Virus record (IMG/VR): IMGVR_UViG_3300012933_000144
Span: 1-40,646 of that record
Length of the DNA: 40,646 nucleotides
Strand: one strand, 5' to 3'
Source: a virus
Lineage: Duplodnaviria > Caudoviricetes
Made by a program: the position numbers and the translations under genes
In this document: in pieces, positions 1 to 40,646 of the stretch
How the letters are laid out: each line of letters opens with the position of its first letter
How positions within the stretch are numbered: the first letter of the stretch is position 1
The notes under the pieces: model-generated
Database searches by the model: none
Told to the model about the DNA's origin: nothing
What the model saw: the letters and a program-made list of their open reading frames with translations, nothing else

Positions 1-41
1 CATCACAGGCGTTCAACTAGAAAAAGGCAGCACAGCCACAT
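1..41. repeat. Terminal 41-bp direct repeat (copy 1), assembly circularisation overlap
   Basis: CATCACAGGCGTTCAACTAGAAAAAGGCAGCACAGCCACAT is identical to 40606-40646, and an ORF reads in frame across the join. Confidence 0.95.
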
Positions 42-427
42 CGTTTGACTACCGCTCGTATGGTACTGAGTTGGCTTTGTGTCAGCGTTATTACTACAAG
101 ATAAAACCTGACGCAACAACTAAACTTTTATCATTATCCGCACAGTGCTATTCGACAACTGGCTTTGTTTGTTACAACCAATTTCCTGTGACAATGAGAA
201 CACGGCCTACGGCTCTTGAACAAAGTGGCACTGCTTCAGATTACGGAGTGTTTAATGCTGGAACAAGTGTATTAGCTTGTAACTCTGTAATTAACTACAA
301 CACAACAACCACAGCAGATGCGGCAATGAGCGAAGGAACTGTGGCTAGTGGCCTTGTTGCAGGAAATACAACAGCCTTGGTTACCAGAGCCACTTCCGCA
401 TACTTTGCTTGGAGCGCAGAATTATGA
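1..427 (+). CDS. C-terminal part of tail fibre/receptor-binding protein B (starts at 39896, spans the join, ~378 aa in total)
   Basis: Frame 2 reads ITGVQLEKGSTATSFDYRSYGTELALCQRYYY, paralogous to 38701..39732 and continuous with the ORF opening at 39896. Confidence 0.8.
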   Translation, partial: ITGVQLEKGSTATSFDYRSYGTELALCQRYYYKIKPDATTKLLSLSAQCYSTTGFVCYNQFPVTMRTRPTALEQSGTASDYGVFNAGTSVLACNSVINYNTTTTADAAMSEGTVASGLVAGNTTALVTRATSAYFAWSAEL

Positions 428-579
428 TTTACAAGTTACTTCAAAAAAGAGAAGGCCAAGATCAAATAATTGCTCGTATTGATGATGATGGTTTGTGCCG
501 ATTGACTTGCACAGAGAATGACCAAGCCTATCTGAAATGGCTGGAAGAAGGCAACACGCCTTTACCTGCTGACGAGTAA
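424..579 (+). CDS. Small tail-fibre assembly/chaperone-like protein (51 aa)
   Basis: ATGA overlap with the fibre gene; MIYKLLQKREGQDQIIARIDDDG...CTENDQAYLKWLEEGNTPLPADE; paralog of 39735..39896. Confidence 0.7.
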   Translation: MIYKLLQKREGQDQIIARIDDDGLCRLTCTENDQAYLKWLEEGNTPLPADE

Positions 580-588
580 AATTAAGTC

Positions 589-1356
589 ATGTTTGGCATT
601 ACAGCATTTTCAGCAGCTCCTTTTTCGAGTACAGCGGGGGCTGTTTACTCTGAATCAGTCACGATTGCTGCTTCTAGTGCTTTAACTGCCGCAGCCACAA
701 GATATGCTTTTGGCGCTGCAACTGTTGTCTCAGCCAGCGCATTAAGCTGCTACTCAATCAGGTACGCATTTGGTGGGGCTACAGTTGTTGGCGAATCATC
801 TGCGACTGCACTGGCAAACAGGCTTCGTGAGGCCTCTGCTGCTATGGCAGACGCAAGCACATTCAGTTCTGCTGCACTTCGATATGCTGTAGGGTCTGCA
901 ACTGTAGCGTCTTCCAGTGCTGCAAGCTGCTATGCCATTAGATACGCATTTGGTGGAGCAACTGTTGTTGGGGTTAGTGCAGCTACAGCCGCAGCAGTCA
1001 GGTATGCTTTTGGCAAGGTTCAGATTGATTCTGCATCTGTAATAAATGCAACATCTTCTGTTGTCTTGCAAACACAGGTTGTTATCTCTACTGAAAGCAA
1101 TTTCACATCATCGGCAATATACATTACCAGCCCATCTGTTACTTTTTCATGCCAATCCTCTGTGATTGCGCTAATTCGTAAGAAGTGGGAAAATGAAGAT
1201 GATGTTGCTGAATCATGGTCTGCAATTGGCGACAATTCAAAAACTTGGACTGTTCAAAACGACACATCTGAGTCATGGACACCTATCTCAGACAATTCTC
1301 AGATTTGGACACTGGTTACTGATAATTCAGAAACTTGGACACGAACAACACATTAA
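589..1356 (+). CDS. Repetitive Ala/Ser-rich virion structural protein
   Basis: ~20-aa RYAFGxATVV repeats and C-terminal 10-aa Trp-periodic repeats; lies in the tail module. Confidence 0.6.
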   Translation: MFGITAFSAAPFSSTAGAVYSESVTIAASSALTAAATRYAFGAATVVSASALSCYSIRYAFGGATVVGESSATALANRLREASAAMADASTFSSAALRYAVGSATVASSSAASCYAIRYAFGGATVVGVSAATAAAVRYAFGKVQIDSASVINATSSVVLQTQVVISTESNFTSSAIYITSPSVTFSCQSSVIALIRKKWENEDDVAESWSAIGDNSKTWTVQNDTSESWTPISDNSQIWTLVTDNSETWTRTTH

Positions 1357-1365
1357 AGGCTAATC

Positions 1366-2103
1366 ATGGCAGATACCAATACAACAAACCTATCTTTAAC
1401 CAAACCAGAAATCGGCGCATCTGCTGACTCTTGGGGTACGAAGATCAACGAAAACTTTGATGACCTAGATGGCTTGTTTGATGCTGGTCCTTATTTAAAG
1501 GTCTCTAAAGGTGGCACTGGTGTTGGCACTGCTGCTGGATTGGCTGCATTGGTTGGCAACCTTCTTTACCCAGTTGGCTCAATCTATACAAACTCTTCAG
1601 TATCGACAAACCCTGCCACTTTGCTTGGTTTTGGTACTTGGTCAGCATTTGGTGCTGGTCGAGTTATGGTTGGCTTTAACTCTGGTAATACCCTGTTTGA
1701 TACAGCAGAAGAGACTGGTGGTTCTGCTGATGCAATTGCTGTGTCTCATACTCACTCATTTAGTGCAAGTGCAACAACTGGCGGTCAAAGCGCAAGCCAC
1801 ACTCACACTATTACAGACCCTGGACATGGTCACACTGTTTGGTCCGAAGATAATTTGCAGCTTGGAACAATGCCTGGTGGCACTTCAGGGCAACGTCAAA
1901 TTTCCAATGGAGATTTGGGTGGTCGTGCAAACTTCTATAGAGCTGTAGTAAACACAACTGGCATTACTGGTACAAATGGCGCATCTGCTGACCACACCCA
2001 CTCAGTAAGCGTATCTGGCACAACTGGCTCTGCTGGTTCATCTGGAACTAACGCTAACTACCAGCCATACATCACTGTGTACATGTGGAAGCGAACAGCA
2101 TAA
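1366..2103 (+). CDS. Tail/baseplate-type protein with T4 gp10-C-like domain
   Basis: YPVGSIY...[11 protein letters not shown]...GRVMVG, HxH repeats and the C-terminal [13 protein letters not shown] motif. Confidence 0.7.
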
Positions 2104-2324
2104 TGGATAACCAACAATTATTTAACTTGGTTGTTAGTATTGCTGGCTTCTTAGCTGTTTATGTAATAAACAACTTGACTCGTCAAATCCAGCGTATGGA
2201 AGATGACTTGAGAACAATGCCTCACGACTACGTCCAAAAAGATGACTACAGAAGTGACATCAAAGAAGTGAAGCAAATCTTAAATCAGATTTTTGACAAG
2301 CTAGATAACAAAGCAGACAAATGA
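2103..2324 (+). CDS. Small membrane-anchored coiled-coil protein
   Basis: TAATG coupling; N-terminal hydrophobic helix followed by a charged coiled coil. Confidence 0.65.
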   Translation: MDNQQLFNLVVSIAGFLAVYVINNLTRQIQRMEDDLRTMPHDYVQKDDYRSDIKEVKQILNQIFDKLDNKADK

Positions 2325-2971
2325 GTACCATTCAAAAACAGATAGAAGTACCAGCACTACCAGACTTGCCATCGCCAAGTCCTGTGTATAGCGCTGCTTA
2401 CTTCAGTCAGTTTAATGGTGGTCTTCGCACGTTTCTTATTCGTCTTCTTGGCAACCTTCAAGCATTGTTTGGTCCTGCTGGCGCTCGTTACGTTGATGCG
2501 CCAAATGGCTTGTTTTTCAGCACTCAAGATCAAACACTGGCAGCGACTAACACTAGGTATGATGTCACATTCAATCAGACATATTTGTCTAGCAATGTAT
2601 CTGTTGTTGACTCGACAAAAATAACTTGTGCTATTGGTGGCGTTTATAACTTTCAATTTTCTGCTCAAGCTAAATCAAGCAGCTCATCTGCAAAACATAT
2701 TTTCTTGATGATTAACCGTGACGGAACTGACATTGGTTACACGACAAGGCAAAACACACTGTCTGGTTCTGATCAACATATGTCAATCAACTGGAACTTC
2801 AGCATTGATGTCTCTTCTGGTTCATACATTAAACTGAGATGGGCTGGAGACTCAACTGGACTTACGCTTGAGCAAACAGCAGCTACATCTCCTCACACTG
2901 GCATTCCATCTGCTGTTCTTGCTGTAAATTACGTTGCACCAATTCCAGCAACATTGCCAACACCTCCATAA
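2321..2971 (+). CDS. Virion structural protein (beta-rich C-terminal domain)
   Basis: 216-aa ORF with ATGA coupling, inside the tail operon. Confidence 0.6.
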   Translation: MSTIQKQIEVPALPDLPSPSPVYSAAYFSQFNGGLRTFLIRLLGNLQALFGPAGARYVDAPNGLFFSTQDQTLAATNTRYDVTFNQTYLSSNVSVVDSTKITCAIGGVYNFQFSAQAKSSSSSAKHIFLMINRDGTDIGYTTRQNTLSGSDQHMSINWNFSIDVSSGSYIKLRWAGDSTGLTLEQTAATSPHTGIPSAVLAVNYVAPIPATLPTPP

Positions 2972-2981
2972 GAGAAAAATC

Positions 2982-4460
2982 ATGGCTTTAATTCCACTGA
3001 AAATCCCGCCAGGCGTGTATCGAAACGGCACTGAATACCAATCATCTGGTCGTTTTTACGATTCCAACTTAGTTCGCTGGTACGAAGGGACGTTACGTCC
3101 TGTTGGCGGGTGGCAGCTTCACTCTGAGACTCAACTCTCAGGCGCTCCTCGTGGCCTATTGACATGGCGTGATAACTCCAATGACCGATGGATTGGTGTT
3201 GGCACACATAGCCATTTGTATGCTGTGTCTGAAGGTGGTACTGTTTCTGACATCACACCATCTGGGTATACAGCGGGGACTGTTGGTGGTGAAGCTAAAT
3301 TGGGTTATGGATACCTTGGGTATGGCTTGTACAACTACGGCGTATCTCGTCCCGACATTGGTGCTATTACTCAAGCTACCACTTGGAGCCTTGATACATG
3401 GGGTCAAAACCTTATTGCTTGCGCCAACACTGACGGAAAGATTTATGAGTGGTCATTGAATACAGCATCTGATGCTGCAGTTGTGACAAACGCTCCTACA
3501 TCATGCACAGGCATTGTTGTAACTGCTGAACGAGCAATCATGGCTCTTGGTGCTAGTGGTGATAAACGTAAGATTGCTTGGTGTGACCAAGAGAACAATA
3601 CCGTATGGACTGCTGCTGAAACCAATCAGGCTGGCGCTTTCTATTTGACGACATCTGGCTCTTTGATGTGCGGTAAGCGTGTGCGTGGCTTGACGATCAT
3701 CTTTACTGATGTCGATGCACACATCGCTACATATGTTGGAGCGCCATTTGTTTACCAGTTTGATCGTATTGGCACTGGTTGCGGCATCATCTCAAAACAG
3801 GCTGTTGCAGCTACTGATAACTCTTGCGTATGGCTGTCTCGCTCTGGCTTTTGGACTTATGATGGATTCGTAAAGCCATTGCATTGTGATGTATCTGACT
3901 TTGTTTTGAACGACATTAACTACGCTCAAGAGTCAAAGATTTATGCTGTCCATAACTCAGCTTTTGGTGAGATCTGGTGGTACTACCCAAGCGCCAGCTC
4001 TACAGAGGTGGATTCTTATGTGTCATACAACTACCGTGAAAACCATTGGGCCATTGGTAGTTTGTCTCGTACTGCTGGCACTGACCGTGGTGTGTTCACA
4101 TTTCCATTGATGGTTACTTCTGATGGATATATCTATCAGCATGAAACTGGATTGCTGGATGTGTCTCAAAATACGCCGTATGCACAGTCTGGCCCAATTG
4201 AGTTGGGTAACGGTGATCAAGTTATGTCTGTGACGGAAATTATTCCTGACGAGAACACGCTTGGTGATGTTGTTGTGTCATTTAAGTCTAAGCCATACCC
4301 CAATGGGGCTGAGTCGACTCATGGCCCATATACTGCAGCTCAGAAGACTGATGTGCGATTTACAGCCCGTCAGGTTGAGGTAAAGTACACAGGAACTGCT
4401 TCAAGAGACTGGCGAGTTGGTACTCCTCGATTGAATGCAAAACCAGCGGGTGGTCGTTAA
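2982..4460 (+). CDS. Tail nozzle / packaged-DNA stabilisation protein (P22 gp10-like)
   Basis: ~492 aa, beta-propeller-like and Trp/Gly-rich; sits directly before the GNAT-like and ejection genes as in podoviruses; start moved to ATG 2982. Confidence 0.65.
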   Translation: MALIPLKIPPGVYRNGTEYQSSGRFYDSNLVRWYEGTLRPVGGWQLHSETQLSGAPRGLLTWRDNSNDRWIGVGTHSHLYAVSEGGTVSDITPSGYTAGTVGGEAKLGYGYLGYGLYNYGVSRPDIGAITQATTWSLDTWGQNLIACANTDGKIYEWSLNTASDAAVVTNAPTSCTGIVVTAERAIMALGASGDKRKIAWCDQENNTVWTAAETNQAGAFYLTTSGSLMCGKRVRGLTIIFTDVDAHIATYVGAPFVYQFDRIGTGCGIISKQAVAATDNSCVWLSRSGFWTYDGFVKPLHCDVSDFVLNDINYAQESKIYAVHNSAFGEIWWYYPSASSTEVDSYVSYNYRENHWAIGSLSRTAGTDRGVFTFPLMVTSDGYIYQHETGLLDVSQNTPYAQSGPIELGNGDQVMSVTEIIPDENTLGDVVVSFKSKPYPNGAESTHGPYTAAQKTDVRFTARQVEVKYTGTASRDWRVGTPRLNAKPAGGR

Positions 4461-4868
4461 TTGAATTACAGTCAATTTGTTGATGAGAATGGTGAGGAAA
4501 AGTGGTGGGTTCCGTACTTTAAAAAGCACGAGAATCTGCTGCTTAATGCCCTAGAATATAGCGGTGGGACGCATAATCTTGAAGATGTCGCAATGGCTCT
4601 TCATAAAGACTACATGCAATTATGGCCCACTAACGAGAGCGTTCTCGTAACCGAGGTGATGCAATACCCTCGTGCTAAACATATGCACGTCTTTCTTGGT
4701 GCTGGCAATATGGATGAATTGTTGTACACAATGCCATTTGTAATCGAACAAGCAAAAAAAGATGGTTGCTCAAAAGTAACAGTAACTGGACGACGAGGTT
4801 GGGAAAAGGTCTTAACCCGTCTAATTAACTGCAAGCCAAGTCACTATTGGCTTTCATTGGAGATTTAA
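4461..4868 (+). CDS. GNAT-like head/tail assembly protein
   Basis: VTEVMQYP...GCSKVTVTGRRGWEKVL; occupies the position between nozzle and ejection genes. Confidence 0.55.
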   Translation: MNYSQFVDENGEEKWWVPYFKKHENLLLNALEYSGGTHNLEDVAMALHKDYMQLWPTNESVLVTEVMQYPRAKHMHVFLGAGNMDELLYTMPFVIEQAKKDGCSKVTVTGRRGWEKVLTRLINCKPSHYWLSLEI

Positions 4869-4869
4869 T

Positions 4870-5709
4870 ATGAGTGGTGGAAGTTCTAGCCAACAAAGCG
4901 AAAACAAACTTGATCCAGAAATCAAGCAACGATATTTAGCAAATGCTGACCGCGCAACTGGTGTTGCTGAGGGTATTCAAGCTCGTGAGTTTGCTGGATT
5001 TACACCTCAGCAGCTAAAAGCGTTCGGTATTACTGAAAGCACAGCTACACAGATGCCAGGTATGCGAGCTGTTGATGCGGCTTTGCAACGCACTGGTGAA
5101 GTTGGCTCTATGACTCCAGAGCAACTGTCTGGTGGCTCCATATTGAACCGCAACATTGCTTCGTATATGAACCCATATACAGAAGAAGTTGTTAATCGTT
5201 CACTTGGCGATATTGCACGTCAGCGCGACATTGCTTTGACTGCAAATCAGTCTAAGGTTGCTGCTGCAAATGCTTTTGGTAATACTCGACGTGGTATCCA
5301 AGAAGCTGCTGTTGTTGACCCATATGCTAAGTCTATGGCTGATACGGCTGCTCAGTTGCGTCAACAAGGCTACACACAGGCAACTGGTTTGGCTACTAGC
5401 GATATTGATCGTGAAACTCAAGCTCGTCAAACTGCTGCAAACCTTGGTTTGTCTGCTGCAGCTCAAGGCGCTCAGTTGGGTGGTCAACAGCAAGCAATGG
5501 GCTATGAGGCTGGCACTCAGTTGGCTAGTGTTGGCGCTCAACAGCAAGCATTGTCTCAGGCTCAGTTGGATGCGATTCGCAACCTGCCATTGGAGCAACA
5601 ACAAATCATCAACCAAGCCTTGGCGCTTCAACCTGCTGGTGGTGCTGGAAATGTTTCCACATCTACAGGTGGTAGCAAGCAAAGCATTTGGGGCGCAATA
5701 GGTCTTTAA
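4870..5709 (+). CDS. DNA ejection (internal virion) protein
   Basis: MSGGSSS start, Gln/Ala/Gly-rich helical sequence, YMNPY motif. Confidence 0.6.
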   Translation: MSGGSSSQQSENKLDPEIKQRYLANADRATGVAEGIQAREFAGFTPQQLKAFGITESTATQMPGMRAVDAALQRTGEVGSMTPEQLSGGSILNRNIASYMNPYTEEVVNRSLGDIARQRDIALTANQSKVAAANAFGNTRRGIQEAAVVDPYAKSMADTAAQLRQQGYTQATGLATSDIDRETQARQTAANLGLSAAAQGAQLGGQQQAMGYEAGTQLASVGAQQQALSQAQLDAIRNLPLEQQQIINQALALQPAGGAGNVSTSTGGSKQSIWGAIGL

Positions 5710-5718
5710 GGAAAAATC

Positions 5719-7143
5719 ATGGCAGATTGGTTACCAAGTATTGGATTGTTGTCTGATTCATCTTTGCAAGGCATTGATGAGGCAACACGAAACAAACTAC
5801 AAAGCGAGGCGACAGGTCGCTTTTTGCTAGGCTCATTGCTGTCTGGTCGTCCAGATATTGGCTTTCAGTCTGCAATTGGCACTGCAAACGACTATGCAAC
5901 ATCTCAGTCTCGTTTGGTAGATTTGGCTGAGAAGCAACGCGCACAACAAGCTGAAGAGGCTTGGACTGCAAAGTACAACCCAACAAAGTATCAAGAGACT
6001 AGCCCAGAATTTGCTGGACCAGTTACTCCTGATGTGTCTGCGTATCAGTCTGGCATTGGTCGCGCTCGTGCTGCTGGTTTGCCTACTGCTGATGTCAATG
6101 CTGCTTTGCGTGATCTGACAACTATGCGTTCTCCACGTCAGGCTGCAATGCTTGCTGGTTTCCAAGCTAGTTTGCCAAAGATGGGAGAAGGCGGCACTAT
6201 GATCGCTCCTGGCGGTCAGTACTTGGGTACTGTTCCTCAATTCAGCCCATCACAAGGTATTGTTTACGGAACTCAAACAGATGCTCAAGGTCGTATTGTT
6301 CCATTCTCTCAAGAAATCCCTGGCGCAATTCAAACTCGTGGTCGTATGACTGCAACAGAAACTCAAGCTCGTGAACTTAATACGCCAAGACCTGCAACAT
6401 CTGCATCTGGAGCGCAAACCTTTATTTACCCTCAAGCACCAAATGGTGTTGGTGGCACTGGAGCAATTGAGCCTGTTCAAACAGAGGCTGATCGCATCCG
6501 TTTGGAGGCAGATAAAAAGCGTTTTGGCGAGTTCTCAGCTCAAAGTAGCGATGCAGCATTGAGTGCAACTGATCGCAAACTTGCTGGTGAGCGTATTTAC
6601 TCACTTGCTGACAGCATTAATGGAACAAAATTCACAAACTTAACTTCAGAGGCTGCTGGATACCTTCGCGCCCTACCTTGGGTTGGAGACAAGTTTGACA
6701 GCTACGTTGCTGACGTTTCATTGTTTAACAGAGATCGTGCAAACATGGTTTTGCGTGGTCTTGGTAATGTCAAAGGTAACGCAAACGAATCTGAAAACCG
6801 AGTTGTTTCTCAAGCGTCAGTTTCTGTTACAGATCCAAAGATTGCGACTAAGTATGTTGCTGCTTTGGAGATGGCTGCTGCTGACAAAGATCTTGCACGT
6901 CAGAACTTTGTTGAAAACTTTAAAGGCGACCCTGGCAAGATTCAAACAGCATGGCAAAACTCACCTGACAACCCTCGCATCTACAACCATCCAAAGGTTG
7001 ATCAGTTCTTGACTGAGCAGATAAAAGCAAACCCTGCAAAACCAGTGCTTCCTGCTGGATTTAGTCTTGTTCAAAATAAGGACAAGCAATATGGCGTTCG
7101 CAAGCCCGATGGCTCTGTAATGCCTTTGCAATTAGGTCAATAA
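5719..7143 (+). CDS. DNA ejection (internal virion) protein
   Basis: 474-aa Ala/Gln-rich ORF between two other ejection-type genes. Confidence 0.55.
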   Translation: MADWLPSIGLLSDSSLQGIDEATRNKLQSEATGRFLLGSLLSGRPDIGFQSAIGTANDYATSQSRLVDLAEKQRAQQAEEAWTAKYNPTKYQETSPEFAGPVTPDVSAYQSGIGRARAAGLPTADVNAALRDLTTMRSPRQAAMLAGFQASLPKMGEGGTMIAPGGQYLGTVPQFSPSQGIVYGTQTDAQGRIVPFSQEIPGAIQTRGRMTATETQARELNTPRPATSASGAQTFIYPQAPNGVGGTGAIEPVQTEADRIRLEADKKRFGEFSAQSSDAALSATDRKLAGERIYSLADSINGTKFTNLTSEAAGYLRALPWVGDKFDSYVADVSLFNRDRANMVLRGLGNVKGNANESENRVVSQASVSVTDPKIATKYVAALEMAAADKDLARQNFVENFKGDPGKIQTAWQNSPDNPRIYNHPKVDQFLTEQIKANPAKPVLPAGFSLVQNKDKQYGVRKPDGSVMPLQLGQ

Positions 7144-7144
7144 C

Positions 7145-9205
7145 ATGGCAACACCAGCACAAGTATTAGCATACGCTGCTCAAGAGGCAGAGCGCCAAGG
7201 TGTTCCTGTTGATCTTGTGCAGAACATGGTTCGGGCTGAGAGTGGAGGAGATATCAATGTTGTGTCTCCAAAAGGCGCTGTCGGGCCTATGCAATTGATG
7301 CCAGCAACTGCTAAAGACTTGGGTGTTAATCCAAATAACTGGCAGCAAAACGTACAAGGTGGCGTTAAGTACATTGGTCAAATGTTGGCTCAGTTTGAAG
7401 ATCCACGTTTGGCTGTTGCTGCATATAACGCAGGACCAGGCAATGTGCAAAAGCATGGTGGAGTTCCTCCATTTAAAGAAACACAAAACTACGTAAATAA
7501 GGTGGTTGGCATGGCTGAACCTAAAGATGAATGGTCAACAGTATCTGGCATACAAGGTGCTGCTACTGCAAAAGATGATTGGACTCCTGTATCTGGAGTT
7601 GGTGGAGTTGCTACCACCCAAGCACAACCACAATCATTTATGGGTGATGTGCAGACTGGTGTAACTCAAGCGATCAAAGGTGGCACTCCTACTGCGTCAG
7701 CAGTGATGGGCGGCATTGACATGCTCTCAAGCCTAATTAACAAAGGTCTGACCGCTGCTGGTATGAATGTTGGTCCAAACTCAGCACAGGCTGAATTGAA
7801 CCGTCGAGCAACTGAGTCTGCTGCACAACCAAAGCGCACTATTGGCGAGACATTGTCTGCTGTTGGTGATGTTGCGTTGAATAGACCAGGCCTTCTGCTT
7901 GGCTCTCTGGCTGTACCAGATCCAACTAGCGTGTTCTTGCCAGCCAAGATTGCTGGCGCTACTGAGAAGGCATTGACTACTGTTGGTGCTGCTCCACGTA
8001 TTGCCGAACGTGCTGGTCAAGTTGCTGGCGCTGCTGGTACTGGTGTTACTCAGGCTGCACTTGGTCAGGTTGGCGCTCCTAATGCAGATCAATTTATTAC
8101 TGAGGCTGGCTTGTCTGTTTTGACGGCTCCTTTGGCTGCTGTTGGTGGCGCTCGCACACCTAAGCCTGTTGCTGCATTAACTGCTGAACAACAAGCCGCA
8201 GCAAATGCCGTTGCACAAGGCCTCAAGGTTCCTCCAAGTCAATTGACTGGTGGTCCAATTGCAAGCTCTATTGAAGCAATCCTTGGTAAGAAAGCTATGG
8301 GCGCTCAAGCGTCTATTGCCAACAAGGATGCAGTTGTTAATCAAGCCAAAAAAGTTCTTGGTTTGACTGACGCTGAAGACTTGACACCAGATTCATTTAT
8401 GAATTTCCGTCAAGAAAAAGGTGCTGCGTATCAGGACTTGCGTAACTTTGACTACAAGGCAGATAAGCAATTCCTGACAAACATCAATGATGAAGTGCAG
8501 CGTCTGCGTGGTTTGACAACTACATCTCCAGAGCAGATCTCAACATTGAAGGCAATTGCAAAGACAAACCTCAAAGGAGATGATCTTGTAAACAACATTG
8601 TTGATTTGCGTGATGCTGGTAACTCAAACATCAAGTCAATGGATTCTGCAACCAAGCGTCTTGGCAAGACTCAGTTAATGGCTGCAAAAGAACTTGAAGA
8701 CATTGCTGATCGTGTTTTGTCAAAGTCTGGCAACGACACATTGGTGAGCAACTTCAGAAATGCACGTAAAGACATTGCACGCTCATACACGCTTCAAGAT
8801 TCATTCAATGAGGTAACTGGTGCTATCAACGCTAAGACCATTGGCAACAAGATGGCAAAAGGGAAGATTGTTCCTGAAGAAATGAGAGCCGCTGGCGCTG
8901 CATCACAGTTTGCACCAGGATACTTTGCACCTCCATCACAAGCTGCAAGTGGTTTGACTGGTCCTGAAGGCCTTAGCTCGATGGCTGCATTGCTGACAGG
9001 CCGTCCTGATCTTGCTGCTGTTGTAGCTGCTCGTGGCGCTGGTCGCTCTGCAATGCTGTCTGGCCCAGTTCAACGCATGATGACACCTACTGCGCCAGTT
9101 GTTGGCCCAGTTCGTCCATCTGCACGACCTGTTGTGTCTCCATATCTGATGACAACTCCATTCCAGCCTGTAACAAGTGGTCTGTTTGACTACATGAACA
9201 AGTAA
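7145..9205 (+). CDS. Internal virion protein with N-terminal lytic transglycosylase (SLT) domain
   Basis: AESGG...SPKGAVGPMQLMPATA...AAYNAGPGNV...ETQNYV are SLT motifs. Confidence 0.9.
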   Translation: MATPAQVLAYAAQEAERQGVPVDLVQNMVRAESGGDINVVSPKGAVGPMQLMPATAKDLGVNPNNWQQNVQGGVKYIGQMLAQFEDPRLAVAAYNAGPGNVQKHGGVPPFKETQNYVNKVVGMAEPKDEWSTVSGIQGAATAKDDWTPVSGVGGVATTQAQPQSFMGDVQTGVTQAIKGGTPTASAVMGGIDMLSSLINKGLTAAGMNVGPNSAQAELNRRATESAAQPKRTIGETLSAVGDVALNRPGLLLGSLAVPDPTSVFLPAKIAGATEKALTTVGAAPRIAERAGQVAGAAGTGVTQAALGQVGAPNADQFITEAGLSVLTAPLAAVGGARTPKPVAALTAEQQAAANAVAQGLKVPPSQLTGGPIASSIEAILGKKAMGAQASIANKDAVVNQAKKVLGLTDAEDLTPDSFMNFRQEKGAAYQDLRNFDYKADKQFLTNINDEVQRLRGLTTTSPEQISTLKAIAKTNLKGDDLVNNIVDLRDAGNSNIKSMDSATKRLGKTQLMAAKELEDIADRVLSKSGNDTLVSNFRNARKDIARSYTLQDSFNEVTGAINAKTIGNKMAKGKIVPEEMRAAGAASQFAPGYFAPPSQAASGLTGPEGLSSMAALLTGRPDLAAVVAARGAGRSAMLSGPVQRMMTPTAPVVGPVRPSARPVVSPYLMTTPFQPVTSGLFDYMNK

Positions 9206-9206
9206 T

Positions 9207-9965
9207 GTGGACCCAATCAGCCTTCTCTTAATGGCTCAGTCGGCAGTCAGTGCAATTCGTACTGGCTGTCAGATGCTGTCTGAAGGGAAGGCTGAGATTG
9301 ACAAGTTCAAGAAGTCTGTTGAGAAAGGTGTAGGCGATGCAAAAGCAATCTACAACGAAGTCACAGGAATCTGGGGATGGCTCAAAGGACTCTTTGGAAA
9401 ACAAGACAAGAAGCCAGTCGTTCAAGCGCCAGCAATTGCGGAAAAAACTGTTGCTGTTAAGGCGCAGAAGAATGTAAAAGAGCCAGAGCTTAGTTACGAG
9501 GAATACCAGACTCGTGCTATTCATGATGTGTGTGAACAGTTAAAGACGTTCTTTGAAATTCGTAGAAATTTGAGAGCGCATTGCCTTGAGTTGGAAGAGA
9601 TCAGTAAAACGACAACAACAATTGAAGACAGTGCAATTGATAGGGTTGAGATTGAACTCCAGTTGGAGAACATGACAATCCAAGTCAGAGAGTCAATGGT
9701 TTATGCACCGAAAGAACTTCGTGACATTTACAGTCGTTTTCTAGAGATGTATGACCTGATTCTTGAAGAGCAGGAGTTTGCAAGACAGGTAAAGCGCAAG
9801 AAAGAAAGAGATGCAAAGTGGCAACGCGAACTCCTACGCAATCACAGGGTGGATCGGGCAATAGTAACGGTAACGGTGCTAGGTCTGGTTCTATGGATGT
9901 GGGCGTTCATGCTGTCGCTAGGATGGCTCGTGAGGACACAAGGTGGTTTGTCGCTGGCGTTGTAG
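9207..9965 (+). CDS. Hypothetical coiled-coil protein with C-terminal transmembrane helix
   Basis: 252-aa ORF with an MDPISLL start, helical charged core and hydrophobic C-terminus. Confidence 0.7.
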   Translation: MDPISLLLMAQSAVSAIRTGCQMLSEGKAEIDKFKKSVEKGVGDAKAIYNEVTGIWGWLKGLFGKQDKKPVVQAPAIAEKTVAVKAQKNVKEPELSYEEYQTRAIHDVCEQLKTFFEIRRNLRAHCLELEEISKTTTTIEDSAIDRVEIELQLENMTIQVRESMVYAPKELRDIYSRFLEMYDLILEEQEFARQVKRKKERDAKWQRELLRNHRVDRAIVTVTVLGLVLWMWAFMLSLGWLVRTQGGLSLAL

Positions 9966-10147
9966 TTATGTCAATTGTGTTGTTTTTGGCGTTACCAGTT
10001 TCTTTTCTTGTGGTTGTTGACTACATGAAGCTGAAGTCAGAGATGCAGTATGAAATTCGTCAATTAAAGAAGCTGAAGAAGGAGCTGAAAGAGAACCATG
10101 AAAAGACTATTTCTGATAAGCCTGTTTCTAACTCTAGTGGGGTGTGA
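9818..10147 (+). CDS. Membrane-anchored coiled-coil protein (true start probably 9893 or 9923)
   Basis: WFVAGVVVMSIVLFLALPVSFLVVV TM helix followed by a Lys/Glu coiled coil. Confidence 0.55.
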   Translation: MATRTPTQSQGGSGNSNGNGARSGSMDVGVHAVARMAREDTRWFVAGVVVMSIVLFLALPVSFLVVVDYMKLKSEMQYEIRQLKKLKKELKENHEKTISDKPVSNSSGV

Positions 10148-10316
10148 TGACCACTACAGATATACATGCCAAAACCCTGACAAATTTAATTCACCTGAGT
10201 GTCAAAAGCCTAGATGCCAATTCACTCAAACATGTCCTGAATATCTTGTAGCCCCTGTATTGGAGAAGAAAATTGAACCAACCCAACCAGCAGCCTCTAA
10301 CGCCAGCGGAAATTGA
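10098..10316 (+). CDS. Cys-rich lipoprotein
   Basis: Signal peptide MKRLFLISLFLTLVG-C with lipobox, plus four further Cys. Confidence 0.75.
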   Translation: MKRLFLISLFLTLVGCDDHYRYTCQNPDKFNSPECQKPRCQFTQTCPEYLVAPVLEKKIEPTQPAASNASGN

Positions 10317-10728
10317 GGTCCGTGTATGGGCCTTTGTCGTGGGAATCGTAACCCTGATTCTTGCTGGCATTGTGTTCTTCATGTTGTACTCAGTGACCTT
10401 TGTTGTCCAGCCGATTAAGTCAATGGCTCCTATTGACCAAGGCTACCTAAAGATGCTTAACGACATTGTTTTGCTGATTGTTGGTGGCATTGGTGGTGTG
10501 ATGACTAAACGTGCTGTCAGCGGGTCTTCCGGCTCATCTGGTGAGCCACCTAAAGGAGACACCCAACTCCCAAAGCCAAGTGACCCATCAGGTGCGATGC
10601 CTGTATGGGTCAATCCTGAGCTAGATGAGACTTGGGTTCCACCACCTCCACCATCGACTCCACCAGAGCATTTAGAAGGCGACCATGACCGAGAAGAATT
10701 GGCCCTTGCACGAGCAGGAGAACGATGA
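10273..10728 (+). CDS. Two-TM membrane protein, holin candidate
   Basis: Two hydrophobic segments and a Pro-rich tail, immediately upstream of the spanins and endolysin. Confidence 0.5.
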   Translation: MNQPNQQPLTPAEIEVRVWAFVVGIVTLILAGIVFFMLYSVTFVVQPIKSMAPIDQGYLKMLNDIVLLIVGGIGGVMTKRAVSGSSGSSGEPPKGDTQLPKPSDPSGAMPVWVNPELDETWVPPPPPSTPPEHLEGDHDREELALARAGER

Positions 10729-11189
10729 TGCGTCTTCCAAACCCTTGGATGATTCTTGGAGCTATCACTGCCGCTTCTCTTGTATATTTTTACGCCCACC
10801 ATGTAGGCTATGTGAAAAGAGATCAAGAGATGCAGTTGGAGATAGCCCGTCTGAACGGTGAGGCTCGCGAGAAAGAACAGAAACTTTCTCAAGACCTGAA
10901 CAACACTTCATCTCAATTGAAAGAAGCCAATGATGTCGTTACTAAGAAGCAAACTGATCTTGATGCTGCCATTCGTTCTGGCAGGATGCGCCTCAACACA
11001 AGTTGCGTACCAGCCTCCACAGGTTCCACCACTGCCAGCGGGGATAACTCCAAAGCAAGCGAATCTGAGCGAGAGACTCTCCTCCTTATTGCTCAACTCG
11101 CAGCAGAAGGCGACAGAGCCATCAACGAACTCAACGCCTGTATCGCAGCCTACAACCAAGTAAGGGAAACCATAAATGGTCAACGCTGA
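10725..11189 (+). CDS. Rz: i-spanin (Rz-like)
   Basis: N-terminal TM, long coiled coil, C-terminal AINELNACIAAY; carries an embedded lipoprotein gene. Confidence 0.8.
   Translation: MMRLPNPWMILGAITAASLVYFYAHHVGYVKRDQEMQLEIARLNGEAREKEQKLSQDLNNTSSQLKEANDVVTKKQTDLDAAIRSGRMRLNTSCVPASTGSTTASGDNSKASESERETLLLIAQLAAEGDRAINELNACIAAYNQVRETINGQR
10930..11163 (+). CDS. Rz1: o-spanin (Rz1-like), embedded in Rz in another frame
   Basis: Lipobox VLAG-C followed by a Pro-rich segment; fully nested in the i-spanin. Confidence 0.75.
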   Translation: MMSLLRSKLILMLPFVLAGCASTQVAYQPPQVPPLPAGITPKQANLSERLSSLLLNSQQKATEPSTNSTPVSQPTTK

Positions 11190-11772
11190 ACAACTAGCAA
11201 AGCTGCACATTGGCCCACAGTGGGTTGATGCGCTAAATGAGACTTTCAATCGTTTTGGAATCAACTCAAAGAACCAACAAGCTGCCTTCATTGGTCAGTG
11301 TGGTCATGAGTGTGGGAACTTCAAGATATTGGAAGAGAACCTGAATTACCGTGCAGCCACTTTGATGAAGCTGTGGCCTAAGCGCTTTCCAACACTAGAA
11401 GTTGCAAATCAGTATGGTGGGAATCCGAAGAAGATTGCAAACATGGTTTACTCATCTCGAATGGGAAACCGTGATGAGTCTTCTGGTGATGGGTATCGTT
11501 TCCGTGGTCGTGGCTGTATTCAGCTTACTGGTCATGCTAACTATTTCCATGCTGGAAAAGCACTAGGCTATGACTTTGTGATGGAGCCAGATCTGGTTGC
11601 CACACCTAAGTTTGCTGCACTGACTGCTGGATGGTTTTGGTCGACTCACGGCTGCAATGAACTTGCTGACCGTGGTGACTGGACCGCATTAACCAAAAAG
11701 ATCAATGGTGGAGTTATCGGTCTGGCAGACAGGATTAAGCACACCAACGAGGCTCTTGCTGTCCTTGCCTAA
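11176..11772 (+). CDS. Endolysin, glycoside hydrolase family 19 (chitinase-like)
   Basis: AAFIGQCGHEC, EENLNY, FRGRGCIQLTG, TKKING motifs. Confidence 0.92.
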   Translation: MVNAEQLAKLHIGPQWVDALNETFNRFGINSKNQQAAFIGQCGHECGNFKILEENLNYRAATLMKLWPKRFPTLEVANQYGGNPKKIANMVYSSRMGNRDESSGDGYRFRGRGCIQLTGHANYFHAGKALGYDFVMEPDLVATPKFAALTAGWFWSTHGCNELADRGDWTALTKKINGGVIGLADRIKHTNEALAVLA

Positions 11773-11889
11773 AAGATAGCCCCTGATGAAGAACTCTTTC
11801 TCCATCGGGGTGCATATCACTCCACCTGTCAGCATTTGAAGGGCGCACCTTGCTTCTTGGTGCGCCTTTTTTGCTTCGTCGTCTGTCAC
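11689..11889 (-). CDS. Hypothetical protein, last gene of the leftward operon
   Basis: 4-nt stop/start overlap with the upstream ORF; its 3' end overlaps the endolysin convergently. Confidence 0.45.
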   Translation of the reverse strand: MTDDEAKKAHQEARCALQMLTGGVICTPMEKEFFIRGYLLGKDSKSLVGVLNPVCQTDNSTIDLFG

Positions 11890-12176
11890 AACACATCAGC
11901 CTTTATTAGCTTCTTAGACACGCCGTCATAGGTTAGACGTATGTTGGCCTTGGCAATCGTAAATTCGCAGCCTGTAGCGTCTATAAAGCAGTGTAGGACC
12001 AATTCCTTTGCTGGCTCTTCATGAAGACGGTACTCCCAAGAGTTCATTACTTCAGATCCACCCCAATGACCGTCAAAATGATGCCAATCTTCTAGACCTG
12101 CAACATTGAGGTTTCTCTGTTGAATCTTTGCACCTTTGGCCCATGCAACGATTAGATCGTGATGTTTGTGTCTCAT
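11886..12176 (-). CDS. Hypothetical phage protein
   Basis: GGAG RBS; HKHHDLIVAWAKGAKIQ N-terminus of a type frequent in phage small ORFs. Confidence 0.7.
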   Translation of the reverse strand: MRHKHHDLIVAWAKGAKIQQRNLNVAGLEDWHHFDGHWGGSEVMNSWEYRLHEEPAKELVLHCFIDATGCEFTIAKANIRLTYDGVSKKLIKADVL

Positions 12177-12271
12177 TCTTTACTCCAAATTCCTGCCAGT
12201 AATAAAAGTATCAGAGCTGTGATTCCAGCCCCGCATCCAATAATCAGAACAATGTTCAAGATATTTGTCAT
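12173..12271 (-). CDS. Small hydrophobic protein (32 aa)
   Basis: MTNILNIVLIIGCGAGITALILLLLAGIWSKE; ATGA coupling at both ends. Confidence 0.55.
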   Translation of the reverse strand: MTNILNIVLIIGCGAGITALILLLLAGIWSKE

Positions 12272-12483
12272 AGATTACCTCTACGAAAAGAGACACGAAG
12301 GCTAAGAGCAGCGCCAAAGCAGACACCGAAGATAGTTGCAACAAAACGGTGATTCCAAGTCCATTCGCCTGGGTTCTGCTCCCAAGCTACAAAGCCAAAA
12401 ACAACATAAGTCAATGCCAAGCCAACAATCATTGGCCCAAACATAGATGTGGTGAAAACAATGTCTTTGAGTAGTTGTTTCAT
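12268..12483 (-). CDS. Small two-TM membrane protein
   Basis: Two hydrophobic stretches; coupled to neighbours. Confidence 0.65.
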   Translation of the reverse strand: MKQLLKDIVFTTSMFGPMIVGLALTYVVFGFVAWEQNPGEWTWNHRFVATIFGVCFGAALSLRVSFRRGNL

Positions 12484-12803
12484 TTGACAACCCTCATCAC
12501 ACGCTGGTTCTTGCCAGAGCGACCCTTGCGAACACCTGTGATCTCAATCAGACCTGCGCTGTGTAGCTTCTTGTAACGGGCTGTGATGCTGCTATACGGA
12601 AAGAATGGGAACATGTTTAACACGTCATCAGAGATGCAGCCTCGCTCTCCAAATGAAGCAATTGCCTCATAAACCATCTTCTCTAGCTTGGTTGTGTCGA
12701 CCTTCTGTGCAGCCTCATGTGAGGTGATTGGGTCGTCCTTGCGTGCCAGTTTGTGTGCTGGTGTGCCAAAAATGCCTTGAAAAATCTTCTTAATACTCAT
12801 CAT
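12480..12803 (-). CDS. Winged-helix DNA-binding protein
   Basis: ARKDDPITSHEAA...SSITARYKKLHSAGLIEITGVRKGRSGKNQRV pattern. Confidence 0.65.
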   Translation of the reverse strand: MMSIKKIFQGIFGTPAHKLARKDDPITSHEAAQKVDTTKLEKMVYEAIASFGERGCISDDVLNMFPFFPYSSITARYKKLHSAGLIEITGVRKGRSGKNQRVMRVVK

Positions 12804-13257
12804 TCACTCCTGTTAGATTAACCCCAAGTGCGGTGTACTTCTGAAATGCTTTCAGATCCATCGTACTCATCAATTTGCCACTCTATCCCGTCAGGAATAT
12901 TGACAATTTTTAATGCAGCAAATCTGCCACTTGCATTTTTGCCTCCAAGCTCTTCAACAACTTGAACAAGAACCTCGTCATCACGAGCAATTTCTCGATC
13001 ATAAAGTCTTTCTTCAGTCCATTGTTTATTCAACCGCTGTCGTTCTGACAATGGCAAACTAAGCCAGCCATCTACAACTTCTGGTGTCCTTTTTTCTTTA
13101 GGAACTGTGTAGTAATTAAGAGATCCATATTTATCTTCTTCAGCATAAACTTTGATTTTCTTTATCTCAGCATATCGAAGCATTGCTGCATGTGACAAGC
13201 CAAAACCACCAAAACAACCATTGATAACAACTTTCATCATTCACTCCTGTTAGATTA
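12797..13257. repeat. 24-bp perfect direct repeat (12797-12820, 13234-13257) flanking one gene
   Basis: TCATCATTCACTCCTGTTAGATTA occurs twice and contains the RBS plus start codon on the minus strand. Confidence 0.9.
12818..13240 (-). CDS. Conserved phage hypothetical protein
   Basis: KVVINGCFGGFGLS...RDDEVLVQVVEELG...WQIDEYDGSE; GGAG RBS. Confidence 0.75.
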   Translation of the reverse strand: MMKVVINGCFGGFGLSHAAMLRYAEIKKIKVYAEEDKYGSLNYYTVPKEKRTPEVVDGWLSLPLSERQRLNKQWTEERLYDREIARDDEVLVQVVEELGGKNASGRFAALKIVNIPDGIEWQIDEYDGSESISEVHRTWG

Positions 13258-13316
13258 GGTACTCGCTGCACTACTCATGGATGAACCCACATATCGGTAG
13301 CATCCGCTTTCCCTAA
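13255..13316 (-). ncRNA. Candidate structured intergenic RNA element
   Basis: Nested pairings TTAGG/CCTAA, TGC-TAC/GTA-GTGCA and TGGG-TTCA-TCCA, with a GAAA/AGTA internal loop. Confidence 0.4.
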
Positions 13317-13343
13317 ATTTACATTAAACTTAATACTTTTACA

Positions 13344-13610
13344 TCAAAAAGGGATATCGTCAGACATGTCAGCCATGTTTGTAGATGGCGCTGCCTTAGC
13401 TGGTGTACGAGACTCATCTTTTGGCATCAAGGCCAAACCCATGAATTTACCGTTCTTGCCTTCTTTGATCCAAGAGGACAGCCAGTACTCAACACCTGCA
13501 ACCATGATCGAACCCTTGTAGTCTGGGTGCGAATCGTTCACTTTTTTGTCGTTTTTAAACAACACGCCACTGTTATCACGAACTTCACGTTTTTCAAAAG
13601 TCATCTTCAT
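13344..13610 (-). CDS. Small single-stranded DNA-binding-like protein
   Basis: NSGVLFKND...PDYKGSI...WLSSW core with an acidic DDIPF tail; adjacent to the exonuclease and ERF genes. Confidence 0.7.
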   Translation of the reverse strand: MKMTFEKREVRDNSGVLFKNDKKVNDSHPDYKGSIMVAGVEYWLSSWIKEGKNGKFMGLALMPKDESRTPAKAAPSTNMADMSDDIPF

Positions 13611-14311
13611 TCCTTGATTGATTTCAATTTCTCCACCTTTTCGTCAACTTCCGCAAGGAACTTCACTACTTCGGCTTCGAGTTCTTTAATTAGCTCATCG
13701 TCACGCTCAACACGTTTGATGAACAGTTGAAGATTATCGGGCATTCTTGGGTCAAAGCTGACAAAGTCGTTCCACTTACGTCCAGTACATGCCATCTGCC
13801 ACTGCTGCTGGTACGTATAACGCTTATCAGCCTCACCAGACAGGAATGTATCGATGTGGGTGGCAGTGTTTGGACACTTGATCTCGATCATCCCCTCTTC
13901 ACCAACTAAGCCATCAGGAGAGGCTCCAGTCATTGGAATAGTTGGATGGTCAATCATTGCCACCTCATCAACCATAACGCCTTGTTTAAGCTCGTATGCG
14001 GCTCGTGCAAGAGGCTCTGTCTGAGTGCCCCACTCCATAGCTGCATTTGTGAATGACTCGGCTTTAACGCCCGTCAAACGCTCCACAACCAGTTGGGCCA
14101 TGTAGTTAGCACGACTGGTGCTGTAGCCAGATTTAGTCTTGGCAACGATGTCACCAATCTTTGATGCAGTTACTTTGCCCAACCTACTTTGAAACCAAGC
14201 ATCGCTGCCTTGCTCTATTTGTACCAAGTGCAATTCCTTCATTTGTTGTTCAGTCACTTCAATTAATTGACCAGGTTTTGCGTTTGCAAGAATGTCGCCA
14301 ATAGATTTCAT
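13607..14311 (-). CDS. YqaJ/lambda-exonuclease family recombination nuclease
   Basis: QGSDAWFQSRLGKVTAS, WGTQTEPLAR, GASPDGLV, IEIKCP. Confidence 0.92.
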   Translation of the reverse strand: MKSIGDILANAKPGQLIEVTEQQMKELHLVQIEQGSDAWFQSRLGKVTASKIGDIVAKTKSGYSTSRANYMAQLVVERLTGVKAESFTNAAMEWGTQTEPLARAAYELKQGVMVDEVAMIDHPTIPMTGASPDGLVGEEGMIEIKCPNTATHIDTFLSGEADKRYTYQQQWQMACTGRKWNDFVSFDPRMPDNLQLFIKRVERDDELIKELEAEVVKFLAEVDEKVEKLKSIKE

Positions 14312-14493
14312 CGAGGATACTCCTGCTCGTGACTATCAAGTGAGCAACTAAATACCAAAAAGTTTCCTTCCTTGGCTTGTTGTTCAATCCACTTGCTAAA
14401 TTCCTTGATCAAACGGTTTGATGGTAATGGTCTAAATGATGCCACTTTGACCCTAAATTGAATGTCTTCTGTTACCGCCTTGACCGAACTCAT
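14308..14493 (-). CDS. Hypothetical protein
   Basis: 61-aa ORF with ATGA coupling on both sides. Confidence 0.6.
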   Translation of the reverse strand: MSSVKAVTEDIQFRVKVASFRPLPSNRLIKEFSKWIEQQAKEGNFLVFSCSLDSHEQEYPR

Positions 14494-15044
14494 TTCAGTG
14501 CAGCCTTCTTAACGTCTTTAACGCCAATGATCTTCTTCTGCCATGCTTTGTCAGTGCCACAAGCTTTGTACGCTGCTTGGTAGGCTTTGATCAAAGATGG
14601 CTCATCAGTTGCATCATTGATGGCTGTGATGTGGTCTGCCATCATGTTCACGTCAATCGTGACGGCTGCACCTTCAGATGAATCAAGCGCATCGTGTTCA
14701 ACGATTTCAAGCGCTGCAACCCACAAATACCTACGGATGTACGTTTGCACTGCGCCAAGGTTTTGCACCTCATGACAACCCTTTAAAGCCGCCGTAGACA
14801 TAGGGCTTGCAAACACAATCACTTCGTCTGTCTTGTCGTTGTTCACAACAATCAATTCAGCAATCTCTTTGTTGAATCGAACAATGCCAGTCAGACCAAG
14901 TTTTTCAAAGATTGTCAGAGCTGGAATGATGAAGTCACCCAACTCAAAGTAGTAGTAGCCAGCAAATTTGTTGTGGCCTGTCTTTTTGATTTCCATCGAG
15001 TGGAACTCTTTACGTGCTGCATTTAGCTTTTGATACACATTCAT
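14490..15044 (-). CDS. erf: ERF-family single-strand annealing protein
   Basis: KTGHNKFAGYYYFELGD and QNLGAVQTYIRRYL motifs; GGAG RBS before ATG 15044. Confidence 0.85.
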   Translation of the reverse strand: MNVYQKLNAARKEFHSMEIKKTGHNKFAGYYYFELGDFIIPALTIFEKLGLTGIVRFNKEIAELIVVNNDKTDEVIVFASPMSTAALKGCHEVQNLGAVQTYIRRYLWVAALEIVEHDALDSSEGAAVTIDVNMMADHITAINDATDEPSLIKAYQAAYKACGTDKAWQKKIIGVKDVKKAALK

Positions 15045-15056
15045 GATTAACTCCAT

Positions 15057-15254
15057 TTATTTAACAAAAATTACCATTGACACAATAAAACCAACAAAGA
15101 AACACATCAATGCATTCACTAAGTTTTCATTGCTTGGAACATGGTGTTCCATCCACTCCCATTGCTGCCTACGTTTTTGGGCTTCTACACTTTCTTCAAA
15201 TGCATCTTCCAATGTACGTGGGAAGCAACGTGTTGTCTCGTTTAGTTTATTCAT
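15057..15254 (-). CDS. Hypothetical protein with C-terminal TM
   Basis: TTRCFPRTLEDAF motif and hydrophobic C-terminus. Confidence 0.65.
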   Translation of the reverse strand: MNKLNETTRCFPRTLEDAFEESVEAQKRRQQWEWMEHHVPSNENLVNALMCFFVGFIVSMVIFVK

Positions 15255-15489
15255 CTTGCAAGATCTCCTTGACGATCTCTAGCTGAGTGTCGTCATCTAG
15301 ATCATTGAACTCGATCCAGTGGTTCTCACTGCAGCACGACATCTTGTCATTACGGCGCTCAACGCAGTAACAGCAGTACTGTACGTGCTTCTCTTTCTCC
15401 ATGATTGCTTGAAGTAGTTCTTTCACGATTAACTCCTGTTGATTGATAAAGTCTTTAAGCGTCAACACTTCGATTCCTTTCATTGACAT
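15247..15489 (-). CDS. Cys-rich hypothetical protein, first gene of the leftward operon
   Basis: YCCYC...SCCSENHW. Confidence 0.65.
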   Translation of the reverse strand: MSMKGIEVLTLKDFINQQELIVKELLQAIMEKEKHVQYCCYCVERRNDKMSCCSENHWIEFNDLDDDTQLEIVKEILQDE

Positions 15490-15602
15490 AGAAAATGTAA
15501 ACGATAAACGAGATTTTTCAAAAATAAAATTTCCTACTGTTGTTTAAAAACAAATAGAAAAAATCAATCAACAAGCACCGTGATCTGTCGTACATTGTTT
15601 GC
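15490..15602. promoter_or_regulatory. Divergent promoter region
   Basis: AT-rich gap; minus-strand TTGAAA-16-TACATT (15521-15494); plus-strand TACATT at 15591-15596; near-palindrome TTGTTTAAAAACAA at ~15540-15553. Confidence 0.5.
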
Positions 15603-15827
15603 ATGACATACATTTTCAAGCCTCTGTGCTTTCCAGATCAAAAGACCTACCGTGAGTGGGTCAACCTAGCAAAAATCGCCAGAGAGGTAGTGAATCCTTG
15701 TGAGGACTGCACTATCTCTTATGAGCGTGAAATGCGTCAAGCTGGCCTATGTAACCGAGTCTGGGTTGTAAACAACCTAGTCATTGGAGGCCGTTCAAAA
15801 GTGTTAAATCAAGGAGTACTCGAATGA
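15603..15827 (+). CDS. Cys-containing hypothetical protein
   Basis: PLCF...PCEDCT...LC; first gene of the rightward operon. Confidence 0.65.
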   Translation: MTYIFKPLCFPDQKTYREWVNLAKIAREVVNPCEDCTISYEREMRQAGLCNRVWVVNNLVIGGRSKVLNQGVLE

Positions 15828-16210
15828 TTCTCAAAAACCACCACAAAGACTTGCTGAACCGTCTTACCTACAGTTCACGCAACCACAAGAGCTTTACTCA
15901 TGGCGATGTCAACAGCCAACTGTCAATTCACTATGACCGATACTTGCGAGAGATGGAGCAGCATGGTTTGGTCATTAGCATTGAAGCTAAAGGCGACATC
16001 ATGTGGCACATCACCAATCATGGTCGTATTGCCATTGAAGGCAAGAAGTTCAAACCAACAAAAGATCGTATCTGTGCTGGATCTATGACTGGTTCTTACA
16101 ACGGAAAAGAGCTGACTCGTACTTGTTTGCGACCAGGCGCATATGACTACATGGACTGCCCATCTTTGATCGGCGGTAAGATTGTTGCTTTCCGTGGAGC
16201 ATTGGCATGA
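15824..16210 (+). CDS. Hypothetical protein, possible winged helix
   Basis: YLREMEQHGLV...WHITNHGR; coupled to neighbours. Confidence 0.6.
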   Translation: MILKNHHKDLLNRLTYSSRNHKSFTHGDVNSQLSIHYDRYLREMEQHGLVISIEAKGDIMWHITNHGRIAIEGKKFKPTKDRICAGSMTGSYNGKELTRTCLRPGAYDYMDCPSLIGGKIVAFRGALA

Positions 16211-16368
16211 TTAAGCTGTCAACTCAAGTTGCAGCATCTTCTTTGCTACTGTTTATTGGTCTTGCTTTTGTTCTTTTAGGAGCTAACCAACGAAGCCGAT
16301 TGTTTGGTCTTGTTTGCAGCACTATTGGAATTCTTGAGGCACTTGTTTTATTTGGAGTATTTGAATGA
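16207..16368 (+). CDS. Small two-TM protein (53 aa)
   Basis: MIKLSTQVAASSLLLFIGLAFVLLG...; ATGA coupling at both ends. Confidence 0.55.
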   Translation: MIKLSTQVAASSLLLFIGLAFVLLGANQRSRLFGLVCSTIGILEALVLFGVFE

Positions 16369-16673
16369 GCAGTTACGCAGAGATCGAAATGAAGGTCATC
16401 CATTGGTCTGAAGCCCGTAAGATCATCCCAAACAGCACACCTTTTGCACAGTCAATCAAAGCTGTAGAAGAGATCAACGAGCTGGTTGATGCGTTGCGTG
16501 ATGGCAACAAGATTGAAGCCATTGATGCCGTTGGTGACACTGTTGTTTGCTTGATTAACGTCTGTGCTTTGCTGGATGTCAATCTGACTGACTGTCTTGA
16601 AGCTGCCTACCTGCAGATTAAGGACCGCCGTGGATACATGAATGATGAAGGTATTTTTGTTAAGGAGAGTTGA
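16365..16673 (+). CDS. MazG-like NTP pyrophosphohydrolase
   Basis: KAVEEINELVDAL...DAVGDTVVCL...AYLQIKDRRG. Confidence 0.85.
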   Translation: MSSYAEIEMKVIHWSEARKIIPNSTPFAQSIKAVEEINELVDALRDGNKIEAIDAVGDTVVCLINVCALLDVNLTDCLEAAYLQIKDRRGYMNDEGIFVKES

Positions 16674-16674
16674 A

Positions 16675-16824
16675 ATGGGTGAAATCATTGGTTTAATGTG
16701 TGTTGCTGCTTGGTTGACTCACATCTTTACGTGCTTTGGAACTGGTCTATGGGGTTTCTTGGTAGCTGGTGCTATCTTTTTTCCAATAGGCATCCTGCAC
16801 GGGTTCTATTTGTGGTTTAACTGA
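16675..16824 (+). CDS. Small membrane protein (49 aa)
   Basis: AGGAG RBS; hydrophobic, with GAIFFPIGILHG. Confidence 0.6.
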   Translation: MGEIIGLMCVAAWLTHIFTCFGTGLWGFLVAGAIFFPIGILHGFYLWFN

Positions 16825-16830
16825 TATAAT
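16822..16830 (+). promoter_or_regulatory. Extended -10 promoter for the replication genes
   Basis: TGATATAAT matches TGnTATAAT. Confidence 0.55.
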
Positions 16831-16839
16831 TTTTGAAAA

Positions 16840-16945
16840 GACGCTTGGCGGCGTTTCGTAGTGGGGTTACACATGGAATCTGCTGGTACTACGCCAGTCC
16901 GCCAACATCCGCAAGGGTGAGATTCCAGGTGTAGCCCTTTTTTTT
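16840..16945 (+). ncRNA. Structured leader / attenuator-like RNA
   Basis: GGGTTACAC/GTGTAGCCC and TGGAATCT/AGATTCCA stems, two inner hairpins (one with a GCAA tetraloop) and a T8 tract; TTGGCGG/CCGCCAA complementarity. Confidence 0.6.
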
Positions 16946-16954
16946 GGTCTAAAA

Positions 16955-17296
16955 ATGAGCAAATGGAAAGAGTACAAACTTTTCCCAGACAAAGATAAAT
17001 TGCCTAACAAACCTTGTGTTTATGCGGTTTATTTTGATGGTGGATTGGTTTATGTAGGTCAATCAAGCAGCCTAAGCAATAGATTTGCTGGACATGCTTT
17101 TAGGTATGGATATGCAAAAAACATTCATACGCCTTGGGTAGATATTTCAAGCTCTGTAAGGATTGAGATAAAAGCAAAATTTTCAGAGCGGTTAGGCGAT
17201 TGGGCGATGTGGGAAATTAGATTGATTAGAAGATTGAAGCCAATTTACAACACTCATCACCTAAACAAACGCAAAGAGGTTAGCTATGAAAATTAA
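16955..17296 (+). CDS. GIY-YIG nuclease
   Basis: CVYAVY...VYVGQS..L..RF..H, and EIRLIRRLKPIYN. Confidence 0.8.
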   Translation: MSKWKEYKLFPDKDKLPNKPCVYAVYFDGGLVYVGQSSSLSNRFAGHAFRYGYAKNIHTPWVDISSSVRIEIKAKFSERLGDWAMWEIRLIRRLKPIYNTHHLNKRKEVSYEN

Positions 17297-18011
17297 AAAT
17301 TGGTCAAAGTTTCAACACTTCAAAGACAGGAAGCCACCTTGGGTAAAGCTATACCGTGATGTTCTGGATGATATGGAATGGTACGAATTAGACCCACTTG
17401 CAAGCAAGGTGCTAGTCATGTGTTGGCTAATTGCTAGTGAAGATGATGGCTGCTTGCCAAACTCAAAAACTCTTGCATTTCGCTTAAGAATGACAGAAAA
17501 GCAAACTATTGACTGCTTAAACAAGCTGTCTCATTGGCTGGAACAAGATGATATCAATGCGATATCAGAGCAATATCAAACCGATAGTCTAGAGAAAGAG
17601 ACAGAGACAAAGAAAGAGACAAAGAAAGAGAAAGCACCTGACGTTGCTACGCCTATCGGCGTGTCTCCAACTATTTGGTTTGAATTTGTTGCTTTACGTA
17701 AGGCTAAGAAGGCCAAGGTTACGCAGACGGTTCTTGATGGTTTGCAGAAAGAGGCAGACAAGGCTGGATGGACGCTTGAGCAGGTATTGAAGGAAATCAT
17801 CCTGAGAAACTGGCAGTCATTCAAAGCTGACTGGGTTCAGCCAAGACAGACACCAGTGTTCAACAAGTTTGATGTAGCGAACGTCACTACACCACCACCG
17901 CCAAACCAAGACGCTGCTTTGCGGAAGATTGAGGCAGATCGCAAGAATGCCGTGCCTCCATCATTGGAGACATTGGCTAAGTTGGCTGAGTTGCGAAAGA
18001 GTGTTGTATGA
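17286..18011 (+). CDS. Phage replication initiator / replisome organiser
   Basis: MKIKNWSKFQHFKDRKPPWVKLY N-terminus, wHTH-like region, E/K/T linker, WFEFVALRKAKK...NWQSFKADW. Confidence 0.75.
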   Translation: MKIKNWSKFQHFKDRKPPWVKLYRDVLDDMEWYELDPLASKVLVMCWLIASEDDGCLPNSKTLAFRLRMTEKQTIDCLNKLSHWLEQDDINAISEQYQTDSLEKETETKKETKKEKAPDVATPIGVSPTIWFEFVALRKAKKAKVTQTVLDGLQKEADKAGWTLEQVLKEIILRNWQSFKADWVQPRQTPVFNKFDVANVTTPPPPNQDAALRKIEADRKNAVPPSLETLAKLAELRKSVV

Positions 18012-18235
18012 CAAAAGAAGATGCAATGACACTGCTGGACCATGTGAAGAATGGTTATCCAGCAACAATAACCAAGATCAACGAAGCATTACTCAAGACT
18101 GGCGACATAGATTTGTTTGTTGACAGAAAGCAACACAACAGAATTTATTCAGGCCAAGAGTTAAAAATTGATCAACAAGCGGTAGGATGTTTATCCCATG
18201 CAATCAAGTACTGGGCAGCAGACAGAAAGGCGTAA
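18008..18235 (+). CDS. Hypothetical protein
   Basis: ATGA coupling; INEALLKTGDI. Confidence 0.6.
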   Translation: MTKEDAMTLLDHVKNGYPATITKINEALLKTGDIDLFVDRKQHNRIYSGQELKIDQQAVGCLSHAIKYWAADRKA

Positions 18236-18646
18236 ATGAGAAAGAAACGAGCAGATGCATCAAATCCTATTGCAAGGGCATACGGCATCAAGAAAATGAA
18301 AGAAGCAGTTGTTGGACATCGAATATCAATCTTCATGATGGAAGATGGTGAAGATGCTGAGAGTGCAACAGTAGCAACATCACTACCAGTCTTTGCAATG
18401 ATGTATTGCTTAGAAGAGTTGAAAGAAGAAGAGTCAATTGATTACAGGAAGTTAAAAAGTGCAGTTAATGTCTTACTCGAATGTTCAGGAAACAGCTTCA
18501 AATGGAAGCGAGATTACGCAATCACCCTCGACAACGCTTTGGGGATCGCTCAAGATCGATGGGGGAAAATACCTCAAGAGCTGCTTGGTCGGGCAGTCAA
18601 CTATCTATCTCACGGATTTAATCAATCGCACAGTGCAGGACGGTGA
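18236..18646 (+). CDS. Hypothetical protein
   Basis: 136-aa ORF abutting the previous stop. Confidence 0.6.
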   Translation: MRKKRADASNPIARAYGIKKMKEAVVGHRISIFMMEDGEDAESATVATSLPVFAMMYCLEELKEEESIDYRKLKSAVNVLLECSGNSFKWKRDYAITLDNALGIAQDRWGKIPQELLGRAVNYLSHGFNQSHSAGR

Positions 18647-19076
18647 TTGTCTGTTGTGGACTGGACCATCAAATGGATCAGGCTATCCAATGGTCAGCAT
18701 CAAGCGCAAGAACAAGCCATTGAGAACCATCATGGCTGTTCTTTTTCAGCGCACAAAGAAGTCAAATCAAGTTATCACGACAACTTGTGGCAATAAAAGA
18801 TGCATTCATCCTGACCACTTGCGTGTTGTTGCAAAGAAGTCTGTATTCAAGATTGCAACAGCAGACTACAAGAATCCTGTACGCAGTGCCAAGCTAAGTG
18901 CTTATGCAAGAGCGAACCGAGCAAAGCTAAACATGGAACAAGCTAGAGAGATCAGGCTGTCAGACAAGACGCATAGAGAGCTGGCGCTGGAATATGGAGT
19001 CAACAAAGCCACGATTGGAAACATCAAGGCTGGTAGGACATGGAAAGAAACAGGAAACCTTTGGAGGGGTCTATGA
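18459..19076 (+). CDS. His-Me/HNH-like protein with C-terminal HTH (start uncertain, likely ~18585)
   Basis: DCLLWTG..GYP...TCGNKRCIHPDHL, then AKLNMEQAREIR...LALEYGVNKATIGNIKAGRTW. Confidence 0.7.
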   Translation: MQLMSYSNVQETASNGSEITQSPSTTLWGSLKIDGGKYLKSCLVGQSTIYLTDLINRTVQDGDCLLWTGPSNGSGYPMVSIKRKNKPLRTIMAVLFQRTKKSNQVITTTCGNKRCIHPDHLRVVAKKSVFKIATADYKNPVRSAKLSAYARANRAKLNMEQAREIRLSDKTHRELALEYGVNKATIGNIKAGRTWKETGNLWRGL

Positions 19077-19255
19077 GTCACAACTTAGATGCAACAGTAT
19101 TTGTCTACATGCTGAAAGAGACGGGACAAATTAAGTGCGAATACTTGGACAAAGCAAAAGAGTTTGAAGATGACCCAGATTGGGAACACATAGCAACGCT
19201 AGAACCACGTATGTGGATTGAGTACAACTGGCAAAAAGTTCAGGAGAAAACATGA
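19073..19255 (+). CDS. Hypothetical protein
   Basis: GGAGG RBS; ATGA coupling. Confidence 0.6.
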   Translation: MSHNLDATVFVYMLKETGQIKCEYLDKAKEFEDDPDWEHIATLEPRMWIEYNWQKVQEKT

Positions 19256-19815
19256 CGCAAGATGAAATCAAGTTTTATACATACGCTCATTTCAAAAAAG
19301 ACAACTCAACAATTTTTTACATAGGAAAAGGTAAAAAAGGCAGAGAAGTTGTAAGGAAAGGTAGAAACAAACATTGGATAAATACTGTAAATAAGCATGG
19401 TTTATCTGTTGAAAGACTTGCTGGATGGAAAACAGAAAAAGAAGCATTTGAACACGAAAAGTTTTTGATTTGGTGTTTTAAAGACATGGGCTACAACTTA
19501 GTAAACATGACTGATGGCGGTGAAGGTGTATCAAATCCTTCAAATGAAACAAGGGAAAAAATGTCTGTTTCTCAACTTGCGCGAAATAGAAAATTAACAG
19601 AAGAACACAAAGCCGCTTTGTCAATTGCTCACAAAGGTAAACCACTATCTATTGAACATCGTAAAAAAATAGCATTAGCAAATTCTGGAAAGAAAAAATC
19701 TGCCGAATCAATAGCAAAGATGTCAGCTAATTCTTGGGCAAAAACCGAAGAAGGTCGTAAAAGTTTGTCATTGTCAACAGCAAATTATTGGAAAAGAAAG
19801 AAAGGTTTGCTATGA
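19252..19815 (+). CDS. GIY-YIG-type homing endonuclease with NUMOD3 repeats
   Basis: FYTYAH...FYIGKG, LVNMTDGGEG, EEHKAALSIAHKGK / IEHRKKIALANSGK; AT-rich relative to its flanks. Confidence 0.8.
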   Translation: MTQDEIKFYTYAHFKKDNSTIFYIGKGKKGREVVRKGRNKHWINTVNKHGLSVERLAGWKTEKEAFEHEKFLIWCFKDMGYNLVNMTDGGEGVSNPSNETREKMSVSQLARNRKLTEEHKAALSIAHKGKPLSIEHRKKIALANSGKKKSAESIAKMSANSWAKTEEGRKSLSLSTANYWKRKKGLL

Positions 19816-20090
19816 ACTCCGAAGAAATCATTGAGATGGCTATAAAACTTGGGGCTGGTTGTTATACGCCACCACCAACTACCTTGGTAAAAGGAATCAC
19901 AATGACATTTGATCAACTTGAAGCCTTTGCCAAACTGGTAGCAGCTAAAGAGCGTGAGGCGTGTGTTAATGTGATTGAAACCCATCGCATTCCCGTTGGT
20001 AATTCTGCCGCAGGGGAAATGGCTTGCGAATGGACATACGATGCTTTAAAAGAAATCCGTACCGCAATCCGAGCAAGAGGTGAAGCATGA
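19812..20090 (+). CDS. Small hypothetical protein
   Basis: EEIIEMA...LEAFAKLVAAKEREAC...AIRARG. Confidence 0.7.
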   Translation: MNSEEIIEMAIKLGAGCYTPPPTTLVKGITMTFDQLEAFAKLVAAKEREACVNVIETHRIPVGNSAAGEMACEWTYDALKEIRTAIRARGEA

Positions 20091-20434
20091 CACATCAAAC
20101 CCATTTTGAGAAGTGGTGGCACGACGAGGGTAGCCAAGCCCCATATACGCATCACGATTGTGAAGAGCACACAAAACGAATGTGCGAGATAGCGTGGGCT
20201 AATGGCGCTTACAAAGAGCGCGAGCACTACGATGACTTGTTTGCACACATCAAAGGCTGGTGTGAGGCGTATCCAATCGCCGCATTTCCTGAGCCTGACT
20301 TTAAAAAGGCACATGAAGTGTTGAAAGCAAACGGAATGACGCTGGATGCAATCAGCGCAAGCAACATGAAGCACGTCATCACACAGGTGCAAAAAATGAT
20401 TGATGCAGCAATCCGAGCAAGAGGTGAAGCATGA
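20064..20434. repeat. 27-bp perfect direct repeat (20064-20090, 20408-20434)
   Basis: GCAATCCGAGCAAGAGGTGAAGCATGA occurs twice, encoding AIRARGEA-stop plus the next RBS and start. Confidence 0.9.
20087..20434 (+). CDS. Hypothetical protein
   Basis: 115 aa; ends with the same AIRARGEA as the previous gene. Confidence 0.7.
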   Translation: MTHQTHFEKWWHDEGSQAPYTHHDCEEHTKRMCEIAWANGAYKEREHYDDLFAHIKGWCEAYPIAAFPEPDFKKAHEVLKANGMTLDAISASNMKHVITQVQKMIDAAIRARGEA

Positions 20435-20459
20435 TGTACTTAGGAATGCTATGATTGAT

Positions 20460-20527
20460 GCAACAGCTACCTTTAGCGGGGGAAAAGACGATTCATCACC
20501 GTCCTGCTGTTGCTTTCACAGTGATGA
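20460..20527 (+). ncRNA. Structured leader upstream of an HNH gene
   Basis: GCAACAGC/GCTGTTGC closes two hairpins; loop TCATCAC is complementary to GTGATGA at 20521-20527; preceded by TGCTATGAT extended -10. Confidence 0.55.
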
Positions 20528-20551
20528 TTTCCACCAATGATGGGGTGCGAC

Positions 20552-21031
20552 ATGCTTACACAAGCAAAATTAAAAGAACTGATTTCATACAACCAAGAAA
20601 CTGGTGATATGAAATGGAAAAACATTTCACATAACAGAGTGAAGCCATACACAAAAGCTGGACACATGGACAGAACTGGTTATGCAAGATTGTCTATTGA
20701 AGGAAAGAAATACATGGTTCATAGGCTTGCATGGCTTTATGTGTATGGATCATTTCCAGAAAATGCAATAGATCACATCAATAGAGACAGAAATGACAAC
20801 AGGTTTTCAAATTTAAGGCTTGCCACCGTAAAGCAAAACAATGAAAACATATCTTTAAGAAGTCACAACACAAGTGGGTATAGAGGGGTTACATGGCACA
20901 AAGCTGCTAAAAAATGGATGGCTTCAGTTACTCATAATAAAAAGCAAATCTATCTTGGGTTGTTTGACAATTTAGATGACGCTGCAAATTCCGCAAAAAA
21001 TAAACGAAACGAACTTTTTACACACATATGA
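20552..21031 (+). CDS. HNH endonuclease with AP2-like domain
   Basis: HRLAWLYVYG...IDHINRDRNDNRFSNLR...NTSGYRGVTW...YLGLF. Confidence 0.9.
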   Translation: MLTQAKLKELISYNQETGDMKWKNISHNRVKPYTKAGHMDRTGYARLSIEGKKYMVHRLAWLYVYGSFPENAIDHINRDRNDNRFSNLRLATVKQNNENISLRSHNTSGYRGVTWHKAAKKWMASVTHNKKQIYLGLFDNLDDAANSAKNKRNELFTHI

Positions 21032-21495
21032 AATTATTTTGCGGGATAGATCCAGGCGCTGTATCTGGTGCATGGGGAATTGTTGACCTACACGGCAAGT
21101 ATTGGTCGTGTGGAGACATTACAAACCTTGATGGAAAAATTAACTCAGTTGATTTCAAGGCGGAACTCAGTCAAGCTGTTGACAAGCAAGATGTTGAATT
21201 CTGCCTTGAGGCTGTACATGCCTTCAGCGGGCAAGGTGTTTCCTCGACTTTTAAATTTGGACGTGCTGTAGGGGCTATAGATGCCGTCTGTGAGTCTTTT
21301 CATGCGCCAGTGCATTACGTCACGCCGCAGAAATGGAAAAAACACTTTAATTTGAGCCAAGACAAGTACGCAAGCCTTGAGTTGGCAAAAGAGATTTGGC
21401 CTCTAGCACCGATCAAGCTAAAGAAGCACCACAACATGGCTGAGGCTTTGTTGTTGGCAGAGTACTTGCGTAAATGGCAACTTGATTTGTTGTAA
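21028..21495 (+). CDS. RuvC-like Holliday junction resolvase
   Basis: GIDPG, LEAVHA..GQGVSSTFKFG, VTPQKWK, AEALLLA. Confidence 0.85.
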   Translation: MKLFCGIDPGAVSGAWGIVDLHGKYWSCGDITNLDGKINSVDFKAELSQAVDKQDVEFCLEAVHAFSGQGVSSTFKFGRAVGAIDAVCESFHAPVHYVTPQKWKKHFNLSQDKYASLELAKEIWPLAPIKLKKHHNMAEALLLAEYLRKWQLDLL

Positions 21496-21537
21496 AAAAC
21501 AAACAATGACTTTGATTTCTGAGCTACAATTTCAAAC

Positions 21538-21768
21538 ATGAATAAACGTGGCGGCAAAAGACAAGGTGCAGGACGCAAAAAGATCGGTGGTCAATCACGG
21601 GTCATTCGAGCTAGGGTTGCAGAAGTTACCGAACAGGCATTGATGCTTGCAGGTAATGGCAACCTGTCTGAAGGAATCAGGCGCTTGGCAGACAAGCACT
21701 GGCGGTTAATACATGGTTCATTAAAGGTAGATCAAGATGCAGGAAGCAGACCCAAACAAAGCGATTAA
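21538..21768 (+). CDS. Small DNA-binding protein
   Basis: RGGKRQGAGRK basic N-terminus and GNGNLSEGIR; TACAAT lies 7 nt upstream (possibly leaderless). Confidence 0.65.
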   Translation: MNKRGGKRQGAGRKKIGGQSRVIRARVAEVTEQALMLAGNGNLSEGIRRLADKHWRLIHGSLKVDQDAGSRPKQSD

Positions 21769-22066
21769 CGCAATCATAATGATGGCTCCAGAGTTTGCAC
21801 AAGCAAAAGCCAACAGGGTGTTCTTGGAGGAGTCTAGAAAAAGCAAGAAAGCAACTCTAATGAGAAGTTGTGACGAAGCAGTGTTGGGCAAACAAGAGAC
21901 ATATGCCTACAGCCATCCAGAGTATTTGGAGCTTCTTGAAGAAATTTACAAAGCTGTTGAAGCTGAAGAGCGCTTGAGATTGATGATTGCTGCAGCACAG
22001 GCTCGCATTGAGATCTATAAAGTCAACCAGTACACAGCGCGAGCAGAAATGAAAGCATTTAGTTAA
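21737..22066 (+). CDS. Helical hypothetical protein (possibly UvsY-like)
   Basis: FAQAKANRVFLEESRKSKKA...ETYAYSHPEY coiled coil. Confidence 0.65.
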   Translation: MQEADPNKAINAIIMMAPEFAQAKANRVFLEESRKSKKATLMRSCDEAVLGKQETYAYSHPEYLELLEEIYKAVEAEERLRLMIAAAQARIEIYKVNQYTARAEMKAFS

Positions 22067-22078
22067 AAGGAGTGAATT

Positions 22079-22339
22079 ATGAATGAGTTGACATTTGAAG
22101 AGTTTTGTAGCCAGCCAATGCAGTTGGTAATGCACTTAAGCGCAGAGAAGGAACACTACATTCATCGCCACGCGCCAACAGTAGGTGTAAGCAAGATCGT
22201 TATCACGCGAGTCAAGAAGCACGGCGGCTTTGGCAAGTCCTACGCCACATACCACTTGAAGGATGACGAGCGCGTGTTCAATGAAGCCGATCAGGTCTAT
22301 CTGGCGTACATGGAAAGAGTTTGTGGGGTGAAGTCATGA
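22079..22339 (+). CDS. Hypothetical protein
   Basis: AAGGAG RBS; 86 aa. Confidence 0.65.
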   Translation: MNELTFEEFCSQPMQLVMHLSAEKEHYIHRHAPTVGVSKIVITRVKKHGGFGKSYATYHLKDDERVFNEADQVYLAYMERVCGVKS

Positions 22340-22440
22340 ATTGGCCTTTCCCTAGCTATCCACCAGTGCCGTGGACAAAGAAGCAAAAACAATCGTACCA
22401 ACAAGCGCAACGCGCACAATTGCCAGAGGCTCCGCTATGA
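22336..22440 (+). CDS. Small hypothetical protein (34 aa)
   Basis: MNWPFPSYPPVPWTKKQ...PEAPL; ATGA coupling at both ends. Confidence 0.5.
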   Translation: MNWPFPSYPPVPWTKKQKQSYQQAQRAQLPEAPL

Positions 22441-22658
22441 CTGACAAGACATTGAATGTATTTTTCTCATTTGTTTTAGCGTACTTTTTGGGGTTTTTAA
22501 TCACTTATGGTCACGCGTACAACTCGCGACCAAATATGAATCGAGTTGCTGGAACTGAGATTTATTACAAGGTTAGTGAAGCATCAAAAGCATTTGATTC
22601 TCTTTTCATATCTGCATTTTGGCCTCTGTATGTTTCAACTATTGCGTGGGAGAAGTAA
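22437..22658 (+). CDS. Small membrane protein
   Basis: GAGG RBS; two hydrophobic segments; FWPLY. Confidence 0.6.
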   Translation: MTDKTLNVFFSFVLAYFLGFLITYGHAYNSRPNMNRVAGTEIYYKVSEASKAFDSLFISAFWPLYVSTIAWEK

Positions 22659-23135
22659 ATGAGTAAAGAAGCACTAAACAATGCACTCAGATACGACCAT
22701 GAAACTGGTGATTTTTGGTGGAAAAGTACAGCGCCTCACAAAATGGCAGGAAAGCTGGCAAACGCCAAAGACAAACTTGGCTATGTGTGTATCAAATTCA
22801 AAGGCAAGATGTATAAGGCTCACAGGATTGCTTTGTATTTCTGGAATGGTGTTTGGCCTACTGGTGATGTTGATCACATCAATGGATTACCAAACGACAA
22901 CAGGATTTGCAATTTGCGTGAGGTGTCACATTCTGTAAATCTGCAAAACCAAAGAAAAGCAAGGTCTGACAATCAGTCTGGATTTCTTGGCGTAAGTCCA
23001 AATGGCAATAAATGGAGAGCAGAAATCAGAGTTGATGGCAAAAAGATAAACCTTGGAACCTATATAACACCACAAGAGGCACACCAAGCCTATGTAAAAG
23101 CAAAGCGTGAAATGCACGAAGGAGCAACTTTATGA
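22659..23135 (+). CDS. HNH endonuclease with AP2-like domain
   Basis: AHRIAL...VDHINGLPNDNRICNLR...NQSGFLGV...NLGTY. Confidence 0.9.
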   Translation: MSKEALNNALRYDHETGDFWWKSTAPHKMAGKLANAKDKLGYVCIKFKGKMYKAHRIALYFWNGVWPTGDVDHINGLPNDNRICNLREVSHSVNLQNQRKARSDNQSGFLGVSPNGNKWRAEIRVDGKKINLGTYITPQEAHQAYVKAKREMHEGATL

Positions 23136-23812
23136 ACGATTTGAAATCTGCTGCAAAGCTGGCACTTGAGGCGCTAAACAATGCAACAAGCTATGGTTCA
23201 CTTACTGGGGCGGATTGGGTATTTAAACAAGTAGACGAAGCCATCAAAGCCCTAGAAGAAGCACTAGCCAAGCAAGAGCAGTTGTGTCGCAGTGATGGAC
23301 GTTGTCAATACGCTATTGATAGCGGAGCAGAAGGCATGGGCCACTGTCCAAAAGGTAAATGCGTAATGCCAGCCAAGCAAGAGCAGGGTGAGCCTGTGGC
23401 GCTGAAGGTATATCGCGGTGAACTTTGCTACAAGTCACAAGCTGACGACCAATCATTTGGAATGTGGTGTCCTGTAACTCAAGATTTGCCATTCCCAGAA
23501 GGAACAAATTTCTACACTACATCGCAACCAAAGCAAGAGCAGGGTGAGCCTGTGGCGTGGGTTGATTTGCTAAAAGATGCGGAACAGATTGTCAAAGACA
23601 AGTTTTTATACAAACGATTTATTGACGGCACTCCTTTGGCAAACGACATTCCATGCTGGATGGCTGACTTTGCACAGCAATACACCACACCACAACAACG
23701 CACATGGGTTGGGCTAGATTGGGGCGATTTGCCTGAAGAATTGGTTGGAAATCTTTTTTTTAAGCAAGGCGCTAGATGGGCAGAAGCAAAATTACTTGAG
23801 AAAAACACATGA
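23132..23812 (+). CDS. Modular hypothetical protein with repeated KQEQ(GEPVA) linkers
   Basis: Three linker copies; two are identical over 27 bp at 23375-23401 and 23531-23557. Confidence 0.7.
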   Translation: MNDLKSAAKLALEALNNATSYGSLTGADWVFKQVDEAIKALEEALAKQEQLCRSDGRCQYAIDSGAEGMGHCPKGKCVMPAKQEQGEPVALKVYRGELCYKSQADDQSFGMWCPVTQDLPFPEGTNFYTTSQPKQEQGEPVAWVDLLKDAEQIVKDKFLYKRFIDGTPLANDIPCWMADFAQQYTTPQQRTWVGLDWGDLPEELVGNLFFKQGARWAEAKLLEKNT

Positions 23813-23982
23813 AAACAGTATTAGCACCAAACGCACCTTGGCCAGTTAAAGAAGAGCCAAAACAAAAACCAGTCAAACTGGTGAAAAAAGCAATGCCAAA
23901 GCCAAATCACGGGAAACGTAAGTTAGTTGACGCTAACTTTGAACGCTGGCTGAATAGTGTCACACCAGTAAAGAGACATTAA
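23809..23982 (+). CDS. Small basic hypothetical protein (57 aa)
   Basis: MKTVLAPNAPWP...; ATGA coupling. Confidence 0.5.
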   Translation: MKTVLAPNAPWPVKEEPKQKPVKLVKKAMPKPNHGKRKLVDANFERWLNSVTPVKRH

Positions 23983-24216
23983 TTGAGTACAAGACCAGTA
24001 TTCAGGGTAAGGAACCCAAAGCCAAGCCCGTCGCTGTACGACCTGTTAGCAGGTGAAGCTAGAGAGCTTCTGACGACATGGGAAGTGCTGAAAAACAAGG
24101 CAACAGTTGATAAACGACTGGCGCTATGTGATGAGAAGTTTGGCTTTGGTGGTGAAAGACGAGTCAGGGAACTGATGAGGCAGATAAAGAAAGAGGAGAG
24201 ATTCAATGAGCGGTAA
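23983..24216 (+). CDS. Hypothetical protein
   Basis: 77-aa ORF abutting the previous stop. Confidence 0.55.
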   Translation: MSTRPVFRVRNPKPSPSLYDLLAGEARELLTTWEVLKNKATVDKRLALCDEKFGFGGERRVRELMRQIKKEERFNER

Positions 24217-24397
24217 AGGTAGCGCACCACGTCCATTTGACGTAGATGAAGAGACATTCGCTGGCGCATGGGCCAGAACATTTGGAAAACAAAATGCAAA
24301 GCAAAAACAAGAAGACACCGACACAAGCGGAGAAAGCACACATCCTGAGAATCAAGGAGATGAGCTGCATAGTCTGCGACCAGACGGGTCCAAGTGA
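24206..24397 (+). CDS. Small hypothetical protein
   Basis: GAGGAG RBS; MSGKGSAPRPF N-terminus; overlaps the next gene. Confidence 0.45.
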   Translation: MSGKGSAPRPFDVDEETFAGAWARTFGKQNAKQKQEDTDTSGESTHPENQGDELHSLRPDGSK

Positions 24398-24587
24398 GTG
24401 CCACGAAATCAATCAAGGCCAATGGTTCACATCCATTCCTTTGTGCGCTGACTGCCACAGGGGTAGCCAGAACGGAATCCACGGTCAAAAGCGCATGTGG
24501 AACATCAAAAAGATGGATGAACTCTCAGCCCTGAATGAAACCATTAAAAAATTAATGGGGGAGGGGGGTGGCAGTGTCAACTTCTAA
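24294..24587 (+). CDS. Ref/DUF968-like HNH-type nuclease
   Basis: CIVC....SECHEI...IPLCADCHRG..NGIHG. Confidence 0.7.
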   Translation: MQSKNKKTPTQAEKAHILRIKEMSCIVCDQTGPSECHEINQGQWFTSIPLCADCHRGSQNGIHGQKRMWNIKKMDELSALNETIKKLMGEGGGSVNF

Positions 24588-24689
24588 ATTTCAAAAAAGT
24601 TTCAGAGTTGAAAAATCTGGTTAAGTTGGTTTTCAAAATCGGACATGGCAAAAACCAGAAAAATCAGCATTGTGTTGTTTTTTTGCCAC

Positions 24690-24907
24690 GGTTGGTGAGC
24701 GCTTACTAACTTAGGCGGCGAAGTTAGCACTTACTAACCAAGGCGAAAAGTTACAACGCATGAGACAACAAACAAAGCCGCCAAAACCGCATAAAACGAC
24801 GAATAAGGCGCTTATTTTGTTGGCCTATACCAAACCAAGCAAAAGCACAAAAGCCGCTTAAAACGCGTTTTATCGTTTGTCGTGCGAAGTTAGCGCTTAC
24901 TAACCAA
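24690..24907. promoter_or_regulatory. Cluster of three palindromic protein-binding sites (cores 24695-24706, 24723-24734, 24889-24900)
   Basis: GTGAGCGCTTAC, GTTAGCACTTAC and GTTAGCGCTTAC, each followed by TAAC; 24718-24741 and 24884-24907 match at 23/24. Confidence 0.75.
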
Positions 24908-24913
24908 ACCATT

Positions 24914-24947
24914 AAAAAAAGGGGCGACACTTAAGCCGCCGCCTTTT
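24914..24947 (-). terminator. Rho-independent terminator of the leftward cassette
   Basis: Minus strand AAGGCGGCGGC-TTAA-GTGTCGCCCC-T7, just after the stop at 24957. Confidence 0.6.
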
Positions 24948-24956
24948 CGTAAAAGT

Positions 24957-25136
24957 TTAATCGGGCATTTTGTCCAACAAAACCCAAAAGTGCCAAGGTA
25001 AGCAAACGCGCAAAACCTTGGGGGCCGTCATTGGTAGGCAATAGACCAAGCCATTTTGAAAAGAAGTCACTTCGCACAATTTGTCGTCCGTTGTCGTGAC
25101 AATGCCCACGTTACCTGGTCGAATTTCATTCGTCAT
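24957..25136 (-). CDS. Small hypothetical protein (59 aa)
   Basis: MTNEIRPGNVGIV...; AAGGGG RBS; ATGA coupling. Confidence 0.6.
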   Translation of the reverse strand: MTNEIRPGNVGIVTTTDDKLCEVTSFQNGLVYCLPMTAPKVLRVCLPWHFWVLLDKMPD

Positions 25137-25348
25137 TTTTTGCCCCTTACTTTTGCCAAGTTTGACGTTAGGACGTTTTTTGCCCGTTCGTCGCCGCCCC
25201 ATAAAACCGAAACCATAAAAGGTCCGTTTGGCCTTACCTGGTCGTATACGTGGGCAATAATGCCGCGTTTGGCCTTTGCGCTTGGTCCGACAAGTTTGCA
25301 AAAGTCGGACGAAAAACGGACCTTATCGCCAATTTGCGGTTTATCCAT
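25133..25348 (-). CDS. Small SH3-like hypothetical protein
   Basis: QIGDKVRF...RGII...VSVLWGG...VLTSNLAKV; AAGGGG RBS. Confidence 0.65.
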   Translation of the reverse strand: MDKPQIGDKVRFSSDFCKLVGPSAKAKRGIIAHVYDQVRPNGPFMVSVLWGGDERAKNVLTSNLAKVRGKK

Positions 25349-25526
25349 GGTAAAGCCCCTTATTTTTAAGCCACTGAGAAAAAGGGAATTCTTTTATTAC
25401 GTGACGGCGAATCGCTTTGTTTTGGCCCATTTTGCGAACCCTTGCGTACTCTATAGCGTCCGCCTTGTCTAAAAAGTCTATTTCGGACAACGTCCCGTTG
25501 TGCATATATACAAACAAAGTCCACAT
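25341..25526 (-). CDS. Small hypothetical protein
   Basis: AAAAGGGGTTAAAAATG start context; FLDKADAIEYA. Confidence 0.65.
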   Translation of the reverse strand: MWTLFVYMHNGTLSEIDFLDKADAIEYARVRKMGQNKAIRRHVIKEFPFSQWLKNKGLYHG

Positions 25527-25528
25527 TT

Positions 25529-25666
25529 TTAACCCCTTTTGATAAAAGAATTTTTATATTGACCCATTAGCATAAAAGCCGTTTTCATTCGTTCGGCTTC
25601 TTGGTATGTATCAAAATTCAATAAAACAATTTCGCCATCATTGCAAATTAAGTGCAAAATATACAT
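25529..25666 (-). CDS. Small hypothetical protein (45 aa)
   Basis: AAAAAGGGCTTAAAATG start context; FDTYQEAE. Confidence 0.6.
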   Translation of the reverse strand: MYILHLICNDGEIVLLNFDTYQEAERMKTAFMLMGQYKNSFIKRG

Positions 25667-25667
25667 T

Positions 25668-26348
25668 TTAAGCCCTTTTTGCAAAAAATACAGTTTGAAC
25701 CTTGGCCTTAGCGTTACCGTGAGCGGGAAACCCGACAATTGTCGAACGGTTAGAAACCGCGCAAAGTTGGCAAGTGGCGCAAGATACATTGTCCCGATAA
25801 GTGGCGGGGCAAGTTACAACGGTGCGTCCGCCTGGTGTCGTTTGCTTTGTTGGCGAATCAATAGCCAAAACCGTGACAACGGGACCAACGCCCAACGCCG
25901 CCAATTCGTCCGCATGGTCCAAACTGTTAGCCGATAAATTTACACAAAAGCCCCATTCGTTCGCCGCCTTGATCCATGGAAAATTGGCGGGGTCGTTTGT
26001 TTTGTGGGTATAAGTGAAACCTTTTTTACCAAGGTTGGCCAAAACCAATTCGCCAAGCGCCTTGGGGTCCACGGTTTCTCCGTCACCAGGTAAGTCACCC
26101 GCCGCATTGTGTCGCCAAAATTGGCCTTGGGGTAACGCCTTAATCGATTCGCAAAAGCCGCCCCAATTAAGGCCGCGTTCGCCGTTGGACACTTTGCGCC
26201 AATGTATCGCCAAGGGTCCGCTTTTGGCATAACAGCCGCCGTCATTGAACGGGCAAGAGTTTGGGCAAGAGTTTGCGGACGTTATGGATACGGGAATTGG
26301 TCCCGTTTTTACGTTCGCACTTTTTAAGGTTAGAGCAACTGAGTACAT
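25668..26348 (-). CDS. Cys-rich gp88/DUF7227-like protein (radical-SAM-like Cys spacing)
   Basis: SCPNSCPFNDGGCYA, FWRHNAAGDL, GFTYTH, VNLSA, CPAT...SCATCQLC, VGFPAHG. Confidence 0.7.
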   Translation of the reverse strand: MYSVALTLKSANVKTGPIPVSITSANSCPNSCPFNDGGCYAKSGPLAIHWRKVSNGERGLNWGGFCESIKALPQGQFWRHNAAGDLPGDGETVDPKALGELVLANLGKKGFTYTHKTNDPANFPWIKAANEWGFCVNLSANSLDHADELAALGVGPVVTVLAIDSPTKQTTPGGRTVVTCPATYRDNVSCATCQLCAVSNRSTIVGFPAHGNAKAKVQTVFFAKRA

Positions 26349-26377
26349 TTTTTAACGCCTTTTAACTAATTGATTGA

Positions 26378-26704
26378 TTAATCCAACGCATACCGTGCGT
26401 TTGGGTGTTGATTGACGAATTCGGCGAACTTGTCATAAGGCATGCAAACCAAGTCGACCAAGGTTTCCAATTGGCGTTGTGACGGACCAAAATATCCCGT
26501 ATCGGTTTTTTGTATCCCGTCACAAAGTACGCGTTTGTTTGTTTCATCCAGTACGGCGATACCGTTAAGTTCGGACCCGATAAGGCCAAACGCGTTGTAT
26601 GCGCCGTAAACAATGAAACGATAAACCCCTTGGCCCTTGTCACTTGTCACGTCACGACTAACCCACGTATAGGGTCCGACACTTTTTAAACTTTGAGTTG
26701 TCAT
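26378..26704 (-). CDS. Hypothetical protein (108 aa)
   Basis: AAGGGG RBS before MTTQSLKSVG. Confidence 0.65.
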   Translation of the reverse strand: MTTQSLKSVGPYTWVSRDVTSDKGQGVYRFIVYGAYNAFGLIGSELNGIAVLDETNKRVLCDGIQKTDTGYFGPSQRQLETLVDLVCMPYDKFAEFVNQHPNARYALD

Positions 26705-26718
26705 TGGTTTCCCCTTGG

Positions 26719-27030
26719 TTAGCGTGACGAAATACGAACGGACACAAAAGCCGCGCCTTGGTGCGTATGCGCCGTAATGAGTTGGCGGGACGGTGCGAAG
26801 TGTTCGGCAATTGTTTTCCAATCTGTAGAAATACGACCAGGTGAGTAGATAACGGCGGCTTTGTACAGTTTGCCGACAACCTTGGTTTCGCCGCTATCAC
26901 TTAGGTTTTGTTTGAGTTGGTCCGCCAAGGTTTCTAAGTCCGCTATTTCGGCACGAAGTTGGCCCAAGCGGTCGACGACTTCGCCAAGGGTAATGACGGG
27001 GGATACAACGGGGGAAAGTACTGTTTGCAT
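26719..27030 (-). CDS. Coiled-coil hypothetical protein
   Basis: VDRLGQLRAEIADLE coiled coil and TDWKTIA; AAAAGGTG RBS. Confidence 0.7.
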   Translation of the reverse strand: MQTVLSPVVSPVITLGEVVDRLGQLRAEIADLETLADQLKQNLSDSGETKVVGKLYKAAVIYSPGRISTDWKTIAEHFAPSRQLITAHTHQGAAFVSVRISSR

Positions 27031-27061
27031 GATTGACACCTTTTAAAAAAGAAAAGAACGA

Positions 27062-27220
27062 TTAAATTTTGACTTCTTGCGTGGCGTACACAATAGCCCA
27101 AAAAAAGAATGCGACAAGAATGAACGCGTGGTAGGGGTCGACAAGGCCAAGCATAAGGCCAAGGAAAGTAACGCCAAAACCCAGAACGGCGGCAAAAGCC
27201 ATAAGAGAACGCATAATCAT
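27062..27220 (-). CDS. Small two-TM membrane protein (52 aa), first gene of the cassette
   Basis: MIMRSLMAFAAVLGFGVTFLGLMLGLVDPYHAFILVAFFFWAIVYATQEVKI; shares a 19-bp RBS block with the next gene. Confidence 0.65.
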   Translation of the reverse strand: MIMRSLMAFAAVLGFGVTFLGLMLGLVDPYHAFILVAFFFWAIVYATQEVKI

Positions 27221-27281
27221 GATTGACACCTTTTAACAGTTACCAAGGGTCCGCTTGGTCGGTTTGTCTAAAGACAGTGTA

Positions 27282-27309
27282 AATATACGTCCGTTTTGCA
27301 GCTTGTCTA
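27282..27309 (-). promoter_or_regulatory. Sigma70-like promoter for the leftward cassette
   Basis: Minus strand TAGACA-16-TATATT. Confidence 0.5.
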
Positions 27310-27688
27310 ATTGATTGTTTCTAAGCCGTTTACTGGTTCAATAGCTTTTGATTATGTAGCCACAAAAAGAAAAGAAAAAGATAAACCTTGGGGCCTTGGT
27401 TTGCTCTTCTCATAAGGGATAGATAAGGGGACGGTATAGGGGGATATAGGCGGCTTACCTTGGCTTAGGGCTTAGTCTTGGCCTTGGTTACCTACAAACC
27501 AGATAACCCAAAAAAACCAGATAGACACCCAAACGAACACCGACAAACAAACGCCAAACGCGTGCATGAGACAACATATGCAAAGTTGTGCATAGGTTAG
27601 CCACTTAGCCTTGGCCTTGGTTCGTCGCAGTGCCTAATAGATACTTGCAGTATTATGTAAAGAAGATTAATGCGAATCATTTGCAGTG

Positions 27689-27715
27689 GCTTAAGTTAGT
27701 GAGCGCTTACCAACC
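27689..27715. promoter_or_regulatory. Fourth palindromic site, inverted relative to 24690-24716
   Basis: GCTTAAGTTAGTGAGCGCTTACCAACC matches the reverse complement of 24690-24716 at 24/27. Confidence 0.75.
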
Positions 27716-27774
27716 AAGCGGACGGCTTAGGCCCCCCTTGAGTCATAGCGAGGGGGCGCAGGGACTGGCCTGTA

Positions 27775-27820
27775 AAACACCTATCGAAACTTAGTTCAAA
27801 CACCTATCAAAACATAGTCC
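27775..27820. repeat. Tandem 23-bp imperfect repeat
   Basis: AAACACCTATCGAAACTTAGTTC / AAACACCTATCAAAACATAGTCC (20/23). Confidence 0.75.
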
Positions 27821-27881
27821 AAAAAAAAATTTTATACCCACCAAAAAATAGTTTTGAAAATGTAGATCTATAATCAAAACA

Positions 27882-28067
27882 CATCAAGACGCATGAGGAT
27901 TGCGCCGCAGTCATAGTTGCTGCCTGATTTGAAGGGTCAAGTTAGTCCTCAGTCGTGTTGGTGAATGTGTAGATTGATACACACCATAGGCGTGAGGATG
28001 CAAGTTAGTTCTAGATGCCGCCATGTATGCAGCTTGCAAAGCCTGAGATCAATACAGGCCACCAACA
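27882..28067 (+). ncRNA. Candidate two-domain structured RNA upstream of the packaging operon
   Basis: TATAAT at 27869-27874; stems TGAGGATTG/TAGTCCTCA, TGTTGGTG/CACCAACA, TGTGTA/TACACA, TGCAAGTT/AGCTTGCA, GCCTG/CAGGC. Confidence 0.6.
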
Positions 28068-28109
28068 ACTCTCAAAAAAAATCGCGGTCTTGCTCCGCTG
28101 AAAGGTCTT

Positions 28110-28502
28110 ATGGGACTCCTAGACATGGGCGATATGCCTGAGAAGCCTGAAGAGGCAGGCATAAATGGCTTGAATGCCAAGACCAATGCTGAGATGCGTG
28201 ATACGCTGGTTAAGACTCGGATGCTTGGTCCTGACAAGACTGGTGCTGCTAATGGTGGATACTGGCGTGAATTGGCTAAGGTTTGGCGTATTGCACCCAT
28301 TCAGGCTCGTCGTCGCCTCTGTGCCAATTGCGAGTACTTTGACAATACCCCTGAGATGCTGGCTGAGATGGAGTCAATTCCTGAAGACAGGTTTGATGCT
28401 GATGGCGGTGGTCGAGGCTACTGCCACAAGTTTGAGTTCATTTGCCACAACCTGCGTGTCTGCAAGGCGTGGGAACGTAAAGATTACGAAGAAGCTGAAT
28501 AA
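28110..28502 (+). CDS. Hypothetical protein with HiPIP-like Cys pattern
   Basis: LCANCEYF...GYCHKFEFICHNLRVCKAW. Confidence 0.7.
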   Translation: MGLLDMGDMPEKPEEAGINGLNAKTNAEMRDTLVKTRMLGPDKTGAANGGYWRELAKVWRIAPIQARRRLCANCEYFDNTPEMLAEMESIPEDRFDADGGGRGYCHKFEFICHNLRVCKAWERKDYEEAE

Positions 28503-28511
28503 GGAGCGTTC

Positions 28512-28961
28512 ATGGCTGGTTTTCCAATGCGTCGAGCGTTAGAGAAGAAGATTGAAGAGTTGGGTGGGATTGAGTTTGTCTCGTCCCATATAGCCGAGGG
28601 TATGACTATTGGTCGCCTCGCTGAGTTCATTGAGTGTTCTCGCCCAATGCTGTCCTTTTGGATCAACCAAACTGAAGACCGTAAAAATGCCGTTCTTTCC
28701 GCACGTAAGCTCAAAGCTGAAAAACTGGCTGAAGATGCTTTGGACATCGCTGATTTCGCTGATGGCGCTTCCTCTTCGGCTGTCAACAAGGCTCGTCTAC
28801 AAGTGGATACTCGTAAATGGATGGCTTCTAAACTTGATCCTGAAGGTTTTGGCGAGAAAGCACAAAACGAAGTGAATATCTCCATTGGCGACCTCCACCT
28901 ACAGGCTTTAAAGCATATGGGAAAAGCTATCGAAGCCACAGAAGTCATAGAGAATAACTAA
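28512..28961 (+). CDS. terS: Terminase small subunit
   Basis: N-terminal HTH, EDALDIAD, ARLQVDTRKWMASKLDPEGFG; directly before terL. Confidence 0.85.
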   Translation: MAGFPMRRALEKKIEELGGIEFVSSHIAEGMTIGRLAEFIECSRPMLSFWINQTEDRKNAVLSARKLKAEKLAEDALDIADFADGASSSAVNKARLQVDTRKWMASKLDPEGFGEKAQNEVNISIGDLHLQALKHMGKAIEATEVIENN

Positions 28962-30358
28962 TGGCGACAAACCCGTTTATTGAGTTCATTAAGAAGTACC
29001 GCAATGACCCAGTGTCTTTTGTACGCGAAGTACTTGGAACAGAGCCAGATGAGTGGCAAATCGACTTCCTCAATGCCGTTGCCGCTGGAAATCGAAAGAT
29101 ATCTATCCGCTCAGGTCACGGAGTTGGAAAGTCTACTGCTGGTTCATGGGCCATGCTCTGGTACTTGCTCACTCGATACCCCGTTAAAGTGGTCGTCACG
29201 GCTCCCACGTCCAGCCAACTTTATGATGCCCTCTTTGCAGAATTGAAGCGTTGGGTCAAAGAATTACCTGCGCCTATTCAAGAGCTTCTCGATGTCAAAC
29301 AAGAACGTATCGAACTCAAAGCCTCCGCAACCGAGGCCTTCATTTCTGCTCGAACCTCACGAGCCGAGCAGCCAGAAGCACTCCAAGGTATCCACTCAGA
29401 AAACGTCATGCTCATCGCAGATGAGGCCTCTGGTGTCCCAGAACAGGTGTTTGAAGCTGCTGCTGGCTCTATGTCTGGTCATAGCGCTGTTACTATTTTG
29501 TTTGGTAATCCTGTCCGTTCTAGCGGCTTTTTCTTTGATACACATAACCGTCTAAAAGACGACTGGTGGACAAAACGTGTCTCTTGTGTAGACTCTAAGC
29601 GCGTTTCTGAAGACTTTGTGAACGACATGAAGTCTAGATATGGAGAAGACTCAAATGCTTTCCGCATCCGTGTTCTTGGCGAGTTCCCACGATCTGATGA
29701 CGATACCATCATTCCTATGGACCTCCTTGAATCTGCAAAACACAGGGATGTCGTTGCCTACGAAGATGCACCCATCCTCTGGGGATTGGACGTGGCGCGT
29801 TTTGGGTCAGACTCCTCTGTTCTATGTAAGCGACAATCCAATGTGGTCACCACCCTCGATAAGTGGCGAAACCTCGACCTGATGCAATTGACTGGAGCCG
29901 TAGTTGCCCAATACGAAGCCTGTGGGCCAAAAGAAAAGCCTGTTGAAATCCTTGTCGACTCTATTGGCCTCGGTGCTGGTGTTGTTGACCGTCTACGTGA
30001 GCTTAATCTTCCTGCTCGTGGTATCAATGTGTCTGAGTCTCCCGCTATGGGCCAAACTTATATCAATCTACGTGCAGAACTTTGGGGAAAAGCTAAAGCG
30101 TGGTTGGAAAAACGCGATTGCAAACTTCCGAACAACGAAGACCTAATCGCTGAACTGGCGACAGTCCGTTACTCGTTCAACAGTAGCGGCAAGATGAAAA
30201 TCGAATCCAAAGACGATATTCGTCGTCGTGGCCTCAAATCACCTGACATGGCTGATGCATTTGTATTAACTTTTGCCTCTGATGCTGGTGTTGCAAGCTA
30301 CGGATTCAAACAATCTTGGGGTCAATCGTTAAAACGTAGTATTCGAGGTATCGTTTGA
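28961..30358 (+). CDS. terL: Terminase large subunit
   Basis: SGHGVGKS Walker A, LIADEASG Walker B, FGNP, GLDVARFGSD nuclease motif, SPDMADA. Confidence 0.95.
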   Translation: MATNPFIEFIKKYRNDPVSFVREVLGTEPDEWQIDFLNAVAAGNRKISIRSGHGVGKSTAGSWAMLWYLLTRYPVKVVVTAPTSSQLYDALFAELKRWVKELPAPIQELLDVKQERIELKASATEAFISARTSRAEQPEALQGIHSENVMLIADEASGVPEQVFEAAAGSMSGHSAVTILFGNPVRSSGFFFDTHNRLKDDWWTKRVSCVDSKRVSEDFVNDMKSRYGEDSNAFRIRVLGEFPRSDDDTIIPMDLLESAKHRDVVAYEDAPILWGLDVARFGSDSSVLCKRQSNVVTTLDKWRNLDLMQLTGAVVAQYEACGPKEKPVEILVDSIGLGAGVVDRLRELNLPARGINVSESPAMGQTYINLRAELWGKAKAWLEKRDCKLPNNEDLIAELATVRYSFNSSGKMKIESKDDIRRRGLKSPDMADAFVLTFASDAGVASYGFKQSWGQSLKRSIRGIV

Positions 30359-30401
30359 TTAGTTCTGACTATTGAGATACGATTGGGTAAAGGAGTTTCC
30401 T

Positions 30402-30581
30402 ATGAAATACGATAAAGCGGCAAAGAAAATTGCATCTGTGATGGGCGAGTACAAAGACAAATCATTGCATTCTGGCAAAGGTGGTCCTGTCGTCAAGAAT
30501 CCTAAGCAAGCTATTGCTATTGCCATGTCTGAGGCTAAGATGCCTAAGAAGAAGATGGCGATGAAAGCCAAGAAAGGCTAA
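30402..30581 (+). CDS. Small basic protein, DUF6496-like
   Basis: VMGEYKDKSLHSG...NPKQAIAIAMSEA; AAGGAG RBS. Confidence 0.7.
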   Translation: MKYDKAAKKIASVMGEYKDKSLHSGKGGPVVKNPKQAIAIAMSEAKMPKKKMAMKAKKG

Positions 30582-30583
30582 TC

Positions 30584-30988
30584 ATGGACCCGATTACAGC
30601 CTTCCAAGGACTACTGTCATTCCTTGGAATTAATGCTGGTGGCGCTGCAGCTTTAGGTGGTAATGTGGCTGGAGCAGCTGGTGCTGCCGAAGCTGCTACT
30701 GCTGCTACTCAACCTGCACTTTCTGATGTTGCAATTAAGATGGGTGGCTTTGATGGATTGAAAAAGGCTGGCACATCATTGCTAGACCCAAGCATGGCAC
30801 TGCAAGACAAGTTCAATGTCGTGGCTCCAGAAGCATATAAGCAGTCAATGTCTAGCCAAGCTGACTTCGCTAAACTTCAGCAAGGCGCTCAACCTATGCA
30901 AATGCCTTCATATCAACAGCCATACAGCCAATATCAAGGCGGTGGCATTGAAGAAATTCTCAAGCGCCAGCAAGGTTTGTTGCGCTAA
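30584..30988 (+). CDS. Ala/Gly/Gln-rich hypothetical protein
   Basis: 134 aa with an MDPITA start, between terL and portal. Confidence 0.6.
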   Translation: MDPITAFQGLLSFLGINAGGAAALGGNVAGAAGAAEAATAATQPALSDVAIKMGGFDGLKKAGTSLLDPSMALQDKFNVVAPEAYKQSMSSQADFAKLQQGAQPMQMPSYQQPYSQYQGGGIEEILKRQQGLLR

Positions 30989-30999
30989 TTAGGAACACT

Positions 31000-33246
31000 A
31001 TGTACGACGAAGAAACCAAAGACCCTCTATTGATGGCAGAGATGCTTAAGCGTGAGATGGAGGTCGACGAAGAAGACATCATGACCGAGGAAGAACTCCA
31101 AGGCATTGTCAGCTCTGAGATCTCTGATGCTGTCACCTTTATCGATGAGGACATTGGCGGCCTTCGCGCACAAGCCACTGAGTACTATCTTGGTCAGCCA
31201 TTTGGCGATGAAGAAGAAGGTCGTTCTCAAGTTGTGTCAATGGATGTACACGACACAGTGCAAGGCATGTTGCCAAGCCTGATGCGTATTTTCTTTGGCC
31301 CTGACCGTGTTGTTGAATTTGCTCCTCAAGGCCCAGAAGATGTGGCTCAAGCTAGTCAAGCTACTGACTATTGCGACTTCATTTTCAAGCGCGACAACAA
31401 TGGTTTCAAGATCCTCCATTCCGCATTTAAAGATGCTTTGATCCGTAAAGTCGGCATTGTTAAGTACTGGTGGGATGAGTCTGTATCTGTTAAAGCAGAA
31501 CACTTTACTGGCCTCGATGAAAACAGCATGTTGCTGTTGACTCAAGATCCAGAAGTTGAGATTTCGGCGGTCCGTGAATATCCCATACTCGGGATGCCTC
31601 CTCAAATGAACGAGGCAATGGGTATCATGATGCCGCCACCCATGCAATATGACGTTGAAATCAAACGCCGTATTAAGTCTGGTAAAGTCAAGATCGAAGC
31701 CCTTCCTCCAGAAGAGTTTCTGATTGACCGCCGTGCAAAGTCTATTGATGAAGCAACTTTCGTTGGTCATCGCTCCATGAAGATGGTGTCTGAACTTGTG
31801 GCTATGGGCTACGAGTACGATGATGTCGTCGCTGTGTCTGGTGACGGCTATGAGTTCGACACGAACCAAGAATACCAAGCCCGTAACCCACTGGCTATTG
31901 TTCGCGGCTCTACAAGCCCTGATCCAACAACGAAGCACGTCCTCTACATTGAGTCATACGTCAAAGTTGACTTCGATGGTGACGGCATTGCTGAACTGCG
32001 TAAGATCTGCACGATTGGTAGCTCACACAAGGTTGTTCACAACGAAATCGTTGATGAGCGCCAGTTTGCTGACTTCTGTCCAGATCCAGAGCCACACACA
32101 TTCTTTGGCAACTGCCCTGCTGATGTCACTATGGACATCCAGCGCATCAAGTCAAACATTCAGCGTGGCATGTTGGATTCTTTGAGCCAGTCTATTCACC
32201 CTCGCACAGCGATTGTTGAAGGCCAAGCAAATATTGAAGATGTGTTGAATACTGAAGTCGGTGCGATCATCCGCATGAGAGCGCCTGGCATGGTCCAGCC
32301 GTTCAATATTCCATTCGTTGGAAGCGCTGCCTTCCCAATGTTGGAGTACATGGATGACGTTAAGCAAAACCGTACGGGTATCTCTAAAGCTGCTTCTGGG
32401 CTTGATGCTGATGCTTTGCAATCGACCACGAAAGCGGCTGTAAGCGCCACCGTCAATGCTGCCCACCAGCACATTGAGATGATTGCTCGTATCTTTGCCG
32501 AAACTGGCCTCCGTAAGCTGTTTAGCGGCATCTTGAAGCTCGTCGTTGAGAATCAAGACAAAGAGCGCATGGTCCGACTGAACAACAAGTTTGTCCAGAT
32601 TGACCCACGCTCTTGGGATGCCAATATGGATCTGGTTGTCAACGTAGGCGTTGGAGATGGCACTACTCAAGACCGAGTTGCTGTTTTGGCTATGGTTGCC
32701 GCCCGTCAAGAAGAGATCATGAAGACAGGCGGGTTCAATAACCCCGTGGTTTCATTGCCTCAGTACACAAATACTTTGACAAAGATGCTTGAGTTGTCTG
32801 GTTTGAAAGACAGCCAGAACTACTTTACTCAGTTGCCACCTGACTTCCAATTGCCAGAAACACCTCCTAAGAAGACCCCTGAAGAGATGTTGGCAGAAGT
32901 ACAAGCCCAGTCTATCCAAGCTGACATCCAGAAGAAGGCTGCTGAGTTGGAGTTGAAGCGCGATGAAATGATGCGTGCTGATGACCGTGAGCGTGACCGT
33001 ATCGAGCAGGACGGAATACTTCGTCGCTACGAAATGGAATTGAAATACAATACACAAATTCAAACGGCAGAAATTAATGCCGCCTTGAATAAAAACCGTG
33101 AATTAGAAAATCAACAAGCTCAACAAGACCAAGCAGCGATTGATGAGTACAACCGTCAACAACAGGCGTACATGCAAACGGTTCAAGATCAACAAGCGTT
33201 CCAACAAACTCAGCAAGAGCCAGCAGTCCCACCACAAGGGTTCTAA
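31000..33246 (+). CDS. Portal protein (P22-like, long C-terminal barrel)
   Basis: 748 aa; GRSQVVS.DV.DTV...PSLMRIF, DALIRKVGIVK, Gln-rich coiled-coil tail; lies between terL and scaffold. Confidence 0.9.
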   Translation: MYDEETKDPLLMAEMLKREMEVDEEDIMTEEELQGIVSSEISDAVTFIDEDIGGLRAQATEYYLGQPFGDEEEGRSQVVSMDVHDTVQGMLPSLMRIFFGPDRVVEFAPQGPEDVAQASQATDYCDFIFKRDNNGFKILHSAFKDALIRKVGIVKYWWDESVSVKAEHFTGLDENSMLLLTQDPEVEISAVREYPILGMPPQMNEAMGIMMPPPMQYDVEIKRRIKSGKVKIEALPPEEFLIDRRAKSIDEATFVGHRSMKMVSELVAMGYEYDDVVAVSGDGYEFDTNQEYQARNPLAIVRGSTSPDPTTKHVLYIESYVKVDFDGDGIAELRKICTIGSSHKVVHNEIVDERQFADFCPDPEPHTFFGNCPADVTMDIQRIKSNIQRGMLDSLSQSIHPRTAIVEGQANIEDVLNTEVGAIIRMRAPGMVQPFNIPFVGSAAFPMLEYMDDVKQNRTGISKAASGLDADALQSTTKAAVSATVNAAHQHIEMIARIFAETGLRKLFSGILKLVVENQDKERMVRLNNKFVQIDPRSWDANMDLVVNVGVGDGTTQDRVAVLAMVAARQEEIMKTGGFNNPVVSLPQYTNTLTKMLELSGLKDSQNYFTQLPPDFQLPETPPKKTPEEMLAEVQAQSIQADIQKKAAELELKRDEMMRADDRERDRIEQDGILRRYEMELKYNTQIQTAEINAALNKNRELENQQAQQDQAAIDEYNRQQQAYMQTVQDQQAFQQTQQEPAVPPQGF

Positions 33247-33522
33247 ATGGACGAATTAGAGATTAATTTGCAGCGCGGTGATCGTGCCAAGCTGCTTCTC
33301 GAAGATGAGCTTCTCAATGAGATGCTCAAAAAGATTGAAGAGGATTGCTTCCGTGAAATCCGTGCTTCTACCCTTCTCGAAGGCGAAGTCCGTGAGAAAG
33401 CGTATTTAATCCTGAAGACCGTAGATATTCTGAAAACGAAGTTGCGGTCTGTTTACGATACTGGCAAGATGGCAGAAGTTACTCTTGCAAAGCGCCGTGG
33501 TCGTCCACCACTGGCAAAATGA
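33247..33522 (+). CDS. Small head-module protein
   Basis: RAKLLLEDELL...REKAY; lies between portal and scaffold. Confidence 0.7.
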   Translation: MDELEINLQRGDRAKLLLEDELLNEMLKKIEEDCFREIRASTLLEGEVREKAYLILKTVDILKTKLRSVYDTGKMAEVTLAKRRGRPPLAK

Positions 33523-33542
33523 TTTTTAACTAAGAGGTGAAT

Positions 33543-34529
33543 ATGTCCGATAACGCACAAGCAATCGGGATGAGTGTGAATGATGCAGCGCAAAGTTTTG
33601 CTTCCATGCTAGACACCGAAGAGGCTGTTGACACTGGTGCAGAGGCGCAAACTACTGAAGAGGAAACTCTGGAAGTAGAGTCTGATGATTTGGAATCTGT
33701 GGAGCCGCAAGATGAAGCAGAAGAAGATTCAGAAGACGTAGAAAGCGAAGAAGAGGAAACCGAAGAGGAAGCACCTGTTGAATCCAAGTTTGTCGTCAAA
33801 GTTGATGGCAAGGAGCTTGAGGTTGACAAGGAAGAGCTAATCCGAGGCTACCAACGCGAAGCTGACTACACTAGGAAAACGCAGAAACTGGCAGAAGAGC
33901 GCCGTCAGGTGGAGTCTGAGTTTCAGCAAGTACTAGCAGAGCGAGAGCAATATGCTCAAGTTCTTGGACAATTGAAACAGAAGGTGCAGGAATTTGAACC
34001 TGCTGAACCTGACTGGAATGCTTTAGAAGCTCAAGACCCAGTTGAATACGCCCGTCAATGGACGCACTTCCAACGCCGTCAACAGCAGATGCAAGCTATC
34101 CAACAGGAAGAAGCACGAGTCAATGCATTGCGCCAACAGGAAACTCAGAAACATTTGCAAGCTATGCTGGTAGCTGAACGAGACAAGCTCTTGGAGAAAA
34201 TCCCAGAGTGGAAATCTCCTGAAAAAGCCAAAGCAGAGCGTTCTAGTGTTCTTGAGTATGGCAAAGAGTTGGGATTCTCTGATGCAGAGTTGGATCAGGT
34301 CACCGACAGTCGTGCAGTAGTTGCTTTGTATAAAGCAATGAAATATGACCAGTTGATGAGTAAAAAACCTGAGCTTCAATCGAAGATCAAGAAGGCTCCT
34401 AAGTTGTTGTCCCCTGGCTCCTCTGGCTCAGTTTCGTCTAAGAGTTCGGACAAGGCTCGCGCACAAACCCGTCTTGCACAAACTGGTAGCGTTAAAGACG
34501 CTGCTGCCCTTTTCGACAAATTTATCTAA
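33543..34529 (+). CDS. Capsid scaffolding protein
   Basis: Acidic N-terminus, VKVDGKELEV..EELIRGYQREADYTRKTQ, coiled coil; precedes the major capsid gene. Confidence 0.85.
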   Translation: MSDNAQAIGMSVNDAAQSFASMLDTEEAVDTGAEAQTTEEETLEVESDDLESVEPQDEAEEDSEDVESEEEETEEEAPVESKFVVKVDGKELEVDKEELIRGYQREADYTRKTQKLAEERRQVESEFQQVLAEREQYAQVLGQLKQKVQEFEPAEPDWNALEAQDPVEYARQWTHFQRRQQQMQAIQQEEARVNALRQQETQKHLQAMLVAERDKLLEKIPEWKSPEKAKAERSSVLEYGKELGFSDAELDQVTDSRAVVALYKAMKYDQLMSKKPELQSKIKKAPKLLSPGSSGSVSSKSSDKARAQTRLAQTGSVKDAAALFDKFI

Positions 34530-34538
34530 GGAACCATC

Positions 34539-35516
34539 ATGGCTGCCGTAACCAACACCTATACCCGATTCGACGCTAAAGGCGTTCGCGAAGATCTCAG
34601 CAATGTGATCTATCAAATCTCTCCTGAAGAGACTCCATTCATGTCCAACGTGGGCCGTGAGAACGTCAAGAACACTTATTTCGAGTGGCAAACTGACGAA
34701 CTCGCTGCTGCCGTTACAACCAACGCGCAAATCGAAGGCGACGACATCACCAGCTTCACCGCTGCTACACCTACAGTTCGTTTGGGCAACTACACCCAGA
34801 TCAGCCGTAAAGACGTGATCATCTCTGGCACTTTGGAGTCTGTTGACAAAGCAGGTCGCCGCAGTGAACTTTCTTACCAAATGGCTAAGAAATCTGCTGA
34901 ACTTAAGCGTGACATGGAAGCTACAATCTTGGCTAACCAAGCAGCTTCTGCTGGCTCTACCTCTGCCGCTCGTGCTTCTGGCGCATTGTTGGCATTCTTG
35001 AAGAGCAACACCAACAAAGGTACTGGCGGTGGCGATCCCACATACACCACCACTCCTACTGCTGGTCGTACAGACGCTACTGCTGGTGACTTGCGTTCGT
35101 TCAGCGAGACATTGTTGAAAGACGTGATCCAGCAAGTGTGGACAGAAGGCGGCAACGCTTCTATGGTCATGGCTGGTCCAGTTAACAAGCAAAACCTGTC
35201 GAAAATGGCTGGTATCGCATCTCAGCGTTTCAACGCTACTGGTGCAAAGCCTTCCACCATCATCGGTGCTGCTGACATCTACGTGAGCGACTTCGGTAAC
35301 GTGACTATCGTTCCTAACCGCTTCCAACGTGAGCGTGACGTGTTCGTGATCGACCCACAATACGCATCTGTTGCCTACCTGCGTCCATTCCAAACCGTGG
35401 AATTGGCTAAGACTGGTGACGCAGAGAAGCGTATGCTGTTGGTTGAGTGGGGCCTGAAGGTCAACACTGAGAAAGCCCACGGCGTGGTTGCTGACTTGAA
35501 CAGCGTCTTGCAGTAA
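34539..35516 (+). CDS. Major capsid protein (DUF5309/SU10-like)
   Basis: REDLSNVIYQISPEETPF, FEWQTDEL, NYTQI, ELAKTGDAEK; strong codon bias; followed by a terminator. Confidence 0.9.
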   Translation: MAAVTNTYTRFDAKGVREDLSNVIYQISPEETPFMSNVGRENVKNTYFEWQTDELAAAVTTNAQIEGDDITSFTAATPTVRLGNYTQISRKDVIISGTLESVDKAGRRSELSYQMAKKSAELKRDMEATILANQAASAGSTSAARASGALLAFLKSNTNKGTGGGDPTYTTTPTAGRTDATAGDLRSFSETLLKDVIQQVWTEGGNASMVMAGPVNKQNLSKMAGIASQRFNATGAKPSTIIGAADIYVSDFGNVTIVPNRFQRERDVFVIDPQYASVAYLRPFQTVELAKTGDAEKRMLLVEWGLKVNTEKAHGVVADLNSVLQ

Positions 35517-35524
35517 TGCGAACT

Positions 35525-35556
35525 AAGGGGAGAGGGGAAACCTTCTCTCCTTTTTT
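35525..35556 (+). terminator. Rho-independent terminator after the major capsid gene
   Basis: GGGGAGAGGG-GAAA-CCTTCTCTCC-T6. Confidence 0.85.
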
Positions 35557-35566
35557 AAGTTAATTT

Positions 35567-35881
35567 ATGGACAAAAGACTCTTTGATTACGACCCGATTA
35601 CGGGAACCAAGAAGATTTGGCATTATGATGCTGCCAAGGATGAAGCAATCATTGAAAACGTGATTGATGCATCTGGTATCGTTGAAGACAATAAAGCACG
35701 ATTCAACCAGTTTGATGAGCGCGCTAATTGGAACGGCGATATGCACCATGTGGCTTCCATTCCGATGGAAATCTATTATCAATTGAAGGCTGAAGGCAAG
35801 TTGGATGATCAAGCGTACATGAAACGCTGGTTAAACGATGCGAACAATCGCGCTTTCCGCACTCGTCCAGGAAATGTTTAA
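35567..35881 (+). CDS. Hypothetical head-module protein
   Basis: HHVASIPM...KRWLND..NRAFRT. Confidence 0.7.
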   Translation: MDKRLFDYDPITGTKKIWHYDAAKDEAIIENVIDASGIVEDNKARFNQFDERANWNGDMHHVASIPMEIYYQLKAEGKLDDQAYMKRWLNDANNRAFRTRPGNV

Positions 35882-36543
35882 TGTCAAATGTTATTGGTTT
35901 GTTAATTCCCACTCGGGACTTTGTTAATTCAGGTTTTGCTTACGATCTGGCCCGACTTGTCGGTTTCCACGTTGGCACAACAAAGGACAAGATTGTTCTC
36001 TATACAAGCTCAGGCACTTTGCTCTCTGCACAGCGCCAAGACTTGGCTAGAGGGGCTATTGAGGCGGGTTGTACCCATACTCTTTGGCTTGATAGTGATA
36101 TGCGTTTTCCAAAGGATGTGTTGAAACGTCTTTTGGCACACGATCAAGGTATTGTTTGCGCGAACTATGCAAAACGTCGATTCCCAACGGAGCCGATTGC
36201 AGTCCGTAAGAACACACCAGATGAAGAGGCGACAGAGATCAAGCGCGTCTACACCGAAGCAGACTCAACAGGTCTGGTAGAGGTCGATTACTGCGGTATG
36301 GGTGTCATGCTGGTAAAGCGTGAAGTCTATGAAGGAATGGAACTCCCTTGGTTTGCTATTCCTTGGGTTCCGTCAGTAAAAGACTACATTGGTGAAGATG
36401 TTTGGTTCTGCCGTCGAGCGTTGGAAAATGGTTATCCAACATACGTTGACCAAGATGTATCTAAAGAAGTGATGCACATTGGTTCTTTTGAATACAAACA
36501 TGAACATGCCAACGCATGTAGGGATGTAGAGAATGGCGATTGA
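35881..36543 (+). CDS. Glycosyltransferase family 2-like (GT-A fold) protein
   Basis: IGLLIPT, THTLWLDSDMRFP (DxD), CGMGVMLVKREVY, GEDVWFC, HIG. Confidence 0.8.
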   Translation: MSNVIGLLIPTRDFVNSGFAYDLARLVGFHVGTTKDKIVLYTSSGTLLSAQRQDLARGAIEAGCTHTLWLDSDMRFPKDVLKRLLAHDQGIVCANYAKRRFPTEPIAVRKNTPDEEATEIKRVYTEADSTGLVEVDYCGMGVMLVKREVYEGMELPWFAIPWVPSVKDYIGEDVWFCRRALENGYPTYVDQDVSKEVMHIGSFEYKHEHANACRDVENGD

Positions 36544-37153
36544 TTCGTATTCCACACTGAAGTCTGGCATTGCTGACTTCTTAAACAGGAGTGACCTGAC
36601 TTCGGTCATTCCTACGTTTATCTCTCTGTCTGAGGCTAAATTCAACCGAGTTTTGCGTACACGTCAGATGATTAAACGTGCAACTGCAACGATTGATACT
36701 CAGTACTTTGCCATGCCATCAGACTTTTTGGAAGCAAAGAAGCTGGTGCTGAACACAAACCCACTGACTACTGTTGGCTTTGCCACTGCTGAATACTTGG
36801 ACACTCAGCGTTCAAGTGTTTACATTGCAAACGGCAAGCCAGCATTGTTTGGTGTTGTTGGAACTCAGTTTGAAGTAGTGCCAGCGCCTGATGCAAATTA
36901 CACAGGTGAGTTGACCTACTATGCTAAGATTGATCCATTAAGTGATTCAACAACAAGCAACTGGCTTCTTTCATACGCACCAGACTTGTACTTGTACGGC
37001 GCATTGATTCAAGCCGCACCGTACTTGCGTGATGATGAGCGTATCGCCACATGGGGTCAGTTCTATACTGCCGCTATGGACGATATTGTTGTTGCAGATC
37101 AAAGGGCTTCTGTGGCAACTACACCAGTTGTTCGCGCCCGTTCTTTAGGATAA
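36533..37153 (+). CDS. Head-tail adaptor protein
   Basis: YSTLKSGIADFLNRSDL..IPTFISLSEA, NWLLSYAPDLYLYGAL. Confidence 0.75.
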   Translation: MAIDSYSTLKSGIADFLNRSDLTSVIPTFISLSEAKFNRVLRTRQMIKRATATIDTQYFAMPSDFLEAKKLVLNTNPLTTVGFATAEYLDTQRSSVYIANGKPALFGVVGTQFEVVPAPDANYTGELTYYAKIDPLSDSTTSNWLLSYAPDLYLYGALIQAAPYLRDDERIATWGQFYTAAMDDIVVADQRASVATTPVVRARSLG

Positions 37154-37156
37154 AAA

Positions 37157-37555
37157 ATGTCATCCTTTACCGACTACACAGAAAACCTCGTATTAACTTG
37201 GCTGTTTACAGGTAGCTCTGCTACTCGTCCAACTGCTTGGTACGTTGGTTTGTTCACAGCATCCCCATCAGATACTGGTGGCGGCACTGAAGTAACTGGC
37301 AATGCTTATGCACGTACTGCAACAGGCACTATGAGCATTTCTGGCACTTCCCCTACCAACTGCACCAACTCTGCTGCAATTGAGTTTGCTGCTGCTTCTG
37401 GTGGCAATTGGGGGACTATTACTCACGTTGCAATCTTTGATGCTTCCACATCAGGAAATATGCTCGGTTGGGCAGCTTTGACTACCAGCCGAACCATCAA
37501 TGATGGCGACATCTTGCGTATCCCTGCTGGCGATCTCGACATCACACTGACCTAA
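37157..37555 (+). CDS. Tail structural protein
   Basis: YVGLFTASPSDTGGGTEV...NWGTITHVAIFDASTSGNML. Confidence 0.7.
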   Translation: MSSFTDYTENLVLTWLFTGSSATRPTAWYVGLFTASPSDTGGGTEVTGNAYARTATGTMSISGTSPTNCTNSAAIEFAAASGGNWGTITHVAIFDASTSGNMLGWAALTTSRTINDGDILRIPAGDLDITLT

Positions 37556-37568
37556 AAGGGGATTCCGA

Positions 37569-38027
37569 ATGTCTTTTGTTCTTAAAGACAGGGTTAAGGA
37601 AACTTCTACCACGACTGGTACTGGTACTTTCACCCTTGCAGGTGCATCGACTGGTTTCCAGTCGTTTTCCGTTATTGGTAACGGCAACACCACGTTTTAC
37701 ACAATTGTTGATTCTGCGGCTGGAACGTGGGAAGTAGGCATTGGTACATACACATCATCTGGCACTACTCTTTCACGTGACACAGTTCTTGAATCTAGCA
37801 ACTCTGGTTCATTGGTTAACTTTGGCTCTGGCAGCAAAGATGTGTTCGTCACATATCCTGCTGAACGTGCAGTCATTGGCGGTAAGGGTTTGATTGAGAA
37901 CTCTGCGACCATCACAGAAGATGTGACCATCACAACTGGAAACAATGCAATCTCTGCTGGTCCAGTGACAATTTCATCTGGCATCACAGTAACAGTGCCT
38001 AGCGGCTCAGTATGGACGGTGGTTTGA
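37569..38027 (+). CDS. Tail structural protein
   Basis: DRVKETSTTTGTGTFTL...WEVGIGTY; C-terminal SAGPVTISSGITVTVPSGSVWTVV. Confidence 0.7.
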   Translation: MSFVLKDRVKETSTTTGTGTFTLAGASTGFQSFSVIGNGNTTFYTIVDSAAGTWEVGIGTYTSSGTTLSRDTVLESSNSGSLVNFGSGSKDVFVTYPAERAVIGGKGLIENSATITEDVTITTGNNAISAGPVTISSGITVTVPSGSVWTVV

Positions 38028-38028
38028 T

Positions 38029-38544
38029 ATGACAATGACTCTCAATGGTTCAGGAGCTATTACTGGCTTGTCTGCTGGTGGTTTGCCTGACGCTACTGTT
38101 CAACAGGCTGATTTAGCTGCTGGTGTGGCTGGTACTGGTCCTGCGTTTAGTGCTTATGCAAGTTCAAACCAATCCGTTTCTTCGGCAACATCTACAAAAG
38201 TCATCTTTGATGTAGAGACATTTGACACCAACAGTAATTTTGCATCTAACCGCTTCACTCCAACTGTTGCTGGTTACTATCAATTTACAGCTGGCGTTAG
38301 CTCTTTAACGGCTAGTACTACAAGCCCTTGGTTTTTGTTTCTTTCTAAAAATGGTTCGCAAACTCAAGTTAGTGGGTATTCGTATCCGCTAGTAACTGGT
38401 GTATTTCAAATTTCTGGTCTTTTGTATTTAAACGGCTCAACGGACTATGCTGAAATATATGTTTATCAGGGTGGTATGGCGCAAACAATTTTTGGCCGTA
38501 GTGATCAAACATATTTCCAAGGTTTCTTGGCAAGGGCGGCATGA
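38029..38544 (+). CDS. Tail fibre subunit with C1q-like domain
   Basis: PAFSAY...FD.ETFDT..F..NRFTPTVAGYYQF...YLNGSTDYAEIY...FQGFL. Confidence 0.7.
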   Translation: MTMTLNGSGAITGLSAGGLPDATVQQADLAAGVAGTGPAFSAYASSNQSVSSATSTKVIFDVETFDTNSNFASNRFTPTVAGYYQFTAGVSSLTASTTSPWFLFLSKNGSQTQVSGYSYPLVTGVFQISGLLYLNGSTDYAEIYVYQGGMAQTIFGRSDQTYFQGFLARAA

Positions 38545-38711
38545 TGACACTCTACGAAAAAATCAAAGCAATCTACCCTGAACTGCAAGACGCAGATTTC
38601 GTGGACACCATTCGCTTGCAAAACGACAGCGATGGCAACGGTGACTACATTGCTAAGTGGGAACACCCAACATTGGCACGACCAACAGAGGAGCAATTAA
38701 ATGCCAGCTAA
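38541..38711 (+). CDS. XkdW-like small tail protein (56 aa)
   Basis: LYEKIKAIYPEL...LQNDSDGNGDYIAKWEHPTLARPTEEQL; ATGA coupling. Confidence 0.7.
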   Translation: MMTLYEKIKAIYPELQDADFVDTIRLQNDSDGNGDYIAKWEHPTLARPTEEQLNAS

Positions 38712-39732
38712 ATTAATGTCAGCAGCAGGTGGTGGCATCACATTAGGTGCTGCTTCCACTGCAACTGATAAGACAATTACTGTTCCTGCTGATAACGGGA
38801 CTATGGCTTTGACTAGCCAGATCAATGGCTTTCGTAGTCGAATCATCAATGGTTTGATGACAATCAACCAGCGAGTCCTTACTGGCCCAACAAGCGGATA
38901 TTTTGTTGACCGTTGGCAAGTTGGTGGTGTTTCAGCTACTTCACTTCAAACAAGTGGATTGCCAACTGGTTTTGCTCAAGCTGTAAGCATCAACCGAACT
39001 GTTGCTGGCACTGCTTATATCTCTCAAAACATTGAAAGCAAAAACGTAACAGACTTAAATGGTCAAGTTGTTACGGTGAGTTTTTACGCAAAAAACGTAA
39101 GCGGCGTTGGCAGCATTACGGTCAACCTTGCATACGCAAACGCAAGTGATAACTTCAGCGGCGTTACATCCATCCAGACAATTACTGCTTCTGCCTCACC
39201 ATCTAGTTCATGGACATACTACATGGCGACATTTAGCGCCTTGCCATCAAGCGTTGCAAACGGACTTCAGTTAAACATCAGCGCAGTTATTGCTGCAAGC
39301 GGAACTTTGGAAATCACTGGTGTCCAGCTAGAAAAAGGCTCAGTTGCAACTGGCTTTGATTACAGACCTTACGGTACTGAGTTGGCTTTGTGTCAGCGGT
39401 ATTACTATCGAATAGTGTCTTCTGGCTCAAATGCAAACATTCTTGGAACTGGGTTGAATGACGCAACAACAACTGCACAAATTCAATTTTCTTTTCCTGT
39501 CACGATGCGGACATCTCCAACATCCATTGAGCAATCAGGAACTGCTACCAATTACGCACTTCGTCATGGTGGTGGAGCCACAGTTTGTAGTTCTGTTCCA
39601 GTTTTTGTTGATGCTGGACAATATACAGCTACTGTATTGTTCACAGTTGCAAGCGGCCTAACTACTGGCGGTGCAGCACTTGGTAGGGCAGCAACTGCTG
39701 GCGCTTACATTGGCTTTCCTGCGGAGTTATAA
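38701..39732 (+). CDS. Tail fibre/receptor-binding protein A (CBM-like domain)
   Basis: FRSRIINGLMTINQR, VDRW, ITGVQLEKG.VATGFDYRPYGTELALCQRYYY, FPVTMRTSPT. Confidence 0.8.
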   Translation: MPAKLMSAAGGGITLGAASTATDKTITVPADNGTMALTSQINGFRSRIINGLMTINQRVLTGPTSGYFVDRWQVGGVSATSLQTSGLPTGFAQAVSINRTVAGTAYISQNIESKNVTDLNGQVVTVSFYAKNVSGVGSITVNLAYANASDNFSGVTSIQTITASASPSSSWTYYMATFSALPSSVANGLQLNISAVIAASGTLEITGVQLEKGSVATGFDYRPYGTELALCQRYYYRIVSSGSNANILGTGLNDATTTAQIQFSFPVTMRTSPTSIEQSGTATNYALRHGGGATVCSSVPVFVDAGQYTATVLFTVASGLTTGGAALGRAATAGAYIGFPAEL

Positions 39733-39734
39733 AC

Positions 39735-39896
39735 ATGACATATAAAGAACTTTTTAAAACAGACGCTGGCGTACAAATTCTTGCACTGATTGATGTTGAT
39801 GGTGTATCTCGTTCATCCTGCACAGAGCAAGACACGGCCTATCTAAAATGGCTTGCTGAAGGAAACACGCCTGAACCAGCCGAGGAGCAACAATAA
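39735..39896 (+). CDS. Small tail-fibre assembly/chaperone-like protein (53 aa)
   Basis: ...CTEQDTAYLKWLAEGNTPEPAEE; paralog of 424..579. Confidence 0.7.
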   Translation: MTYKELFKTDAGVQILALIDVDGVSRSSCTEQDTAYLKWLAEGNTPEPAEEQQ

Positions 39897-40646
39897 TGAG
39901 CGTTCAATATAGTGGTGACAAGATTACCTTTGCTGATGGAAGCATCGTAGGCAGCGGCTGGAGTGGCTTCAAGAACCGCATCATCAATGGGGCGATGGTG
40001 ATTGACCAGCGTAATGCGGGGGCTAGTGTTACACCTACAAACGCACAATACACGCTAGACCGTTGGCTCGGTTTTCTGAGTCAATCAGGAAAGTTCACGA
40101 TGCGTCAAACGCCAAGCGCAACTGAGACAGGGTATACAACACGGGTAGCTGCTGGTTTTCAAAACTATCTTGCTTGCACTTCGTCATCTGCATATTCAGT
40201 TCTTTCTACCGACACGTTTGGTTTTGCCCAGTATATTGAAGCAAACAATGTAAGCGACCTTGCATGGGGAACTACAGACGCTAAAACTGTTACGATTAGT
40301 TTTTGGGCGTACTCATCCCTTACTGGAACTTTTGGTGGAGCAGTATCCAACGCTGGTGTCACTCGCTCGTACCCGTTTAGTTTTACTATCAGCACTGCGA
40401 ATACATGGGAGTACAAAACGGTCACTGTTGCTGGTGATACGTCAGGCTCGTGGAATACAAGTGGCACAGGGATTGGATTGAGAGTTTGGTTTAGTATTGG
40501 TTCAGGTTCTACTTACAGCGGAACAGCTGGAACGTGGGCTGGCGCAGATTACCGTTCAGCCACTGGCGCAACCAGCGTAGTCGGCACATCTGGAGCCACC
40601 TTCTACATCACAGGCGTTCAACTAGAAAAAGGCAGCACAGCCACAT
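39896..40646 (+). CDS. N-terminal part of tail fibre/receptor-binding protein B (continues at position 1)
   Basis: TAATG coupling; MSVQYSGDKITFADGS...GFKNRIINGAMVIDQRN...LDRW; open to the end of the window. Confidence 0.8.
   Translation, partial: MSVQYSGDKITFADGSIVGSGWSGFKNRIINGAMVIDQRNAGASVTPTNAQYTLDRWLGFLSQSGKFTMRQTPSATETGYTTRVAAGFQNYLACTSSSAYSVLSTDTFGFAQYIEANNVSDLAWGTTDAKTVTISFWAYSSLTGTFGGAVSNAGVTRSYPFSFTISTANTWEYKTVTVAGDTSGSWNTSGTGIGLRVWFSIGSGSTYSGTAGTWAGADYRSATGATSVVGTSGATFYITGVQLEKGSTAT
40606..40646. repeat. Terminal 41-bp direct repeat (copy 2)
   Basis: Identical to 1-41. Confidence 0.95.

Follow-up and report, generated by a model that had tools for sequence, protein, structure and literature searches.

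The bacterial protein SlmA prevents cells from dividing across their DNA. By the rule derived from binding assays, each half of its 12-bp palindromic site reads G1 T2 R3 A4 G5 Y6 (PMC3020112), and two further reports place SlmA on DNA as dimers-of-dimers (PMC4117426, 10.1101/141812). DNA-bound SlmA antagonizes FtsZ via F65, R73, R101, N102 and neighboring residues, and a multicopy plasmid with two SlmA-binding sites (SBS) blocks E. coli division, as seen under ~4-fold SlmA overproduction (PMC3020112, PMC3573117, PMC4117426).

The window analyzed here (the whole stretch of 40,646 nucleotides) carries four sites that, like the E. coli chromosomal SBS (PMC3020112, PMC3573117, PMC4117426), are built on a 12-bp palindrome obeying G-T-R-A-G-Y, and whose extended flanks are like those of E. 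coli SBS17 and SBS12; their tandem pair resembles the two-SBS plasmids that block E. coli division. Unlike the E. coli SBS, they lie on phage DNA, in non-coding sequence, grouped near the two borders of a single block; they are nearer the consensus than host sites are, the probable host is betaproteobacterial, and binding is predicted. A literature search found no paper describing SlmA-type phage arrays.

Other described systems offer partial parallels. The V. cholerae chb promoter SBS (10.1101/141812) is likewise intergenic and ~160-170 bp upstream of a promoter; three of the four phage sites, in contrast, lie at convergent gene ends, and their regulatory role is putative. The T5 first-step-transfer region (10.1101/866236) also carries binding sites for a host protein where an early segment ends, outside coding sequence, a parallel extended by the co-occurrence of DnaA boxes with SBS in other phage lineages. 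T5 is, however, a different type of phage, SlmA-type sites here replace DnaA boxes, and the present arrangement is known from sequence alone; no perfect DnaA box, as in a T5-type injection stop, lies at the inner border here. Phage FtsZ inhibitors such as lambda Kil (PMC3961180) have the outcome predicted here, arrested division of the infected cell, whereas in this phage no inhibitor gene was recognized and the effect would run through DNA sites and a host protein. The restriction-motif-free leading regions of Autographiviridae (PMC12455610) resemble the variable early block described below, with its few restriction-type motifs, which differs in being bracketed by SlmA-type sites and in having an inferred order of entry.

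Four SlmA-type palindromes

The palindromes named in the preliminary description are all present: GTGAGCGCTTAC at 24695 and 27699, GTTAGCACTTAC at 24723 and GTTAGCGCTTAC at 24889. The corresponding 20-bp sites are:

24691..24710, unstranded: SlmA-type site 1; core 24695-24706 fits GTRAGYRCTYAC; 24.8 bits
24719..24738, unstranded: SlmA-type site 2; core 24723-24734; 23.1 bits
24885..24904, unstranded: SlmA-type site 3; core 24889-24900, with T as third base; 23.3 bits
27695..27714, unstranded: SlmA-type site 4; core 27699-27710 fits GTRAGYRCTYAC; 24.8 bits

Sites 1 and 2 are spaced 28 bp apart. The pattern GTKAGCRCTTAC, derived from the four sites themselves, has four matches in the whole genome at ≤1 mismatch against 0.58 expected, a number reached in 0/100 shuffles. 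The plain consensus GTGAGTACTCAC at 3 mismatches gave 15 matches against 14.45 expected, so that mismatch count is non-discriminating. The whole-genome matrix scan proposed earlier was run with an independent, phage-trained 20-bp matrix (133 training sites from other phage loci, with five loci of the phage's own clade excluded), and only these four sites emerge: they score 23-25 bits, and the rest of the 40.6 kb scores <6 bits throughout.

Sites 1 and 4 follow the binding-assay rule in each half. In sites 2 and 3, one half has T as its third base; natural SBS12 has that T too, and it shares the CGAA flank of these two inner sites. When the flanks alone were scored under the phage matrix, which was fixed before the comparison, P was 7e-5 for E. 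coli SBS17 and 0.007 for SBS12 (each the best of 3 registers; only these two natural sites were compared).

The preliminary description had the outer sites as ~20-bp palindromes forming a 24/27 inverted repeat. The repeat stands (24690-24716 / 27689-27715, 24/27 matching), but the palindromy is partial, each site being only 16/20 self-complementary. The inverted repeat arises because both members are palindromes; the two are also 18/20 direct repeats. All four sites lie outside annotated genes, as had been said, although three short GTG-start ORFs (42-59 aa) overlap them.

The word-depleted block and its conservation

The cassette that had been called atypical is so by word depletion: CAG/CTG occurs 24 times against 124 expected and CTC/GAG 19 times against 75, in a reverse-strand block of ~3.2 kb with five-fold fewer restriction-type words, the words having been picked from this same cassette. 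The palindromes do bracket it, just inside both edges. Features of the block and its surroundings are:

24246..24587, + strand: last gene of the rightward operon, after which the left site cluster follows in relatives
24590..24690, unstranded: A/T-tract stretch left of site 1, alike in seven relatives compared; possibly bent DNA
24670..27880, unstranded: word-depleted segment (CAG/CTG, GAG/CTC, GATG/CATC: 50 observed, 251 expected)
24923..24943, - strand: terminator-like hairpin ending the leftward cassette (consensus match only)
25133..27220, - strand: leftward cassette, made up of about seven small genes without recognized function
25668..26348, - strand: DUF7227 (GP88-related) gene within the cassette, E 2.8e-87
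27282..27309, - strand: sigma-70-like promoter TAGACA-16-TATATT, into the cassette (consensus match only)
27731..27759, unstranded: conserved C-run/G-run inverted repeat adjoining site 4; candidate signal for packaging or for a DNA end
27869..27874, + strand: conserved TATAAT in the upstream region of the terminase operon
28512..28961, + strand: terminase small subunit (TerS)
28961..30358, + strand: terminase large subunit (TerL)

The cassette is predicted to be an early-gene block, and the depleted segment probably enters the cell first. Beyond the cassette terminator, which site 3 adjoins, lies the left cluster, between convergent gene ends. No Rfam family was found in 24400-28300, and an atlas search with the 26378 protein gave nothing >0.8. 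In public run X4, whose contigs there are relatives, read depth dips at 27573-27839, an observation that bears on no reading of the sites.

Motif conservation in relatives, suggested as a check on the sites, held for the left edge but for few relatives at the right: among 32 relatives spanning the region, 31 retain the left cluster and 4 have the right site. Two-sided brackets also occur in G650 and G651. Cultured relatives found by TerL, capsid or DUF7227 are all <60% identical and thus too distant for host assignment; BLAST of the short site stretches against GenBank phages returned chance matches only.

The preliminary description had also raised inversion, with the outer pair as recombination sites flipping the cassette. 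The 24/27 repeat speaks for this, but it follows from palindromy, and the right site is usually absent. Minus-strand ORFs dominate the cassette in 29/32 spanning relatives, the cassette-gene homologues found lie without exception on that strand, and none of 15 joints examined (of 36; contigs, four public runs) changes strand. The earlier observation that no recombinase was recognized holds for all 76 ORFs, and we consider inversion hardly credible.

SlmA could instead act on phage transcription, as an activator of, or titratable repressor at, the terminase or early promoter, or as a roadblock between the convergent operons. Precedents are the repression of a reporter by an SBS placed between promoter elements, in the E. 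coli SBS work, and activation of Vibrio Pchb from 167 bp upstream (10.1101/141812). The conserved TATAAT at 27869 follows site 4 at a distance of ~160 bp, and arrays lie directly upstream of terS in many lineages. On the other hand, no site overlaps a predicted promoter (that at 27282..27309 is ~390 bp from site 4, and the total promoter-like count is not above shuffles), the most conserved cluster sits at gene ends, and site 4 is degenerate in relatives L006 and L008. A transcriptional role is accordingly rather improbable.

Motif spread and candidate hosts

The motif occurs in ~800 viral stretches (an estimate from 10/64 parts) against 16 for the reversed pattern, and in about 20 terminase lineages: TerL was present in 66/80 long loci, with 23 cluster labels at 60% identity, some of them halves of split genes. 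Of 192 sites, 10 fall within long ORFs, and adjacent sites are 28-29 bp apart in 37/126 pairs. Of 92 further sites near the scan anchors (one mismatch allowed), 44 fit the rule fully, and in 32 the third base is T. Flank bases outside the search pattern are also constrained (A at -1 in 96%, T at -3 in 73%, G at -4 in 77%). Thirteen GenBank phage records, including four phages of Burkholderiales hosts and one Gordonia phage, had no array; phage P26059A had 17 dispersed near-matches against 5. The habitat reading, freshwater, leaves out runs with small word shares.

A phage protein could bind the sites for packaging or regulation, the candidates being TerS and the possible ribbon-helix-helix (RHH) product of 21538, both named in the preliminary description. 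Arrays adjoin terS and the conserved G/C-run element (a G/C run lies ≤40 bp from sites in 73/121 loci, against a background of 6% per position), flank conservation is stronger in phages than in hosts, and 21538, which is kept across the clade, gave a weak lead to an RHH protein (score 0.90, rank 26). TerS is nonetheless disfavored, since several families of small genes that occupy the terS position, though unrelated, are preceded by this one motif, and since L006 and L008 lost site 4 beside a TerS 97-98% identical. The 21538 product is likewise disfavored, its homologues occurring in 7/31 records, all of this clade. A phage protein thus appears quite improbable.

The host is weakly assigned to the Burkholderiales. 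Two related phage contigs fall within one Polynucleobacter MAG, and phage DNA matches were found in 5/241 Polynucleobacter-genus genomes against 4/401 in the order. SlmA whose recognition helix does not vary scored above cut-off in 88/121 Burkholderiales genomes and also in the Polynucleobacter MAG. In 32/32 betaproteobacterial SlmA sequences T33, T34, S44-H51, K55, F65 and N102 are invariant; position 101 is basic in 31/32, position 105 is Met, which is tolerated in E. coli, and G97 is retained in 20/32. The FtsZ-contact position 73 is Leu, not R, in 30/32.

On host chromosomes, the Polynucleobacter genus had 198 motif sites against 91 for the control (88/91 versus 53/91 genomes), and 37/51 listed sites were in the dnaA-proximal quarter against 4/20 control sites; these origin-bias counts include orthologous sites repeatedly, and so are non-independent, and use rounded genome sizes. 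In other Burkholderiales, 17/31 sites were origin-proximal against 3/11 for the control, which is not significant. The core motif was not enriched across the order (120/251 genomes, mostly with 0-3 sites), nor in E. coli at one mismatch (64 versus 72 control). At 3 mismatches the extended pattern was below control both in E. coli (49 versus 53) and in five Polynucleobacter-genus genomes (15-21 versus 42-57), and 29 host core sites are without the phage flanks. There was no SBS near slmA in 32 loci, hence no sign of autoregulation. The TAGGGTWWACCCTA palindrome matched 10 of 251 Burkholderiales genomes against 9 for the control, giving no host clue.

Another host TetR-family regulator with SlmA-like specificity is conceivable in view of the weak host assignment and the many TetR genes in candidate hosts. 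It is very unlikely: the agreement with natural SlmA sites covers core and flanks alike, and the chromosomes of candidate hosts carry the motif with a bias toward the origin. The proposed identity as SlmA sites is well supported from the phage side, by the fit of the outer sites to the rule, the SBS12/SBS17-like flanks and the cross-lineage spread without a phage TetR (TetR_N in 0/31 phage records, 0/13 near-complete), and from the host side, by SlmA and origin-proximal sites in candidate hosts. The four sites likely bind SlmA.

Possible roles of SlmA on phage DNA

The preferred explanation is that the phage sites recruit host SlmA to inhibit FtsZ ring assembly and so stall division. Host SlmA would load onto the phage sites, giving the phage DNA its own nucleoid occlusion; genome amplification would then spread active SlmA through the cell and might delay division without any recognized inhibitor gene. 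As a whole, this reading falls somewhat short of an even chance; given SlmA binding, FtsZ inhibition would be the purpose in about half of cases. The division block is weakened because the E. coli effect needed excess SlmA, by Leu73 and by the weak host assignment, and also because the fixed site position, which simple titration leaves unexplained, allows a role in entry, end protection or transcription.

Together with the DnaA boxes of other lineages, that fixed position suggests an entry or end role. SlmA might physically dock the DNA while it enters. The right site would cap or anchor the leading end, and the left cluster would halt the DNA once its first 3 kb are in, until the remainder is protected by early products. 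Consistent with this, the depletion change-points at 24670 and 27880 fall just outside the outer sites (25 bp and 170 bp), the best-kept cluster follows a terminator at convergent gene ends, and G650 and G651 are bracketed on two sides. The early side is poorer in depleted words than the TerL side in 33/39 motif-scan and 32/32 clade loci, and upstream genes are divergent in 35/39 motif-scan loci. A search of 121 loci up to 500 bp from the sites gave 42 perfect DnaA boxes against 1.15 in shuffles, and 34 NtrC-like boxes against 0.45. The DnaA boxes occur in 26/121 motif-scan loci, and their background is from shuffles; the reversed-DnaA pattern is itself enriched 6-fold, because it resembles the TAGGGTWWACCCTA palindrome family. 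Two reports add the T5 injection-stop model with its DnaA boxes (10.1101/866236) and motif avoidance in first-injected regions elsewhere (PMC12455610).

Against such a dock, genome ends and ejection direction are assumed, from contigs alone, the right site is rare in relatives, and the T5 model is itself a proposal (10.1101/866236). Neither the window nor the surroundings of the sites in 37 clade loci contain a perfect DnaA box, and no NtrC box occurs at this window's hubs or in its clade. Docking during entry is therefore a lesser possibility, more doubtful than probable. Docking and division delay could also be combined: many unrelated freshwater phages may edge their first-injected DNA with gene-free hubs that dock host chromosome proteins at high affinity (SlmA here; DnaA or NtrC-like proteins elsewhere). 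Such hubs would slow entry or cap the end and, once the genome has replicated, would restrain host division and replication initiation through DNA alone. We put this forward tentatively, with the balance against it.

If division control by recruited SlmA is true, cis-acting DNA alone would let phages control host division, in a way that escapes gene-based annotation and would be widespread in uncultured freshwater phages. An evolution-optimized SlmA site of 20 bp emerges from the phage arrays, against 12 bp for the published consensus, and the host chromosomes provide sequence evidence for SlmA-type origin-proximal sites in Betaproteobacteria. The motif could also mark the hosts of uncultured phages.

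Sites at the edges of a leftward gene block

The window record is complete (40,646 bases), with terminal repeats due to circular assembly. Chosen ORFs scanned against PHROG (76) and Pfam (44) indicate a tailed phage: they include ejection proteins, a spanin, an endolysin, and Erf and RecE recombination genes, which suggests a Gram-negative host. The scans returned no integrase, invertase or TetR family. The genes bordering the sites are:

24246-24587, + strand: last rightward gene before the block
Between that gene and the terminase operon, - strand: leftward block, roughly seven small genes
28512: TerS (PHROG/Pfam scans)
28961: TerL (PHROG/Pfam scans)

The four 12-mers reported in the preliminary description are present, against 0.58 expected, with cores starting at 24695, 24723, 24889 and 27699; the extended 20-bp sites span 24691-24710, 24719-24738, 24885-24904 and 27695-27714 (sites 1-4). 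A 20-bp matrix derived from 133 sites of other loci, run over the whole genome, gave these 23-25 bits and no other window position as much as 6 bits. The phage sites reach beyond the core, as GTWA-core-TWAC. The 24/27 inverted repeat exists but is explained by the outer sites being two near-palindromes. Since the repeat is so explained, and the scanned ORFs gave no integrase or invertase, the earlier alternative that the outer sites serve cassette inversion is most improbable. Four HNH or homing endonuclease genes lie in the rightward operon at 18459-23135, across which run contigs of relatives give no cover or skip parts.

CAG/CTG, GAG/CTC and GATG/CATC are scarce in the block (50 words vs 251 expected; 1.6 per 100 vs a minimum of 5.7 elsewhere in the genome), the effect size in the window being circular because the words were picked from the block itself. 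The best change-points are 24670 and 27880. In 33 of 39 motif-scan loci and all 32 clade cassettes, the early side is the poorer in these words. We infer restriction avoidance in first-injected DNA, where motif avoidance has a precedent in PMC12455610.

Conservation and spread of the motif

Among the best 80 of 458 TerL relatives, which include many contigs that are too short and many near-duplicates, 37 contain the 12-bp motif. Conservation is borne out for the left cluster (sites 1-3), found in 31 of 32 records spanning both flanking genes, usually as a pair 28-29 bp apart with a third site ~165-195 bp further and then a terminator. The right site is rare: 4 of the 32 have it, as do 7 of the 54 loci whose sequence reaches 900 bp or more upstream of terS. 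Several relatives share exact GTGAGTACTCAC, and in ten near-complete records all matches are at such edges. From terS onward, 510,948 bases of relatives gave no matrix match; a single bare core lies past the terS start, in clade locus L027.

Beyond the clade, AGTGAGYRCTYACTAAC occurs in an estimated 800 viral-collection stretches vs 16 for the reversed pattern. Of the 80 loci with flanks, 66 have a TerL; clustering at 60% identity gave these 23 labels, or about 20 lineages after allowing for split genes. Sites rarely lie inside long ORFs (10/192), and most arrays immediately precede terS, on the flank occupied by the divergent small-gene block. TetR_N had no match in 31 records, 18 of them incomplete, and the 21538 protein is limited to the window's clade (7/31 records). 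Since these phages have no recognised binding protein in common, their shared motif suggests a host factor. The earlier alternative of operators or packaging signals bound by terminase or the 21538 product is unlikely: clade loci L006 and L008 lose site 4 despite keeping TerS at 97-98% and the neighbouring G/C-run hairpin, and the motif ranges far wider than the 21538 protein.

Several other elements accompany the sites. An AGGG-W4-CCCT-type palindrome adjoins them in 23/37 clade loci and 18/121 others (shuffled, 0; L023, L015, L026, L031, L043, L116 and others); its window relative is AAACACCTATC at 27775-27810, and 251 host genomes showed no enrichment. CATGAGAC, within the window only at both cassette edges (24759 and 27565), is near sites in 25/37 clade loci; it may be a BsmAI/BsaI-like word or a second protein site. 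A 16-bp palindrome, GTTAGTGRYCACTAAC, lies alongside arrays (28 cores in 20/121 loci, among them L114, L134, L155, L173 and L182); it matches part of the natural E. coli site SBS17 at 14/16 and may be an SBS17-type site in a 4-bp-shifted register. In 73/121 loci a G-run or C-run element followed by an A/T tract lies no more than 40 bp from a site (27731-27759 in the window; upstream of terS in many loci); it is a candidate packaging or end signal. GP88/DUF7227-type Cys-rich genes, found at window 25668-26348 and in L115, L169 and L186, recur in the early blocks of several array-bearing lineages.

Host SlmA as the probable binder

Tonthat et al. (PMC3020112) measured SlmA's base rule with symmetric double changes: G1, T2, A4 and G5 are required, position 3 takes either purine and position 6 either pyrimidine. 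Sites 1 and 4 obey it; in sites 2 and 3 a T stands at position 3 of one half. Primers for SBS12 and SBS17 in PMC4117426 carry phage-type flanks (flank-only P 0.007 and 7e-5, respectively), and SBS12 resembles the inner sites in its T3 and in its CGAA flank. In E. coli, a relaxed 20-bp pattern matches SBS17 best; this pattern was loosened after the primers were known, and its total count is not above control. None of its seven best matches falls in the Ter domain (about 1.2-2.2 Mb), a result that does not reach significance by itself.

Of 121 Burkholderiales genomes (G026 among them is unpublished), 88 encode a protein scoring above the SlmA family cut-off, as does E. coli alone among 14 control genomes; the SlmA recognition helix is unchanged across 32/32 betaproteobacterial sequences. 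Across 91 Polynucleobacter genomes the core occurs 198 times vs 91 for control, and in 24 of these the dnaA-proximal quarter holds 37/51 core sites vs 4/20 controls. In genome G100, chosen for its high count, 7/7 lie <200 kb from dnaA. Core sites tightly around dnaA, mostly within genes such as yidC, were seen at G100:C1:211217-495701, G049:C2 and G156:C1:516773-778660, and a degenerate extended SBS-like site at the dnaA start in three genomes of this genus (G171:C1:178, G281:C1:145, G334:C1:232).

Three results count against SlmA: the core is not enriched across the order (tally including G026), host core sites lack phage-type flanks, and the extended pattern falls under the control count in five Polynucleobacter genomes. 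Taken with the obedience of sites 1 and 4, the SBS12/SBS17-like flanks and the lack of TetR_N matches in the 31 records, SlmA likely binds the four sites, as first proposed; binding by another TetR-family protein is highly unlikely. These conserved, widespread sites are most likely host SlmA sites.

Polynucleobacter is a tentative host candidate. Two phage contigs in one Polynucleobacter MAG are related to the window phage (TerL 72%; one gene at 97%), binning error being possible, and a fragment in genome G337 adjoins a repressor-like gene. Phage-DNA matches occurred in 5/241 Polynucleobacter genomes vs 4/401 in the order. None of 13 GenBank phage records tested held arrays. The cultured Curvibacter phage P26059A (KY981271.1; Burkholderiales host) has 17 dispersed near-matches vs 5 for control.

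Possible functions

None of the titles and abstract starts covering SlmA together with phage, prophage, Burkholderia, Betaproteobacteria or DNA decoys described SlmA sites in phage DNA; PMC3116907, PMC10611076 and PMC10636190 offer general background only. This analysis adds the two-sided bracket round a depleted block, the SBS17/SBS12 flank match and the origin-biased betaproteobacterial chromosome sites.

Control of phage transcription has a precedent in SlmA regulation of Pchb (10.1101/141812), but the sites overlap no predicted promoters and this role seems rather unlikely. With non-coding DNA not controlled for, motif-scan loci held 42 perfect DnaA boxes (26/121 loci, e.g. L134, L136, L127, L140; shuffled mean 1.15) and 34 NtrC-like boxes (14/121; shuffled mean 0.45) within 500 bp of sites, and their site-bearing hubs 32 IHF-like matches vs 7. 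The window's own hubs hold none of these boxes. Such sharing of hubs in other lineages fits either a general decoy hub or a physical role at DNA entry, a reading that is possible though doubtful. The entry role would resemble the injection stop proposed for phage T5 in 10.1101/866236.

The leading reading, held tentatively, is division delay. It is weakened by the Leu at SlmA position 73 in betaproteobacterial sequences and by the fixed site position. When bound to DNA, SlmA is best known for antagonising FtsZ, and a multicopy plasmid carrying two sites was lethal to E. coli at about 4-fold SlmA overproduction (PMC3573117 and PMC4117426). Polynucleobacter chromosomes carry one to four perfect cores each. 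The sites on tens of replicated phage genomes, each bearing three or four that are close to consensus, would outnumber these, and the excess may thereby delay division of the host.
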